Notes: generated by a model not told the origin, from the sequence alone. DNA of 64,000 bases from an uncultured Calditrichota bacterium (GCA_964489835.1 CAZBBC010000013.1:3578-67577); one strand, 5' to 3'; positions 1-64,000 are shown, counted from the stretch's first letter. Numbers and translations: made by a program.

Positions 1-84
1 CATGGGTGTGTCAGACTTGATGATGAGGCGATGCGCCTTGTTTTTAAAACACTGACCCATGGTTCCAGAATTTATATATATTAA
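1..84 (+). CDS. L,D-transpeptidase (YkuD family), C-terminal fragment truncated by the window start
   Basis: Frame 1 reads HGCVRLDDEAMRLVFKTLTHGSRIYIY*. This is the HGC(V/I)RL catalytic motif plus the typical YkuD C-terminal helix and strand. Confidence 0.85.
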   Translation, partial: HGCVRLDDEAMRLVFKTLTHGSRIYIY

Positions 85-169
85 GCCGTTTGCTGCGCTA
101 GGCTTTTGTAGCCAAAAACTTTGTTATTTTTGCAAAATTTTTATTAAGAAGCCGATACCGATCATAGGC

Positions 170-300
170 TTTGGATAAATGACCCACCCCATCTCCCCGC
201 CCGAGGGGCGGGTCGACACCCCTCCCTGCTTGCAGGGAGGGGCTGGGGGAGGGTCACTTGTGTATGATTTGTTTGCAGCCTTGGGCTACACAATGAATAA
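170..300 (+). repeat. Dispersed REP/MITE-like palindromic element, family A, copy 1
   Basis: Aligns with the reverse complement of 58149-58269. Contains hairpin CCCCTCCCTGC-TT-GCAGGGAGGGG (219-242), inner inverted repeat TGACCC...GGGTCA, and GCAGCC-TTG-GGCTAC. Confidence 0.9.
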
Positions 301-320
301 ATCAGGACAACTATTTCCTA

Positions 321-1094
321 ATGAAGAAATTTATTTTTTATCTGGTACTACTACTGTTTTTAATAGTTCTGATTACATCTGACTATAAACACGAATCGTG
401 TGATACTGGTGTCAATGACACCCTAAAGATAACTCCGGGTCAGGATTCTGTCAGAAAAATTGATCCCGTTGTAAGGCTTAAAAATAAACTTACCCATCTA
501 GAGTTAGAAAAAACATTTTGGAATAGTCGTATTTCTCTTGCTAAAGACGACCACCATCATTTGGTATTAAATCTGCCCGACAGCGCCTTATATTTAGATA
601 TTAAAGGAACTACTGTCCATGAATGTCCGTTGAATAAGTATTCAATAAGCGGAACGATTATGTCTTTACTGAAAACCGATCAAGCAAAACAATGGCTTCA
701 GAAGCCATTCCAATTGGAAGATGAATGGGCAACGATTCCCAAGCGCCCCATTCGTGTGAAAGATATTTCATATGCTGGATGGGAGGCCGATAGCCTCGAT
801 TTTTCTCCGTCAGATACAGATACAACTGATGTATTTATAATATTACGGTTCTCAAGAGATTTGACTCTTGGTTTAAAACAGGCTAAAGAAGTAACCTCAA
901 GTGACCCATTTCTTATACATCAGAAAGATTCAGATCCTGACTCTACACTTCTGGAAAATACAACCAATGAAAAAAAACAATTTTCTCAGTTGCTGAGCGG
1001 TCATTGGATCGATGTTAGTGTTACCCGTTCTGATGCGATTTCTATATTTCGTGCAATAACTAAGAATTCAAAAATCATCCTGTTAGTTGAATAA
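321..1094 (+). CDS. Exported or membrane-anchored hypothetical protein, possibly a non-catalytic YkuD-fold protein
   Basis: 257-aa ORF with an N-terminal hydrophobic segment. LVLNLPDSALYLDIKG and the C-terminal DAISIFRAITKNSKIIL resemble YkuD elements, but no HxxC motif is present. Confidence 0.6.
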   Translation: MKKFIFYLVLLLFLIVLITSDYKHESCDTGVNDTLKITPGQDSVRKIDPVVRLKNKLTHLELEKTFWNSRISLAKDDHHHLVLNLPDSALYLDIKGTTVHECPLNKYSISGTIMSLLKTDQAKQWLQKPFQLEDEWATIPKRPIRVKDISYAGWEADSLDFSPSDTDTTDVFIILRFSRDLTLGLKQAKEVTSSDPFLIHQKDSDPDSTLLENTTNEKKQFSQLLSGHWIDVSVTRSDAISIFRAITKNSKIILLVE

Positions 1095-1304
1095 GGGGTT
1101 GTAAAGCATTGATATATTTTGAAAGAATACGTTTAAAACAACCCCCTAATCTCCATTGTGCGGGTTGTTGCAGTATCACTTTTTTGTACAGCTTTTAATG
1201 TTTAAAAGCTTTGCTTCCCCCTTGGAAAAGGGGGATTGAGGGGGATATAAAATCGGTCAATATTATATATAAACAACCCCCTAACCCCCTTTGTTAAGGG
1301 GGAA
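1095..1304. repeat. Cluster of REP-like G/C-run palindromes, family B
   Basis: TTCCCCCTT-GGAA-AAGGGGGATTGAGGGGGAT (1215-1246) and inverted AACCCCCTAACCCCCTT-TGTT-AAGGGGGAA (1275-1304). Partial units are GGGGTTGT (1095) and ACAACCCCCTAA (1138). Confidence 0.8.
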
Positions 1305-1489
1305 TTAAATTGTTGATTATATGCTACTTATGATTTTTTTAATTAATTATTATGAATATATCAGAGCAGTAATTTCCAAACATTTACTTGCATTAAAATA
1401 AAATTTTAGAGATTTTGTATAAATTTTTTCAGAATATAGCTTAAATCAAAAAAGACAAGGAAAGTTTTATTTCAAAGGGGGAGTATTAA

Positions 1490-2392
1490 TTGAAACGTCG
1501 TCGATTTATTAAAACGAGTACAATCGGAGCCATTGGTGCCGGATTGATTCCAATGGCTGTCTATAGTCAGGAGAAAACCGCCGTTCCTGACGTCGTACGT
1601 GTAGTGAATGGAGAGCCCGGACAACTTTTACATAGCGCTCTTTCAGCGCTGGGCAGTATGTCACAATTTATTGCCAAAGGGGATATCGTTGTTGTAAAAC
1701 CGAACATGGGTTGGGATCGGTCACCCGAATATGCGGCCACTACAAATCCCGAATTAATCGCAGAAATAATAAAATCCTGTTTTGATGCCGGGGCCAAAGA
1801 AGTGAAGGTTTTTGACCGGACATGTAATAATCCCCGCCGTTGCTATCGAAATTCGAAAATCGAGGAAACAGCTAAAGCAGCCGGTGCTGATGTACAACAG
1901 ATCAGAAAAAACAAATATTCTCCTCTAAAATTAAAAAACGGAAAGGTCCTAAAAGAGTGGGCTATTTACGATGATTACCTGGAGGCGGATAAAGTCATTA
2001 ATGTGCCGATTGCAAAACACCATTCTCTGAGCGGCGTTAGTTTTGGCCTTAAGAATCTTATGGGTGTGATGGGAGATAACAGGGGTTCAATCCATTCCGG
2101 TTTTGAAAATAAACTTGCGGATATTGTGGGAGAAATTTTACCTACCTTAACCATTATCGATGCCTATCGTATACTCATCGCCAATGGGCCCTCCGGTGGT
2201 AACCTGGCAGATGTTAAACATAAAAAAACACTAATTGCGAGCAGTTGCGTTGTGACTGCGGATGTTGTTGCCTTAGATCTTTTTTCATACCCTCTCCAGA
2301 AAATCGGACATATTCGTGAAATGGTTGATCGTGGTTTGAATAAATTTGATATTAACAATCTCAATCTTAAAGAAATTAACCTAAGTTCCTAA
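1490..2392 (+). CDS. DUF362 family Fe-S protein with Tat signal peptide
   Basis: MKRRRFIK twin-arginine leader; VVVKPN, TNPEL, INVPIAKHH, GLKNLMG and DAYRIL motifs; TTG start preceded by AAAGGGGGAG. Confidence 0.85.
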   Translation: MKRRRFIKTSTIGAIGAGLIPMAVYSQEKTAVPDVVRVVNGEPGQLLHSALSALGSMSQFIAKGDIVVVKPNMGWDRSPEYAATTNPELIAEIIKSCFDAGAKEVKVFDRTCNNPRRCYRNSKIEETAKAAGADVQQIRKNKYSPLKLKNGKVLKEWAIYDDYLEADKVINVPIAKHHSLSGVSFGLKNLMGVMGDNRGSIHSGFENKLADIVGEILPTLTIIDAYRILIANGPSGGNLADVKHKKTLIASSCVVTADVVALDLFSYPLQKIGHIREMVDRGLNKFDINNLNLKEINLSS

Positions 2393-3936
2393 TGGTCAGA
2401 AGCAGACGTATAACCCAAATAATCTTCTTATTATTTTTTATCTTCCTCTTCCTGAAGGCCCGGTATCCATACGATGATTCTTTGTCGTCTGATATATTTC
2501 TTCGTTTCAGCCCTCTGATTCCCCTCTTTGATTTTATTGAGAATCTGAGTATTTCCATGCTTTTCTGGCCGGCGCTTATTATCCTGTTTTTTACCATATT
2601 TCTGGGAAGATTTTTTTGCGGTTGGATATGTCCTTTAGGAACCACTATTGATATTTCAAGCAAATTACTCAAGTCTCCTTCAAATAAAATTTCGATCAAA
2701 TTTGATAAACTACGTTACCTGAAATTTGGGTTATTACTCGCTTCGATTATACTGGCAATATTCTCAGTAAATCTGTGGGGTTATCTGGACCCTCTTTCTA
2801 TTTTCAATCGCGCATTGACGGTAATGCTATATCCTCTGAGTACGTTACTATCCGAAACAATTTTATTGCAAATATCAAATATCTCCTTTCTTGAGGATGC
2901 GGCCTACTGGTTATATGATTGGTACAAATTGGTCCTTATGCCCGAAGAGCAATCAAATTTACAGCAGGTATTCTTCATATCACTGTTTTTCCTGGTCATT
3001 CTTGGAACCGAGAAACTTTCCAGACGATTCTGGTGTCGTTATCTCTGTCCGGCAGGTGCCTGGCTTGGGTTTCTCTCTCAATTTCGTCTATATGAAAGAA
3101 TCGTGGGAGATACCTGTCCGGTCTGTAATAAATGTCAGGTCGAATGCAAAATGAACGCTATCCCGGAAAAAAATGTTGCTCAAACCAGCAAGATTGAATG
3201 TATCGAGTGCTTTAACTGCGGATCGCTTTGCCCGCCAAAAGCGAAATCAATAACATACCAATGGCGCTGGAAACCATATCATACACCGGTTGATTTCTCC
3301 CGACGACAGTTTATTACTACCTCCGCTGCCAGTTTGGTAACCCTTGGTATGTTAGCAACAGGATTGCAAAACCGGGAAGAAAAAGACCGGCTTATTCGTC
3401 CCCCCGGTTCATTACCGGAAGAAGAGTTTCTGAACCGGTGTATTCGTTGTCTGGAATGCGTACGTATCTGTGCCTCCAATGGAAAATGTCTGCAACCGGA
3501 TAGTATCCATAATAATGTATTGGAACTCTGGACACCGGTGGCACTGATGCGGGAAGGATATTGCGAATATAATTGTAATTTGTGTGGACAGGTATGTCCC
3601 ACGGAAGCCATTCTGCCTTTATCGTTGGATCAAAAGAAAAATACACCAATGGGGCTTGCTTATTTTGATAAAAATATCTGTATCCCTTATGCCCAGAATA
3701 AAGATTGTATCGTATGCGAGGAACATTGCCCGACACCCGATAAAGCGATTAAATTTGAAATAAAAGAAGTAATTATGCCTGACGGGACTGACCATCTAGT
3801 GAAATATCCCTATGTAATCAAAGAACTTTGTATCGGATGTGGGATCTGTGAAGATAAGTGCCCTCTTCCCGGCGCACCCGGTATTTTTGTCAATACCGAT
3901 CATCAGTTACGACTTACAAAAAATGACCTGTCCTAA
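2392..3936 (+). CDS. Membrane polyferredoxin (NapH/MauN-like membrane part fused to NapG/MauM-like ferredoxin)
   Basis: Several TM helices, CGWICPLG and WCRYLCPAG motifs, multiple CxxCxxCxxxCP clusters and an internal SRRQF motif. Start overlaps the upstream stop. Confidence 0.85.
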   Translation: MVRSRRITQIIFLLFFIFLFLKARYPYDDSLSSDIFLRFSPLIPLFDFIENLSISMLFWPALIILFFTIFLGRFFCGWICPLGTTIDISSKLLKSPSNKISIKFDKLRYLKFGLLLASIILAIFSVNLWGYLDPLSIFNRALTVMLYPLSTLLSETILLQISNISFLEDAAYWLYDWYKLVLMPEEQSNLQQVFFISLFFLVILGTEKLSRRFWCRYLCPAGAWLGFLSQFRLYERIVGDTCPVCNKCQVECKMNAIPEKNVAQTSKIECIECFNCGSLCPPKAKSITYQWRWKPYHTPVDFSRRQFITTSAASLVTLGMLATGLQNREEKDRLIRPPGSLPEEEFLNRCIRCLECVRICASNGKCLQPDSIHNNVLELWTPVALMREGYCEYNCNLCGQVCPTEAILPLSLDQKKNTPMGLAYFDKNICIPYAQNKDCIVCEEHCPTPDKAIKFEIKEVIMPDGTDHLVKYPYVIKELCIGCGICEDKCPLPGAPGIFVNTDHQLRLTKNDLS

Positions 3937-3969
3937 GAGTAATAAGAGCTATAAATCTGGTATCAGTTT

Positions 3970-5406
3970 ATGTCATCAATAATTTCTTTTATACTCGACG
4001 ACAAAGTCACATCGATTGATTTTAGTCAGAATCAGCAATACTCCCCGACAACGACTGTATTGAATTACTTGCGGAGTCTCCCGAACCACAAAGGAACAAA
4101 AGAAGGATGTGCGGAGGGGGATTGTGGTGCTTGTACGGTGGTACTTGCCGGACAGGGAAAAAATAATACGATCAATTACAAAACCGTCGATTCCTGTTTG
4201 CTATTTTTACCAATGATTCACGGAAAACAATTGATTACCATTGAAAACTTAAAATCTCCGGAGGGAGAACCACATCCCGTTCAACAGGCTATGGTAGAAA
4301 AGAATGCCAGTCAGTGCGGATTTTGTACACCCGGGATTGTTATGTCTTTATTTGGTCTCTATAAAAACAGAAATAAACCTTCCGTAACGCAAATCGAAGA
4401 GGCCTTGGCCGGAAATTTATGCCGGTGTACCGGTTATCAAGCCATCATTGAAGCCGCAGAATCCTCCTGTATCCATCGGGGTATCGATCATTTTACACAT
4501 GCTGAGGCTGGTACCCTTAAACGTCTTGCAGAGATTAAATCTCGTTCTCTCACTATTGAGGCTAAAAAGCAAAAGTATTATCGACCCATTTCTCTGCCTG
4601 AAGCTCTGCTTCTTAGAAAGAAATACCCGTCCGCCTTCATCCTTAACGGTGCAACAGACTTAGCCCTCAAAGTAACAAAAAATCACGATTCCTTATCTGA
4701 AATCATTGATCTGTCCGCTATCACCGGCCTGACCGGCATCAGAACGATGAAAAATTATACGATATTCGGTGCCGGAACCTCCCTTGAAGACATAAAGTCA
4801 TATTCAAAAAATCGCTTTCCCGCTCTGCATAATATGCTGACTGTTTTTGGATCGCTCCAGATTCGAAATTTTGCAACCCTGGGAGGCAACCTGGGCAGCG
4901 CCTCGCCGATTGGTGATAGCGCGCCTGTTTTAAGTGCCTATAATGCGCGTATTGAATTGCGAAGCAGGGATAGAAAACGGAGAGTAACCGTCGATGACTT
5001 TATCACCGGTTACCGTAAGACGCTTTGTCAAGCCGATGAATTAATTACCGCCATTGAAATTCCCGAAGCCAGGTCCGATGCCCCGGTTCATTTTTATAAA
5101 TTCTCCAAACGTCATGACCTGGATATTTCCACCACCAGTGGTGGATTCCGGCTGGAAACAGACAAACACGCCCGGGTAAAATCAATCAAACTGGTGTTTG
5201 GGGGATTAGCCGATCGGACAAAAAGAGCGATAAGGACAGAAAAATTTTTAACGGGAAAAGATTGGAATCGTGAAAATATTGAAGCAACATTTCCAATTCT
5301 TGAAAAAGAGTTTCTACCCATCTCAGATGCACGGGCCAGTGCCGAGGGCCGGAAGCTAGCTGCAAAAAATTTGTTGTTAAAATTTTGGTATGATACAACA
5401 CTATGA
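3970..5406 (+). CDS. xdhA: Xanthine dehydrogenase small subunit (two 2Fe-2S clusters and FAD)
   Basis: GTKEGCAEGDCGAC, QCGFCTPG and GNLCRCTGY motifs; FAD-domain QIRNFATLGGN, SPIGD and KFSKRHDLDIS. Confidence 0.93.
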   Translation: MSSIISFILDDKVTSIDFSQNQQYSPTTTVLNYLRSLPNHKGTKEGCAEGDCGACTVVLAGQGKNNTINYKTVDSCLLFLPMIHGKQLITIENLKSPEGEPHPVQQAMVEKNASQCGFCTPGIVMSLFGLYKNRNKPSVTQIEEALAGNLCRCTGYQAIIEAAESSCIHRGIDHFTHAEAGTLKRLAEIKSRSLTIEAKKQKYYRPISLPEALLLRKKYPSAFILNGATDLALKVTKNHDSLSEIIDLSAITGLTGIRTMKNYTIFGAGTSLEDIKSYSKNRFPALHNMLTVFGSLQIRNFATLGGNLGSASPIGDSAPVLSAYNARIELRSRDRKRRVTVDDFITGYRKTLCQADELITAIEIPEARSDAPVHFYKFSKRHDLDISTTSGGFRLETDKHARVKSIKLVFGGLADRTKRAIRTEKFLTGKDWNRENIEATFPILEKEFLPISDARASAEGRKLAAKNLLLKFWYDTTL

Positions 5407-7718
5407 ACAAAATTATAGCCCACGAAAGTGCCATTAAACATGTCAGTGGTGAATCAGTTTATGTCGATGATATCCTGACAGACTCCCGCTTATTAACCGC
5501 CCGGGTGGTCTACAGTCCATATGCACATGCCCGGATTAAATCGATTGATCTCTCTGCCGCTAAAGCGCTTCCCGGGGTGTACTCCATTCTAAGTTTTAAG
5601 GATATTCCGGGTGTGAATCAGATGGGGCCGGTTTTCAAAGATGAATTTTGTTTGGCTGAGGATGAGGTTATATTTATCGGTCAGGCCATTTGCCTGATTG
5701 CAGCTGAAGATGAAGATATTTGCCTACAGGCTCAGAAATTAATAAAGATAGATTTCAAACCGTTACCGGTCATACTTACCATCGAAGAGGCACAGAAAAA
5801 AAAGCAGATGTTTGGAGAGACGTATAAAATCCAGAGAGGAAATATAGATAAAGCACTTAAAGCATCATCGAATATACTTAATGGTCAGATAGCTACCGGT
5901 GCTCAGGAACACTGGTACTTGGAAACCCAGATTTGTCTCTGCCTGCCGGGTGAAGATCATGAAATCAATGTTTTCAGTTCAACACAACATCCTGCCGAGA
6001 CCCAGGCCCTGATTGCCGATGTGTTAGGGATTTCACGTAATGAAGTTCTGGTTGAAGTGCGTCGGCTGGGTGGAGCTTTTGGTGGAAAAGAGACCCAGGC
6101 CAATCATACGGCTTGTTGGGCTGCCCTTCTCTGTCAAGCTACCGGCCGACCCGTAAAACTAAGACTATCCCGCGACGATGACCAGAAAATGACCGGTAAA
6201 CGTCATCCCTTCCTGATTAAGTATACCGTCGGTTTTGATAAAAAAGGACATCTGAATGCCGCCAAATTTGAACTGAACAGCAATGGCGGTGCTGCCATTG
6301 ATTTGTCATTTGCCATCCTGGAAAGAGCGATGTTTCATGTCGATAATGCCTATTATATTCCGAATCTCTCGGTTACCGGTCGGGTATGGAAAACCAATAT
6401 TCCCCCAAACACTGCTTTAAGGGGTTTTGGTGCGCCCCAGGCGATAGCCGCTATCGAAAATATTATTGACCAAATTGCCCGTTTATTAAAAACAGATGCC
6501 TTAGAAATCAGACAGAAGAATCTTTATGGCGTTAAAAGGCGAAACACTACGCATTATGGTCAGGTTGTTGAATATAATCACCTTCCAAAAATATACAGGA
6601 AAATTATTCAATCTTCCTCCTATTTGAAACGTCGCAAAAAAATAGATCAATTCAACATAAAAAATGAATTCTATAAAAAGGGAATGGCCCTGACACCGGT
6701 AAAATTTGGTATATCATTTACAACCTCGTTTTTAAATCAGGCCGGGGCGCTGGTAAATGTTTATCAGGATGGTACGGTACTGGTAAATCATGGCGGAATA
6801 GAAATGGGACAGGGGCTGCATACAAAAATTCAACAAATTGCTGCTGCTGAATTTGGATTAAGTTTTGATCGGATAAAAGTAAACAACACTAATACATCAA
6901 AAGTGCCAAATACTTCCGCTACCGCTGCTTCTACCGGTACAGATTTAAATGGAATGGCAGTAAAAAATGCCGTCGAAAAATTAAAAAAGAGAATTGCCCT
7001 GGCCGTACGCGATCAGTTTTACACAGGGAAACCACCATCAAAGATAAAAGCCGGAAATATTATTTTTAAAAACAATTACTTATTCAGAAAAGATGCTCCC
7101 CGGAAAAGGCTGTCATTTGAGAAAGCTGTAAAGATTGCCTATCATCAGCAGATAAGTATGAGTGCCACCGGTTTTTACCGAACACCCCAAATTCGCTGGG
7201 ACAAAAAAGCCGGTCAAGGTCATCCATTTAATTATTATGCCTTTGGCATGGCCGTTTCTGAAGTTCTTCTGGATGTGCTAACCGGACATTTTAAAATATT
7301 ACGGACGGATATTCTACATGATGTCGGGGATTCTATCAATCCGGGAATAGACATTGGACAGGTGCAGGGTGGTTTTATTCAAGGAGTGGGCTGGTGCACA
7401 ACAGAAGAATGCAAATGGGATAACCAGGGAAATCTCTTGAATCATTCACCGGATACTTATAAAATTCCAACCATCAGTGATATCCCGGTTGATTTTCGTG
7501 TACAACTGTTAAAAGACGCACCCAACCCTAAAGCCATCCGTAAAAACAAAGCAGTTGGTGAGCCGCCCCTGATGTTATCTCTTTCCGTATGGTTAGCAAT
7601 TAAGGATGCGATTTCGGCAGTTGGCAATCACCGGATCGAACCCACGTTCTATCTACCCGCCACCAACGAGAAAATTCTCATTTCCATTGAAGATCTGAAA
7701 AGCAAAATAAAAATTTAA
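5403..7718 (+). CDS. xdhB: Xanthine dehydrogenase molybdopterin-binding subunit
   Basis: HESAIKHVSGE, QEHWYLE, GGAFGGKE, RGFGAPQ, GISFT, EMGQGL and KAVGEPP motifs; 4-bp overlap with xdhA. Confidence 0.95.
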   Translation: MNKIIAHESAIKHVSGESVYVDDILTDSRLLTARVVYSPYAHARIKSIDLSAAKALPGVYSILSFKDIPGVNQMGPVFKDEFCLAEDEVIFIGQAICLIAAEDEDICLQAQKLIKIDFKPLPVILTIEEAQKKKQMFGETYKIQRGNIDKALKASSNILNGQIATGAQEHWYLETQICLCLPGEDHEINVFSSTQHPAETQALIADVLGISRNEVLVEVRRLGGAFGGKETQANHTACWAALLCQATGRPVKLRLSRDDDQKMTGKRHPFLIKYTVGFDKKGHLNAAKFELNSNGGAAIDLSFAILERAMFHVDNAYYIPNLSVTGRVWKTNIPPNTALRGFGAPQAIAAIENIIDQIARLLKTDALEIRQKNLYGVKRRNTTHYGQVVEYNHLPKIYRKIIQSSSYLKRRKKIDQFNIKNEFYKKGMALTPVKFGISFTTSFLNQAGALVNVYQDGTVLVNHGGIEMGQGLHTKIQQIAAAEFGLSFDRIKVNNTNTSKVPNTSATAASTGTDLNGMAVKNAVEKLKKRIALAVRDQFYTGKPPSKIKAGNIIFKNNYLFRKDAPRKRLSFEKAVKIAYHQQISMSATGFYRTPQIRWDKKAGQGHPFNYYAFGMAVSEVLLDVLTGHFKILRTDILHDVGDSINPGIDIGQVQGGFIQGVGWCTTEECKWDNQGNLLNHSPDTYKIPTISDIPVDFRVQLLKDAPNPKAIRKNKAVGEPPLMLSLSVWLAIKDAISAVGNHRIEPTFYLPATNEKILISIEDLKSKIKI

Positions 7719-7794
7719 CCATCTGGTTAAATTTTTATTGATTTTTTAATCGTTGGTTCTTATAATTAACCGATTGTTTTAACCATATGGTTAA
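7706..7794 (+). promoter_or_regulatory. Sigma70 promoter of tetR flanked by TTAACCA-N2-TGGTTAA operator palindromes
   Basis: -35 TTGATT (7738-7743), 17-bp spacer, -10 TATAAT (7761-7766). Inverted repeat with perfect 16-bp arms at 7706-7739, and palindrome TTAACCATATGGTTAA at 7779-7794. Confidence 0.8.
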
Positions 7795-7815
7795 TATTCT
7801 TTTTGGAGTCCCGTA

Positions 7816-8442
7816 ATGGAACGAAGCAGAGAAACGGAGCAAAAAATCCTGAAAGCTGCCTGTGAAGTCTTTTTAAAAAAGGGTCACGACGGTGGCCGTA
7901 TGCAGGAAATCGCCGATAAGGCTGGGATCAATAAAGCCCTTCTTCATTATTACTTTCGGTCAAAAGATAAATTATTCAGAACCGTATTTAAGAAGGAATT
8001 ACGGCAAATGCTTGAAGATGTATTTTCTTCAATTTCTCTATCTGACACTTTAAAGGATTTTTTTCAACAATTTATCCACACCTATTTAAAAAATATATCA
8101 AAGAGAAAAAATGTCATGCGATTTATATTGTGGGAATTGAACAAATCTTCTGCAGAAATCGTCGATTGTTTTATTGAGGTTTTCGAAGCGCAGGGATTTG
8201 AAGGGAATCCACTAATACTAAGGATTAATCAGGCCATTGAAAATGGAGAAATCCGACCGCTTCAACCGGCTCATCTGGTGTTAAATTTGATGGGTATGAG
8301 TATTTTTCCCTTTATCGCCGCACCGATCGTTGAAAACATCATTCCGAATTTCCACATAAATGATCCGGATTTTTTAGCCGAGCGGGAAAAGGCTATTCTT
8401 GATATCATCTGGAACGGGATTAAAGTTGAAACCGAAAACTAA
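7816..8442 (+). CDS. TetR/AcrR family transcriptional regulator
   Basis: N-terminal HTH: ILKAACEVFLKKG...MQEIADKAGINKALLHYYFRSKDKL. Confidence 0.95.
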   Translation: MERSRETEQKILKAACEVFLKKGHDGGRMQEIADKAGINKALLHYYFRSKDKLFRTVFKKELRQMLEDVFSSISLSDTLKDFFQQFIHTYLKNISKRKNVMRFILWELNKSSAEIVDCFIEVFEAQGFEGNPLILRINQAIENGEIRPLQPAHLVLNLMGMSIFPFIAAPIVENIIPNFHINDPDFLAEREKAILDIIWNGIKVETEN

Positions 8443-8530
8443 AACCGATAAATATGTGATAGTGTCAAAAATACTATAAAAAAATGAAAAACTAAATTTA
8501 TAAAATCATTAATACAAAGAGCGTCGTATT

Positions 8531-8563
8531 AATTCCCCCTTATAAAGGGCGTTAGGGGGATGT
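8531..8563. repeat. Degenerate family-B REP-like palindrome
   Basis: AATTCCCCCTTATAAAGGGCGTTAGGGGGATGT resembles the units at 1215-1304. Confidence 0.65.
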
Positions 8564-8647
8564 ATATTTAAGCCAATAAAAATAATAGGTTAAATGGAAA
8601 ACATATGAAAACTTTTGACACTAGGAATATTTTATAAGGATAAGGTC

Positions 8648-9997
8648 ATGAGAAAAAACATCACTGCTTTCAAATTTAAATGGCAATCAATGATACTGTT
8701 CCTTACCATCCTGTTTTTTTCCCATTCAAATATTTTATCAGCCCAGGATGTGTTAGATTTAAAACGGGCCTGGACGATCACTCTCAAAAATAATTTCACC
8801 TTACAGCAGCAGGAGCTAACGATCCAAAAAGCAAGAGAAGAGATCTCTATCCAGAGAACCGATTATTATCCCAGTCTGAGTACCAGTGCCTTACTTACAC
8901 GGGCCGACTTTGATAAGTTTCCGGTAAATCTGCCCCCAAATTCTTCAACCATGGTAGGGATCGATCTTTTCTCCCTTTCTCTTAATCAACAGATTTTTAG
9001 TGGGTTCAGAACGAAAAACCTCGTTCAATCCGCCCATGAAAAATTAGCCGCTCAGGAAATCCAAAAAACGATTATTCAAAATACCCTCCTGATTGAAGTC
9101 GGAAAATTGTATTATGACATACAGGAAAATTCTCTTCATCAGGCCGTATTAAAATCAAGCATTGAACGGATTACCAATCAATTAATGCGTGTTCGCAATT
9201 TATATATTTCTGATCAGGCCACACCTTTTGATACGCTCGAAATCGCAACCCGGAAATTACAGGTTGAAAATCAGTTAGCGATTTTAGAGGACAATCGTGG
9301 AATTTTATTTTCTAATCTAAAGTACCTGCTCAATGAAGAAAAAATTGCTTCTCTTGCCCCATTATCTTTAGCCCCCGAAAATTTTTTTCTGGATGATCTG
9401 AATCAATATTTTCTCACTGCGATGGCATTCAGACCTGAATTAAAAAGTATATCCGCTCAGAAACGAGCACAAACAGCTTATTCCGATGTTTTGAAATCCG
9501 GATATTATCCTAATTTATCGGCAAGCCTTGCCTATAACTATTTGAAACCCACCGGGGATTTACTCAAGAGTGAGTGGACAAACTTTTATTCCCTTATGGT
9601 TAATTTTCAGTGGGAGTTATGGAACTGGAGACGCGATGCGAAAAAGGTCCAGCAGGCGCAACTGGATTTTCAACAATTGGATTTACAGGAATCACAACTG
9701 GTTGCGGATATCCGGCACCAGATCAAGGTTGCTTATTACAATCTTCAATCAGCACAGAAAAAAATAATATTACAACATAAATTGACTGATCAGGAGAAAG
9801 AAAGGTTTAGAATTACTGAGCAACGATACGAGCAGGGACTGGCCACTTTTCTTGATTTAAATTCGGCAGAGTTATCCTTAACCGAAGCTGAGACCGAATT
9901 GCATGAATACTATATCACCTGGTATAAAAACAAACTTCAATTAGATTATGCTTGCGGCGCCATCAGCCAAAATAATGAGGAGGTTTCAAATGAGTAA
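8648..9997 (+). CDS. TolC family outer membrane efflux protein
   Basis: Signal peptide, duplicated YYPxL motifs and the RYEQGLATFLDL C-terminal motif. ATG at 8648 is preferred over TTG at 8615. Confidence 0.9.
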   Translation: MRKNITAFKFKWQSMILFLTILFFSHSNILSAQDVLDLKRAWTITLKNNFTLQQQELTIQKAREEISIQRTDYYPSLSTSALLTRADFDKFPVNLPPNSSTMVGIDLFSLSLNQQIFSGFRTKNLVQSAHEKLAAQEIQKTIIQNTLLIEVGKLYYDIQENSLHQAVLKSSIERITNQLMRVRNLYISDQATPFDTLEIATRKLQVENQLAILEDNRGILFSNLKYLLNEEKIASLAPLSLAPENFFLDDLNQYFLTAMAFRPELKSISAQKRAQTAYSDVLKSGYYPNLSASLAYNYLKPTGDLLKSEWTNFYSLMVNFQWELWNWRRDAKKVQQAQLDFQQLDLQESQLVADIRHQIKVAYYNLQSAQKKIILQHKLTDQEKERFRITEQRYEQGLATFLDLNSAELSLTEAETELHEYYITWYKNKLQLDYACGAISQNNEEVSNE

Positions 9998-10871
9998 ACT
10001 TTCAATACTTATAATAATCCCTGTTCTGTTTCTCTCAATAAGTTGTTCTGACAATTCAGCCGAACTTCAATATACCGGGGTATTAGAAGGTACCTCTGTT
10101 CAGGTTCCTGCGCTGACACCCGGACAAATCACACAAATACCGGTTAACACCGGTGAACTGGTTAAAAAGGGCCAATTATTAGCAATGGTGGATAGTATAG
10201 ATCTTATTTATCAACGAGAGCAGTTGGTTGCCACACTTCAGGAATTAGAAATACAAACGGAGATTGCCCAGTCAAATTTATCAAGAGCAAGCAAAGACTA
10301 CGCATATATTAAAACAAAACAGGATAGAATAGCCAATCTCTACAAAACCCAATCAGCTACCAAACAGAATCTGGATGATATTACAAACAGTCTTCAAACT
10401 TCCCAGGCCGCGGTTTCCAACGCCAGAAATGCGCTGGGAAGTATCGCCGCCGGTAAAAAACAGGTGGAAGCAAAAATTAAATCGGTGAATAAAAGAATCA
10501 ACGATACAAAGATAATAGCCCCTACCGGGGGAATAATCACAAACCTTTATTATGAAGAAGGTGAAGCAGTGCCGCTGTTTGGATCTCTGCTGGAAATTAT
10601 CGACATAAAGAAAATGGAAGTTAAGATATATATATCAGAAACCCGGTTATCCCAGGTTCAATATGGCCAGCAGGTATCAGTTTCCGTCGATGGGCTGGAT
10701 AAAACACTGGATGGCACAGTCATCTGGGTAAGTCCAAAAGCAGAATTTACGCCTAAAACCATTTTAACTCCGAACACTCGCACATCGCTTGTTTATGCGG
10801 TTAAAATATCAATTACCAATGATGAAGGTATTCTTAAACATGGGATGCCCGTGGTTATTCACTTAAAATGA
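9990..10871 (+). CDS. HlyD/YbhG-like periplasmic adaptor (lipoprotein)
   Basis: RBS GAGGAGG before ATG 9990; lipobox-like LSISC; lipoyl half-motifs; SPKAEFTPK motif typical of the YbhG group. Confidence 0.9.
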   Translation: MSKLSILIIIPVLFLSISCSDNSAELQYTGVLEGTSVQVPALTPGQITQIPVNTGELVKKGQLLAMVDSIDLIYQREQLVATLQELEIQTEIAQSNLSRASKDYAYIKTKQDRIANLYKTQSATKQNLDDITNSLQTSQAAVSNARNALGSIAAGKKQVEAKIKSVNKRINDTKIIAPTGGIITNLYYEEGEAVPLFGSLLEIIDIKKMEVKIYISETRLSQVQYGQQVSVSVDGLDKTLDGTVIWVSPKAEFTPKTILTPNTRTSLVYAVKISITNDEGILKHGMPVVIHLK

Positions 10872-11797
10872 ATGTTATGACAGCAATTGAGATAAAAAAT
10901 TTTGTCAAGAAATATGGTACCATTGAAGCGGTCAAGGGGATATCTCTCAGCATAGAAAAGGGAGAACTCTTTGGTTTAATTGGTCCGGATGGTGCGGGTA
11001 AAACCACACTGATGCGGGCGATATGTACGCTACTGGTACCCGATCAAGGTTCCATCCTGGTAAACGGTCTCGACGTTTTAAAGGATATTTCAGCAATTCG
11101 AGCGCAGCTAGGCTACATGCCACAGCGATTTTCACTTTATCAGGATTTGACCGTTGCCCAAAATTTAAAATTTTTTGCCGAATTATTTCAGGTACCTTTA
11201 CAGGAACAGGAAGAGCGATTGGTCGAATTGTATCAATTTTCCAGATTAGAACCATTTAAAAAACGATTGGCCGGCGCTCTTTCGGGTGGAATGAAACAAA
11301 AACTGGCGCTTTCATGTGCTTTAATACATACACCTGAAGTTCTGATCCTGGATGAACCTACTTTCGGGGTGGATCCGGTTTCCCGGGATGAATTCTGGAA
11401 TATTTTATATACGATTCGTGATCAGGGAACGACCATTCTTGTCTCCACCGCCTATATGGATGAAGCCAATTTATGCGACCGTGTGGCCTTATTCTTTAAC
11501 GGAAAAATTCATGCAACAGAAAAACCTGATGTCTTACAATCGCAGTTCAAATATCCTCTTTTTCAATTACGGGCGGATAATGTGAGAAAAATGACTGAAT
11601 TTTTCCAAAATTTCCCCGAGGTAAAAACCATTCAAAAGTTCGGAGATACCTTACACATCAGTTTTAAGGAACTACCGGATGATTCCCAATGGCAAAAATG
11701 GAATAAAATGGCGAAAGGTAATCTATTAGAATGGGAACAGATTGAACCTTCGATAGAAGATGTATTTCTGGATCGGGTAGAGAGGAAGAATGAATAA
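10868..11797 (+). CDS. ABC transporter ATP-binding protein (YbhF-like, first half)
   Basis: GPDGAGKT, LSGGMKQ and LDEPT motifs. Confidence 0.93.
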   Translation: MNVMTAIEIKNFVKKYGTIEAVKGISLSIEKGELFGLIGPDGAGKTTLMRAICTLLVPDQGSILVNGLDVLKDISAIRAQLGYMPQRFSLYQDLTVAQNLKFFAELFQVPLQEQEERLVELYQFSRLEPFKKRLAGALSGGMKQKLALSCALIHTPEVLILDEPTFGVDPVSRDEFWNILYTIRDQGTTILVSTAYMDEANLCDRVALFFNGKIHATEKPDVLQSQFKYPLFQLRADNVRKMTEFFQNFPEVKTIQKFGDTLHISFKELPDDSQWQKWNKMAKGNLLEWEQIEPSIEDVFLDRVERKNE

Positions 11798-12545
11798 TTT
11801 TACTTATGCGGTTCAAACGGTAGATCTTACCCGCCGTTTTGGAAAATTTACAGCGGTTGATAATGTCTCGATCGCAATACAAAAAAGTGAGATATTCGGG
11901 TTCCTGGGTGCGAACGGCGCCGGAAAAACCACGGTGATACGGATGTTATGCGGGCTTCTGGCGCCTTCGGCCGGCCAGGCCAGCGTCGCAGGATTTGATA
12001 TCTATAAACAAACGGAGCAGATCAAAAAAAACATCGGTTATATGAGCCAGAAATTTTCTCTTTATGATGATTTAACCATCGAAGAAAATATTAATTTTTA
12101 TGGTGGCATCTATGGTCTTTCCTCGGAAGCCATTCAGGAAAGAAAATCAAATTTATTGCATCAGGTAGGATTAATGGATTTTTCCAAACGTTTAACCCGT
12201 GATCTGCCGCTTGGGTTTAAACAACGTCTGGCACTGGGATGTTCTTTGTTACACGATCCAGCCATTATATTCCTTGATGAACCAACTTCAGGCGTTGATC
12301 CGAAGGCTCGTCGGAGTTTTTGGGATCTGATCTATGAAACCTGCGATTTAGGAAAAACTGTTTTTGTCACTACTCACTTTATGGATGAGGCTGAATATTG
12401 TCACCGTGTTTCAATTATGCGTGACGGAAAAATTATAGCCCTGGATAAACCGCGGGAATTAAGAAAAAAATATAATAAATCCAGTATGCAAGAAGTATTT
12501 GTGCATATTGTAAATGAAAAAGACATCGAACAATCAGAATTTTAA
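11790..12545 (+). CDS. ABC transporter ATP-binding protein (YbhF-like, second half)
   Basis: GANGAGKT, LPLGFKQRL, LDEPTSGVDP and TTHFMDEAE motifs. Confidence 0.93.
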   Translation: MNNFTYAVQTVDLTRRFGKFTAVDNVSIAIQKSEIFGFLGANGAGKTTVIRMLCGLLAPSAGQASVAGFDIYKQTEQIKKNIGYMSQKFSLYDDLTIEENINFYGGIYGLSSEAIQERKSNLLHQVGLMDFSKRLTRDLPLGFKQRLALGCSLLHDPAIIFLDEPTSGVDPKARRSFWDLIYETCDLGKTVFVTTHFMDEAEYCHRVSIMRDGKIIALDKPRELRKKYNKSSMQEVFVHIVNEKDIEQSEF

Positions 12546-12564
12546 CCACAAAGTGTGGAAACCG

Positions 12565-13707
12565 ATGGAAAAATCAATCAAAAAAAAGCACCGTTTTTCA
12601 ACCCAGAAACGTATATTAGCAATTTCCAGAAAAGAGTTTCTGCATATTATTCATGATTTTCGCAGCCTGATGATAATTTTTGCAATGCCGGTGTTACAGA
12701 TAATTATGTTTGGTTATGCCTTAAACATGGAGATTCAGAAAATCGATCTGGCGGTTATTGATCATAGCCATACACCATTTTCCCAGGATTTAATCAGACA
12801 GTTTGAAAGTAACAGTTATTTTTCGGTTCAATATTATAACGGACCGATGAGCAAAATCGATGAGTTGTTTCTCAATCGGGAGGCCCGGGTTATTCTGATC
12901 ATTGATAAGGATTTCCAGAAAAATTTTCAGAGAACCCCAATAACACCCGTTCAAATGTTAATCGATGCAGCAGATCCAAATGCAGCAACAATGATCAGGC
13001 AGTATTGTAATGGCGTAATCATAAAATTTAATGAATTGAAGAATGCGAACTTACACCTGCCTTTTAATATCAAATCCCGGATTTGGTATAATCCCGATTT
13101 GAAAAGTGCGTATTTTTTCATACCGGCTTTAATTGCACTTATTCTAGTGATGATATCCGCTCTCTTAACCAGCATAACGATCACCCGTGAGAAAGAAATG
13201 GGTACGATGGAACAGATCCTGGTATCACCGGTAAGGCCTGTCGATATAATTATCGGAAAAGTTCTGCCATATATCGGATTGGCATTTATGGATGGTATCC
13301 TCATTCTACTTCTTGGTATTTTCCTCTTCCAGGTACCCTTTATTGGCAGCTATGTACTTTTACTACTCCTATCTATCCTTTACATTACCACAGCTCTATC
13401 GCTGGGTCTACTGATTTCGACTGCTGTCAGCACCCAACAAGTGGCGATGATGATTTCTCTCGCCGTCACGCTCCTGCCGACGATCATGTTGTCCGGTTTT
13501 ATTTTTCCATTAAAATCAATGCCCATGATTTTACAGTATCTTTCTTATATTGTCCCGGCAAAATACTATCTGATCATTATCCGTGGAATAATGTTAAAGG
13601 GAAACACCCTTGTTCAACTTGCCAGCCAGACCTTGTCTCTTTTGTTGATGACCTTAATTTTATTGGTGAACGCTGTACGGAAGTTCAGCTTAAATCTGGA
13701 GAAATAA
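12565..13707 (+). CDS. ABC-2 permease (YbhS-like)
   Basis: KEFLHIIHD, WYNP, REKEMGTMEQ and LSGFIFP motifs. Start is uncertain (12514 or 12565). Confidence 0.9.
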   Translation: MEKSIKKKHRFSTQKRILAISRKEFLHIIHDFRSLMIIFAMPVLQIIMFGYALNMEIQKIDLAVIDHSHTPFSQDLIRQFESNSYFSVQYYNGPMSKIDELFLNREARVILIIDKDFQKNFQRTPITPVQMLIDAADPNAATMIRQYCNGVIIKFNELKNANLHLPFNIKSRIWYNPDLKSAYFFIPALIALILVMISALLTSITITREKEMGTMEQILVSPVRPVDIIIGKVLPYIGLAFMDGILILLLGIFLFQVPFIGSYVLLLLLSILYITTALSLGLLISTAVSTQQVAMMISLAVTLLPTIMLSGFIFPLKSMPMILQYLSYIVPAKYYLIIIRGIMLKGNTLVQLASQTLSLLLMTLILLVNAVRKFSLNLEK

Positions 13708-13708
13708 G

Positions 13709-14836
13709 ATGCGTGTTCTAAGATTCATACTGATTAAAGAATTCAAACAGATTTTTCGTACCAGGGAAATGATTGCTGTCATCTTTGGAATACCGCTTGT
13801 TCAGCTGGTGATTCTTGGATTTACAATTACCAATGAAGTAAAAAATGTCTCTCTGATTATTGCAGACCAGGACAATAGTCAAATTAGCCGGGAGATCGTG
13901 CGTTCGTTTGAGAATACCGACCGGTTTGATATTATCAGTTATGAAACAGATGGAAATAAAATAGAAAAATCAATTCAGGACTGGAATGCCCAGCTGGCTT
14001 TAATCATTCCTAATGGTTTTGGTAAAAATTATATCCGAGGCCTTGAAGCGGACATTCAACTGCTGGCAGATGGACTGGATGGAAATTCAGCAGGGATCGC
14101 CCTGGGATACGCCCAGGGAATTCTCATTCAGTTTCAACCGCCGCCGAATTTAAATGTGATCCTGATGAAAAGACTAAATGCAAGCTCTATTCATATGGTC
14201 TCGATGGAAGATCGGATGTGGTTTAATGAGGATCTTGACAATGCCCAATATATGATTCCTGGAATCATTGCCGTATTATTGACCATTGTATCAATGATGC
14301 TTTCATCAATAAATCTTGTCCGTGAGAAAGAGATCGGCACTCTGGAACAATTAATGGTAACCCCGTTAAAACGGCATCAAATCCTGCTGGGTAAAATTCT
14401 GCCTTTTCTTATTTTAACTTTTATAGAGCTTGGCATCGTAATGACTTTCGGGCAAATCATATTCGCCATCCAGGTAAAGGGGAGCTATTTGCTCCTGGCT
14501 GGTCTATCTTTTCTTTTTCTTTTTACCACCCTGGGTTTTGGAATATTCATTTCCACGATAACAGGGACTCAGCAACAAGCAATGTTTGTATCCTGGTTTT
14601 TTATGGTTTTTATGCTTTTAATCAGTGGATTTTTTGTACCCATTGAGAATATGCCTGATTTTATACAAAAATTAACTTATCTTAATCCGATGCGTTATTA
14701 TTTGTATATTGTCAGGGATATTATTCAAAAAGATGCCGGTTTCGTCCATCTTTTAAAAGACATTATTCCGATGACTTTATATGGTATCATAATTTTCTCA
14801 GTCAGTACCATAAAATTTCAAAAGCGCGTCGCCTAA
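13709..14836 (+). CDS. ABC-2 permease (YbhR-like)
   Basis: KEFKQIFR, REKEIGTLEQLMVTP and ISGFFVPIENMP motifs. Confidence 0.9.
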   Translation: MRVLRFILIKEFKQIFRTREMIAVIFGIPLVQLVILGFTITNEVKNVSLIIADQDNSQISREIVRSFENTDRFDIISYETDGNKIEKSIQDWNAQLALIIPNGFGKNYIRGLEADIQLLADGLDGNSAGIALGYAQGILIQFQPPPNLNVILMKRLNASSIHMVSMEDRMWFNEDLDNAQYMIPGIIAVLLTIVSMMLSSINLVREKEIGTLEQLMVTPLKRHQILLGKILPFLILTFIELGIVMTFGQIIFAIQVKGSYLLLAGLSFLFLFTTLGFGIFISTITGTQQQAMFVSWFFMVFMLLISGFFVPIENMPDFIQKLTYLNPMRYYLYIVRDIIQKDAGFVHLLKDIIPMTLYGIIIFSVSTIKFQKRVA

Positions 14837-14856
14837 TATAAAAGCAGGAAAACTAC

Positions 14857-15033
14857 ATGAATACCATTCTGCCGGATAATGAACCGTTAAAACGGGCAGT
14901 CAAATGGGTCTCGGAGCAACTACAAGATGACGAGAATAAATCGAAACAATTGCTTATCAATGAGGCAATTCTTCGATTCGATCTCAATCCCAAACATTCT
15001 ATGTATCTGATAAATTTCTATAAAAACAAATAG
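14857..15033 (+). CDS. Small hypothetical protein (58 aa), absent from the ORF track
   Basis: MNTILPDNEPLKRAVKWVSEQLQDDENKSKQLLINEAILRFDLNPKHSMYLINFYKNK*; RBS-like GCAGGA upstream; 20 bp after the permease stop. Confidence 0.7.
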   Translation: MNTILPDNEPLKRAVKWVSEQLQDDENKSKQLLINEAILRFDLNPKHSMYLINFYKNK

Positions 15034-15447
15034 TCTCCAACACCCATATATTATTTTTCTTTTTTCCTTCTTGGTATCAATTGTAATTCTTGTGATAGAT
15101 ATTTCAACCACAAAGTGCACAAAACAGTAAAAAATTCTTTACGTTCCGCTTCGCGGGGAATTTCTAACAAATTATTTTAATGCCATTTTTTCAATCGTAC
15201 CGACACCTTAGAAGATTCAAATAGGATGATGCTATTTATTCATCTGATTACTTCGTAATTAATTTTTTTACAACAAGTTTCTGCATCATGAGTTTATCAA
15301 GCGAACGAATTATTAAAAAAAAAACAAAAATTGAATATTTCTGCCGATAATAGTAAATGTAACCGGTAGCACCTGAAAAAAATTGCGTCAATTATTTTCA
15401 ATAATTAGATTAAAACAAGATTATTGAAGTGGATCCGGACGACATTT

Positions 15448-16809
15448 ATGAAAACTATCATTGAACCATTTCGCATTAAATCTGTTGAACCGATTCGTAT
15501 GACTTCCCGTGATCAGCGGGAACAATACATCAGTGAAGCACATTATAACTTATTTAACCTTAAAAGCAAACACGTCCTCATTGATCTACTAACCGATAGT
15601 GGAACCAGTGCCATGTCAGCGAATCAATGGGCAGCGATACAGAGAGGAGATGAGAGTTATGCCGGGAGTGAAAGTTACTTTCGCTTTTATGACTCAGTAA
15701 CGGACATTATGCCTTTTGAACATGTCATTCCAACCCATCAGGGCCGTGCCGCTGAGAAAATATTATTTACGGTTATTGGGGGCAAGGGTAAAAAGATTCC
15801 CAATAATACACATTTTGATACCACACGGGCGAATATTGAATATACCGGTGCCCAGGCTATTGATCTGATTATTGAAGAAGGTAAATGTCCTCAGAAAATA
15901 CATCCCTTCAAAGGGAACATGGATATAAAAAAACTAAAATCGTTTATTAAAAATACCGGTGCAGAGAATATTCCATGCGTGATGATAACGCTCACCAATA
16001 ATTCGAGCGGCGGACAACCGGTATCCATGCAAAATATCCATGATGTACGTCAGGTTTGTAATAAATATCATCTGCCTCTATTGTTCGATGCCTGCCGGTT
16101 TGCTGAAAATGCTTACTTTATTAAAAAACGGGAAAGCGGTTATTCTGATAAAAGTATCAAAGAGATCTGTCAGAAAATGTTTTCTTATGCCGACGGCTGC
16201 ACCATGAGTGCAAAAAAAGATGCCTTGGTAAATATTGGTGGGTTCCTGTGTCTGAATGATGATACCTGGGCCACACAAGCCCGTAATCTTCTGATACTTA
16301 CCGAGGGATTTCCGACATACGGGGGTCTCGCGGGTCGAGACCTAGATGCCATAGCCGTTGGTCTGCATGAAATCATCGAGGAGGATTATTTACAGTACCG
16401 AATTCGTTCCACAGAGTATCTTGGTGAAAAAATAAATGCCGTAGGCGTTCCTCTTGTTCTTCCGGTCGGTGGACATGCGGTATATATCGATGCTAAAGCG
16501 ATGTTACCTCATATTCCCGTCTCCCAGTTTCCGGGACAGTCGCTGGCTGTCGAGTTGTATCTGCAAGGTGGAATAAGAGGTTGTGAGATCGGTTCGGTGA
16601 TGTTCGGTAAAAAGGCAAAAATGGAACTGGTACGACTTGCTATTCCCCGTCGTGTTTATACCCAAAGCCATATCGACTATGTGATCGAAGTGATCATTGA
16701 TGTTTATAATTCCCGGAATGATTTGCGCGGTATGAAAATTACACAAGAACCGGAAAGTTTAAGACATTTTACCTGTCAATTTCAGTATGTGAACACAATT
16801 GAAAAATGA
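15448..16809 (+). CDS. tnaA: Tryptophanase (PLP-dependent beta-eliminating lyase)
   Basis: EPFRIKSVE, DLLTDSGT, PTHQGRAAE and PLP-lysine MSAKKD motifs. The C-terminal LRHFT has His, which favours tryptophanase over tyrosine phenol-lyase (LRFFT). Confidence 0.88.
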   Translation: MKTIIEPFRIKSVEPIRMTSRDQREQYISEAHYNLFNLKSKHVLIDLLTDSGTSAMSANQWAAIQRGDESYAGSESYFRFYDSVTDIMPFEHVIPTHQGRAAEKILFTVIGGKGKKIPNNTHFDTTRANIEYTGAQAIDLIIEEGKCPQKIHPFKGNMDIKKLKSFIKNTGAENIPCVMITLTNNSSGGQPVSMQNIHDVRQVCNKYHLPLLFDACRFAENAYFIKKRESGYSDKSIKEICQKMFSYADGCTMSAKKDALVNIGGFLCLNDDTWATQARNLLILTEGFPTYGGLAGRDLDAIAVGLHEIIEEDYLQYRIRSTEYLGEKINAVGVPLVLPVGGHAVYIDAKAMLPHIPVSQFPGQSLAVELYLQGGIRGCEIGSVMFGKKAKMELVRLAIPRRVYTQSHIDYVIEVIIDVYNSRNDLRGMKITQEPESLRHFTCQFQYVNTIEK

Positions 16810-18056
16810 GGATCGTCTCCATGAAAAAATCCAAGAAAAAATTACAACATATTATTCAGTTAGGAGTGGAAGTTTCTCAAATTGGTGATCTTGATATTCT
16901 TTTGGAAAAAATATTGAGTGAAGCCAGAGATCTGGTCGACGCCGATGCCGGATCCATTTATATAAAAGAAGGCGAAGAACTTAAATTCAGCTATGCTCAG
17001 AATGAAACCTTACGGAAAAAATTAGGACCGGGTAAAAAGCTTATTTATACAACATTCAGTATGCCGATAACAAAAAAATCTATTGCCGGATTTGTTGCCA
17101 GTGAAGGTAAAGTATTAAACCTCCCGGATGCTTACATGATCTCCAAGAAAATGCCCTATTCGCATAACAGTAGTTATGATAAGTTGGCTGGTTATGAGAC
17201 CCATTCGATGCTCACTGTCCCCCTAAAAAATAATCGTGGTGATATCATCGGGGTGCTGCAATTAATCAATGCACAGGAAAAAAATGGCAAAATAATACCT
17301 TTCAGTGATGAAGATGAGTCTTATATTAAACCATTTGCCATGTATGCCGCAGTCGCGATCGAACGGGCACAATTGACCCGGACAACCATTATGCGGATGA
17401 TCAGCATGGCAGAGCTAAGAGATCCGAAAGAAACCGGTGCTCATGTCAATCGGGTGGCCGCTTACGCTCTTGAGATCTATGAGCATTGGGCGCATACTAA
17501 AGGGATCGCTAAAGAGGAAACTGATAAACAACGTGATGCGTTTCGTATGGCGGCAATGCTTCATGATGTCGGAAAGGTAGCCATTTCTGACACCATCCTT
17601 AAAAAACCGGGAAAATTCACTGATGAAGAATATGAAATTATGAAAATGCATGCCCAGGCCGGTGCCTGTTTGTTCAGTGGAGCACGCTCAAATTTCGATA
17701 CAATTGCCGCCGAAGTGGCCCTTACCCACCATGAACGTTGGGATGGTAAAGGATACCCGGGTTGGATTGATGAAAAAACAGGAGACGTTTATCCAAAATG
17801 TATTGATAAGAAAAGCGGCAAAGCGCGTGGAAAAAAGGAAGAAGAAATCCCTATCTGGGGTCGTATTGTCGCCCTGGCCGATGTGTTTGATGCCTTAAGT
17901 TCCAACCGCGTCTATAAAGAAGCCTGGACAGAAGAGGACGTCTTACAAAAAATAAAGGATGACAAAGGAAAACACTTTGATCCTGAAATCGTAGATTCTT
18001 TTTTCGAAGTATATGACCAGATCAAGGCCGTTAGCCAACGATACCCGGATCAGTAA
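16806..18056 (+). CDS. GAF plus HD-GYP cyclic di-nucleotide phosphodiesterase
   Basis: N-terminal GAF domain (SMLTVPL, IGVLQLIN); ETGAHVNRV, LHDVGK, HHERWDGKGYP and ADVFDAL motifs. Confidence 0.92.
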   Translation: MRIVSMKKSKKKLQHIIQLGVEVSQIGDLDILLEKILSEARDLVDADAGSIYIKEGEELKFSYAQNETLRKKLGPGKKLIYTTFSMPITKKSIAGFVASEGKVLNLPDAYMISKKMPYSHNSSYDKLAGYETHSMLTVPLKNNRGDIIGVLQLINAQEKNGKIIPFSDEDESYIKPFAMYAAVAIERAQLTRTTIMRMISMAELRDPKETGAHVNRVAAYALEIYEHWAHTKGIAKEETDKQRDAFRMAAMLHDVGKVAISDTILKKPGKFTDEEYEIMKMHAQAGACLFSGARSNFDTIAAEVALTHHERWDGKGYPGWIDEKTGDVYPKCIDKKSGKARGKKEEEIPIWGRIVALADVFDALSSNRVYKEAWTEEDVLQKIKDDKGKHFDPEIVDSFFEVYDQIKAVSQRYPDQ

Positions 18057-18189
18057 TACAATAATTTTTTACTCCAAAATTTTCAGATCCATACCCCCTT
18101 CCCTCGATCTAATGTTTTAACTTCACTAAATATTTGTGATATATGAATTAAGCCGCATCATTATCCTGCAAAAAAAAATACAAATTCTC

Positions 18190-18254
18190 TTGCATTGAGA
18201 GTAAAAATCTTGTAGAATTGTGGGAAATAATCCCTTAACGTGGAGCAAAATCCC
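18190..18254 (+). promoter_or_regulatory. dcw/mraZ sigma70 promoter with putative MraZ boxes
   Basis: TTGCAT (18190-18195), 17 bp, TAGAAT (18213-18218), then direct repeats GTGGGAAATAATCCC (18220) and GTGGAGCAAAATCCC (18240). Confidence 0.7.
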
Positions 18255-18259
18255 TAATT

Positions 18260-18730
18260 ATGCCAGTTAATGATTTTTCCGGCGAATATCGATTTACACT
18301 GGACGCGAAAAAACGCATCAGTATCCCTTCCGGTATTCGAAAAATGCTACCACCCGAATCTGAGGGTTCACTGGTTTTTACCCGTGGATTTGAAGGGTGC
18401 GTCTATGTATTCCCCAATGATGAATGGAAACGCCTTACCCATAAGTTAAACACCCTTGACAGCTTTAATGTAAAGGTACGCGATTTCATCCGGATGTTCG
18501 TAGGACCTGCCTATAAAACGGTAATGGATAACCAGGGTCGGGTACTTCTTCCCGATTACATCCTGGAAATGGCAATGATCGAAAAGGATATTCTTTTAAT
18601 AGGGTCACTTAATAAATGGGAATTATGGAGTTCAGCTGTCTTCGAGCGTTACATTAAGGAAAATAATCCTTCACTGGAATCGCTGGCCCAGGAAATTAAC
18701 TTTGGTGCGATTTTTAACAGCAATGGGTGA
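18260..18730 (+). CDS. mraZ: Transcriptional regulator MraZ
   Basis: FSGEYRFTLDAKKRISIP and DNQGRVLLP motifs; first gene of the dcw cluster. Confidence 0.95.
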   Translation: MPVNDFSGEYRFTLDAKKRISIPSGIRKMLPPESEGSLVFTRGFEGCVYVFPNDEWKRLTHKLNTLDSFNVKVRDFIRMFVGPAYKTVMDNQGRVLLPDYILEMAMIEKDILLIGSLNKWELWSSAVFERYIKENNPSLESLAQEINFGAIFNSNG

Positions 18731-19658
18731 CCATATTCGATCTTATCATCTACCCGTTCTCCTCACGGAGGTTTTATCATATCTCATTACTAATCCAAAG
18801 GGGATTTACTTAGATGGAACAATTGGAGGGGGTGGGCATGCAGAGAGTATCCTTAACGTTTTAGATGCGGATTCCCGGTATATTGGGTTAGATCAGGATA
18901 TCGAAGCCCTTCGCTTTTCAGAAAACCGATTGAAGGAATATACCAATATCAGTTATCACCATAATAATTTTTCGGATTTTGATGCTGTTCTTATGGATTT
19001 AAAAATTGATACAATAGACGGCATCCTGTTAGATCTGGGCCTTTCATCGCACCAGATCGATACAGATAATCGTGGTTTTTCTTATCGGCATGATACACCA
19101 CTTGACATGAGAATGGATCAGGATTATCCACATACAGCGGCAGATTTGTTAAACACATTGGAAGAAGATGAATTGAAATCGATATTCTATTCATATGGCG
19201 AGGAACGTAAATCTCGACAGATCGCAAAACAGATCATTATTAACCGCAAAATTCATCCGATCAACAGTTCCAACCAGTTGCGGCGTATTATTGACCAGGT
19301 GGTTCCGGCTCGTTTTGCGATAAAATCATATGCCCGGATATTTCAGGCACTGAGAATTGCTGTAAACCGGGAATTAGAGAGCCTGGAAAAATTATTAAAA
19401 AAAATGGTTGCTTATTTAAATCCTGGAGGAAGATGTGTGATAATTTCCTATCACTCTCTTGAAGACCGGATCGTAAAAAACTTTATCCGGGAAAAATCAA
19501 AGCCCTGCATTTGTCCCCCGGAGTTTCCTCAATGCAATTGCGGAAGGATACCGGAATTGAAATCGGTAACAACCAGAGCCGTAAAAGCATCTGTAGATGA
19601 GATAGAAATAAATCCGCGTGCCAGAAGTGCCCGTTTACGGGCAGGAGAAAAATTATGA
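18723..19658 (+). CDS. rsmH: 16S rRNA m4C1402 methyltransferase
   Basis: HLPVLL, DGTIGGGGH, DLGLSSHQ, PLDMRMD, SYHSLEDR and NPRARSARLR motifs. Confidence 0.96.
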   Translation: MGDHIRSYHLPVLLTEVLSYLITNPKGIYLDGTIGGGGHAESILNVLDADSRYIGLDQDIEALRFSENRLKEYTNISYHHNNFSDFDAVLMDLKIDTIDGILLDLGLSSHQIDTDNRGFSYRHDTPLDMRMDQDYPHTAADLLNTLEEDELKSIFYSYGEERKSRQIAKQIIINRKIHPINSSNQLRRIIDQVVPARFAIKSYARIFQALRIAVNRELESLEKLLKKMVAYLNPGGRCVIISYHSLEDRIVKNFIREKSKPCICPPEFPQCNCGRIPELKSVTTRAVKASVDEIEINPRARSARLRAGEKL

Positions 19659-20032
19659 CTGTAAATAATACCTCAAAAAAATCGATAGTAAAAATACTTC
19701 TCTGGCCTTTTAAATCCTATCTCAGGATCCTCGCCGTTGTAATATTTATCGGTATTTATCAATACCAGGCGATTCATATCGATATTTTAGCGCGAGAAAT
19801 CCGTAGTCTGGAGCTGAAACGAAATCAATTGATCAACGGGAATACAACCTTGCAAGTCCATATCGATCAACTTACCAATATTAATCGTATTGAAAAACTG
19901 GCTTACGAAAAATTCGGACTGGTCGCACCGGAACAAAAAAGGGAAAAAATAGTCATTCAATCATTTAATCCTCAAAAAGATCTGCAGCTGGAAGAACAAA
20001 AGGAAAGATTGAAACTGGCAGGAGTAAATTGA
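19655..20032 (+). CDS. ftsL: Cell division protein FtsL-like
   Basis: Single TM, coiled coil and RIEKLAYEKFGLV motif; located between rsmH and ftsI. Confidence 0.75.
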   Translation: MTVNNTSKKSIVKILLWPFKSYLRILAVVIFIGIYQYQAIHIDILAREIRSLELKRNQLINGNTTLQVHIDQLTNINRIEKLAYEKFGLVAPEQKREKIVIQSFNPQKDLQLEEQKERLKLAGVN

Positions 20033-20033
20033 G

Positions 20034-22103
20034 TTGACATCAGGAACCAGCAATAATATTCAGTTTAGCAGGATATACATTATAGTCATCGGTCTGATTA
20101 TTCTTTGGATCATTCTTGAAGTACGGTTATTCACTATTCAGGTAATTAAGCATGATTATTATGTCAAGCAAAGTCAGATACAGTCTGCAAAAAAGATAAT
20201 TCTTCCAGCGCGCCGGGGTACAATTTTTGATCGTAACGGCGAACAGCTGGCCACAAATTTAATCCATTACGATTTGGGTGTTGATTTACAAAGAGTAAAA
20301 AATAAGACTGCGATAGCAAAACGTCTTTCCTCTCTCTTTAAAAAATCTTCTGAATATTATTTACGCAAGATGAAGCGGAGTCGTGATTTTGTATTTCTGG
20401 AACGTAAAGTCCCGGAATCCTATTTTCAGCAACTCAACACCATTGAAGATCCCGGATTTGTAAAAATCAAGGGATTTCGTCGTTTTTATCCTTACGGAAA
20501 ATATGCCAGTCAATTACTGGGGTTTACCAATATCGATGATCGGGGAATATCAGGTCTGGAATTGCAATATGAAGAAAAACTGCGTGGCCAGCCGGGATGG
20601 ACATTCCTGCTGGCTGATGCCCGGCGCCGTTTTGGTTACAATGTAGATTTCCCTCAGGTTTTACCCGAAGCTGGTTTCGATATTTTCTTAACCATCGAAA
20701 AAAATTTTCAGACAATTGTTGAAGATGAATTAGAACGCGGCGTACAAAAATATCATGCAAAATACGGCATGGCAGTTCTGATGGATCCGAATACGGGTGA
20801 GATCCTTGCACTATCAAGTAATCCTGGATTCGACTTAAATAGACCCCAATTATCAACCACCGATCAAAGAAAAAACAGAGTCATTGCAGATATTTTTGAA
20901 CCTGGTTCAACATTCAAGGTTTTCCCGGCGGCAGCTTTACTTCAGGAAAATTTCAAAAAACCCAGCGATATCGTTTTTTGTGAAAACGGATCGTTTAAAT
21001 ATTATACTCATACGGTTCATGACTCAAAAAAACATGGTTGGCTGACTTTCAGAAAAGTTATTGAAAAATCATCAAATATTGGGATGGTTAAGCTCTCTGC
21101 TGATATTCCCGATCGTACATTCTATCGGTATTTAAGAAATTTTGGTTTTGATTCACAAACCGGGATTGACCTCCTGGGCGAAGCAAGCGGGATCTTAGCA
21201 AAACCAAACAAATTTTCCGGTATATCAAAGGGTGTTATTTCCTTTGGACAGGAAGTCGGCGTTACATCAATTCAAATGGTGAATGCTTTTTCGGCAATAG
21301 TTAATGGCGGACATCTGATGCGTCCTTATGTTGTGCAAAAGATGGTTAATCCGGATGGATCGAATGAGTTCGAAACAGAATCTACGCCGATTCGACAGGT
21401 TATTTCTGCGGATGTTTCCAAAACATTGAAGGAATTTATGCTGGGAGTTGTCCAGAGGGGCACAGGGAAAAACATTAATACTGACTATGTATTAATGGGT
21501 GGAAAAACCGGTACTGCGCAAAAATATGACAGGCAAACCAACCGCTATAAACCGAACCACTATTTTGCCTCCTTTGTCGGTTTTGCACCTTACGATTCAC
21601 CAAAATTTGTTCTTGGAATTTTTCTTGATGAACCAAAACCAATATACTATGGTGGAGAAGTGGCAGCACCGATATTTTCTGCCATCATGCAGCGCCTGTT
21701 GAAATTTGCTCCTGCTGAAGAAAATTACCCACTATATCAGCAAAAATTCGTAAATAAAAACTTACGGATTCCCGATCTGCGCGGTCTTTATTATACCGCC
21801 GTTGAGGAATACTGTCAACTAAAAGATATTTCTCTGCAGATCGAAGGTGATGGTACCCACGTCCTTTCACAAAATCAAAATAAGGGCGAGGTCCAAATAG
21901 TGTTAGGAAAACCGGTCATCACAGACACACGGGTGCCCAACTTAAAAAACAAAACGATCCGCGAAGCGCTAAAGTTGATAAACTTTTCAAAATTTCGTGT
22001 AAAAATTACCGGGCGGGGTATGGTGGTGAAACAGTTTCCGGCCCCGGGTTCAGCGACTTCTAATAACAGTATCCTGCTGTTAACTTGCTCAGAATCTTCA
22101 TAG
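20034..22103 (+). CDS. ftsI: Class B penicillin-binding protein with C-terminal PASTA domains
   Basis: RGTIFDRNG, EPGSTFK (SxxK), SSN and KTGT motifs; C-terminal PDLRG and PNLKN PASTA repeats. Confidence 0.93.
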   Translation: MTSGTSNNIQFSRIYIIVIGLIILWIILEVRLFTIQVIKHDYYVKQSQIQSAKKIILPARRGTIFDRNGEQLATNLIHYDLGVDLQRVKNKTAIAKRLSSLFKKSSEYYLRKMKRSRDFVFLERKVPESYFQQLNTIEDPGFVKIKGFRRFYPYGKYASQLLGFTNIDDRGISGLELQYEEKLRGQPGWTFLLADARRRFGYNVDFPQVLPEAGFDIFLTIEKNFQTIVEDELERGVQKYHAKYGMAVLMDPNTGEILALSSNPGFDLNRPQLSTTDQRKNRVIADIFEPGSTFKVFPAAALLQENFKKPSDIVFCENGSFKYYTHTVHDSKKHGWLTFRKVIEKSSNIGMVKLSADIPDRTFYRYLRNFGFDSQTGIDLLGEASGILAKPNKFSGISKGVISFGQEVGVTSIQMVNAFSAIVNGGHLMRPYVVQKMVNPDGSNEFETESTPIRQVISADVSKTLKEFMLGVVQRGTGKNINTDYVLMGGKTGTAQKYDRQTNRYKPNHYFASFVGFAPYDSPKFVLGIFLDEPKPIYYGGEVAAPIFSAIMQRLLKFAPAEENYPLYQQKFVNKNLRIPDLRGLYYTAVEEYCQLKDISLQIEGDGTHVLSQNQNKGEVQIVLGKPVITDTRVPNLKNKTIREALKLINFSKFRVKITGRGMVVKQFPAPGSATSNNSILLLTCSESS

Positions 22104-22111
22104 AATATCAT

Positions 22112-23563
22112 ATGAAAGCCAAATATTTGAACAATCTCATCGATACTAATCTGTTGATTAAACGGCAAACAGTTGAGGAATTATTAATTAAAAAAATTGT
22201 ATATGATTCCCGGGATGCAGAGGACATGTGCCTTTTTGTTGCTATAAAGGGATTTTCAACCGATGGACATGACTATCTAAAAAATGCTATGGAAAATGGC
22301 ACGGTGGCAGCAATTGTTGAAAAAGAAAATAAAGCGATCAGTATTCCCCAATATATCGTAAGGGACAGTCGGCAAGCTCTCGCACATTTGGCTGCAGAAT
22401 TTTATAATCCGGAAATCAATAAGATGAGAATTGCCGGTGTTACCGGGACCAATGGCAAAACGACAACATCATTTTTGATCCAATCCGTCTTCAATGCAGC
22501 TGGTTTGAACAGCGGTTTGATTGGTACCATTCATTATAACATTGGAGGCAAATTAATAAAAGCCTGGAACACAACACCTGAATCGATTGACCTATTTAAA
22601 ATGATTTATAACATGTATTTAGACGGTCAGAGAGGATGTATACTCGAAGCATCGTCACATGGTCTGTCACTTCACCGTCTCGATTGTTTGAATCTTGAAG
22701 TCGCTGTTTTTACCAATCTCACTCAGGACCATCTCGACTTTCACAGGGATTTTGAGGATTATTATCAGGCTAAAAAATTATTGTTTTCACATCTTAAATC
22801 CAACGGACATGCGATCATTAATCGTGATGATGTTTTTGGTCAACGATTGATCAATGAAATCGAAGCAGAAGTTATTGATTTCGGGTTATCTTCTGCAGCA
22901 TCGGTTACCGCAAAAAACTGGGAAAGTTCTCCCACAGGGATCAGGATTGACGTACAGACGCCACAGGGTGATTTTAAAATTGAATCTCCGTTGATCGGAC
23001 AATTTAATGTAGAGAATATCCTGGCAGCTATCGCTTCCGGCATAGCAATGAATTTTGATTTGGAAACCATCAGGCAAGGGATCGAGAATGTTTCTAGTAT
23101 ACCGGGAAGATTGGAACCGGTTCCTGTTAACAAGGATCTGAATGTTATTGTCGATTATTCTCATACACCCGACGCATTGCAAAAGGCTTTGCATGTTTTA
23201 GCAAAAGTAACCGATAACCATCTTTGGGTTGTTTTCGGTTGCGGGGGTGATCGTGATAAGAAAAAGAGACCTTTGATGGGGAAAATCGCTGAGGATTTTA
23301 GCGATAGAGTAGTTATTACTACCGATAATCCCAGGAATGAGTCACCGGCTTCCATTATAAATGATATCCTGGCAGGTATTACCGATCTCAACAAAGTAAA
23401 AGTAGAGGAAGACAGACGAAAGGCCATCCAAATAGCATTACAGGAGGCAAAAAAGGGAGACACGATTCTGGTTGCCGGAAAGGGACATGAAGATTATCAG
23501 GAAATAAAGGGTATTAAATATCCCTTTGATGACCGTCAGGTTATTAGGGAATTTGTCTTATGA
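22112..23563 (+). CDS. murE: UDP-MurNAc-dipeptide:meso-DAP ligase
   Basis: GVTGTNGKTT, FTNLTQDHLDFH, DNPR (meso-DAP specificity) and AGKGHE motifs. Confidence 0.96.
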   Translation: MKAKYLNNLIDTNLLIKRQTVEELLIKKIVYDSRDAEDMCLFVAIKGFSTDGHDYLKNAMENGTVAAIVEKENKAISIPQYIVRDSRQALAHLAAEFYNPEINKMRIAGVTGTNGKTTTSFLIQSVFNAAGLNSGLIGTIHYNIGGKLIKAWNTTPESIDLFKMIYNMYLDGQRGCILEASSHGLSLHRLDCLNLEVAVFTNLTQDHLDFHRDFEDYYQAKKLLFSHLKSNGHAIINRDDVFGQRLINEIEAEVIDFGLSSAASVTAKNWESSPTGIRIDVQTPQGDFKIESPLIGQFNVENILAAIASGIAMNFDLETIRQGIENVSSIPGRLEPVPVNKDLNVIVDYSHTPDALQKALHVLAKVTDNHLWVVFGCGGDRDKKKRPLMGKIAEDFSDRVVITTDNPRNESPASIINDILAGITDLNKVKVEEDRRKAIQIALQEAKKGDTILVAGKGHEDYQEIKGIKYPFDDRQVIREFVL

Positions 23564-24942
23564 TTTCACTTAGGTTGCGAGATTTGGAAAATATTCCGCA
23601 GGCATCGATTCAGTTACCCGTATCCGGACGAATGTTCGAGGCCCCCGTACGAGGTATCTCGATCAATACCCGGACACTCCAACCAAGGGAAATCTTTTGG
23701 GCAATCAAAGGTCAAACCCACGACGGACACTGGTATGTTAGTGATGCGGAGAAGAAAGGGGCAGTTGCTGCTGTCGTTGAGAAAAAAAGATTCGAGCAAT
23801 TATCACCGTTAAATATACCGGTCATCCTGGTCAAGGATACGTTGAAATCATTACAACAGTTTTCAGCCTGGCATAGGAAACGGTTTAATATCCCTGTTAT
23901 TGCTATTACCGGAACTAACGGTAAAACCACTGTGAAAGAAATGATCACCTGGATCCTTCAGACAAAATTTAACGTCCATAAAACGATTGGTAATTTAAAT
24001 AATCATATTGGAACGCCTCTAACATTGCTCCGTCTGAATTCCGATCACGAAATATCCATCATCGAACTTGGAACCAATCATCCCGGTGAAATTGCATTAC
24101 TCGGTTCTCTGGTTAAACCCACAGCCGCATTGATTACAAATATTGGCCGAGGTCACCTCGAATTTTTCTCCGGTATCGACGGTGTTGCAAAAGAGAAAAT
24201 CAGTCTATTTAAATCGCTCCAGAAGAATCCGACCATTTTTCTGAACAATGATGACAAAAAGCTTACCGCTACCCGAATCGGATTTAAAAATATCTGGAGT
24301 TACAGTCTTCATAACAAAAAAAATCCGCGGATTAAGGGCCGGTTGATTCGGTTGGATAAGGAAGGATGTGGTATATGGGAACTTAACAATACCACCAGAA
24401 TTCACCTGCATGTTCCCGGTGTTCAGAATGTACAAAATGCTCTTGCTGCAAGCACTGTCGGTTTATTTTTTGGGTTAATGGAAAATGAAATTAAAGAAGC
24501 CCTGGAAGGATACAGTGCCTATGATAAACGGATGCAAATCATAAGGAACGATCAGATACTGATTATAAACGACAGTTATAATGCCAATCCTGACTCTTTT
24601 CCAGCAGCTTTAGACACACTGGGCCATCTCGCTTCAGGAAAAAACCATAGAAAAATAATCGTAATCGGCGATATGCTCGAACTGGGTAAAAAGGCGGATC
24701 ATTTACACCATGAACTTTTTCTACGATTCGTTGATTATGAGATCGCAGCCATTTTTACGATTGGACAGTACAGTAATAAAGCAGCTGATTTATTAAGAGA
24801 AAAAGGTGACCAAAATGTGTACTCTTTTACTGAACATGAGGCACTGGGTATAGAATTAAAAAAATATTTAAAACCCGGAGACACCATTCTCTTAAAAGGG
24901 TCTCGTGGCATGCAGATGGAGAAAGTTCTCGCATATATTTGA
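23560..24942 (+). CDS. murF: UDP-MurNAc-tripeptide:D-Ala-D-Ala ligase
   Basis: ITGTNGKTT, NLNNHIG, NDSYNANP, GDMLELG and KGSRG motifs. Confidence 0.96.
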   Translation: MISLRLRDLENIPQASIQLPVSGRMFEAPVRGISINTRTLQPREIFWAIKGQTHDGHWYVSDAEKKGAVAAVVEKKRFEQLSPLNIPVILVKDTLKSLQQFSAWHRKRFNIPVIAITGTNGKTTVKEMITWILQTKFNVHKTIGNLNNHIGTPLTLLRLNSDHEISIIELGTNHPGEIALLGSLVKPTAALITNIGRGHLEFFSGIDGVAKEKISLFKSLQKNPTIFLNNDDKKLTATRIGFKNIWSYSLHNKKNPRIKGRLIRLDKEGCGIWELNNTTRIHLHVPGVQNVQNALAASTVGLFFGLMENEIKEALEGYSAYDKRMQIIRNDQILIINDSYNANPDSFPAALDTLGHLASGKNHRKIIVIGDMLELGKKADHLHHELFLRFVDYEIAAIFTIGQYSNKAADLLREKGDQNVYSFTEHEALGIELKKYLKPGDTILLKGSRGMQMEKVLAYI

Positions 24943-25085
24943 TAAGACGATTCTAACGTAGAAAAAAGATATGAAGATAAAATTAAAGTTAAAAATTAAA
25001 ATCTTTCTCAAATCATCAGATTTGGATAATTATGTACGGCCTAATCATAAAAGAATAAAGATAGATAAAACGGACAAGATACCCA

Positions 25086-26189
25086 ATGTTAGCAGAATTT
25101 TTATTCCAGTTTAAATCATATTTTTTCGGCTTTAATGTTTTTCGTTATATAACCGTTAAAGCCACTCTGGCAGCGGTAACCGCCCTTCTGTTCAGTTTTT
25201 TTATTGGTCCCCGGATCATTGCTCTATTGAAAAAGCATCAGATTGGGGAAGAAATCAGATCTGATGGTCCCTCAACCCATCAGGTGAAGAAGGGCACACC
25301 GACCATGGGTGGTTTGATCATAATCATTTCGATCCTCACCGGGGTTTTGCTATGGGCCGATCCGCTCAATATCTATATCGTCCTGATTTTGCTCGCTACT
25401 ATCGTGATGGGCCTGGTCGGTTTTTTTGATGATTACTTTAAAGTTGTAAAAAAAATGAAACGCGGATTAATCAGCAGATACAAATTGTTAGGCCAGGTTA
25501 TCGTAGGTTTAATTATAGGGGGTTTTATTTATTTTCATCCATTTTTCGACGGTTTGCATTCTAATACGAGTATACCGTTTTTTAAAAATTTGGAAATAGA
25601 CTTTGGATTCATATATATCTTTTTTATCATTTTCATAATCACCGGTACCTCGAATGCGGTTAATTTGACAGATGGTCTTGACGGACTAGCTGCCGGTTTG
25701 AGTGCGATTGCCTTTTTGACATTTGCAGGTATGAGCTATGTAACCGGTAACGTAAAATTCAGTGACTATCTGAACATTATTTATCTGCCCGGTAGCGAAG
25801 AATTGACCGTTTTCTGTATGGCTGCAGTTGGTGCCGGTATTGGATTCTTGTGGTATAACACATACCCGGCACAGGTTTTTATGGGGGATACCGGTTCCCT
25901 TGCTCTCGGAAGTGCTCTGGGCGCGGTTGCCGTATTGATTAAAAAAGAGCTCCTGTTGGCAATCATCGGTGGTGTTTTTCTCTCTGAAGTACTTTCTGTT
26001 ATAATTCAGACAACGTACTTCAAATACACACGAAAAAAACATGGCAAAGGCAAACGCATATTCAAAATGGCTCCAATCCACCATCATTTTGAACTGCAAG
26101 GATGGCATGAGTCAAAAGTAGTGGTCCGTTTTTGGATCATTGGTATCCTATTAGCTTTATTGAGTTTCACGACCTTTAAAACACAGTAG
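25086..26189 (+). CDS. mraY: Phospho-MurNAc-pentapeptide transferase
   Basis: KKGTPTMGG, NAVNLTDGLDGL, FMGDTGS and MAPIHHHFE motifs. Confidence 0.97.
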   Translation: MLAEFLFQFKSYFFGFNVFRYITVKATLAAVTALLFSFFIGPRIIALLKKHQIGEEIRSDGPSTHQVKKGTPTMGGLIIIISILTGVLLWADPLNIYIVLILLATIVMGLVGFFDDYFKVVKKMKRGLISRYKLLGQVIVGLIIGGFIYFHPFFDGLHSNTSIPFFKNLEIDFGFIYIFFIIFIITGTSNAVNLTDGLDGLAAGLSAIAFLTFAGMSYVTGNVKFSDYLNIIYLPGSEELTVFCMAAVGAGIGFLWYNTYPAQVFMGDTGSLALGSALGAVAVLIKKELLLAIIGGVFLSEVLSVIIQTTYFKYTRKKHGKGKRIFKMAPIHHHFELQGWHESKVVVRFWIIGILLALLSFTTFKTQ

Positions 26190-26217
26190 TATTTTTCAGA
26201 TAACACGAACTTTGATC

Positions 26218-27564
26218 ATGACTGTTGAAAATAAAAGAATCACCATATTAGGCGCTGCCCGAAGCGGTGTTGCGGCCGCCAGACTTTTGAAAAAAAAGAA
26301 AGCCTGTGTTTTTGTAAGTGATTATGCACCGGCGGATAACAAACATTCCGAAATTGAAATTCTGAAGAATGAAAACATTGCCTATGAATTCAATGTTCAT
26401 TCGGAAAAAGTTTTCGATGCTGATTTTATTGTACTCAGTCCTGGTATTCCTAAGAAATCAGCTATCGTGGAAAATATAATTTCAAAAGGAATTCCTGTGT
26501 ATTCGGAACTGGAAGTGGCCTCCTGGTTTTGCCGTTCACCAATTATTGCTATTACCGGTTCGAATGGTAAAACAACGACCACATCGCTTTTAGGAAAGAT
26601 GTTGAGATCAAAATTCACACAGTCAATCGTTGCCGGAAATATTGGAGAAGCTTTTTCTGATTATGTTTTAGAAAGTGAGGAATCACACTGGGCGGCAGTG
26701 GAAGTGTCTAGTTTTCAATTGGAAACAATTGATTCTTTTCACCCACATATCGTTATACTTTTGAACCTTAGTCCCAATCACCTCGATTGGTATGAGAGTT
26801 ATAGTGAATATGTTGAGGCAAAATTCCAAATTTTAAAAAATCTGGATCGCAATGATTTTTTAATATATAACCTGGATGATGAATTGATATGTAAAAACGT
26901 ACAAAAATGTCCGGCAAAAAAATTATCATTCTCACTGAACAAAACCAACGCGCAGGCCTCCACCCATAATAACGCAATATATTTAAAAGGAAAATCGTTA
27001 ATCAGAACTGAAGAAATAAAACTGAACGGTTCTCATAACTATCAGAATGCTATGGCTGCCATCATTGCTGCAGATATTGCCGGCATCAACAGATTATCGA
27101 TGATACAGATCTTAAAAACATTTGAGGGGGTTGAACACCGTTTAGAATATGTAACAGAGATAAAGGGTGTTCATTTTATTAATGACTCAAAGGCAACAAC
27201 CGTAGAATCTTTGCAGGTAGCCCTGACCAGTTTTCGATCACCGATCATACTCATTGCTGGTGGAAAAGACAAAGGAGGCGATTACAGCAAATTAAATCAT
27301 TTGATTTCAAAAAATGTACGCGGGGTAGTTCTGATTGGGGCGGCAAAGGATAAAATGGCAGCTACCTGGAGTGATTTGGTTCCTTTATACAGATCGGATA
27401 GTTTGGCCGAGGCCATAAAACTAGCATTAGATCAAGCCAGGCCTGGAGAAAATGTATTATTATCCCCTGCCTGTTCCAGTTTTGACATGTTCAAAGATTT
27501 TGAGGATCGTGGTCAAAAATTTAAAGAAATCGTAAGAACACTAAAAAAAAAATATGAAAATTAA
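26218..27564 (+). CDS. murD: UDP-MurNAc-L-Ala:D-Glu ligase
   Basis: GAARSG, ITGSNGKTT, EVSSFQLE, NDSKAT and LSPACSSFD motifs. Confidence 0.96.
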   Translation: MTVENKRITILGAARSGVAAARLLKKKKACVFVSDYAPADNKHSEIEILKNENIAYEFNVHSEKVFDADFIVLSPGIPKKSAIVENIISKGIPVYSELEVASWFCRSPIIAITGSNGKTTTTSLLGKMLRSKFTQSIVAGNIGEAFSDYVLESEESHWAAVEVSSFQLETIDSFHPHIVILLNLSPNHLDWYESYSEYVEAKFQILKNLDRNDFLIYNLDDELICKNVQKCPAKKLSFSLNKTNAQASTHNNAIYLKGKSLIRTEEIKLNGSHNYQNAMAAIIAADIAGINRLSMIQILKTFEGVEHRLEYVTEIKGVHFINDSKATTVESLQVALTSFRSPIILIAGGKDKGGDYSKLNHLISKNVRGVVLIGAAKDKMAATWSDLVPLYRSDSLAEAIKLALDQARPGENVLLSPACSSFDMFKDFEDRGQKFKEIVRTLKKKYEN

Positions 27565-28735
27565 CAAACATAAAAATGATCCCTGGCTAGTTGGATCAGT
27601 GACAGTATTACTTACCATTGGGTTGATTATGGTTTTTAGTGCCAGTGCTGTCGTCGCCCAGGAAAAATATGGTTCATTGCTGTATTATTCACGCAAACAG
27701 ATTTTATGGGGATTTCTATGCATTTTTACCATTTTTATTTTCTCACGGGTAAAGCATTCTAATTATTTGAAAAATGGGCTGCCCTTGATTGGTATTATAT
27801 TTTCTATTGCATTACTTCTTGGGTTATTTATCTGGGGTGATGTGGTGAATGGTGCCCGGCGTTGGTATAATTTGGGTTTCGCCAGCTTTCAACCAGCAGA
27901 AATGGCCAAAATAGCGGTTATTATATACTTTGCAGATATCTTTTCACGCAAAGGGGAAATATTACGCAGCTGGAAAAAAGGACTTTTACCCCATGTACTA
28001 ATTTTAATGATGGTCCTTGTGCCAATACTTTACCAACCCGATTTAGGTACGGTGGTCATGTTGTGCATGATAATTGCCATTATGGCTTTTCTCAGTAATA
28101 TACGTTTTAAACATGTCCTGGCGGGTCTCACTTTTCTTCTTCCGGCACTATTGATTAAAGTTTTAGGCAGTGAGTACCAGATTTCCAGGGTCCAGAGTTG
28201 GTTCTCTAATTTATCCAATCCGTTGGGATCCGGTCATCAGATAAAACAATCATTAATCGGATTAGGCAAGGGGGGTATCATCGGGAGCGGCATTGGTGCC
28301 AGCAAACAAAAGTTTTACTTTTTGCCCGATTCACATACAGATTTTGTATTCGCAATATTAGGAGAGGAAGTCGGGTTTATCGGCACATCAGTTGTTCTGA
28401 TACTTTTTTTGATCATACTGTGGCGTGGTATAAAGATTGCCAAACGTTCATCAAACGCATTCACTCAATTTTTGGCTGTCGGTTTAACGATGAATCTGGT
28501 TTTATATGGATTTATAAATGTTGCCGTTGTAACAATGCTCGTACCAACTACAGGTTTACCAATGCCGTTTTTGAGTTACGGGGGTTCATCTTTGATAGGT
28601 GTTGGTTTATCTGTGGGAATACTAATCAATATATCCCGCAACGCTTTCCACCCGAATATGGAAAGTCGGCTGGTACAATTTAGGGATGATAAACGAACAT
28701 TTTATAAATCACTGGTTGGAACACAGAAACGATGA
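27554..28735 (+). CDS. ftsW: SEDS peptidoglycan polymerase FtsW
   Basis: NGARRW, FQPAE, QPDLG, HTDFVF and PFLSYGGSS motifs. Confidence 0.95.
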   Translation: MKINKHKNDPWLVGSVTVLLTIGLIMVFSASAVVAQEKYGSLLYYSRKQILWGFLCIFTIFIFSRVKHSNYLKNGLPLIGIIFSIALLLGLFIWGDVVNGARRWYNLGFASFQPAEMAKIAVIIYFADIFSRKGEILRSWKKGLLPHVLILMMVLVPILYQPDLGTVVMLCMIIAIMAFLSNIRFKHVLAGLTFLLPALLIKVLGSEYQISRVQSWFSNLSNPLGSGHQIKQSLIGLGKGGIIGSGIGASKQKFYFLPDSHTDFVFAILGEEVGFIGTSVVLILFLIILWRGIKIAKRSSNAFTQFLAVGLTMNLVLYGFINVAVVTMLVPTTGLPMPFLSYGGSSLIGVGLSVGILINISRNAFHPNMESRLVQFRDDKRTFYKSLVGTQKR

Positions 28736-29832
28736 GGCGCGATCTGAGAATTGTATTTGCCGGGGGTGGCACGGGAGGTCATGTTTTTCCGGCCATTTAT
28801 ATGGCCGAATATTTTAAGAAACATTGGGGGGCCGATTGCCAGTTTATTGGCACCAGGAAAGGTATCGAAAATATAAAAGTATCTCAGGCAGGTTACCTGG
28901 TGAGATATATTTGGATTAGTGGATTCAAGCGAGGATTTTATTTGAACAATCTGATCTTTCCACTAAAACTGATGACTAGTTCTATGCAAAGCAAAAAAAT
29001 ATTAAATCAGATAAAACCACATGTGGTTATTGGAACCGGCGGCTATGTTGCCGGACCAGTATTACGTCAGGCAATTAAAATGAAAATACCCACTGCTATA
29101 CAGGAACAGAACAGTTATCCAGGATTAACAACCAGACTATTAGCCCCTCATGTGGATTGTGTCTTTCTTGCATATAAAGAATCAATGGCTTATCTCAAAA
29201 ATTTGAAAAATTATCGGCTGGTTGGGAATCCGGTTAGAGCGAATATTATAACGAAAGACCTCAAAGAAGCCGGACAGTATTTTGGGCTCCGGCAGGAAAT
29301 ACCAACCATCCTTGTTTTCGGAGGAAGTCAGGGATCACATAATATAAATATGGCTATTGATGAAATCTTATCAAAAAGGATTTTAAGACAGGTACAGATT
29401 ATCTGGCAAACTGGACAGATAAATTTTGATCACTATAAGAAAAAGTACAAAAACTTTAAGGAGATAAGTCTTTGCATTCTTCCCTTTATCGATCGGATGG
29501 ATTATGCTTACTCAATCAGTCAACTAGCCATCACCCGTGCAGGGGCGATGACAATTTCTGAACTGGCCGCTGCCGGATTACCAGCCATATTGATCCCCTA
29601 TCCACATGCAACGGCCAATCACCAGTTAAAAAATGCCCAAACCATTGTAAATGGCGGCGGTGCATTGCTTGTTGAAGATAATTCGAACCTTACGGAATAT
29701 TTGAGCACAGCGATTCTGACATTGTTGGCATCACCGGATCAAATTAAATATATGGGTACAAAAATACATGCGTTCCATAGGAATGATACCATGGCGGAGA
29801 TCTCGGAAGAGCTGACTAAATTGCTTTTATGA
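28732..29832 (+). CDS. murG: Lipid II GlcNAc transferase
   Basis: GGGTGGH, GTGGY, EQN, GGSQGS, RAGA and HQLKNA motifs. Confidence 0.96.
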   Translation: MRRDLRIVFAGGGTGGHVFPAIYMAEYFKKHWGADCQFIGTRKGIENIKVSQAGYLVRYIWISGFKRGFYLNNLIFPLKLMTSSMQSKKILNQIKPHVVIGTGGYVAGPVLRQAIKMKIPTAIQEQNSYPGLTTRLLAPHVDCVFLAYKESMAYLKNLKNYRLVGNPVRANIITKDLKEAGQYFGLRQEIPTILVFGGSQGSHNINMAIDEILSKRILRQVQIIWQTGQINFDHYKKKYKNFKEISLCILPFIDRMDYAYSISQLAITRAGAMTISELAAAGLPAILIPYPHATANHQLKNAQTIVNGGGALLVEDNSNLTEYLSTAILTLLASPDQIKYMGTKIHAFHRNDTMAEISEELTKLLL

Positions 29833-29841
29833 AAAATTAAA

Positions 29842-31221
29842 ATGAGTCTTCTTAAAAAAATAAATCGCATATTTTTTACAGGAATCGGCGGGATTGGAAT
29901 GAGCGGAATTGCTGAAATATTGCTTGACAGCGGATATCAGGTATCCGGTTCTGACCGGCAATTAAGCGAGATTACCGACTATTTGACCAAGAAAGGTGCG
30001 CAGATTTACCAGGGACATCTGGCAGAGAATCTCAAGGATGTGGATTTACTGGTATATTCTTCTGCTATTTCTGAGAATAATCCCGAACGGCAGGCAGCAG
30101 GACGATTAAATATAAAACAGATCCGCAGGGCTGAGATGCTGGCAGAGATCATGAAAGGTAAATATAGTGTTGCCGTAGCGGGAACACATGGTAAAACAAC
30201 AACAACTGCGCTCTGTGCTCAGGTGGCCATCAAAGCCAAATTGGATCCTACCGTTGTGATCGGAGGAAAATTAAAAAATCTTCAAACAAATGCACGTCTC
30301 GGAGGTGGAAATATCTTTATCGCAGAGGCTGATGAATTTGATCGAAGCTTTCTGGCCTTGTCCCCGTCGGTTTCCATTTTAACTACCATTGAAGCAGATC
30401 ACCTCGATTGTTATGAAGATTTAGCTGACATTAAGCGATCATTCATCGCCTTTGCAAATAAAGTTCCAGCAGACGGATATATCATCTGTTGTATAGACGA
30501 TCCCGGCATCCGTGATATCATAGATCATCTTTCCGGGAGAATTATTTCCTATGGATTGACAGAAGATGCTGAATTCCGGGCGATAAATCTGAATTTCTCT
30601 CAATCTGGATGTTCTTTCGATATTCAGCATAATGGATCTGATTTAGGAAACATCTTGATACAGATACCAGGGAAACATAATATTTTAAACGCAATGGCTG
30701 CTTTTATCCTTGGTTACCATTTAAATATACCTTTTGTAACGATCAAAGAAGCTTTGGAACAATTCAGGGGTGTTGATCGAAGATTCGAAATTAAAGGAAC
30801 CATTAATGATATCATGGTCGTTGATGATTATGCCCATCATCCGACTGAAGTTGCCGCCACTATTGAAAGTGCAAAACTTGGTTGGAATAAACATACGATT
30901 GTCGTATTTCAACCGCATCTTTTTTCAAGAACCCGCGATTTTTATAAAGAATTCACCGCCGCATTATCTTTGGCGGATGAAGTGATTATCGCAAAAATTT
31001 ATCCGGCCAGGGAGGATCCCATTCCCGGTGTAAGCGCAGAGATGATTGTTGAATATGCCAGGGAAAAGGGATATGATAATTTTCAATATATCCCGGATAA
31101 AGAAGCAATCGAGAATTATTTACTCAATCAACTGAAACCGCAGGATATGATCATTGTCATGGGGGCCGGTGATATCTGGACGATCGCGGAAGATTTGTTA
31201 TTAAATCTGAAAAGTGTATAG
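29842..31221 (+). CDS. murC: UDP-MurNAc:L-Ala ligase
   Basis: GIGGIGMSG, GTHGKTTTT, EADEFD and DDYAHHPTE motifs. Confidence 0.97.
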   Translation: MSLLKKINRIFFTGIGGIGMSGIAEILLDSGYQVSGSDRQLSEITDYLTKKGAQIYQGHLAENLKDVDLLVYSSAISENNPERQAAGRLNIKQIRRAEMLAEIMKGKYSVAVAGTHGKTTTTALCAQVAIKAKLDPTVVIGGKLKNLQTNARLGGGNIFIAEADEFDRSFLALSPSVSILTTIEADHLDCYEDLADIKRSFIAFANKVPADGYIICCIDDPGIRDIIDHLSGRIISYGLTEDAEFRAINLNFSQSGCSFDIQHNGSDLGNILIQIPGKHNILNAMAAFILGYHLNIPFVTIKEALEQFRGVDRRFEIKGTINDIMVVDDYAHHPTEVAATIESAKLGWNKHTIVVFQPHLFSRTRDFYKEFTAALSLADEVIIAKIYPAREDPIPGVSAEMIVEYAREKGYDNFQYIPDKEAIENYLLNQLKPQDMIIVMGAGDIWTIAEDLLLNLKSV

Positions 31222-31239
31222 AATCAGGGTTTATTAAAT

Positions 31240-32025
31240 ATGTCTGGAAATAGAAAAAATAAGCGTAAAGAAAAATTCTGGTCCGGATCAGGTAAGTTTT
31301 TTATAGTTGTTATTCTTATTTATTTGGCTTTCTATACATATAATAAAATTGCCGATATCAATGCCCGGCGCAGCGATAGGTATCATAAGAGTGATATTCA
31401 AATTAGAGGCAACCGATTGGTTTCCACAAAACAGATTTTAGATATCTGTGGTTTTAATACCAGGGAGGATCAAGAAATAAAGATAGCCAATGATTCTTTG
31501 GCCAGCCGATTAATGACGCTGAAATATATAAAGGGCATTAGCATTACCCGACGGCCTCCCAGAATGCTAAATATTACAGTCGAAGAGTATGAACCGGTTG
31601 CTTTTATTTACGGAAAGGGTTTAAACCTTATAGACAGTGAGGGATATCTGATACCGGTGCCTGATAATACCATATTATGGGATTTGCCGATTATATCCGG
31701 TATTAAGGAAAGTCTGGGGACCCTTGGGAAACAATCAAAAGTCGCGGATGTTTATCTGGCCCTGGAAATCGTAAGATATCTTGAAGATGAAAATCCACTG
31801 CTGTCAAATTTAGTTTCAGAAATAAACATCGTTAGTAAAAAATCAATTGAGTTATATCTGATAAGAGGCGGTACTAAAATCCGTATCAGCCAGGAATCAT
31901 TTTACAAAGAATTATTTGTATTAAAGAATTATATCGCTAACTATCTCGATTGGGTTGAAATGGCAAAAATTGATTATATCGATTTGAGATTTGAGAATCA
32001 ACTGATCGTAAAGGCAAAAACTTAA
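31240..32025 (+). CDS. ftsQ: Cell division protein FtsQ/DivIB
   Basis: Single TM, POTRA (IRGN), C-terminal YIDLRFENQLIV; located before ftsA. Confidence 0.88.
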   Translation: MSGNRKNKRKEKFWSGSGKFFIVVILIYLAFYTYNKIADINARRSDRYHKSDIQIRGNRLVSTKQILDICGFNTREDQEIKIANDSLASRLMTLKYIKGISITRRPPRMLNITVEEYEPVAFIYGKGLNLIDSEGYLIPVPDNTILWDLPIISGIKESLGTLGKQSKVADVYLALEIVRYLEDENPLLSNLVSEINIVSKKSIELYLIRGGTKIRISQESFYKELFVLKNYIANYLDWVEMAKIDYIDLRFENQLIVKAKT

Positions 32026-32088
32026 TACAATCAAGTGCATTGATCCCAATCCTAAAGAAAAATGTATTAATGTGGCAAGGAATTTAGA

Positions 32089-33318
32089 ATGAGTGATGAA
32101 CGTGTTTTTGTGGGGCTTGATATCGGGACAACAAAAATAGCTGCTGTTGTTGCCCGACTGGATGAATACAATACGTTAAATATTGCCGGTGTAGGAACTT
32201 CTCCATCTCACGGTATTAGGCGTGGCGTAATAATTAACATAGAAAAGACAGTGCAATCGATTAAGAAGGCCCTTGAACAAGCACAGCTGATGTCTGGGTG
32301 TCACATCGACAATATCTATGCAGGTATCGCCGGCGACCATATTCGTAGCATAAATAGTAAAGGTGTCATCGCCGTCAGTGGAAAAGATAAAATCATAACT
32401 CAAAATGATATTAATCGTGTTGTCGATGCTGCCAAGGCTATTGCATTGCCGATGGACCGCGAGATTATCCATATTCTTCCTCAAGAATTTATTGTCGATG
32501 ATCAGGATGGCATTAAAGACCCTATCGGTATGGCTGGTACGCGTCTTGAATGCGAAGTACATATCGTAACTGCATCTGCTGCTGCGATACAAAATATCGC
32601 TAATTGCGTAAAACAGTCCGGTTATTCTGTTGAGGAAATTGTGCTTGAGCCATATGCTTCGAGTCTTGCCGTATTAGACCTCGATGAACTCGATTTAGGA
32701 GTGGCCCTGATGGATATTGGTGGCGGTACCACAGATGTTGCTGTTTTTCTTGATGGAAGTATCCGTTTTACATCGGTTTTAGGGCTGGGGGGTGAAAATG
32801 TGACCAATGATTTATCTCACGGTTTAAGAACGCCGATGGATCAAGCAGAAGAAATCAAGAAAAAACACGGATGTGCCTTGCAAAGTATGGTCTCTGAAGA
32901 TGATCATGTATTGGTCGATGGAATACATGGGAGGGCGCCACGCGAGTTAGCCAGAAGTGTACTCAGTGCTATCATTGAGCCTCGTATGGAGGAAATGTTC
33001 ACCATGGCCTTAAGTGAACTTGAAAAATCAGATGTATATGACTCATTGGCTGCCGGGATTGTACTCACCGGGGGAGCTTCACTGCTTCCCGGCACTGTGG
33101 AACTGGCAGAAAGGGTAATCGGGGTACCCGCAAAAATAGGTATCCCCATTGTATCCGGCGGGCTGGTTGAAACTGTGAAAAGCCCTATATTCGCGACCAG
33201 TGTTGGGCTGGTTAAATATGCCGTTAATAAGAAACCACCAATGGGATCTAAAAGTAGCAGCAGTATTTTTAAACGTTTCATCGATCAGATCAAGGATTAT
33301 TTCGAGGATGCTTTTTGA
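32089..33318 (+). CDS. ftsA: Cell division protein FtsA
   Basis: GLDIGTTKI, DIGGGTTD and LTGGA motifs; amphipathic C-terminal tail. Confidence 0.97.
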   Translation: MSDERVFVGLDIGTTKIAAVVARLDEYNTLNIAGVGTSPSHGIRRGVIINIEKTVQSIKKALEQAQLMSGCHIDNIYAGIAGDHIRSINSKGVIAVSGKDKIITQNDINRVVDAAKAIALPMDREIIHILPQEFIVDDQDGIKDPIGMAGTRLECEVHIVTASAAAIQNIANCVKQSGYSVEEIVLEPYASSLAVLDLDELDLGVALMDIGGGTTDVAVFLDGSIRFTSVLGLGGENVTNDLSHGLRTPMDQAEEIKKKHGCALQSMVSEDDHVLVDGIHGRAPRELARSVLSAIIEPRMEEMFTMALSELEKSDVYDSLAAGIVLTGGASLLPGTVELAERVIGVPAKIGIPIVSGGLVETVKSPIFATSVGLVKYAVNKKPPMGSKSSSSIFKRFIDQIKDYFEDAF

Positions 33319-33440
33319 TTCCGATTGCTGGATGAGCTTATTAAATCAGGGACACCGATCCTTTAGATACTTAATTACATAAAGAAAAGAAAAATAAAGT
33401 CACATACAATATAATTAATTTAGAATAAGGGAGATTTAAG

Positions 33441-34643
33441 ATGATTCAATTTGACAGTCTCGCAGAACAAAGTGCTAAGATTAAAGTTGTCGGGATCGGT
33501 GGTGCCGGCGGAAATGCTCTAAACGGTATGATCGAAGCTGGTTTAAGCGGTGTAGAATTTATAGCGGTAAATACCGATGCACAAAATCTTGAAAATAATC
33601 GTGCGCCATCCCGCCTGCAAATTGGCAAAAATTTGACCAAAGGCCTGGGAGCAGGCGCAAATCCGGAAATAGGCCTGAGAGCAGCAGAAGAAGATAAAGA
33701 GGCAATAATCAACAGTCTCACCGGTGCAGATATGGTATTTGTGACTTGTGGGATGGGCGGAGGCACAGGTACCGGGGCGGCCCCAATAATCGCTGAAATA
33801 GCAAAAGATTTGGGTGCATTAACCGTAGGTATCATTACCAAACCGTTTAGTTTTGAAGGCTCTACCCGGCTTAAAAATGCTGAAAAAGGTATCGAAGAAA
33901 TACGAAAATGTATCGATACACTGATCGTGATTCCCAATGACCGGGTTTTTTCACTGGTCGATCGTAATACGCCGGCTATTTCAGCTTTTAAGGTTATCGA
34001 TTCCACCCTTTTGGAAGCGACACGCAGTATTTCTGATCTTATTAACAATCATGGCTATATCAATTTGGATTTTGCAGATATCAAAACCGTCATGCTTGGA
34101 ATGGGGGACGCGCTCATGGGTACCGGGGTATCGACAGGTGAAGGCAGAGCTTCTACTGCCGCTGAAGAGGCTATTTCATCGCCCTTACTGGACGGGGTAA
34201 ATATTAAGGGCGCACTTGGCGTTTTGATAAATATTACCGGTGGATCAAACTTAACCCTGTGGGAAGTCAATGATGCCGCTTCGATAATTCAGGAAGCCGC
34301 CGGGGAAAAGGTTAATGTGATTTTTGGTATGGTTGTGGATGAAGCACTTTCTGAGGAACTACGCGTGACAGTGATTGCCACAGGATTTAATAAAGAGGCA
34401 CAAATAAAAACACAAATGGAAACTCCAAAATCTGTCCCGAAGAGTTTTGAACCCATGGATTTCGGTGAACTGGATAAACCAACCTTTATACGTAAACACA
34501 GAGAAGAAAAGAAAATAAGTCCACGTATTCCAGTTGTGAGCAAGCCACAAAAAACCAATGTATACAACTTAGAAGAAGATGATTTGCCAGAAGTACCCAA
34601 TGAACTTGATACACCGACATTTTTACGTAAACAAATGGATTAA
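33441..34643 (+). CDS. ftsZ: Cell division protein FtsZ
   Basis: GGAGGNA, GMGGGTGTG and INLDFAD motifs; C-terminal LDTPTFLRK. Confidence 0.98.
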   Translation: MIQFDSLAEQSAKIKVVGIGGAGGNALNGMIEAGLSGVEFIAVNTDAQNLENNRAPSRLQIGKNLTKGLGAGANPEIGLRAAEEDKEAIINSLTGADMVFVTCGMGGGTGTGAAPIIAEIAKDLGALTVGIITKPFSFEGSTRLKNAEKGIEEIRKCIDTLIVIPNDRVFSLVDRNTPAISAFKVIDSTLLEATRSISDLINNHGYINLDFADIKTVMLGMGDALMGTGVSTGEGRASTAAEEAISSPLLDGVNIKGALGVLINITGGSNLTLWEVNDAASIIQEAAGEKVNVIFGMVVDEALSEELRVTVIATGFNKEAQIKTQMETPKSVPKSFEPMDFGELDKPTFIRKHREEKKISPRIPVVSKPQKTNVYNLEEDDLPEVPNELDTPTFLRKQMD

Positions 34644-34679
34644 GTAGTACTTCCGCTAAGAATCTAACATATACAATCT

Positions 34680-34714
34680 AAAAACCCGACAGAAAAATTT
34701 GCCGGGTTTTTTTT
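34680..34714. terminator. Probable bidirectional intrinsic terminator between convergent ftsZ and recJ
   Basis: AAAACCCGACA-GAAAAATT-TGCCGGGTTTT (one mismatch), followed by a T-run and preceded by an A-run. Confidence 0.75.
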
Positions 34715-34725
34715 ATTTCTCAACA

Positions 34726-36411
34726 TTATGACTGATTCGATTCCTTTATATCCTCTAAAACCAATTGCAGGGATTTCTTTCCATTCCAGAGATTAATCGA
34801 TGGTTTAAATGCGATATCAAAATTTTTATTGAATGTAATATTGTTCTTTAAGTCACCCTTGCGCCACCAGACACACTCGAAATCCCGGTATCCAACCTGA
34901 ACGATCAGTTTTAAATGCTGTCCCTGACTCAATGAAAATATTTCCCGCATATTGGCATTTTCCAATAAAAGCACCGGTTCAGGATTCTCCTCACCATAGG
35001 GCCCGATACTTTGAATAATTTGTACCAGCGTATCATTAAGGTGCTCAGGAAGAATAACGGAATCTATCACCAAATCCGGTTTTAAATCATCTTCTTCCAG
35101 AACGGAATTCGCATATTCTGTAAATTTTTCAACAAACTCAGGAAAATTTTTATCAGATATTGTCAATCCGGCGGCTTTCTGGTGTCCGCCGTATGTTATA
35201 TACAACTGATTGAATTGAGAAAGGGCGTCTGTAATATGGAATCTATCTGTGCTTCTTGCCGAACCCACATAGTTGCCATCATTATCTTTGGTAAAAGCAA
35301 TGACCGGTTTGTTATATTTATCTTTTAGCCGTCCGGAGATAATTCCAATAAGCCCCGGTTCCCACTCATCGCCAGATATAATAATTGCTTTATTATCTTT
35401 GATCTCCGAGTTTTTTATGGTATCAAATGCCTCATTAATATATTTTTCCTGTAATTTTTGCCGTTTATTATTCAAAGAATTAAGAATTCCTGCCAGCTCA
35501 CTCGCCTTTTCCCGGGTTTCACTCAGGAGTAGTTCAACCGCCAGATCTGCCTCTTTTAATCTTCCGGCCGCATTAATACGGGGAGCAAGATAGAATCCAA
35601 CGGCGATGGGTGTGATCTCTTTTCCAATTAACCCGCTGATTCGTTTAAGCTCAACGATACCCGGTCTTAAGGTTTGATTCAGACTTATTAATCCATACTT
35701 TACAATGGCATAATTCTCATCCTTTAAAGGTACGATATCTGCGATCGTTGCCAATGCCACCAGATCCAGATGCATAAGCATAAAATTTTTAAAATCTTGT
35801 TCGCTAAACAGAGACCCGCCGATCGCATGAAAAAATTTGTAAACAATCCCTGCACCACAAAGTCCCTTAAATGGATAATTACAATCTTTACGGTTTGGGT
35901 TAACTACAGCAATAGCTGATGGCAGAGGCCCTTCCTGAATATGATGATCAAATATTATTACATCAATACCGGCACTATTAGCCGCTTCAACCGCCTCGAT
36001 GGAGCTTATCCCATTATCAACAGTAATGAGCAATTGTGTATTGAATTGTTTTGCCTTCTCAATACCGCTTTCTTTAAGTCCATAACCATCCTTTTGACGG
36101 TTAGGCAAGATGAAATTCACCGGAATATTTAATTTTTGAAATAATTTCATCATCAATGTAGTGGAAACAACACCGTCGACATCGTAATCTCCAAAAATTG
36201 TAATTTTTTCCCGGTTTTTTATCGCCTTGAGAATGCGCTCCACCGCCCGATCCATATCTTTTAATAAAAACGGATCATGAAGGCGTTCAGAGAGTCTGAA
36301 ATCTTCGAGATGTTCCGGTGTTAATCCTCTGTTTCTCAGAAGAATATCATTAATAGGTAAATTCGTATCACTATTCAGAATATTCCACTTCTTTAAAGGT
36401 AATACATTCAT
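34726..36411 (-). CDS. recJ: ssDNA-specific exonuclease RecJ
   Basis: GDYDVDG, TVDNG, DHH, ATIADIVPL, APRINAAGRL, GSARS and GGHQKAAG motifs. ATG at 36411 has a GGAAGGCGG RBS. Confidence 0.95.
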   Translation of the reverse strand: MNVLPLKKWNILNSDTNLPINDILLRNRGLTPEHLEDFRLSERLHDPFLLKDMDRAVERILKAIKNREKITIFGDYDVDGVVSTTLMMKLFQKLNIPVNFILPNRQKDGYGLKESGIEKAKQFNTQLLITVDNGISSIEAVEAANSAGIDVIIFDHHIQEGPLPSAIAVVNPNRKDCNYPFKGLCGAGIVYKFFHAIGGSLFSEQDFKNFMLMHLDLVALATIADIVPLKDENYAIVKYGLISLNQTLRPGIVELKRISGLIGKEITPIAVGFYLAPRINAAGRLKEADLAVELLLSETREKASELAGILNSLNNKRQKLQEKYINEAFDTIKNSEIKDNKAIIISGDEWEPGLIGIISGRLKDKYNKPVIAFTKDNDGNYVGSARSTDRFHITDALSQFNQLYITYGGHQKAAGLTISDKNFPEFVEKFTEYANSVLEEDDLKPDLVIDSVILPEHLNDTLVQIIQSIGPYGEENPEPVLLLENANMREIFSLSQGQHLKLIVQVGYRDFECVWWRKGDLKNNITFNKNFDIAFKPSINLWNGKKSLQLVLEDIKESNQS

Positions 36412-36520
36412 TATATTTCCGCCTTCCATGGTATTTAATACTAGCGATGTCATTCAAACGCCGTAAATAGACAAAATCAGTATTATTCAATTTTTTAGAT
36501 GAGATGATCTGATGCTGTAT

Positions 36521-39514
36521 TCACATTTTTACCGTAGTATGTGATACTTTGAGATCTTTTAAGAATGGTGAAGATTCATGCTCCCATCCTCCCCGATTCT
36601 TTACTGCCGTGAGTACCAATTCGGATTTTGCTCTAGTCATCCCAACATAAAATAGTCTTCTTTGTTCTTCCAGCTTCTTTGATATTGGGCGATCATCATC
36701 CGTATCATTTCTCAAAGCATGAAAACCGGGCATGTTCTTATTTTCCATTCCCATAAGAATCACTTTGTCGAACTCCAGACCTTTTGCCGAATGATAGGTA
36801 AGGAGTGAAATCGCGTTAATATTTTCCAGCTGATCCTGGCTGCTGTTTAAAGAAAGATAACTTAAAAAATTTGCGATCGCTTCATCAAAATCCACTTTCT
36901 CATACTGTGCAGCCAACTGCTTTATTTTATTTAGTAAATGCTCATTATTCTTATAAGTAATCAAACGGGGATTTAACTGATAAAGTCTTTCATGAATTCT
37001 CTCCCGCAATTTTACTTCATTTTCACCAAAGGTTTCAGCATAATCTGTTCTGATCTTCGAATAAGCTGACTGTAATTTTCTACCTCCGGCGAAAAAGAAC
37101 AAACGATCTTCATCCCCTGAAATCTTATTTTCTATAAAATTACCTAACGATACGAGATCAAGAAACATTTCAAGAGATGTAAGCCGGCTAATTTCAAGGC
37201 GGATGGATTGAAGCTTTTGCATAATCTCAACAAGTACAAGAACATCATCTAACGCCCGATGTCTTTTATCTGCCTTTAATTCAAATCGCTGAATAAGTGA
37301 ATCAATTGAATTTGATTCCAAAGGAAATAGATTCCGGGCAATAACAAGCGTATCAATTCTGATATTGGGCAATTTCTTTCCTGAAATTTTCTTTGAATAC
37401 CTATCCAGAATGGGGAAATCGAAATTATACCCATTATGGGCAATCATGATTGTATTATCGATAAAATCAATGAATTCCGGCCAGAATTGCTCTATCGTTG
37501 GTGCATTTTTTACATCTTTATCTGAAATATGGTGAATATTTTGGGCACCTTTCGAGATTGGCATCTGCGGATTAATCAGTGAGTTTAATTCAGCGGTTAT
37601 CTTATTATTCTTTACACGCACGGCAGCTATTTCCACAATACCACAAGAGTCTTTATCTTTATCTGTTGTTTCAAGATCAAGGACGACATAATCCTGGAAA
37701 GGATCATTGTCTTGTTTTGAAGTAAGCCATTGGCAAAATTTAAAAAGACAACTGAGACTACCCTCTCTTTTTTCATTCTTAATCATATAAACCGGCACTT
37801 TTTGGTCACTGCTTATCTTTAACGGAGAAGGCTCTAATTCTAGTAAAAGATCATTCTCAGCATCCAAATCATCTTCCGCAGCAGCCTCAATTATTTGTGT
37901 CTTTCTACTCAGGATACTGCCGAGTAAACGCGATGCCAAAAATGATATTCTTCTGTCAGAGTGGTAAACAAAGAGGTTCTTATCCAAATCATTCAATAAA
38001 TGTAATCCGGGAATATGTTGGATGGTTGTAAAGTTATCCAGTACTTTTCGGTATTGAAATAAAAAGGATTGGTCCTGGGGGTCAGTTTCCATAAAAATTT
38101 CATTTACAATCTGGTGGAAGGTAAAAAAACCTTTGAGATTTACAAGATTGGCAATATGGGCGATAAAATTACGAATTTTAAGCAGAGAATCATATGGAAG
38201 ATTCCCTTCTTTTTCTTTATAAAATTTATATAATATTTGTCGAAAAGTTGCCTTTTGCTGCTGGGACAAATGTTTAATAAGCCCAAACAATGATTCCCCA
38301 AGTTCCACCCGCGCTAATTCTTCAAGTCCAATCGAATCATCAGGATCACGAATGAGATTTAGATAAAGAACCATACGACCAATTAAAGGATTCTCGAGGA
38401 TACTTTTACCGGTGGCCATCTGATACGGTATCTCTTTCTTAATAATAAAATGTTCGAGCGATTGACCGATTTTGTGGAATGGATAAATAATGGCTATTTC
38501 CCCATAGGGAATACCCTCTTCGATCCATTCATGAATTTTACTCAGAATAAAATTAACTTCATCTACTTCATTATAAAAAAAATTTAGATTGATATCATTT
38601 GATTTCGCTTTGTCAACTTTCAATTTTTTAGCGGGTTCAATTCTATCTGTATGTCGGATTATTCTATGGGCATTTGTCAATATTTTATCGCCATTACGAT
38701 AATTAATCTGTAAAAATACCGGATCAGTTATTGAAAAGTCAGTCATATATTTCTTTATATTCTCAGGGTTTGCACCACGCCAGGTGTAAATAGACTGATC
38801 ATCATCCGCAACCACAAATATATTTTTATTTTTCTGAGCAAGCATTTTTATAATATCATATTGTACCGGATCCGTATCCTGAAATTCATCCACAAGAATA
38901 GCTGGATACAGGTGTCGATATTCTTCACAAACATCATCATTTTCCGTCAGTAAGACCTGGCAGTAACGAACAATCTGATCAAAATCAATCAAACTGTGCT
39001 TTTTTAAATGATGTTGATATTCATCAAATCTATCACCGGCAAAAGAAGATAATGATTTTCCTCTGATGATATAGTTCGAGATTGACAGAAGAATTCCTTT
39101 TACTTTGAGTTCCAGATTTTCTTTGATATAAGGTGCACATAAATTTATCAGTAGTCGCTGTTGATAATCCTGATCACAAACCGAAAAAAACTGGTCCAAT
39201 TGCAGGCGCGAATAATATTTGCGGATCAGACTAAGGGCAAATGAATGGAAGGTACTCGTAAGAACATCTTTTCCTTTTTGTCCTATAAGATCCTGCAGAC
39301 GGGATTTCATCTCCAAGGCTGCTTTATTTGTAAAGGTTACGGCAAGAATTTTTTCAGGAGGGATCTGATGCTCTTCTATTAACCAGGCAATCCTGGAAGT
39401 AAGCAGACGTGTTTTTCCAGTGCCCGGCCCGGCAATAACCAATACGGGAAGGAGGGGTTTTTGAACCGCCTCTATCTGCTCTTCATTTAAAAAAGATAAA
39501 ATCTTATCTGTCAT
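36521..39514 (-). CDS. UvrD/PcrA-family SF1 helicase with an inserted DnaQ-like DEDDh 3'-5' exonuclease domain
   Basis: Helicase motifs AGPGTGKT, TFTNKAA, DEFQD, DDQSIY, HSAKGLEF and RRLFYVGMTRA. Internal exonuclease motifs DLETT, HNGYNFD and HRALDD. Confidence 0.9.
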   Translation of the reverse strand: MTDKILSFLNEEQIEAVQKPLLPVLVIAGPGTGKTRLLTSRIAWLIEEHQIPPEKILAVTFTNKAALEMKSRLQDLIGQKGKDVLTSTFHSFALSLIRKYYSRLQLDQFFSVCDQDYQQRLLINLCAPYIKENLELKVKGILLSISNYIIRGKSLSSFAGDRFDEYQHHLKKHSLIDFDQIVRYCQVLLTENDDVCEEYRHLYPAILVDEFQDTDPVQYDIIKMLAQKNKNIFVVADDDQSIYTWRGANPENIKKYMTDFSITDPVFLQINYRNGDKILTNAHRIIRHTDRIEPAKKLKVDKAKSNDINLNFFYNEVDEVNFILSKIHEWIEEGIPYGEIAIIYPFHKIGQSLEHFIIKKEIPYQMATGKSILENPLIGRMVLYLNLIRDPDDSIGLEELARVELGESLFGLIKHLSQQQKATFRQILYKFYKEKEGNLPYDSLLKIRNFIAHIANLVNLKGFFTFHQIVNEIFMETDPQDQSFLFQYRKVLDNFTTIQHIPGLHLLNDLDKNLFVYHSDRRISFLASRLLGSILSRKTQIIEAAAEDDLDAENDLLLELEPSPLKISSDQKVPVYMIKNEKREGSLSCLFKFCQWLTSKQDNDPFQDYVVLDLETTDKDKDSCGIVEIAAVRVKNNKITAELNSLINPQMPISKGAQNIHHISDKDVKNAPTIEQFWPEFIDFIDNTIMIAHNGYNFDFPILDRYSKKISGKKLPNIRIDTLVIARNLFPLESNSIDSLIQRFELKADKRHRALDDVLVLVEIMQKLQSIRLEISRLTSLEMFLDLVSLGNFIENKISGDEDRLFFFAGGRKLQSAYSKIRTDYAETFGENEVKLRERIHERLYQLNPRLITYKNNEHLLNKIKQLAAQYEKVDFDEAIANFLSYLSLNSSQDQLENINAISLLTYHSAKGLEFDKVILMGMENKNMPGFHALRNDTDDDRPISKKLEEQRRLFYVGMTRAKSELVLTAVKNRGGWEHESSPFLKDLKVSHTTVKM

Positions 39515-39551
39515 TAATAAAGTATACCATTTTTTCTTTTTTTTTTACTTA

Positions 39552-39750
39552 AACCTGATATATTCATAAACCACAGAGACCACAGAGGTATTTTAATGTT
39601 TCTATTAAAGTTAGATACGATTTGATTCTTTTGCCTCAATAATATGCAACCGATGTTAAATTTTATGTAAATATTTTTTTTTATTATTTTATAATTACTC
39701 AGTGTCCTCTGCCTGCCCGCCTACTGGCGTGGTGGTGAATAATTCAGGTT
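39552..39750. repeat. MITE-like element with inverted 9-mer arrays, family C
   Basis: Left end AACCTGA..ATTCA..(ACCACAGAG)x2; right end CTCAGTGTC CTCTG..GTGGTGAAT..TCAGGTT; AT-rich core. Confidence 0.65.
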
Positions 39751-39968
39751 AAACTAACCTAAATAATTCATAGCAATAATCACCGGAATGTCAAATGGTG
39801 TAAAGATTAAATAATAATAATAGAAACTTGATTGAAATATTTTTTTAACCGGACACTCATGTCTCCGACTAATTTATCATTCAAGCATTAAAGATCAAAA
39901 TGATTGGTCACTGCCAGATGAATAATGATGCAATTATCATTCCTGTTGATTTTATCTCATCGGCAAGG

Positions 39969-40421
39969 TTATGAATAGGTTGTATGAAGGAATTCTCCGG
40001 GCGGCATCGTCTCAATTTTAAAATTTTGATCGCGGTATATTTTATAACGTTCTCTACTCGATTCCAAAGCCTGCGCCTCATATTTTTCAGCAAAGTCAAT
40101 AACTGTAGGAAATTGAGAAACGACTGCCAGCGGCAGAGGATCTACTAATAGTAAAGTACTATAATCGGCAATTGCTTCAATAATGGATGTAATGATCACA
40201 GGTTCCTGATGAGGTTCCGACAATGAATCAAGGAACATATGGGGAATGAAACTTTGTTGTTTCCATGTCCATAGAAGCGTATCAATATTTTTACACGCAT
40301 TCTCATTTTCTGCATAAATGACAATTCGTTGATTATCAAGATAGCATTTTTCGGCAAGATCGCACACAATTCGTGATTTAACAGCACTATTCAAGACAAT
40401 AAAGATAATATTTGTATCCAT
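39969..40421 (-). CDS. holC: DNA polymerase III chi subunit
   Basis: CDLAEKCY, DTLLW..KQQSFIPH, VIDF and SRERYKIYR match the HolC signature; 150 aa. Confidence 0.85.
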   Translation of the reverse strand: MDTNIIFIVLNSAVKSRIVCDLAEKCYLDNQRIVIYAENENACKNIDTLLWTWKQQSFIPHMFLDSLSEPHQEPVIITSIIEAIADYSTLLLVDPLPLAVVSQFPTVIDFAEKYEAQALESSRERYKIYRDQNFKIETMPPGEFLHTTYS

Positions 40422-40425
40422 TTAA

Positions 40426-41040
40426 TCAGAATCTCCGCCCTAATTCAAAACGAAGTTCGAACATGGAATGATCACTGGTTTCTCCTAGTATCTTCGAGAA
40501 TGGCATAAATCTGTATTGTGCTTTGATACTAACGAGATATTTGACATCTACTGAAATATCCACCCCACCTCCGATGAATCCACCCGCTGTCCAGCGATAC
40601 TGATTTTCCAGGTCATCGACTTCAGGAAAATTCATACCGAAAATGGGTCCAAATCCGGCACTAAGAAAAGGTCGGAAACTGTCATCCATATCTTCTGCAA
40701 AAAATCTCCGCTTCAAGATGAACATCAGATCAAATAGATACACATTATTTACATCATTGATTGAGTAAAAATTTCCATAATAATCGACATATTCAAATTG
40801 ACGTGAATCCCTTATAAAAAACGCATCAAAAGTCACACCGGCGTGATATAGCTGACTGAAAGGCCAGACTGCAAAAGCACCGAAACCTGTGCCGGTTTCT
40901 GCCATAGCAAACACAAAACCGGCTTCTTTTTTCGGCTTATTGTAATAATCATCCACCAACGTTTTATCATGATCCTGTGCCCATACCATGGTAATTAATA
41001 AGGATTGAATAAAAATTATACCTATAATTATTCGCTTCAT
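40426..41040 (-). CDS. Small outer-membrane beta-barrel protein
   Basis: Signal peptide, alternating aromatic/Gly strands (RPFLSAGFG, GFIGGGVD) and C-terminal Phe. Confidence 0.7.
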   Translation of the reverse strand: MKRIIIGIIFIQSLLITMVWAQDHDKTLVDDYYNKPKKEAGFVFAMAETGTGFGAFAVWPFSQLYHAGVTFDAFFIRDSRQFEYVDYYGNFYSINDVNNVYLFDLMFILKRRFFAEDMDDSFRPFLSAGFGPIFGMNFPEVDDLENQYRWTAGGFIGGGVDISVDVKYLVSIKAQYRFMPFSKILGETSDHSMFELRFELGRRF

Positions 41041-41286
41041 TTATATGACTCCCTTCTTGCTCTATCATACACTAATTTTAAGAGTAAAGCGCGAGGTGCA
41101 AGATCTGAATATTTAATTAGTACAAATTCTTTCTTTGTGCATATTTCAGATCACTTTTAAATAAAGCACCATACTCTTTCATGTACGCCTAACAGCCAGC
41201 AGAGTTCAATAGAATTGACTATATTATTCTTACGAAAATTCAAATAATTCACCTGTCTATACCGTGTTATAGTAAAACGAAGATTT

Positions 41287-43623
41287 TTAATTCTTAATGG
41301 CCATATGAATGACATCATCGATATCATTTACAAAATGAAATTCGATATCTTTTATATTCTTCTTCGGAATTTCTTCCAGGTCTTTACGATTTTTTTCAGG
41401 CATAATAACCGTTTCAATACCCGCCCGTTTGGCCGCAAGAACTTTTTCTTTAATACCACCGACAGGTAGCACCATGCCTCTAAGTGTAATTTCTCCGGTC
41501 ATTGCCAGATTATCTTTCACACATTTATCTGTAAAAAGAGAATATAGTGCTGTAAATATAGTTATTCCGGCAGATGGACCATCTTTCGGTACGGCTCCGG
41601 CAGGAACATGAATATGCACATCGTATTTTTTATAGAAATCCTGGTCTATTTTAAATTTCTCACTATTGGCCCGAAGATAACTTCTTGCGGCTGCTGCCGA
41701 TTCTTTCATTACCTCACCTAATTTTCCGGTAAGATTTAATTCTCCCTTACCAGGCATTTTAGAGGCTTCGATAAAAAGTATATCGCCTCCTACAGGCGTC
41801 CAGGCCAAACCGGTAGCAACTCCCGGTCTTGAAGTTCTCTCGGCAACTTCTGAAAAAAATCTTTTCGGACCAAGATATTTGTATACAAGGTTGGTTGTTA
41901 TTTTGCGTGATTTAATTTTTTTCTCTACAATATTTTTTGCGACACCACGCACGATAGACGCGATTTCTCTTTCTAAATTACGTACCCCGGCTTCACGTGT
42001 ATAATGTTGAATAACTTCTTGTAATGCCTTATGGGAAAAGTTTATCTGATTAGTGGTTATTCCATGCGCATCTAACTGCTTTGGAACCAGATAACGTTCG
42101 GCAATTTGCAATTTTTCTTCTTCGGTGTAGCCATTGATTTCTATGATTTCCATTCTGTCTTTGAGTGCCGGCGGAATCGGATCCGGAATATTCGCGGTGG
42201 CAATGAACATTACCTTGGACAAATCAAAGGGCACTTCCAGATAGTGGTCAGTAAATGAGAAGTTTTGTTCCGGATCAAGTACCTCCAGAAGAGCAGATGA
42301 AGGGTCTCCACGAAAATCCATACCCAGTTTATCGATTTCATCAAGCATGATCAGTGGATTGCGGGAGTTTAATTTTTTGATCTCCTGAATGATCCGACCA
42401 GGGAGCGCACCAACATAAGTCCTGCGATGTCCCCTGATTTCTGCTTCGTCGCGAACGCCACCCAAAGACATGCGAGAAAATTTTCTCCCCAGTGCACGCG
42501 CGATCGATCTACCCAAACTGGTTTTACCTACCCCGGGAGGGCCGACAAAACAAAGGATCGGTCCTTTCATATCAGATTTTAACTGCCGTATAGCTAAATA
42601 TTCAAGAATACGTTTTTTTACCTTTTCCAGACCATAATGATCTTCATCCAAAATTGTTTCCGCCTTTTTGACATCCAATCTGTCAAGGGTCTTTTTACTC
42701 CATGGCATTTCAATAAGCCAATCCAGATAAGTACGCGATACCGTATATTCGCTGGCCATCGGTGACATTCGCGCCAACCGGTTTAATTCTTTTTCTGCCA
42801 CTTTGTGAACCTCCGGCGGCATTTTTGCCTCGATCAGTTTTTCTCTCAAATCCTCGATCTCAGTGCCCTCATCTTCATATTCCCCTAACTCTTTTTTTAT
42901 AGCCTTGAGTTGTTCGCGGAGATAATAGTGCCTTTGAGTTTTATTTAATTCGCCCTGGACTTCACTTTGAATTTTGGATCCCAATTCCAGTACCTGAAGC
43001 TCTTTATTTAAGAGATAATGGACCTTTTCCAGGCGGAGTTGAACATCGGTAATCTCGAGGGTCTGTTGTTTCTCGTTCACGGGAAAGTTTACCTGAGAGG
43101 CAATAACATCGCTTAGTTTTCCCGGATCATCCGTATTTAAGACCATTACCCGATGCTCCCCGGTTAAATAGGGAGATAAATCAACAATCTTCTGAAAAAG
43201 CATCTTCAGATTGTTCATTAATGCTTCTACTTCTACGGTTCGCGTTACCGATTCCTGGGCAGGTAGGACTGTAGCTTCAAAATGCGGATCTAATTGATTA
43301 TATTTTAAAACTTTAAAACGATAGATTCCCTGGACTATCAGCTGTTCACTACCATCTGGCATCTTGAATTTCTTCAGGATCATGGCTGCTGTACCCCAGT
43401 CGTACAGATCTTTGGCTTTGGGTTCTTCAATATTTCCATCTTTCTGAGAAACCAGACCGATAACCTTACTTTCTTCATCAATATATTTTAATAAATTTAA
43501 AGACTTCTCTCTTCCGACCGCTAAGGGGATTACCTGATGTGGAAAAACAACCGTATTCCTCAGAGGCATGATCGGTAATACTTCCGTTAAATTTATTTCA
43601 TCAATATCGGATACATGTGTCAT
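41287..43623 (-). CDS. lon: ATP-dependent Lon protease
   Basis: LPIMPLRNTVVFP, GPPGVGKT, DEIDK, PKDGPSAG (catalytic Ser) and GGIKEK motifs; RBS AGGAG. Confidence 0.97.
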   Translation of the reverse strand: MTHVSDIDEINLTEVLPIMPLRNTVVFPHQVIPLAVGREKSLNLLKYIDEESKVIGLVSQKDGNIEEPKAKDLYDWGTAAMILKKFKMPDGSEQLIVQGIYRFKVLKYNQLDPHFEATVLPAQESVTRTVEVEALMNNLKMLFQKIVDLSPYLTGEHRVMVLNTDDPGKLSDVIASQVNFPVNEKQQTLEITDVQLRLEKVHYLLNKELQVLELGSKIQSEVQGELNKTQRHYYLREQLKAIKKELGEYEDEGTEIEDLREKLIEAKMPPEVHKVAEKELNRLARMSPMASEYTVSRTYLDWLIEMPWSKKTLDRLDVKKAETILDEDHYGLEKVKKRILEYLAIRQLKSDMKGPILCFVGPPGVGKTSLGRSIARALGRKFSRMSLGGVRDEAEIRGHRRTYVGALPGRIIQEIKKLNSRNPLIMLDEIDKLGMDFRGDPSSALLEVLDPEQNFSFTDHYLEVPFDLSKVMFIATANIPDPIPPALKDRMEIIEINGYTEEEKLQIAERYLVPKQLDAHGITTNQINFSHKALQEVIQHYTREAGVRNLEREIASIVRGVAKNIVEKKIKSRKITTNLVYKYLGPKRFFSEVAERTSRPGVATGLAWTPVGGDILFIEASKMPGKGELNLTGKLGEVMKESAAAARSYLRANSEKFKIDQDFYKKYDVHIHVPAGAVPKDGPSAGITIFTALYSLFTDKCVKDNLAMTGEITLRGMVLPVGGIKEKVLAAKRAGIETVIMPEKNRKDLEEIPKKNIKDIEFHFVNDIDDVIHMAIKN

Positions 43624-43657
43624 TCTTTTCTCCTAGTTTCCTTAAAGAAGGAAGTTA

Positions 43658-43674
43658 AGCAAACGCAGTGCCAA
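43658..43674 (-). promoter_or_regulatory. Sigma54 (-24/-12) promoter of lon
   Basis: Minus strand reads TTGGCAC-TGCGT-TTGCT, matching the TGGCAC-N5-TTGCW consensus about 35 bp upstream of the start. Confidence 0.8.
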
Positions 43675-44263
43675 AGCGAAAGGTGTAACTATAACTCTAA
43701 TATTAATAATAAGATAAACAATGTTTATTATAATTTTGCTGTTTTATTAGTCTGACATCATGACAGATATCTATAAGTTGCAATATATAAAAGTTACAGA
43801 TGTGACCATAAACACAACATCTATCTGTAAATTTGCTCGCTTTATCACAAAATAAGACGATGAGGTGTTTGAAAAACAGCTATCCCTTTAATTTAATAAA
43901 AATTCCTCATAATTTATCTTAAAATTCAACAATTATTCAATAGCAGAATGATTGAAAGAATTTTTCCATTCCTGTCGTCTTCGACTCGATTTCCCGATTC
44001 AATTTTCAGGGACGTACGCATCTGCATTTATTGCTTTTAAAATAGAGGCGAAGCCTGGCTTTAATAATTACATAGGTTGAGAAAAAGCAGCAAATAACCC
44101 GTCTAATCTTCGACTATATTACCATAGGGTAATCTTGATGTTTGGACCGCTATTGGTGGGAGTAGGAAGCCTGATAGGAAGGAGATTAAATCGCAGGGAG
44201 GCATCATTGTTTCCAAAGATCCGATCAGTTCCCCGGATGTAAAACAGATGATTGAAATTATTT

Positions 44264-46687
44264 TTAATCCAATGTTTCCCGCACTTTTCTTAATAATTCC
44301 ATTGGTGTGAAAGGCTTTTGTATAAAAACTTTTCCGGGATCAAATGTACTTCGATTGGTGAAAACATCTTCTGAATAACCGGAGATAAATATAACTTTCA
44401 TTTGTGGTTGCAATGGCAATAACCTTTCAACCAGTTCCTGGCCATTCATCTGTGGCATGACTATATCAGAAATAATCAGATCAATATTCCCCGGATATTG
44501 CTCACAAATAAGTAAAGCACTTCCCCCATGTGGGGCATCTAAAATTTCATAGCCATATAATTTTAGAGTTTCCCGGATTAAATGGCGTACTTCATCCTGA
44601 TCTTCAACGACTAAAATTGTTTCAGTACCTGTCAGCAATATATCATGTAACTTTGGTTTATCCTCTGAATCAAGAGGTTCATCAACTCTCGGAAAATATA
44701 TATTGAATGTGGTCCCGTTATTCAATTCACTATCTACATAAATATATCCACCACTTTGTTTAATGATACCATAAACGGTAGCCAGACCGAGCCCGGTTCC
44801 TTTTCCTTTTTCTTTTGTTGTATAAAATGGCTCAAAAATATGCGCTTGTGTTTCTTTGTCCATACCAAAACCAGTATCACTTATTTTTAGCTGGACATAG
44901 CTCCCGATCTCTGCTTCCGGAAAATTTTGATTAAAATTTTTATCAAGCGTTGTATTTCTTGACTCAATTTTTAAAATTCCGCCCTGCGCCATGGCATCAC
45001 GTGAATTTACGGCAAGATTCATAATTACCTGTTCGAACTGTCCCGGGTCAGCTTTAATTTTACCAAGATCATTACTGAGGTTGATATCAAATTTTATGTC
45101 AGCCCCTATCAGGCGTTGTAACATATCCTTCATACCCAAAATCAATCGATTTAAATCGATCACCCTAGGTTGTAGAATCTGCTTTCGACTAAATGCTAAT
45201 AGCTGCTTGGTCAGAGATTCTGCCCGTTCAGAAGCTTCATTGATTTGCCTGATCTGGGCCGCAATAGGATCACTGGCGTTTATTTTGGCAAGGATCAATT
45301 CGCTATACCCCTGGATAACAGTCAGCAGATTATTAAAATCATGGGCCACCCCACCGGCCAGTTTGCCAATCGCTTCCAGTTTTTGAGACTGTTGTAACTG
45401 TGTCTCAAGACGTTTTCGCTCTGATATATCAGTGGCCACACCTATCAGTGCCATAGGATAACCGCCGTGATCATAAAGGACAGAAGTTGAAAGATGGATT
45501 GGAAATTCACTACCATCCTTTCTCCTGTTAATTATTTCTCCTTTCCATCCGCCGTTTAAAGATTCAGGAAGAATTTCATTATATGATTTACTTGAATCTT
45601 TATTACGTCTAACAATTGAAATTGGCTTCCCGATTAATTCATTCTTTTCGTATCCATAGGTTTCCAGGAATGCATCATTTACAAAAATAATATTATCCTT
45701 AAGATCAGTTACACTAACACATTCAGCAATGCATTTTAATGCCTGGGCAAGAACCGTAATTTCTTCCTCGGTTTTTTTTCGATCCGTAATATCCCTTGCG
45801 ATACCCTGAGTTCCCATAAAACTGCTTGAGACAGGTTTTGCGGTTGAATAGAGTCCTTCAGCCTCAAGAAGAAATATAGATTCCATAGGCACTGATTCTG
45901 ACCGATTTTCTAAAAATATAGTTCTCCCTTTTTTTGTTAAAAAACGTATTTCAAAAGATTTCGTTCGTCTTTCCCCTGTCCGTCTCTCATTAATGCGATA
46001 CAGAGCTTTTTCTTTATCGTCCGGATGTACCAGATCAAGAATACTCTTCCCCAATAATTCTTCGGGACTATAACCGTATTGTATTATTGCTTCACTGATA
46101 AAAGTGATATTACCTTCCGGATTAAGCCGATAAATAATATCGGGTATTGCCTTTAATATGGATTTCAGTCTTTCTTCCGAATCATGTAAGGCCAGCTCAA
46201 TTTCTTCCCGGTCGGTGATATCACGGGAAACAACGATCACGTTTTCGACTTCACCTTTTGCGTTACGTATCACATTGCCTTGTGATTCAATATAACGAAC
46301 GCTGCCGTCTTTCAAGAGCCATCGGTAGGCCGATCGCTTCCCAATACCGGTGCTAATAGTATCCCGGAAAATCTTTTCAATTTTTTCCCGATCTTCCGGA
46401 TGTATTTCCTTGAACGAGTCCGTTCCTTTCAATTTATCGGGATCCCCAAGAATTCTTTTATAAGAATTACTATTGAATAGCCGCTTTCCGTTCAAGTCCA
46501 GGATAGCGATCAGATCAGAAACATTATCTACGATCATCCGTAGAATTTGATCCCTGTCTTCGGTAAGATTGGTTACTGATGTTGTGGCATCGCCTTTTTC
46601 TACTTGTTTAAGTCGTGTACGTATTTTTTCCAATTCGTTGATTAACTGAACCTTTGTCTTATTTTCATCTTTCACGAAGATCTCCAA
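44264..46687 (-). CDS. Cytoplasmic PAS-domain hybrid histidine kinase/receiver (CckA-like architecture)
   Basis: Three PAS/PAC repeats (RDITDR, RDITDR, TDISER), H-box AHDFNNLL, FEPFYTTK, GTGLGL and C-terminal receiver SDIVMP. Confidence 0.93.
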   Translation of the reverse strand: MEIFVKDENKTKVQLINELEKIRTRLKQVEKGDATTSVTNLTEDRDQILRMIVDNVSDLIAILDLNGKRLFNSNSYKRILGDPDKLKGTDSFKEIHPEDREKIEKIFRDTISTGIGKRSAYRWLLKDGSVRYIESQGNVIRNAKGEVENVIVVSRDITDREEIELALHDSEERLKSILKAIPDIIYRLNPEGNITFISEAIIQYGYSPEELLGKSILDLVHPDDKEKALYRINERRTGERRTKSFEIRFLTKKGRTIFLENRSESVPMESIFLLEAEGLYSTAKPVSSSFMGTQGIARDITDRKKTEEEITVLAQALKCIAECVSVTDLKDNIIFVNDAFLETYGYEKNELIGKPISIVRRNKDSSKSYNEILPESLNGGWKGEIINRRKDGSEFPIHLSTSVLYDHGGYPMALIGVATDISERKRLETQLQQSQKLEAIGKLAGGVAHDFNNLLTVIQGYSELILAKINASDPIAAQIRQINEASERAESLTKQLLAFSRKQILQPRVIDLNRLILGMKDMLQRLIGADIKFDINLSNDLGKIKADPGQFEQVIMNLAVNSRDAMAQGGILKIESRNTTLDKNFNQNFPEAEIGSYVQLKISDTGFGMDKETQAHIFEPFYTTKEKGKGTGLGLATVYGIIKQSGGYIYVDSELNNGTTFNIYFPRVDEPLDSEDKPKLHDILLTGTETILVVEDQDEVRHLIRETLKLYGYEILDAPHGGSALLICEQYPGNIDLIISDIVMPQMNGQELVERLLPLQPQMKVIFISGYSEDVFTNRSTFDPGKVFIQKPFTPMELLRKVRETLD

Positions 46688-46904
46688 TACAGGATTTCAT
46701 AAATTAACTCTACGCTTTCTGTATTTCATTCATATTAATGATTATATAAAAGTCTTTGGATATTTGTACTTATTATGATGTTCTTTTACTATTATCGGTA
46801 TATTTAAGCGGAAGTAAATGATTATTTATCTTTTGACAAAAAAATATAAAAATCTGTTAAATCCGCAGCGCTTTTTGGAGTCACATACTGTGTTGATCTA
46901 AATA

Positions 46905-47083
46905 TTAACCACGAAGCGCACGAAGCACAAGAAGAATTATAAACGATGAAAAATGACAAAAGAAAAATGAACTAAAAAAATGCAATAAAAATAAAGACTG
47001 AGAATAAATTTAATTTAAAATAATTTTGATCATAAATATTTTATATATAAAAACTTCGTGATCTTCGCGTTCTTCGTGGTTAA
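46905..47083. repeat. MITE-like element bounded by inverted 3x9-mer arrays, family C
   Basis: TTA-ACCACGAAG-CGCACGAAG-CACAAGAAG ... CTTCGTGAT-CTTCGCGTT-CTTCGTGGT-TAA; perfect 12-bp terminal inverted repeat TTAACCACGAAG. Confidence 0.8.
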
Positions 47084-47130
47084 ATATATATTTACCAATT
47101 CCCAATTTATAATTCATAATTTATAATTAT

Positions 47131-47193
47131 TTCTCCTTCGTGATCGGAGCCTGTCCTGAGACCGAGAGGTCGAAGGATCTCCTTTGTGGTAAA
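47131..47193. repeat. Family-C right end interrupted by a different short repeat
   Basis: CTTCGTGATC[GGAGCCTGTCCTGAGACCGAGAGGTCGAAGGAT]CTCCTTTGTGGTAAA. Confidence 0.55.
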
Positions 47194-47314
47194 CGCTTTT
47201 TATATGTTATAATTTGAACGGCCTGAAGTCGTCACTTACACAAGGGTGAGCGCTAGGGTCGGTGTGGCCTATGCTATTATAGCCAAAAACTTTGTTTTTT
47301 TACACCAACGATAA

Positions 47315-48619
47315 TTAGAATGTGCGGTAAAGTGGCGTGGAGAATATAGATTTACGAATCAGGGCGTTCTCATCAATTTGTTCCGGTACATTGATAAAAA
47401 CATCATCCCCACCTCCATGGGCTTCCTGCACAGATTTTCCATCAACCGTAAATATTTCATTGATTACAAAAAGTACCGAGTCTGAAGGAAAAATTGCTTC
47501 AACTTGATCCCCACGGGAAATCCGGTTTCGAACTGAAATCAGGGCAGTACCTTTATTCCTGTCCACTTGTCTCACAATGCCTGAAAACTGATGGGTCTGA
47601 TTGGCCGAATGACTATGCTCAAAATTTTCTCCCAGGTGGCGAGGATTTTTTTCCAGAAAACCGGTTATATATCCGCGATTAGCCACAGTAAACATTTCCA
47701 GTTCCAAATTTTTATCAAAAGCTCCGCCATCTTTTAAATCATTCATTGCCCGGCGGTAGGCACGGGTGATGACACTGACGTAATAGACTGACTTATTCCT
47801 GCCTTCAATTTTAAAACTGTCAATACCGGCATCCCGCAGTCGGTTTAATATTCGAATCGCACATAGATCCCGGGAATTCATGATATAAGTACCGTTTTCA
47901 TCCTCATCAATCGGTAATAATTGTCCCGGCCTTTCTTTCTCCTCCAGAAAATAGTTACCATCTATCCGTTGATATGTCTCCGTGGTGGAGAAATCGTCTT
48001 CACCGTATATCTTGTAATCCCAGCGACAGCTATTTGTACAGGTTCCCTGATTCGAATCACGATGAGTAAAATAATTCGATAACAGACATCTCCCGGAATA
48101 GGATACACAAATCGCCCCATGTACAAATGTTTCAAGTTCTATTTCTGGAACCCGTTGCCTTATTTCGGATATTTCATTGATCGAAAGTTCTCTGGATAAG
48201 ATGATTCTTTTTAATCCTTGTTGATACCAGAATTTAACTGACACCCAATTAACGGTATTTGCCTGCGTTGATAGATGCAGAGGGATGGATGGACAATATT
48301 TCTGACTCATCAGGATAATACCAGGATCGGAGACAATTATCGCATCGGGCTTTATAGAATCCATCCATTGTAAAGTCTCTTTAAACTGTTCGATCTTCCG
48401 GTTATGCGGATAAATGTTCAATGTCAAATAGATTTTTCTATTTAATTGATGGCTGATTTCCACTGCTTTTTGAATAGATCCCCTATCAAAATCATTCTCT
48501 CTTGCACGCAAAGAGAAGCGCGGCACACCAGCATAAACCGCATCGGCGCCATAGGCAAATGCGTATTTTAATTTCATCAAATCACCGGCAGGCGCCAATA
48601 GCTCTGGTATGATACTCAT
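47315..48619 (-). CDS. Peptidase U32 family protein, TrhP/YegQ-like tRNA hydroxylase
   Basis: PELLAPAG, YGADAVYAG, HLSTQAN, HGAICVSYSGRC, CTNSCRW and FKIEGR motifs; C-terminal beta domain. Confidence 0.88.
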   Translation of the reverse strand: MSIIPELLAPAGDLMKLKYAFAYGADAVYAGVPRFSLRARENDFDRGSIQKAVEISHQLNRKIYLTLNIYPHNRKIEQFKETLQWMDSIKPDAIIVSDPGIILMSQKYCPSIPLHLSTQANTVNWVSVKFWYQQGLKRIILSRELSINEISEIRQRVPEIELETFVHGAICVSYSGRCLLSNYFTHRDSNQGTCTNSCRWDYKIYGEDDFSTTETYQRIDGNYFLEEKERPGQLLPIDEDENGTYIMNSRDLCAIRILNRLRDAGIDSFKIEGRNKSVYYVSVITRAYRRAMNDLKDGGAFDKNLELEMFTVANRGYITGFLEKNPRHLGENFEHSHSANQTHQFSGIVRQVDRNKGTALISVRNRISRGDQVEAIFPSDSVLFVINEIFTVDGKSVQEAHGGGDDVFINVPEQIDENALIRKSIFSTPLYRTF

Positions 48620-48697
48620 AAAATAATATTCCTTAAAATAAAATGAATGGCTATTCGGGATTTCTGAGAATTATCCTATAATCTTTATGCTGATCTG

Positions 48698-48742
48698 TTT
48701 AGAACACTAGATTGAAATCGCATTTTAATTTAGTGTTCTAAA
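48698..48742. repeat. Inverted repeat with 21-bp arms in the divergent U32/PhoH intergenic region
   Basis: TTTAGAACACTAGATTGAAAT-CGC-ATTTTAATTTAGTGTTCTAAA; both mismatches are G-T on the + strand. Confidence 0.75.
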
Positions 48743-48869
48743 TTCATCCATTCCAAAAATAATTTCATAGTGTAACCCAAAGCTGCTAATAAAAGAATTG
48801 CTTTTTCTCTTGAATTCTTTTTAATCACAATCTAAATTGAATTCAATATCAAACAGATCTTAGAATACT

Positions 48870-50309
48870 ATGAACGATAAATATACGGATTTAAATTTCC
48901 TCGAAAGCAAAGATGAGCGTCTTGTTTATATATTAGACACAAATGTTGTCCTGCATGACCCCGCCTCCATTTTTCGTTTTGATGAGCATATTGTTCTTAT
49001 TCCCTTCAGTGTTTTAGAAGAAATCGACGCCAAAAAAAATGATTCGGGAATTGGGTATAATTCGCGTGATATCAGTCAAAAATTGGAAATGCTCAGCACC
49101 CGTCAGGATGAAGGAACGGTGATTACGATCCCTAATGGGAAAGAAGGAGTCCTTTCTTTTCTGGCCGGTCATCTTTCTTCAACAATACCGTCGGAATTGG
49201 ATCTCAGCTATCGGGATAATTTAATGCTTTCCCAGGTATTGGGATTGAAAAGCACCTACTATCACAGAAGGTATATTTTTGTCACCAAAGATAGAAATTT
49301 ACGTATCAAGTGCCGGGCACTTGGCATTGAGACAGAGGACTACAAGCACGATCAGGTAAGTGAGGAGTATTTAGCCAGTTTTTTTCAATCAACCCAGGAG
49401 GTTAATCTTTCCTCCGAAGAGATTAATGAAATATTTACAACCAAAGACAGGCTGAAATGGAATTTACCTTACCGAAAAAAGTGGCGTCTCCGTCATAACG
49501 AAGGTGTCGTTCTGTATGATCCCAGCGGTGATTTATTTGGATTAGGAATTCGCAAAGAAGACAGATTACACTATATCGATTATCACTCGATAAAAGTACT
49601 AGGCATGCCGCCTAAGGTACTCGATATTCAAAATTATTCCTACAATTTTGAGCAGGCTATTTGCATGCGTCAAGCCATGGATGATGATGTGAAAATTCAG
49701 ATTATTATCGGGAAAGCCGGAACCGGTAAAACCCATATTGCAATGGCTGCAGGTCTGGAAAAAGTATTTAAGGAAAAACGTTACGAAAGTATAAAGTTGA
49801 TAAAACCTATTGTCACTAAAAGTCGATTGGGAGAGGATATAGGATTTCTGCCCGGATCACTGAGACGAAAGCTAATCCCAAAGATGCGTCCTTTTATAGA
49901 AAAATTGCGCCAATTTAGTGACGAAGATTTTTTATCTACAGATACAGGATACCAAAAGCTTCTGGATAGCGGAATTGTGGAATTGATAAATCTCGCTGAT
50001 GTCAGAGGTGCCGATCTGGCCGGTACCTTTGTTATATTTGATGAAGCACAAAATGCAAATCCGTTTCAAATGCGTACCCTTGGCACCCGATTGGGTGAAA
50101 ATACAAAACTCATCGTATTAGGGGATCCCACCCAGATCGATAGTATATATTTGGACAAATATTCCAATGCGCTTATTAATTTGTACCTGAATTCAATCAA
50201 TCATCCTGCCCCATTTCTGGCGCAGGTATGTCTGATGCAAATGGTCCGTTCTCATACATCACGATGGTTTGAAGAAGTTATTCAGCCGGATCGTGCACGG
50301 AATGAGTAA
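48870..50309 (+). CDS. PIN-domain PhoH-family ATPase (PhoH2/YlaK-like)
   Basis: N-terminal PIN motifs ILDTNV, LEEID and VTKDRNLRIK; ATPase motifs GKAGTGKT, IGFLPG, DEAQN and GDPTQID. Confidence 0.9.
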   Translation: MNDKYTDLNFLESKDERLVYILDTNVVLHDPASIFRFDEHIVLIPFSVLEEIDAKKNDSGIGYNSRDISQKLEMLSTRQDEGTVITIPNGKEGVLSFLAGHLSSTIPSELDLSYRDNLMLSQVLGLKSTYYHRRYIFVTKDRNLRIKCRALGIETEDYKHDQVSEEYLASFFQSTQEVNLSSEEINEIFTTKDRLKWNLPYRKKWRLRHNEGVVLYDPSGDLFGLGIRKEDRLHYIDYHSIKVLGMPPKVLDIQNYSYNFEQAICMRQAMDDDVKIQIIIGKAGTGKTHIAMAAGLEKVFKEKRYESIKLIKPIVTKSRLGEDIGFLPGSLRRKLIPKMRPFIEKLRQFSDEDFLSTDTGYQKLLDSGIVELINLADVRGADLAGTFVIFDEAQNANPFQMRTLGTRLGENTKLIVLGDPTQIDSIYLDKYSNALINLYLNSINHPAPFLAQVCLMQMVRSHTSRWFEEVIQPDRARNE

Positions 50310-51384
50310 AATAAATATCCAGCGGAATTTGCTCATCTGGTTTGAAAAAAACAAACGACCATTACCCTGGCGTCATCAACGGCATTGGTATTATATATGG
50401 GTTTCCGAAGTGATGCTTCAGCAAACCCAGGTTGAACAAGCCATTCCTTATTATCAGAAATTTATAAAAAAATTTGGGACTGTTGTATGCCTGGCAGAGG
50501 CTTCGGAACAGGAGATATTAAAAGCCTGGGAAGGACTGGGATATTATTCTCGGGCCAGACATTTACACCAGGCCGCCCGGATTATCGTTCAACAACATAA
50601 CGCAAAACTACCGACAGACAGGCAAGAACTTTTAAGGCTTCCGGGGTTTGGCCCCTATACCGCTAATGCCGTGTTAAGTATTGCCTTTAATTTGCCTTAT
50701 GGTGTCGTTGACGGTAATATTAAAAGGGTCATATCCCGTCTTTTTCTAATATCGGATGATATCAGTAAGTCTAAAACGCATGCAAAGATACAAACGATAA
50801 TGTCGGGGTTGCTCCCTCCTCATTCATCGCGGGCATTCAATGAAGCAATGATGGAACTGGGCGCTCTGATCTGCCTTCCCACTGCACCATTATGTGAGAA
50901 TTGCCCGCTTTCCCCCCAGTGCCAGGCTTTTAATAAAGGTATGGTAAAACTAATCCCCTTTAAAGCAAAGAAAGAAAAAATTCCAAATATTGTATCGAAA
51001 GCTTTTGTCATTAAATGTCAAAATAATTTTCTTATCGTTCAACGTCCCCGGGGCGAAATGTTGGCAGGCATGTGGGAATTTCCAATCGTGAAATTGAAAA
51101 ACGGGGAAAAATTAGAGAATTTTAATGCCCGTTATATAAAAACGCATTATAATCTGGATGTTTCATACAAAAAAACATGGTCGGCAATCAGACATTCCTA
51201 CACTCACTTTCACTTGACCTTATATTCAAATTTATTTATTACAGAATTCCCCGAATTTCAATCAAAATCATATACAGAGCATCAATGGATAGATCTGGAG
51301 ATGATAAAAAAATTGCCTTTACATAAAGCGATGTGGAAACTACTCCAACGGATTGATCCAGAGTTAGAAATTATACCCGAGTGA
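50302..51384 (+). CDS. mutY: A/G-specific adenine glycosylase
   Basis: RPLPWR, SEVMLQQT, WEGLGYYSRA, LPGFGPYTA, VDGN, the Fe-S motif CxxxxPxCxxCPLxxxC and GMWEFP. Confidence 0.95.
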   Translation: MSKINIQRNLLIWFEKNKRPLPWRHQRHWYYIWVSEVMLQQTQVEQAIPYYQKFIKKFGTVVCLAEASEQEILKAWEGLGYYSRARHLHQAARIIVQQHNAKLPTDRQELLRLPGFGPYTANAVLSIAFNLPYGVVDGNIKRVISRLFLISDDISKSKTHAKIQTIMSGLLPPHSSRAFNEAMMELGALICLPTAPLCENCPLSPQCQAFNKGMVKLIPFKAKKEKIPNIVSKAFVIKCQNNFLIVQRPRGEMLAGMWEFPIVKLKNGEKLENFNARYIKTHYNLDVSYKKTWSAIRHSYTHFHLTLYSNLFITEFPEFQSKSYTEHQWIDLEMIKKLPLHKAMWKLLQRIDPELEIIPE

Positions 51385-54027
51385 CAGATAAATCACGCCA
51401 TCTTTATTACTGGTATCTCCATAACCTATGTAAAGTGGACCCAATAAGGTATTCATTCCCAACCACCCCCCCAGGCCCGTAAAAAAATCATCGCTTTTTA
51501 ACACCAGATCACCCGTCTCCCATATCGCACCGATATCATAGCGAAGGCCCAAATATATATCAGATAAAATTTGAAAAGGTAATAAAAAACGGTATTCAAA
51601 ATTAGCCATAATTACCTGACGACCGAAAAATTCATACTCATGCAATCCCATAAAATCGTGCAAACCGCCGATACGAAACCACTCTGAGAACGGCAAGGTT
51701 TGATCACCAATTCCGATAAGACCTCTGAAGTGAAAGGTATGGCTGAGCCAGTATGTATAGTATCCTTCAAGATTTACATATGCCTTTGTATAATTTTCCT
51801 GTCCCTGGGCAAGCGTCTTATTTGCGGTTTCCCAGAACCAGACATTATAAGTTCCTGAGGTCGTAAATGCAATATTATCTCTTTTATCTGTTACTGACTT
51901 TACTGAGAGCGTGCGCAATTCACTGTTTTGAGTGACTTTACCCTCCAAAGCTTCATTTAGATCGCTGTCATATGGCGCATCTTTTACATTCTCGACTCGT
52001 AAATCTATTGAAATTTGTCCTAATTTTTTTAATTGTAATCCAATGCCAAATTTTGTACCTCGTCTTCTCTCTATATATTCACCGACATTTTTATCACCAA
52101 CAATAAGTGGAAATCTTTTCCAATCATAATAAACTTTAAAATTTGAGGTTAACAGGGTTTCGAAAACCCGGTCAACCCTATAATTAAATCCGATACGACG
52201 ATCCATTTCTCCAAATCTTCCATTCAGAGATATCTTATAAGCGTTACCGAGAAAATTTTCATTCGTCCATTCGGTATAGAATTGTGCACCGCGTTCGGAG
52301 CCGATTTTACCTCCCAGTCGGAGCACTGTGGTTTTCTTCTCAACAACTTTTATAAGCAAAATATAGTTGTCATTTTCTAAATCCAGATTAACACTGACTT
52401 TTTCAAATAGCTGGGTGTTATATATATTATCAATACCCTTTTTTACATCTTTTGAATTATAAATATCGTGCGATTGAAGAGGGAATTCCCGGAGTATTAT
52501 AAAATCTTTGCTGACTTTGTTCCCCTTAATATTGATTTTTTCAATTCTGCCCTCATCAATAGCCACTTGCAATTTTCCACTCTGCTGATCAAAATTTACT
52601 TTTTTAAACCGGATCAGAGCATACCCATCGTTTCTATATAATTGTTTTATATCATTGAGACCTTTGCGGATATTATTATAATTGAGTATTTGTTCCGGTT
52701 GGTGGTTTAAAAGTTTAATAAGGGTAGAATCGGTATATAATGTATGACCTTCAAAAAATACCTGACGCAATTTACTGTTCACATTCAAAAAATAGTTAAG
52801 CGTAGTAGCTGCTTCCAGAGAATCAAGAGAGGCCTTTACGGAATTATATATACCCTGCGTAAAGAGGTAATCTATATCCTTTTTCAATAGCGATTGTGTT
52901 ATCGATTTTTCTTTGGAAGCATGCAACTGATAATGATCTATTTCCTCAGGAGAATTATTAGAAGACAAACGAAATTCATCAAAATTATACTGAATTTCTG
53001 GTTTTTTTAATCGTTGATGCTCAGTTAGTGCGTATAATTTCATAGCCATCTGATCGACAGCGATTTCTCCTTTAACAATCATATCATCAATTTTATCAAA
53101 ATCAGTACTCCCAATTCCTTCCAGGTCCGGTTTAATCACCAGATCCGCCAGGCTCATCTGTTCAATATTTGTAGATTGCATCATAATCGAAGTAACCTGG
53201 TCAGCAATTTCCCAAGGCGCTTGCAGTTCTTCCCGTCTTCTCAGGGGAGAGGTATTATCAACAACGACGACAACATCCATCCCGAGCAATTTTGCTGCAT
53301 CAACAGCAAAATTCGAACTAAGTCCGCCATCTACCAGAAGCATATTATCCCAAACAACAGGAGAGAACAGAAGAGGTACAGCAGCACTGGCATTTATTGC
53401 TTCTGCTAAATCTCCTTTTCCGATAATCACACGTTTCCCGGAAATTAAATCAGTGGCAATAGCCCGGAATGGAATTGTCAGATCATCAAAATCATATACC
53501 GAAGGGAATTTTGTTTTATATAGTTCATTGGTGATTAAGGTTAAAATTTTCTGACCAGAGGTTAGACTGCTTGGAATATAAGCACGCAGCCCATCAAATC
53601 GAATATTTATAAGATAGCGGTCTTTGATGGCTTTTTGCCCGACAAACAGGTTTTGACGTTCAGTGTCATCCGTAAAGATGTCATCCCAATTCACATTACG
53701 AATGGATTTTTCCAACTGTTCAACCGTCAATCCGGCAGCGTAATAACCACCAATAACGCTTCCAAAACTTGTACCAACAATTAAATCAATCGGAATATTG
53801 TGCTTTTCAAAACCTTTTAAGACACCAATGTGGGCAATACCTCTTGCCCCTCCTCCAGAAAGTACAAGACCCACTCTCAGGCGATTTTGATCACTTTTGG
53901 TACCGGTGTGGGTAATAAGTGAATCTAAATCAGGTTGTTCTTTCTGATATAAAACCTGAGCATTAGCTCGTGGCTGCAAAAAAAGGATGCTGTAGAGAAT
54001 TGCACTTAGATAAATATATTTTTTCAA
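51364..54027 (-). CDS. Patatin-like phospholipase with POTRA domains and Omp85 beta-barrel (PlpD-like)
   Basis: GGGARG, GTSFG and DGG motifs; POTRA repeats (FEGHT, IKGN..ILRE); C-terminal YLSLGYNF. Confidence 0.88.
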   Translation of the reverse strand: MKKYIYLSAILYSILFLQPRANAQVLYQKEQPDLDSLITHTGTKSDQNRLRVGLVLSGGGARGIAHIGVLKGFEKHNIPIDLIVGTSFGSVIGGYYAAGLTVEQLEKSIRNVNWDDIFTDDTERQNLFVGQKAIKDRYLINIRFDGLRAYIPSSLTSGQKILTLITNELYKTKFPSVYDFDDLTIPFRAIATDLISGKRVIIGKGDLAEAINASAAVPLLFSPVVWDNMLLVDGGLSSNFAVDAAKLLGMDVVVVVDNTSPLRRREELQAPWEIADQVTSIMMQSTNIEQMSLADLVIKPDLEGIGSTDFDKIDDMIVKGEIAVDQMAMKLYALTEHQRLKKPEIQYNFDEFRLSSNNSPEEIDHYQLHASKEKSITQSLLKKDIDYLFTQGIYNSVKASLDSLEAATTLNYFLNVNSKLRQVFFEGHTLYTDSTLIKLLNHQPEQILNYNNIRKGLNDIKQLYRNDGYALIRFKKVNFDQQSGKLQVAIDEGRIEKINIKGNKVSKDFIILREFPLQSHDIYNSKDVKKGIDNIYNTQLFEKVSVNLDLENDNYILLIKVVEKKTTVLRLGGKIGSERGAQFYTEWTNENFLGNAYKISLNGRFGEMDRRIGFNYRVDRVFETLLTSNFKVYYDWKRFPLIVGDKNVGEYIERRRGTKFGIGLQLKKLGQISIDLRVENVKDAPYDSDLNEALEGKVTQNSELRTLSVKSVTDKRDNIAFTTSGTYNVWFWETANKTLAQGQENYTKAYVNLEGYYTYWLSHTFHFRGLIGIGDQTLPFSEWFRIGGLHDFMGLHEYEFFGRQVIMANFEYRFLLPFQILSDIYLGLRYDIGAIWETGDLVLKSDDFFTGLGGWLGMNTLLGPLYIGYGDTSNKDGVIYLSLGYNF

Positions 54028-54039
54028 GTTTTGGCCGTA

Positions 54040-57000
54040 CTATTTTCGTGGTAAATTTATATTCAGGGTCCGAAAATACTCTTCAATTAATTTTTCATAA
54101 TCAGGATTATATCCCTCATTCAAGGCACGAATGAGATCCAACTTTAATTGCTTCATTCTCTGGTTCTCCAGATCGGTTGGATCATCCGGTGATATGCGTA
54201 TGTATTCTTTCCCGGTTTCCGCTAATCGTTTTTTACTATATTCTTTTTCACGTACAGATTTCTGGGCATCAAGCATGCGCGAAAATATTTTTTGTTGTCG
54301 TTCAATCGTACCTCTGTCAAGCCTTAAACTTTGTAATTCATTGACAACTTCTTCCATTTCCTTTGCCATGTTATCGAGACTGCCTAATACCTCTGAACGA
54401 TTCTGCATCCCCTCTGCAAGATTTTCCAGGGATTGTTGAATTGCTCTCTGCTCTGCAGACATTCTCATTAATTGACCTTGTTGCTCTAAAGAAAGTTTTC
54501 CCTTGTTTGTATTAAAAAAGTTGAGACTTTCCTGATTGAGTTTCCCCTGTTGACCAGATAGCTGTTGCATTTGTTTTAAATACTGTTCGAACCCGAGACC
54601 AGACTTTGCATCAGCAAGAGCTTCCATAGAATTCTGCATTTGAATAATTGATTTGTTCAGTTCTGCCATTGAATTTTCTTGAAAATTGCTGGCCGATTTC
54701 TGTTTGCGGTTTTCAAGTTCACTCACACTTTTTTTCATATTGGAATGGGCATCACTTAAAGATTTGCTCATTCCGGGTGGCAGGAAAAATGTCTCGTGGG
54801 AAAGATCAATAATATCTCGCGTGGTACGAAACATATTTTCGATAATTTGTTGCTGTGTTCCGGCAATTTCAGGATATCTGTCACTAAAATTTGACAATTG
54901 CTCCGTTTCTTCAATAAGTTGCTCTTCATCTTTTGATAGTTTAAGTAAGTTATCGGTAACTTTGTTCATCTTCGAAAGAATTTTTTGCTGACTATTCTCT
55001 AACATGCTCTTTTGGGCATTTTTTAAATTCGCTTGCATTTGCTCCAACTGTTGACCCATTTCTCCGGAATTACTTTGCATTGTATTTTGATCTGCGGTTA
55101 CCATGGTGTTGATAAATTCTCCCATTTGATCTTGTAATTCATTGCCGATTTGCTGAGAATTTTCCAGATTATTGATCACTTTGGGATATTCATTCATCAT
55201 ATCATTCTTCATCACTTTTGAAAGAGAATTAATGAGATTTTTCAAAAGATCCTGTTGATCTTTTTCTTTTTGAATAAGAGATTCTCTTTTCCCTGGATCC
55301 AACGGGTCATTTTTGGCAAGTTCTTTTGAAATTTCACTCTGGTTTCTCTCCAATGCTTCTGCCATCTTTACCATCTTATCGAGTTCCTGCTCAAGCTTTA
55401 CCCTTTTAAAAAGAGCTAATGTACGCTCCAGATTTTCTTTAAATCTTTGCTGATCGAGTATGAATTTTTCTGTGGCAATTTGAGCTTGTTTTTTATCGAG
55501 AAGACTTAAAGATTTTTCAAGATCTTTCATCGATTGCAAGAGCTCGGGGGTCGCAATTTCCTGGAATAAATCCTGCAGTTTATTATACTTTTCAAGAATC
55601 TCAGGACTAAATAGCTGATTGCTCTCTAATTTTTTTATCGCTTTATTGAGATCATCCTCGATCTTTTTAAGTTTTTTCTGTACTTCCTCTTGTTTCTCAA
55701 GCGCTGTTTCCAAAGATCTTTTCCTTTCCCAGTCAAGTTCTTTCTCGCGTTTCATCTCCCGGCTTATTTTTTCAAGATCTTTTTTCAAATCCTCGCTTTC
55801 AGCAGCCAAATCTTCAGCCGCATTTAAATTATCATTTTGAGCAGAATTGAAATCCTCAAACAACTGTTCAATGGACGGAAATCGAATATAATACGTTTCG
55901 GAACGGCTGGTTTTTGGTCCATTGATGATATCATTATCAGAAAGGGTGGCATAATATTTCACACCATCATCAAAACTCACCGGCAGAACTGCAAAATTCC
56001 AGAAATATGATTGTTGGAAATATTTGTCACCAGGAGTGGGCATAAAAACAGGTAGGTGATTCCAGGTCGAATCTGTCACTGCCTTTAATTTTCTTTGTAT
56101 CTGGTAGTGCAGATGCAACTTGTTGAACCCAAAATCATCATTTCCTTCAAAGATCAGGTTAAGCGCACCATCCGCCGCAATTTCTACATCTTTTCCTGGT
56201 TCTGTTATTTCTATGGCAGGATACAGATCTTCCAATATCGTTATGGTGTATTCAATCGGCTCCCGATTATTCAAACCCTCTGTATCACTGACGGTGAGAA
56301 AATATGTTTTACCGATATTAACTGGGAAAGAAAAATTAAATTTATTCTCTCTGATATCACTATGAATTTCTTTACCATCGGAAAAAACAATTTTCGCCAT
56401 ATTCAAAGGTTTGTTTGCCTGTGCCGAAATATTAATAATAGATCCCGGGTAGGCAATGATGTCTCCAACATTTTCTTCAAGAAACTGCTTGGATAGATTT
56501 GTATAGGAAGGTGGTATTACTTCCACCTGAACTTCATTGACCAGAGGAGGGATCAGCGTATTTACCGTAAACGCCTGACTCACGAGTTTATCTTTCCATT
56601 CCGCAGGAAATCGTGGCAAGCCTTGCAGAAAATATTCAAAAGGTCTCTTAATATTGTCAATCTGTATTTCATAAGAATCAGCCTGCTCACGCATAAGTTT
56701 TGGCTGATAGACAACATCTCCCTTAAACCTGATCTGTAATATGCATGTCTCAAGTTCCGGTCCCTTAAACTTCGCCGAAATATCAAGTGTTTGATCAACA
56801 ATGATATCCGTATTACCGGGTTTTATGGTAAACTCGTACCAGGGGACTTCTGCATATTCCCCCATGGGGTTTAATATCCTTTTCATGGAAAGCATTAATT
56901 TATCGGAGAGCATATAAGTCAAGACCAGACTTCCTAAAAGTATGGGAATCACAAGTGAATAAGGAAACAGGAAATCACGTAGTCTAATTTGTTTGCTAAA

Positions 57001-57426
57001 CTCAGTATTTTCTATTTCTTTCGCATATTTCTCTATCGCATAATATCTGATCGACGAGGAACTTCCCGGAGGTTGCGATGTGATTAGCTGATAAATATTG
57101 GTGAGTCTATCCTCTATAGACGGAAATAGAACACCGATACTTCTGGTCACCCGAGTGAGATCTTTATTATCAGAGAGTCGTATAAGATCGATGAGAGGGT
57201 AAATTATTAACGTGTAAAAGAGATAGATTGTAATGAATCCATTCAATACTACTACGAACCATCGGACTGATTGAGAAAAATAAAAAACGCTATCCGCAAT
57301 AAATGAGCTAAGCCATATCAACAAAAGATAGATAGATAATTTGAGAATACCAGAAATGATCTGATAAATCAAATTTTTTTGTTGGAAACGGATAATTTTT
57401 CCAATAATAAGATTTTGTGCATCCAT
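54040..57426 (-). CDS. Large membrane-anchored coiled-coil protein (DUF4175-like)
   Basis: N-terminal TM helices, Ig-like beta region (PPSYT, DDFGF), long Q/E-rich helical region, C-terminal RQQKIFSRML and YEKLIEEYF. Confidence 0.7.
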   Translation of the reverse strand: MDAQNLIIGKIIRFQQKNLIYQIISGILKLSIYLLLIWLSSFIADSVFYFSQSVRWFVVVLNGFITIYLFYTLIIYPLIDLIRLSDNKDLTRVTRSIGVLFPSIEDRLTNIYQLITSQPPGSSSSIRYYAIEKYAKEIENTEFSKQIRLRDFLFPYSLVIPILLGSLVLTYMLSDKLMLSMKRILNPMGEYAEVPWYEFTIKPGNTDIIVDQTLDISAKFKGPELETCILQIRFKGDVVYQPKLMREQADSYEIQIDNIKRPFEYFLQGLPRFPAEWKDKLVSQAFTVNTLIPPLVNEVQVEVIPPSYTNLSKQFLEENVGDIIAYPGSIINISAQANKPLNMAKIVFSDGKEIHSDIRENKFNFSFPVNIGKTYFLTVSDTEGLNNREPIEYTITILEDLYPAIEITEPGKDVEIAADGALNLIFEGNDDFGFNKLHLHYQIQRKLKAVTDSTWNHLPVFMPTPGDKYFQQSYFWNFAVLPVSFDDGVKYYATLSDNDIINGPKTSRSETYYIRFPSIEQLFEDFNSAQNDNLNAAEDLAAESEDLKKDLEKISREMKREKELDWERKRSLETALEKQEEVQKKLKKIEDDLNKAIKKLESNQLFSPEILEKYNKLQDLFQEIATPELLQSMKDLEKSLSLLDKKQAQIATEKFILDQQRFKENLERTLALFKRVKLEQELDKMVKMAEALERNQSEISKELAKNDPLDPGKRESLIQKEKDQQDLLKNLINSLSKVMKNDMMNEYPKVINNLENSQQIGNELQDQMGEFINTMVTADQNTMQSNSGEMGQQLEQMQANLKNAQKSMLENSQQKILSKMNKVTDNLLKLSKDEEQLIEETEQLSNFSDRYPEIAGTQQQIIENMFRTTRDIIDLSHETFFLPPGMSKSLSDAHSNMKKSVSELENRKQKSASNFQENSMAELNKSIIQMQNSMEALADAKSGLGFEQYLKQMQQLSGQQGKLNQESLNFFNTNKGKLSLEQQGQLMRMSAEQRAIQQSLENLAEGMQNRSEVLGSLDNMAKEMEEVVNELQSLRLDRGTIERQQKIFSRMLDAQKSVREKEYSKKRLAETGKEYIRISPDDPTDLENQRMKQLKLDLIRALNEGYNPDYEKLIEEYFRTLNINLPRK

Positions 57427-58113
57427 TTAATATAATAAAGAGTAAAGTAAAATATTAACACCCATGCGTAAAGCTGCCTGACGTTTCTCCGGTGGATCGT
57501 TATGAATTTCAGAATCCTCACAACCGTCACTAATATCAGTATTAAATGAGTAAAACACTACCAGCCGGTCTTCATAGATCAATCCAAATCCCCGCGGGGG
57601 ACCGCCATCATGTTCATGAATTTTAGGCAACCCGTTGGGAAAATCAAAATATACTTTATATATGGGATGACTGAAAGGAAGTTCCACAAAATTTAACTCC
57701 GGAAACACTTTTTTCATTTCCCGTCGAAAGGATTTATCCATGCCATAATCATCATCCGCAAATAAAAATCCCCCGGATATCAAATATCTACGCAACCGTT
57801 GGGCTTCTTCATCACTTAATTTAATATTTCCGTGTCCCGCCAGGTAGGCAGTCGGATAATTAAAAAATGACTCATCAAGAATTGAAGAAGTTTTTTCCAG
57901 GTGGGTTGTTTTCAAACCCAATTCTTCCGACATGAATTGCAGTAAATTTCTGAGGGTTGTTTTATTGCCATACCAGTCTCCACCACCGTCATATTTAATA
58001 CGTACTACCGTAAATTCGTTTATTTCTTCCTGTGCGTATACATATGAAACAACGTGAATGAAAATAAATAATATACAAAAAACTATTTGAGCATTTAATA
58101 TACTACGTAACAT
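57427..58113 (-). CDS. DUF4159 domain protein
   Basis: IKYDGGGDWY, GHG, GGFLFADD, LPFSHPIY, GLPKIHEHD and RMGVN motifs; signal peptide. Confidence 0.88.
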   Translation of the reverse strand: MLRSILNAQIVFCILFIFIHVVSYVYAQEEINEFTVVRIKYDGGGDWYGNKTTLRNLLQFMSEELGLKTTHLEKTSSILDESFFNYPTAYLAGHGNIKLSDEEAQRLRRYLISGGFLFADDDYGMDKSFRREMKKVFPELNFVELPFSHPIYKVYFDFPNGLPKIHEHDGGPPRGFGLIYEDRLVVFYSFNTDISDGCEDSEIHNDPPEKRQAALRMGVNILLYSLLY

Positions 58114-58148
58114 TTGATCACCAATAACTAAAAATTAATAAACTTGCC

Positions 58149-58269
58149 TTATTCATACCGCAGCCCAAGGCTGCAAACAAATTATTTTCCACTGACCCTC
58201 CCCCAACCCCTCCCTGCTTGCAGGGAGGGGTGTCGAGCGTAGCGAGACGGGGTGGGTCATTCATCCAAA
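58149..58269 (-). repeat. Dispersed REP/MITE-like element, family A, copy 2 (inverted)
   Basis: Reverse complement matches 170-300; hairpin at 58207-58230; GCAGCC-CAA-GGCTGC palindrome. Confidence 0.9.
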
Positions 58270-58336
58270 TCATTGCAAGACATGAATTATCAAAACGAAT
58301 TTTTTGAAATTGTAACATGGAACTTGGTTATAAATG

Positions 58337-58370
58337 AAAAATCCCAAATTGTTACGAGGCAATTTGGGAT
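58337..58370 (-). terminator. Intrinsic terminator after the DUF456 gene
   Basis: Perfect 11-bp stem ATCCCAAATTG-N8-CAATTTGGGAT (58341-58370) with a T-run on the minus strand. Confidence 0.75.
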
Positions 58371-58394
58371 CATTTTTTTATGTAGGTTTGCAAT

Positions 58395-58895
58395 TTAAAA
58401 TATTTTATATCCGATCATTATTACCATAGTAACCGCACCACACAGCTTAATAGACAGGCCACCCAATTTCCCGATAAAAGCACCAACGCCAGAAAGTAGT
58501 GATTTTTTCAGATTATAAGATTTTAAAAATTCTAAAATTGTTGCCCCTGCAAAAACTCCGATTATAGATCCGATAATGGCCCCAAGAACAGGTGTAACAA
58601 AGGCACCGCTGATAGCCCCTCCAATGCCTCCAATGATGCTGCCTGTAATTCCCCATTTCGAAGCACCATATTTTCTGGCACTTACAATGATTAATACATA
58701 TTCCAAAAATTCAATCAGGAGAAATATAGCACCGAGAGTCAGGACAAAGGTAAAGGAGAATTCTGCAAAATTAGTAATCACTCCATAAATAAAGGTATTT
58801 ATAGTAATTAACAAATTTCCCGGAATACTAAAAAAATTTGAAAACAATGATATCAGAATCACAGTCGCAAATATTATTTCAAGAATTCTATCCAT
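58395..58895 (-). CDS. DUF456 family membrane protein
   Basis: Hydrophobic 166-aa protein with IPG, KYGASKWG and Gly-rich GSIIGGIGGA motifs. Confidence 0.8.
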   Translation of the reverse strand: MDRILEIIFATVILISLFSNFFSIPGNLLITINTFIYGVITNFAEFSFTFVLTLGAIFLLIEFLEYVLIIVSARKYGASKWGITGSIIGGIGGAISGAFVTPVLGAIIGSIIGVFAGATILEFLKSYNLKKSLLSGVGAFIGKLGGLSIKLCGAVTMVIMIGYKIF

Positions 58896-58901
58896 AGATT
58901 T

Positions 58902-59627
58902 CTACTTACTCAGACGGCTGGTAGCAAAAGAATATCTCTTTGATTTACTATCCAACCCAAGATTGTTCAGCTCGTTTCTTACATAAAACCATCCGACTTT
59001 CATAAAACCATATTTCGCAGAATTTAATTCCTTTTTAATCTTATAGGCACCATATTCGGGATTTTCGCGTACAATTTTGCTTATTCGTTCTCCCAGAGAC
59101 ATCTCTGAAATTGGTTTTTCTTCAATCTTTTGTGGTTCTTCCCCTTGTATACCGGAGGACGCTTCCATTGTCTCTACAACGGCTTCCTCTCTTCTGATCT
59201 CCACAGGTGCTGGTTCCGGTTTTGGTTTATTAAGGCTTATTTCCTTTGCCACGGGTTTTCCGGACGATTCCAGAACCTCAAATTTATTTATAGCCTCATC
59301 AACCGAATCATATACATCAAGAATATGATGAAATTCAAGTAATTCAAAAATTTCATATACATCGGGGACCATTCGTACTAATTTAAGATCTCCACCGTTT
59401 TCCCTGATAGATTTAATTTCACTGATAAATATTCCCCAGCCGGCGCTACTGATATAATCTACATTACCAAGATCGACGATCAGAAAGAAACGACCCTGTT
59501 TCAGAAGTGAATCTAAAGATCGCTCCAGTTCCGAAGACGTTGTTGTGTCAATATATCCGCCCACCTTAATAATTGAGATTTGATTCCGACTACCCGCTAC
59601 TTCCGCTGATACCTGAATACCTTCCAT
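58902..59627 (-). CDS. STAS anti-sigma factor antagonist with C-terminal HTH-like domain
   Basis: STAS motifs VGGYID, VDYISSAGWG and GGDLKL; Pro/Glu linker; tail ENPEYGAYKIKKEL; RBS GGGAGG. Confidence 0.88.
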   Translation of the reverse strand: MEGIQVSAEVAGSRNQISIIKVGGYIDTTTSSELERSLDSLLKQGRFFLIVDLGNVDYISSAGWGIFISEIKSIRENGGDLKLVRMVPDVYEIFELLEFHHILDVYDSVDEAINKFEVLESSGKPVAKEISLNKPKPEPAPVEIRREEAVVETMEASSGIQGEEPQKIEEKPISEMSLGERISKIVRENPEYGAYKIKKELNSAKYGFMKVGWFYVRNELNNLGLDSKSKRYSFATSRLSK

Positions 59628-59656
59628 CCAGTCCTCCCTAAAGTGAATGCAAAAAC

Positions 59657-62600
59657 CTAATGTCTGTTGTTTGTTTTTGCTATATTATTCAGTATTTTCC
59701 CTTTTTTTATCACTTTCTTATCTGCAATTTTTCGTCTGACAGATTCTAATTGCGAATTTTTATCCGGCTTTTTTCTGGTTATTTGTTCCCTTAATTGATG
59801 GTTTTTTATGCCGAGTTCATTGATCTGCTCCAGAATAATGCTTGAATTGCTTAATATATTTTCTTTTTCAATGTATTTCAACATATCTTTCGTATTTTGC
59901 GAAATCATTTTTTCCTCAAAATTTACAGCATTGGTTTCCATGAATTCCAAATACCGGATAACCTGTACAAATAATTGCTCTACGCGACCCAGAGATTTAA
60001 ACAGGGGTTTGGTCGATATCACACCAAGAATTTTTCCTATTTTCAATAAATCAATTTTTTTAAAACCACCATTCGACCATTCTTTTACAATCTTATTCAA
60101 CTCTTTCATATCACCGGAAATTGAAAAATAGAATTTGTCTATTATATCTATAGGAACTTTTTCCTCCGGCAAATCAAAGGAAGAGATTTGTGTTTTTTCC
60201 TCTATGGCTTCATTGGTCTTTTCTTTTACAGCTATGGACGGAGGTGGTTTAAGTTCAGGTCCATCTATTTGTTTATCCGCTAATTGTATTTCCGGGATCT
60301 CTTCATTTTCTATCTTTTCTTTTTCAAGATCTTTTCTTAGTGCTCTTGCTTCTTCCCGTAACTTTAAAAGATCGTCTGCAAACACCGGAGGTTCTGATGT
60401 TGTTTCCACTACTTTCTCTTTTGCAGATTTTTCCTTTTTTATCGGTTTTTCTTTAATTTTTTTCTGTTCAATTTTTTCTAACTCTGTCTCGGTTTCAGTT
60501 GGCCTTTTTGCTTCTTCAACCTTCGCTGTTTTAGAATCTTCTTTGAGGGCCTCTTTTGCCCTTACAATTGCTTCTGAAGTATCAACTTTTTCCTTTTCTC
60601 GGATTTCTTCATCTTCTTTAACAAACTCCTCAACCGGAGATTCAACAGGTACTTCCTCCTTGTCAACTTTTTCTTCCGTTACGTCTTTGCCACTTGAACT
60701 AAGCTGTCGCTCAGCTGTTTTCCGTTCGACAGCCGGAGCAACGCTTTTTACTAAATCATTCGAAACGGCAGCACCTCTTTTATCAGCAAACACCTTTTCC
60801 GCAGATTCATAATCGAGTATTACCTGTCCATCAAGTGTTAAAAGCGGCGTTCCCGGTGGTTTCAACCTTTTTTTACCACCACGCTTAATATGTCTTTCAC
60901 GTTTTTCACTGGTGTTCAGTTTTGCTTTCACTAGCTCATTATATATACGTCTGGGTTCTAAATTAGTATTCCCGTACTTTACTGTCTTTAATTCCTGACT
61001 GATACGTTTGGGACCCCATTTAGGATGGTTAAAAATAACATCGTATAATTTGGTTTTTATCTCTATACTCAGATGCTTTTTCTCGATATAATCGGTTTCG
61101 TAAAGAAGTTCTTTAAGACCTTCCAAACCGACTGAATCTTTAACTTTTTTATATTTACGATACATGTAAGGAGAAACCAGCATTTTCTCGCAGGCTTCTT
61201 TTACCGGTACCTTTTCTTCCTCTATCATACGGAAAAGTTCTTTATGAATGGTAAAAATTACCTCACCTTGCATCAGTTTTTCTTTCACTGCAACAAAGGT
61301 AATATCATCATTTTGCGGATAGTTCTGGGTGTGGGATTTTATATCTTCTTTAATATTATTAATGAAATCGCTGACATCAATATGAGCATTTCTGCGAATA
61401 GCATCCAAAAAGCGTTCTTCCCGATATAATTCTCGTTTCGGATTCATGGCCTCCGTAATGCCATCAGTATAGAGAACAAGCAAATCATCTTCGCGAAGGC
61501 GAATTGAATCCTGTTCAATTCTTTCCTCAAACAATGAAATATCAGGCAATTGAATGCCAACCGGGAAACCGGATGGATTTAAAAAATAAGTTTGTTTCGT
61601 ACTACCCCGGTATAATATCATCGGATTATGGCCGGCACTGGCATAATGAATCACTCGGTTCCGACTGTCAAGTACCAGATAAAACATGGTGACAAACATC
61701 CCCCGCTTCATGTCATCCGTGACAAATCTGTTAACTTTGGCTAATACCTCCGCAGGATTTTTATTTCCCCTTGCTTCCAAACGCAGAGCCGTTCGGATCA
61801 TTGTCATAATCAGCGATCCCGGCACTCCTTTTCCGGCTACATCGGCCACACAAATACCAAGTGTATCCTCATCAACTTCCACAAAATCAAACAAATCGCC
61901 GCCAACCTCTTTGGCTGCTTCATAATACGATGCCAGAGCGTATCCTTTGACCTGTGGAAAATCACTGGGTAAAAGCATTTGTTGAATTTCCTGAGCGACC
62001 TGCAATTCTTTTTGCAGACGTTGCTGCTCAATAACACTGACCTGAGCCTCCCGGAATTTACTGGTCATTTGGTTGAATGCCTGGGCAATCTCACCCAGCT
62101 CATCGGAAGAATCGATATCGATCTCATCCTCATCAACCGTTCCCTGCCCAACCTGGCGCACCCAATCAGCAAGGGAATGGAAAGGGGCAACGATGCGATC
62201 AATTAGAAAATAAGCGCCCACAAAACTTATAATGAGTAAAACCAAGACAAAAATGATGATATTAAGTTTTTCAGAACCGGCCTTGGATTTAATATAATCA
62301 TTAGGTACCCAGATATGGGCCCGGCCAATGAGAGGACTTTCCGCCCGGGGATCCGCATAAATATCTGCCACAAAATCATACACATCCGATGTGTCTCTCG
62401 ACATATAACGATAAATCCTGAAATTGCCGATGGAATCCTCGATGGTCACTCTCTCCACCGGATAAGTATAGATTCCCAAAGCTTTACTTGCGGTACTGCT
62501 GGCAAAAATTTTAGCACTCGTATCGACGATAAAGACTTCCTTTATTAACCCTGGATTATTATGTCTTAAATCCTGAGCAATAGTAAAACAGGCCAGATCC

Positions 62601-63244
62601 TCGTCAGCTTGCAGCAGCTCAGAACTGTTATCGGCCAGTGATAGGACTTGTGCCCGTGTGTATTCTGTGGTTTCATCCAGCGTATCCTGATCGATTTTCG
62701 AATAAAGCAGAAAGAAAATTACCGCTGCCATTATTGATATAATTGCAGCCGCACGCATAGTATATCGCGTACGCATGGAAAGATTTTCCCACAACGCCCG
62801 TGTTTGCGATAAATCACTTTCATCTCTTTGCTTTGTTAAGCGTAACTCATTTCCGCGACCGGTGATATTATACTGGACATCATCCATTAATTTACGCATC
62901 ATGAAAATGCCAAGACCACCCTTTTTTCCGATTTGAATGTACTTTTCCAAATCCGGAGTCTGCGCCTGGCGGGGATCATAACTCAGTCCCTGGTCAATAA
63001 TTACAATGGTTAAACTCTGCTGGCGAATAATCGCCTTTATCGAAATTTCACCCCCCTTGACATCACGATAACCATGGCGGATAATATTCGTACAGGCTTC
63101 CTCAATAACCAGCTTATAGGAATTGATAATCTTATCGGAATACCTGTATTTTACCCCGATATGTTCAATAAAGTCGCGAACCTGGCCCATATAACTCATC
63201 TGGGCCGGTATGGTAATCTCTTCTTTTTTAACGTTTCTGAACAT
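59657..63244 (-). CDS. Membrane-bound RsbW-type kinase, sensor, HAMP, SpoIIE/PP2C phosphatase, HTH-like domains, acidic linker and helical C-terminal domain
   Basis: Kinase motifs EEACTNIIRHG, DQG and GGLG; two TMs; HAMP DELGEIAQAFNQM; PP2C motifs GGDLFD, ADVAGKG, AGH, YTDG and DDIT; then HPKWGPKRISQEL. Confidence 0.88.
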   Translation of the reverse strand: MFRNVKKEEITIPAQMSYMGQVRDFIEHIGVKYRYSDKIINSYKLVIEEACTNIIRHGYRDVKGGEISIKAIIRQQSLTIVIIDQGLSYDPRQAQTPDLEKYIQIGKKGGLGIFMMRKLMDDVQYNITGRGNELRLTKQRDESDLSQTRALWENLSMRTRYTMRAAAIISIMAAVIFFLLYSKIDQDTLDETTEYTRAQVLSLADNSSELLQADEDLACFTIAQDLRHNNPGLIKEVFIVDTSAKIFASSTASKALGIYTYPVERVTIEDSIGNFRIYRYMSRDTSDVYDFVADIYADPRAESPLIGRAHIWVPNDYIKSKAGSEKLNIIIFVLVLLIISFVGAYFLIDRIVAPFHSLADWVRQVGQGTVDEDEIDIDSSDELGEIAQAFNQMTSKFREAQVSVIEQQRLQKELQVAQEIQQMLLPSDFPQVKGYALASYYEAAKEVGGDLFDFVEVDEDTLGICVADVAGKGVPGSLIMTMIRTALRLEARGNKNPAEVLAKVNRFVTDDMKRGMFVTMFYLVLDSRNRVIHYASAGHNPMILYRGSTKQTYFLNPSGFPVGIQLPDISLFEERIEQDSIRLREDDLLVLYTDGITEAMNPKRELYREERFLDAIRRNAHIDVSDFINNIKEDIKSHTQNYPQNDDITFVAVKEKLMQGEVIFTIHKELFRMIEEEKVPVKEACEKMLVSPYMYRKYKKVKDSVGLEGLKELLYETDYIEKKHLSIEIKTKLYDVIFNHPKWGPKRISQELKTVKYGNTNLEPRRIYNELVKAKLNTSEKRERHIKRGGKKRLKPPGTPLLTLDGQVILDYESAEKVFADKRGAAVSNDLVKSVAPAVERKTAERQLSSSGKDVTEEKVDKEEVPVESPVEEFVKEDEEIREKEKVDTSEAIVRAKEALKEDSKTAKVEEAKRPTETETELEKIEQKKIKEKPIKKEKSAKEKVVETTSEPPVFADDLLKLREEARALRKDLEKEKIENEEIPEIQLADKQIDGPELKPPPSIAVKEKTNEAIEEKTQISSFDLPEEKVPIDIIDKFYFSISGDMKELNKIVKEWSNGGFKKIDLLKIGKILGVISTKPLFKSLGRVEQLFVQVIRYLEFMETNAVNFEEKMISQNTKDMLKYIEKENILSNSSIILEQINELGIKNHQLREQITRKKPDKNSQLESVRRKIADKKVIKKGKILNNIAKTNNRH

Positions 63245-63247
63245 ACA

Positions 63248-64000
63248 TCAATCCTGTTGAGATTCTTTCCGTTTAATACGTTCCCGGGCGCCGTTTATGG
63301 CTTCCAGTACTTTTTTATTATACGGATGGTCCTTTATGATGGCATCCCAGATATTAATTGCCTCCGTATACTTACCCAGGAGAAATTTTTCAACCCCCAG
63401 TAAGTATTGGCGTTCTGTTTCCGGGTCCATCGGTTCTGTGTCTGCCAGTGCTTCTATTTTTGAACGTGTATAATATTGCTTAATGAACTGGTTTTCCGGC
63501 TCCTGGTTGAGTACTTCTTCAAAAATTCCTAACGCCTGATCATATTGTCCAATATCATACAACATAAGACCTTGTTGTATACTTTCCTGTAATTTAACTC
63601 TTCCAACCAGAGTGTCAACCTCTTTTTTTACCTGGGGATCATCGATGGCCAGAATTCGCGCTTCCGAAAATAAGCGCAACGCCTCAGAATAATTCTGGCT
63701 TTTCATTTCCTCCCTGCCTCTGCGCATAAGGGCATTCAGGTCTTCACTAAGCCGGCGCCTGGTGGTCCTGATAGCCGAACGGACTTGCTGATTTTCCGAA
63801 TCACGCTGCTGGGCAAGATTAAACTGTATCAACGCTTCTGTATATTGCTTTTTATCCAGATATCGCCGGCCCTGTTCAAAATGTTCATTGAGAAATCGGA
63901 TATCTGCTTCTGCCCGGTCTTTATCTAAAGCATCTTTTACAGCCAAATCCTGTTGGGTCTGAAATTCACCTGCCAGCTGTGTATTCGCCGAATCTAACAT
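63248..64000 (-). CDS. TPR-repeat protein, C-terminal part (probably truncated by the window end)
   Basis: Repeated TPR helices (GRRYLDKKQYTEAL, GLMLYDIGQYDQAL, GVEKFLLGKYTEAI); the ORF runs to the window edge. Confidence 0.8.
   Translation of the reverse strand: MLDSANTQLAGEFQTQQDLAVKDALDKDRAEADIRFLNEHFEQGRRYLDKKQYTEALIQFNLAQQRDSENQQVRSAIRTTRRRLSEDLNALMRRGREEMKSQNYSEALRLFSEARILAIDDPQVKKEVDTLVGRVKLQESIQQGLMLYDIGQYDQALGIFEEVLNQEPENQFIKQYYTRSKIEALADTEPMDPETERQYLLGVEKFLLGKYTEAINIWDAIIKDHPYNKKVLEAINGARERIKRKESQQD

Follow-up and report, generated by a model that had tools for sequence, protein, structure and literature searches.

An IS481-like tandem helix-turn-helix module kept within a modified partner-switch sensor of Calditrichota

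DNA-binding domains of DDE transposases that were domesticated into host regulators are well known in eukaryotes, and the paired domain of PAX proteins is of transposase origin. CENP-B, SETMAR and the transposase-capture fusions are said to be further eukaryotic domesticated domains of this kind. In bacteria, the cases of domestication that we found reportedly concern the RNA-guided TnpB/IS110 proteins, and TldR proteins are said to be TnpB-derived repressors, an insertion-sequence protein having been domesticated for regulation. The module described here would resemble CENP-B, SETMAR and PAX as a tandem helix-turn-helix (HTH) DNA-binding domain of a transposase kept in a host protein. Unlike these it is bacterial, of IS481 type and fused to a membrane signalling enzyme, and its binding site was not found here; unlike the RNA-guided, nuclease-dead TldR, it corresponds to the HTH of a DDE transposase. 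In PMC11754664 the PAX paired domain is described as similar to the PAI domain of SB, and for the N-termini of IS481EU just weak HTH similarity is reported in PMC10045372.

Two bacterial serine-kinase systems were compared with the locus. According to PMC13373217, CapK is a soluble HTH-STAS-GHKL protein, activated by ssDNA and encoded beside immune operons, and its partner CapS, a STAS protein with a winged HTH, binds DNA and is released by phosphorylation. The present locus is alike in having an anti-sigma-like GHKL kinase beside a STAS protein with a C-terminal domain of DNA-binding type, the kinase protein also carrying an HTH; unlike the system described there, its kinase is a membrane protein fused to HAMP and PP2C domains, its HTH is IS481-like and its neighbours are surface-protein and polysaccharide genes. 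The second system is SypE/SypA of Vibrio fischeri (PMC8256260), in which, as here, a serine kinase and a phosphatase are joined in one chain, the STAS protein belongs to a polysaccharide locus and no sigma target is known. SypA is a STAS domain only and SypE is called a response regulator, whereas here the input is periplasmic-HAMP and sensor and STAS proteins both carry HTH modules.

The DNA analysed, called the window below, is a stretch of 64,000 nucleotides from an uncultured Calditrichota bacterium (genome G000). It encodes a membrane sensor, P0001, in which an RsbW-type kinase, a transmembrane (TM) helix, a periplasmic domain, a second TM helix, HAMP, PP2C, the tandem HTH module, an acidic linker and a C-terminal region follow one another:

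59657..63244, minus strand, open reading frame of P0001, a membrane sensor of 1195 aa
62831..63211, minus strand, RsbW/SpoIIAB-type GHKL serine kinase domain (aa 12-138; Pfam HATPase_c_2, E 8e-28)
62180..62764, minus strand, two predicted TM helices around the periplasmic domain (aa ~161-185 and ~321-355; hydropathy)
62057..62209, minus strand, HAMP domain (aa 346-396; Pfam, E 2e-10)
61283..61903, minus strand, SpoIIE/PP2C phosphatase (aa 448-654; Pfam SpoIIE at aa 459-654, E 2.5e-50)
61094..61270, minus strand, HTH1 of the IS481-like module (aa ~659-717; NF033577 match and AlphaFold model)
60884..61066, minus strand, HTH2 (aa ~727-773) with an extra C-terminal helix (aa ~779-787)
60827..60856, minus strand, conserved short motif behind the module (aa 797-806; in 38/62 sensor tails)
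60200..60802, minus strand, Glu/Lys-rich low-complexity linker (37.5% E+K; 10% mean identity)

The N-box and G-box of the kinase were located, and all four Asp-bearing motifs of the PP2C domain were found, in columns that are invariant in alignment A2. No receiver domain was matched in P0001 by Pfam, the input being TM-periplasmic-HAMP.

A preliminary description of this DNA had placed an IS481-type transposase N-terminus directly after the PP2C domain and had called it an old domestication. We found the transposase-like residues at 61243-60890 of the minus strand, within the ORF 63244-59657 and in its frame, and, as also claimed, its 1195 aa show no frame break; the wording "directly" has to be corrected, since PP2C ends at residue 654 and the quoted stretch starts at residue 670, with 15 residues in between. 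The IS481 assignment held, the segment matching the NF033577 IS481 transposase model with E 3.6e-10. Residues ~659-787 of P0001 cover positions 4-116 of the 284 of this model, and with the 142-aa segment alone NF033577 was the sole NCBIfam family matched (39.8 bits; the family cut-off is 224). All 22 orthologues of alignment A1 match it as well; other transposase models are also matched (IS3 17/22, ISNCY 12/22, IS630 5/22), and in the distant fragment P0202 IS630 scores slightly above IS481. For the Pfam families HTH_28, HTH_29 and HTH_32, suggested earlier as a check, nothing was obtained with the window's own sequence at E<=1, whereas the A1 orthologues do match at this threshold (HTH_23 and HTH_Tnp_1 17/22 each, HTH_32 16/22, HTH_28 11/22, HTH_29 10/22). 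Profile similarity to transposase HTHs is thus provided by NCBIfam and by the orthologues' Pfam matches.

The absence of a catalytic core and of insertion-sequence ends, likewise proposed beforehand, was also observed. P0001 has no rve/DDE match in Pfam or NCBIfam and reaches 35-40 bits with the IS481 model. No long inverted repeat flanks the segment, and no pair of TGT...ACA-type terminal inverted repeats, with ends as in the relatives, was found around it; the sole inverted-repeat pair there (15 nt, 87% match) lies inside coding sequence. Compared with the IS481 transposase N-terminus (NF033577; Pfam HTH_28/HTH_32), the module is alike in tandem HTH layout and sequence, and in one subgroup also in the extra helix; it differs in the missing DDE core and terminal inverted repeats, in its inheritance with PP2C and in an HTH2 loop that is 2-3 residues longer than in IS481 transposases.

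In a search of 1.84 billion protein representatives, we obtained 117 matches, the majority being PP2C fusions; a complete IS481 transposase, P0221, was reached with E 1.3e-5 (rve present, above the NF033577 cut-off). A profile of A1 finds two further full IS481 transposases in Calditrichota genomes. Atlas matches were all below 0.9, with HTH_23/28/29/32 clusters predominant, a PDB sequence search returned designed-repeat artefacts and one HTH match (E 0.08), and tblastn of an orthologue against plasmids gave matches with E>=0.1 only, the best of them annotated IS481. The AlphaFold model of the module (pLDDT 86, pTM 0.51) shows two three-helix HTH units and the further short helix, the three helices of HTH1 being predicted in this way. 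With this model, Foldseek gave nothing at E<=0.001, its top rows being TnsB and PAX paired domains, with PAX5/6 and SETMAR domains among the weak rows, and a VIA structure search gave nothing at Z>=8. Among the VIA matches listed, only the DNA-binding domains of MuA, TnsB and Tc3 cover both halves (Z 6.2, 5.1 and 5.1; rmsd 10-13 A). The predicted structure is consistent with a transposase DNA-binding fold, and this support is weak.

We then surveyed the Calditrichota genomes that are at least 80% complete. The A1 profile found a full-length module in 74 of these 78 genomes (one of the 74 being listed with TAG), with one full copy per genome; in the other four the module is frameshifted, split over two contigs, present as a STAS copy only, or missing. 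A single-sequence search had matched it in 39/41 related genomes, one of them via the STAS copy only, so the segment is kept in close relatives. Among the matches listed, 80 GTDB loci were compared: the module stands right behind the PP2C domain in 16/16 loci with a PP2C of the same clade and in 0/64 with other PP2Cs. The sensor clade also occurs in genomes that their depositors labelled Latescibacterota, Eisenbacteria, Omnitrophota, KSB1, FCPU426, Ignavibacteria and Zixiibacteriota, and in one titled Bacteroidota. Mean identity to the window over 15 Calditrichota loci was 47% for HTH1, 59% for HTH2, 78% for PP2C, 31% for the variable periplasmic domain and 10% for the linker; for other phyla, represented by six loci of which one is titled Calditrichota, the values were 36, 43, 63, 18 and 7%. 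In eight pairs of orthologues the dN of the module (0.14-0.29) was far below dS (1.81 in one pair, saturated in seven), whereas the dN of the linker was 0.5-1.2. Distances of the PP2C and HTH parts correlate (Mantel rho 0.80, 54 proteins, 0/999 permutations as high). In its orthologous position the module is fixed and immobile; it is subject to purifying selection and co-inherited with the PP2C domain, which, with its spread over several phyla, bears out the claim that it is old.

HTH2 occurs a second and a third time in this genome, on STAS proteins:

58902..59627, minus strand, P0002, a STAS protein of 241 aa with a C-terminal HTH2, the next gene after the sensor
59445..59447, minus strand, Ser61 of P0002, predicted STAS phospho-acceptor, invariant in 18/18 aligned STAS proteins
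58935..59099, minus strand, HTH2 copy on P0002 (aa 177-231), which has a terminal helix and a loop insert of the sensor type
4190-5002 of locus L002 (G000:C63), second STAS-HTH2 paralog, between a sugar transferase gene and a polysaccharide-export-like gene

The HTH2 in the neighbouring gene, already pointed out in the preliminary description, was confirmed by alignment to that of the sensor (28% over 64 aa, E 1e-5) and by a profile (E 1.3e-12). Ser61 is presumably equivalent to S58 of SpoIIAA and S56 of RsbV. P0002 is likely the substrate of the sensor, a choice that we infer, as in the likeness to SypE/SypA. Among clustered STAS neighbours, 19/23 carry HTH2; of the other four, two belong to sensors with fused STAS domains and lack HTH2 and two look frameshifted, and in L040 and L043 two further STAS neighbours carry HTH2. 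A profile of 29 STAS tails scored the sensor HTH2s with a median of 50 bits and any transposase with at most 31, and the tails have the loop insert of the sensor's HTH2. Judged from these sequences, the STAS copies more likely descend from the sensor's HTH2 than from a second capture. The paralog is located in exopolysaccharide loci, with an export-like gene downstream in 32 of 33 loci read (34 were given; the labels are motif-based), and its HTH2 is nearer to that of the sensor than to that of any transposase.

The gene upstream of the sensor is cut by the end of the window:

63248..64000, minus strand, 3' part of the gene of a conserved protein (655 aa) that has TPRs and, at its N-terminus, a putative outer-membrane barrel

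Its TPR assignment is strong; UPF0164 (E 3e-5) and FadL-like (E 3e-4) matches were obtained in the orthologue L203 only. In L193-L207 we observed a conserved order of giant Ig-repeat protein, barrel-TPR protein, sensor and STAS-HTH2, the giant protein of the relatives having 4000-5600 aa and an FlgD-like end; the G000 contig stops just upstream of the barrel-TPR gene. In L038 and L048 the sensor gene is directly followed by a ParA-like ATPase gene. A 22-nt inverted repeat at 58330-58381 (82% complementary), just downstream of the window's DUF456 gene, is a possible terminator.

As judged by domains and motifs, three parts of an Rsb/SpoII partner switch are present, namely a GHKL kinase, a PP2C phosphatase and a STAS protein with the conserved serine. 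The periplasmic domain would read an envelope signal, probably tied to the giant secreted Ig-repeat protein and the barrel-TPR protein encoded upstream, and the signal, relayed via HAMP, would tip the balance between kinase and phosphatase action at the STAS serine. Phosphorylation may then alter how the STAS-HTH2 proteins dimerise or bind their partners and thereby their DNA binding, the two-HTH module of the sensor keeping the switch on or near its target DNA, so that the switch would act on DNA directly and not via a sigma factor. For the DNA-binding step of the STAS-HTH proteins, CapK/CapS (PMC13373217) provides a precedent, and for a dual enzyme that acts on the STAS protein of a polysaccharide locus, SypE/SypA does (PMC8256260). 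Our best model is a switch of the SypE/SypA type, its output likely being DNA binding by STAS-HTH proteins, as in CapS. We consider a DNA-binding output somewhat better than an even bet, given the IS481-type origin; the fuller reading, in which the tandem HTH captured behind the phosphatase likely still binds DNA with output via STAS-HTH, stands at even chances. Surface-protein and exopolysaccharide genes are likely targets because the STAS-HTH2 paralog sits in polysaccharide loci.

Several observations were counted against this model: HTH1 is less conserved than the enzyme domains (47% vs 78% within the phylum, as above), of the two halves of the bipartite module the STAS proteins carry HTH2 only, and in L038 and L039 the free STAS proteins have no HTH2. 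In these two loci the sensor carries three STAS domains behind its HTH module. A predicted complex of the sensor module with the STAS HTH2 scored 0.00 and was counted for neither side.

No operator was found either. We derived candidates from the insertion-sequence ends of the nearest transposases and rejected them, the end cores being enriched neither in the genome nor near the operons. The first core matched the genome 0/17/263 times when 0/1/2 mismatches were allowed, and its reversed control 0/24/322 times; one of its 9-mers was above expectation (72 vs 49), mostly within ORFs. The second gave 117 matches against 13 reversed, which fits the Markov expectation (67 vs 64-69; 50 vs 54-55), and it was not enriched in intergenic DNA. 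This failure favours a reading that is unlikely but to be taken seriously, namely that the IS481-derived module now serves protein-protein contact and docks the STAS protein, dimerises the sensor or binds a downstream enzyme, for instance a diguanylate cyclase or a polysaccharide export component. Enzyme and substrate both carry the same HTH2, as docking would have it, a GAF-GGDEF gene follows STAS-HTH2 in L048 and L052, the tail of the second STAS protein closes with a highly conserved aromatic/basic motif, and SypA, according to PMC8256260, acts on a target not yet known. Against docking, basic and aromatic residues of the recognition helix (S/Y/Y/K positions; module net charge 0 to +14) are kept across phyla, the closest two-domain fold matches among those listed by VIA are DNA-binding domains, and a kinase-switched STAS-wHTH repressor is an established design (PMC13373217).

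A conserved 14-nt motif upstream of polysaccharide genes, often behind a hairpin, was also noticed (G000:C63:6186-6199, G000:C249:3084-3097, L212-L241). It was found by pattern in 24/30 loci, and in 73/78 genomes with reversed controls often non-zero; it has no Rfam match. Its letters presumably resemble those of the E. coli ops element. One of the copies stands ahead of genes for a NusG paralog and a sugar-nucleotide enzyme; in this context we preferred an ops-like element to an HTH operator for the copy upstream of the polysaccharide-locus STAS gene, and the motif is likely a Calditrichota element of ops type (ops is described in PMC7593976).

DNA binding by the STAS-HTH proteins, which we prefer, would take the place of a sigma factor. 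It is improbable, in our view, that the locus is instead a classical partner switch in which the RsbW domain holds a sigma factor, the STAS protein frees it and the HTHs tether the complex to the nucleoid unspecifically. The RsbW, PP2C and STAS domains are canonical and highly conserved, as such a switch would have them, the genome has three RpoD-like sigma factors, one divergent and further short ones of ECF size, and a chlamydial partner switch reportedly targets the primary sigma factor. However, we recognised no SigB/SigF-like sigma in the genome, noticed no sigma gene among the recurrent neighbour families of 33 loci (their neighbours being partly annotated) and found no recognisable STAS/RsbW gene within 1.5 kb of any of the four region-3 sigmas, though the kinase might bind a sigma factor in trans. 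Moreover, this explanation leaves the copying of HTH2 onto two STAS proteins unaccounted for.

The origin of the module was then considered. A profile of 79 sensor modules, from which transposases were excluded, ranked the P0221 group top (70-92 bits), followed by other IS481 members (47-58) and then the rest; the top rank is biased because this group was found via the query. Among 38 transposase N-termini, the extra helix after HTH2 is common to the P0221 group, L028 and a five-member sister group (L118, L177, L178, L180, L182), and it is shared with the sensor. By their DDE cores, in a tree rooted on IS3-like sequences, these transposases form one clade (99/96) nested in IS481. The HTH tree comprised 72 rows (29 of the 79 sensor modules, the window's module, 33 of the 38 transposases after five near-duplicates were dropped, 8 glycosyltransferase modules and P0223). 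It shows the sensor modules as a single clade (100/99) that stands beside the P0221 group and L028 (95/76). With a mixture model on 56 rows, a set that left out long branches and close relatives, this grouping was kept (SH-aLRT 81).

The ML trees thus place the sensor clade beside an IS481 subgroup, and so within IS481, but nesting is not significant: in AU tests, trees in which the sensor modules stand apart from the IS481 core clade (p 0.138) or from the extended-helix subgroup (p 0.284) were not rejected. A third test, with all transposases on one side (p 0.448), says nothing on nesting and was set aside. Because non-nested trees are not rejected, capture from a transposase is parsimonious and not proven; of the earlier claim of domestication, old retention is established and the direction from transposase to host is a likely inference. 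The same tests, and the small number of columns available to the trees (128-130), speak for a quite improbable view without any domestication, in which the sensor, the CPR glycosyltransferase modules and the IS481 transposases took a paired-like HTH from a shared cellular pool or one IS481 subgroup took a host N-terminus. Two further observations lean the same way. A second non-transposase family carries the module: P0222, P0224, P0226 and P0230 have two tandem IS481-like modules at the N-terminus, followed in two of them by TM helices and a GT2 glycosyltransferase; one is labelled Candidatus Microgenomates, and in the HTH tree the GT2-fusion modules form their own clade (99/95). In addition, no catalytic remnant was detected in the sensor tails; the motif behind HTH2 was rejected as a relic of the first DDE strand (62/80 tails tested, hhalign probability 0.1%; 3/62 above the 95th percentile of shuffles), and a test of 21 tails was likewise unsupportive. 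On the other side, the module is the standard N-terminus across the sampled IS481/IS630/ISNCY-like transposases whereas just one PP2C clade has the sensor fusion, the nearest transposase subgroup is derived within IS481 by its DDE core, and no regulator family scores comparably with the A1 orthologues in NCBIfam. An origin from IS481-type transposases is held with good confidence; a single capture of an IS481-family N-terminus is likely, and in the GT2-type proteins the module was likely domesticated a second time.

A recent IS481 insertion or an assembly chimera with an in-frame passenger, suggested by orthologue fragments auto-annotated as transposase (P0121, P0241), is refuted by the conservation data and has next to no probability left, the module holding the same position and frame in 74/78 genomes and in other phyla, under purifying selection, without insertion-sequence ends and in a genome with no IS481 transposase at E<=1e-20 (full IS481 transposases above the cut-off were found in 3/86 genomes of the phylum).

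What stands is a real, old and selected IS481-like module within a modified partner-switch design. More tentatively, and at somewhat under even chances, an ancestor of Calditrichota and of neighbouring deep-branching phyla would have put the bipartite IS481 domain into a trans-envelope receptor and copied HTH2 onto STAS proteins, yielding sigma-free, phosphoserine-switched transcription factors for surface and exopolysaccharide genes, with a likely second capture in CPR glycosyltransferases. If true, this would be a bacterial counterpart of domestication of the PAX/CENP-B type, and a near phylum-wide, multi-phylum case within a receptor for signalling would broaden the principle to include bacteria. 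In the open full-text literature, searched by titles and abstract openings, no description of this fusion or of a domesticated IS481 HTH was found. For "orphan" STAS switches like SypA, the model proposes an output that can be tested, and domains of this kind cause false transposase labels in annotation.

Some orthologues depart from the common layout. In P0178 HTH1 is duplicated. Three orthologues of 1900-1990 aa (P0217, P0227, P0229) end in TPR arrays, and behind their PP2C domain no match to the full-length module was obtained; P0217 and P0227 match the HTH2 part only. L010 (G006), L197 (G004) and L199 (G001) each show what looks like a single frameshift, which affects the sensor module or the linker of the STAS-HTH2 protein and may be an assembly error. 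An orthologue is also present in a cultured host, Caldithrix abyssi.
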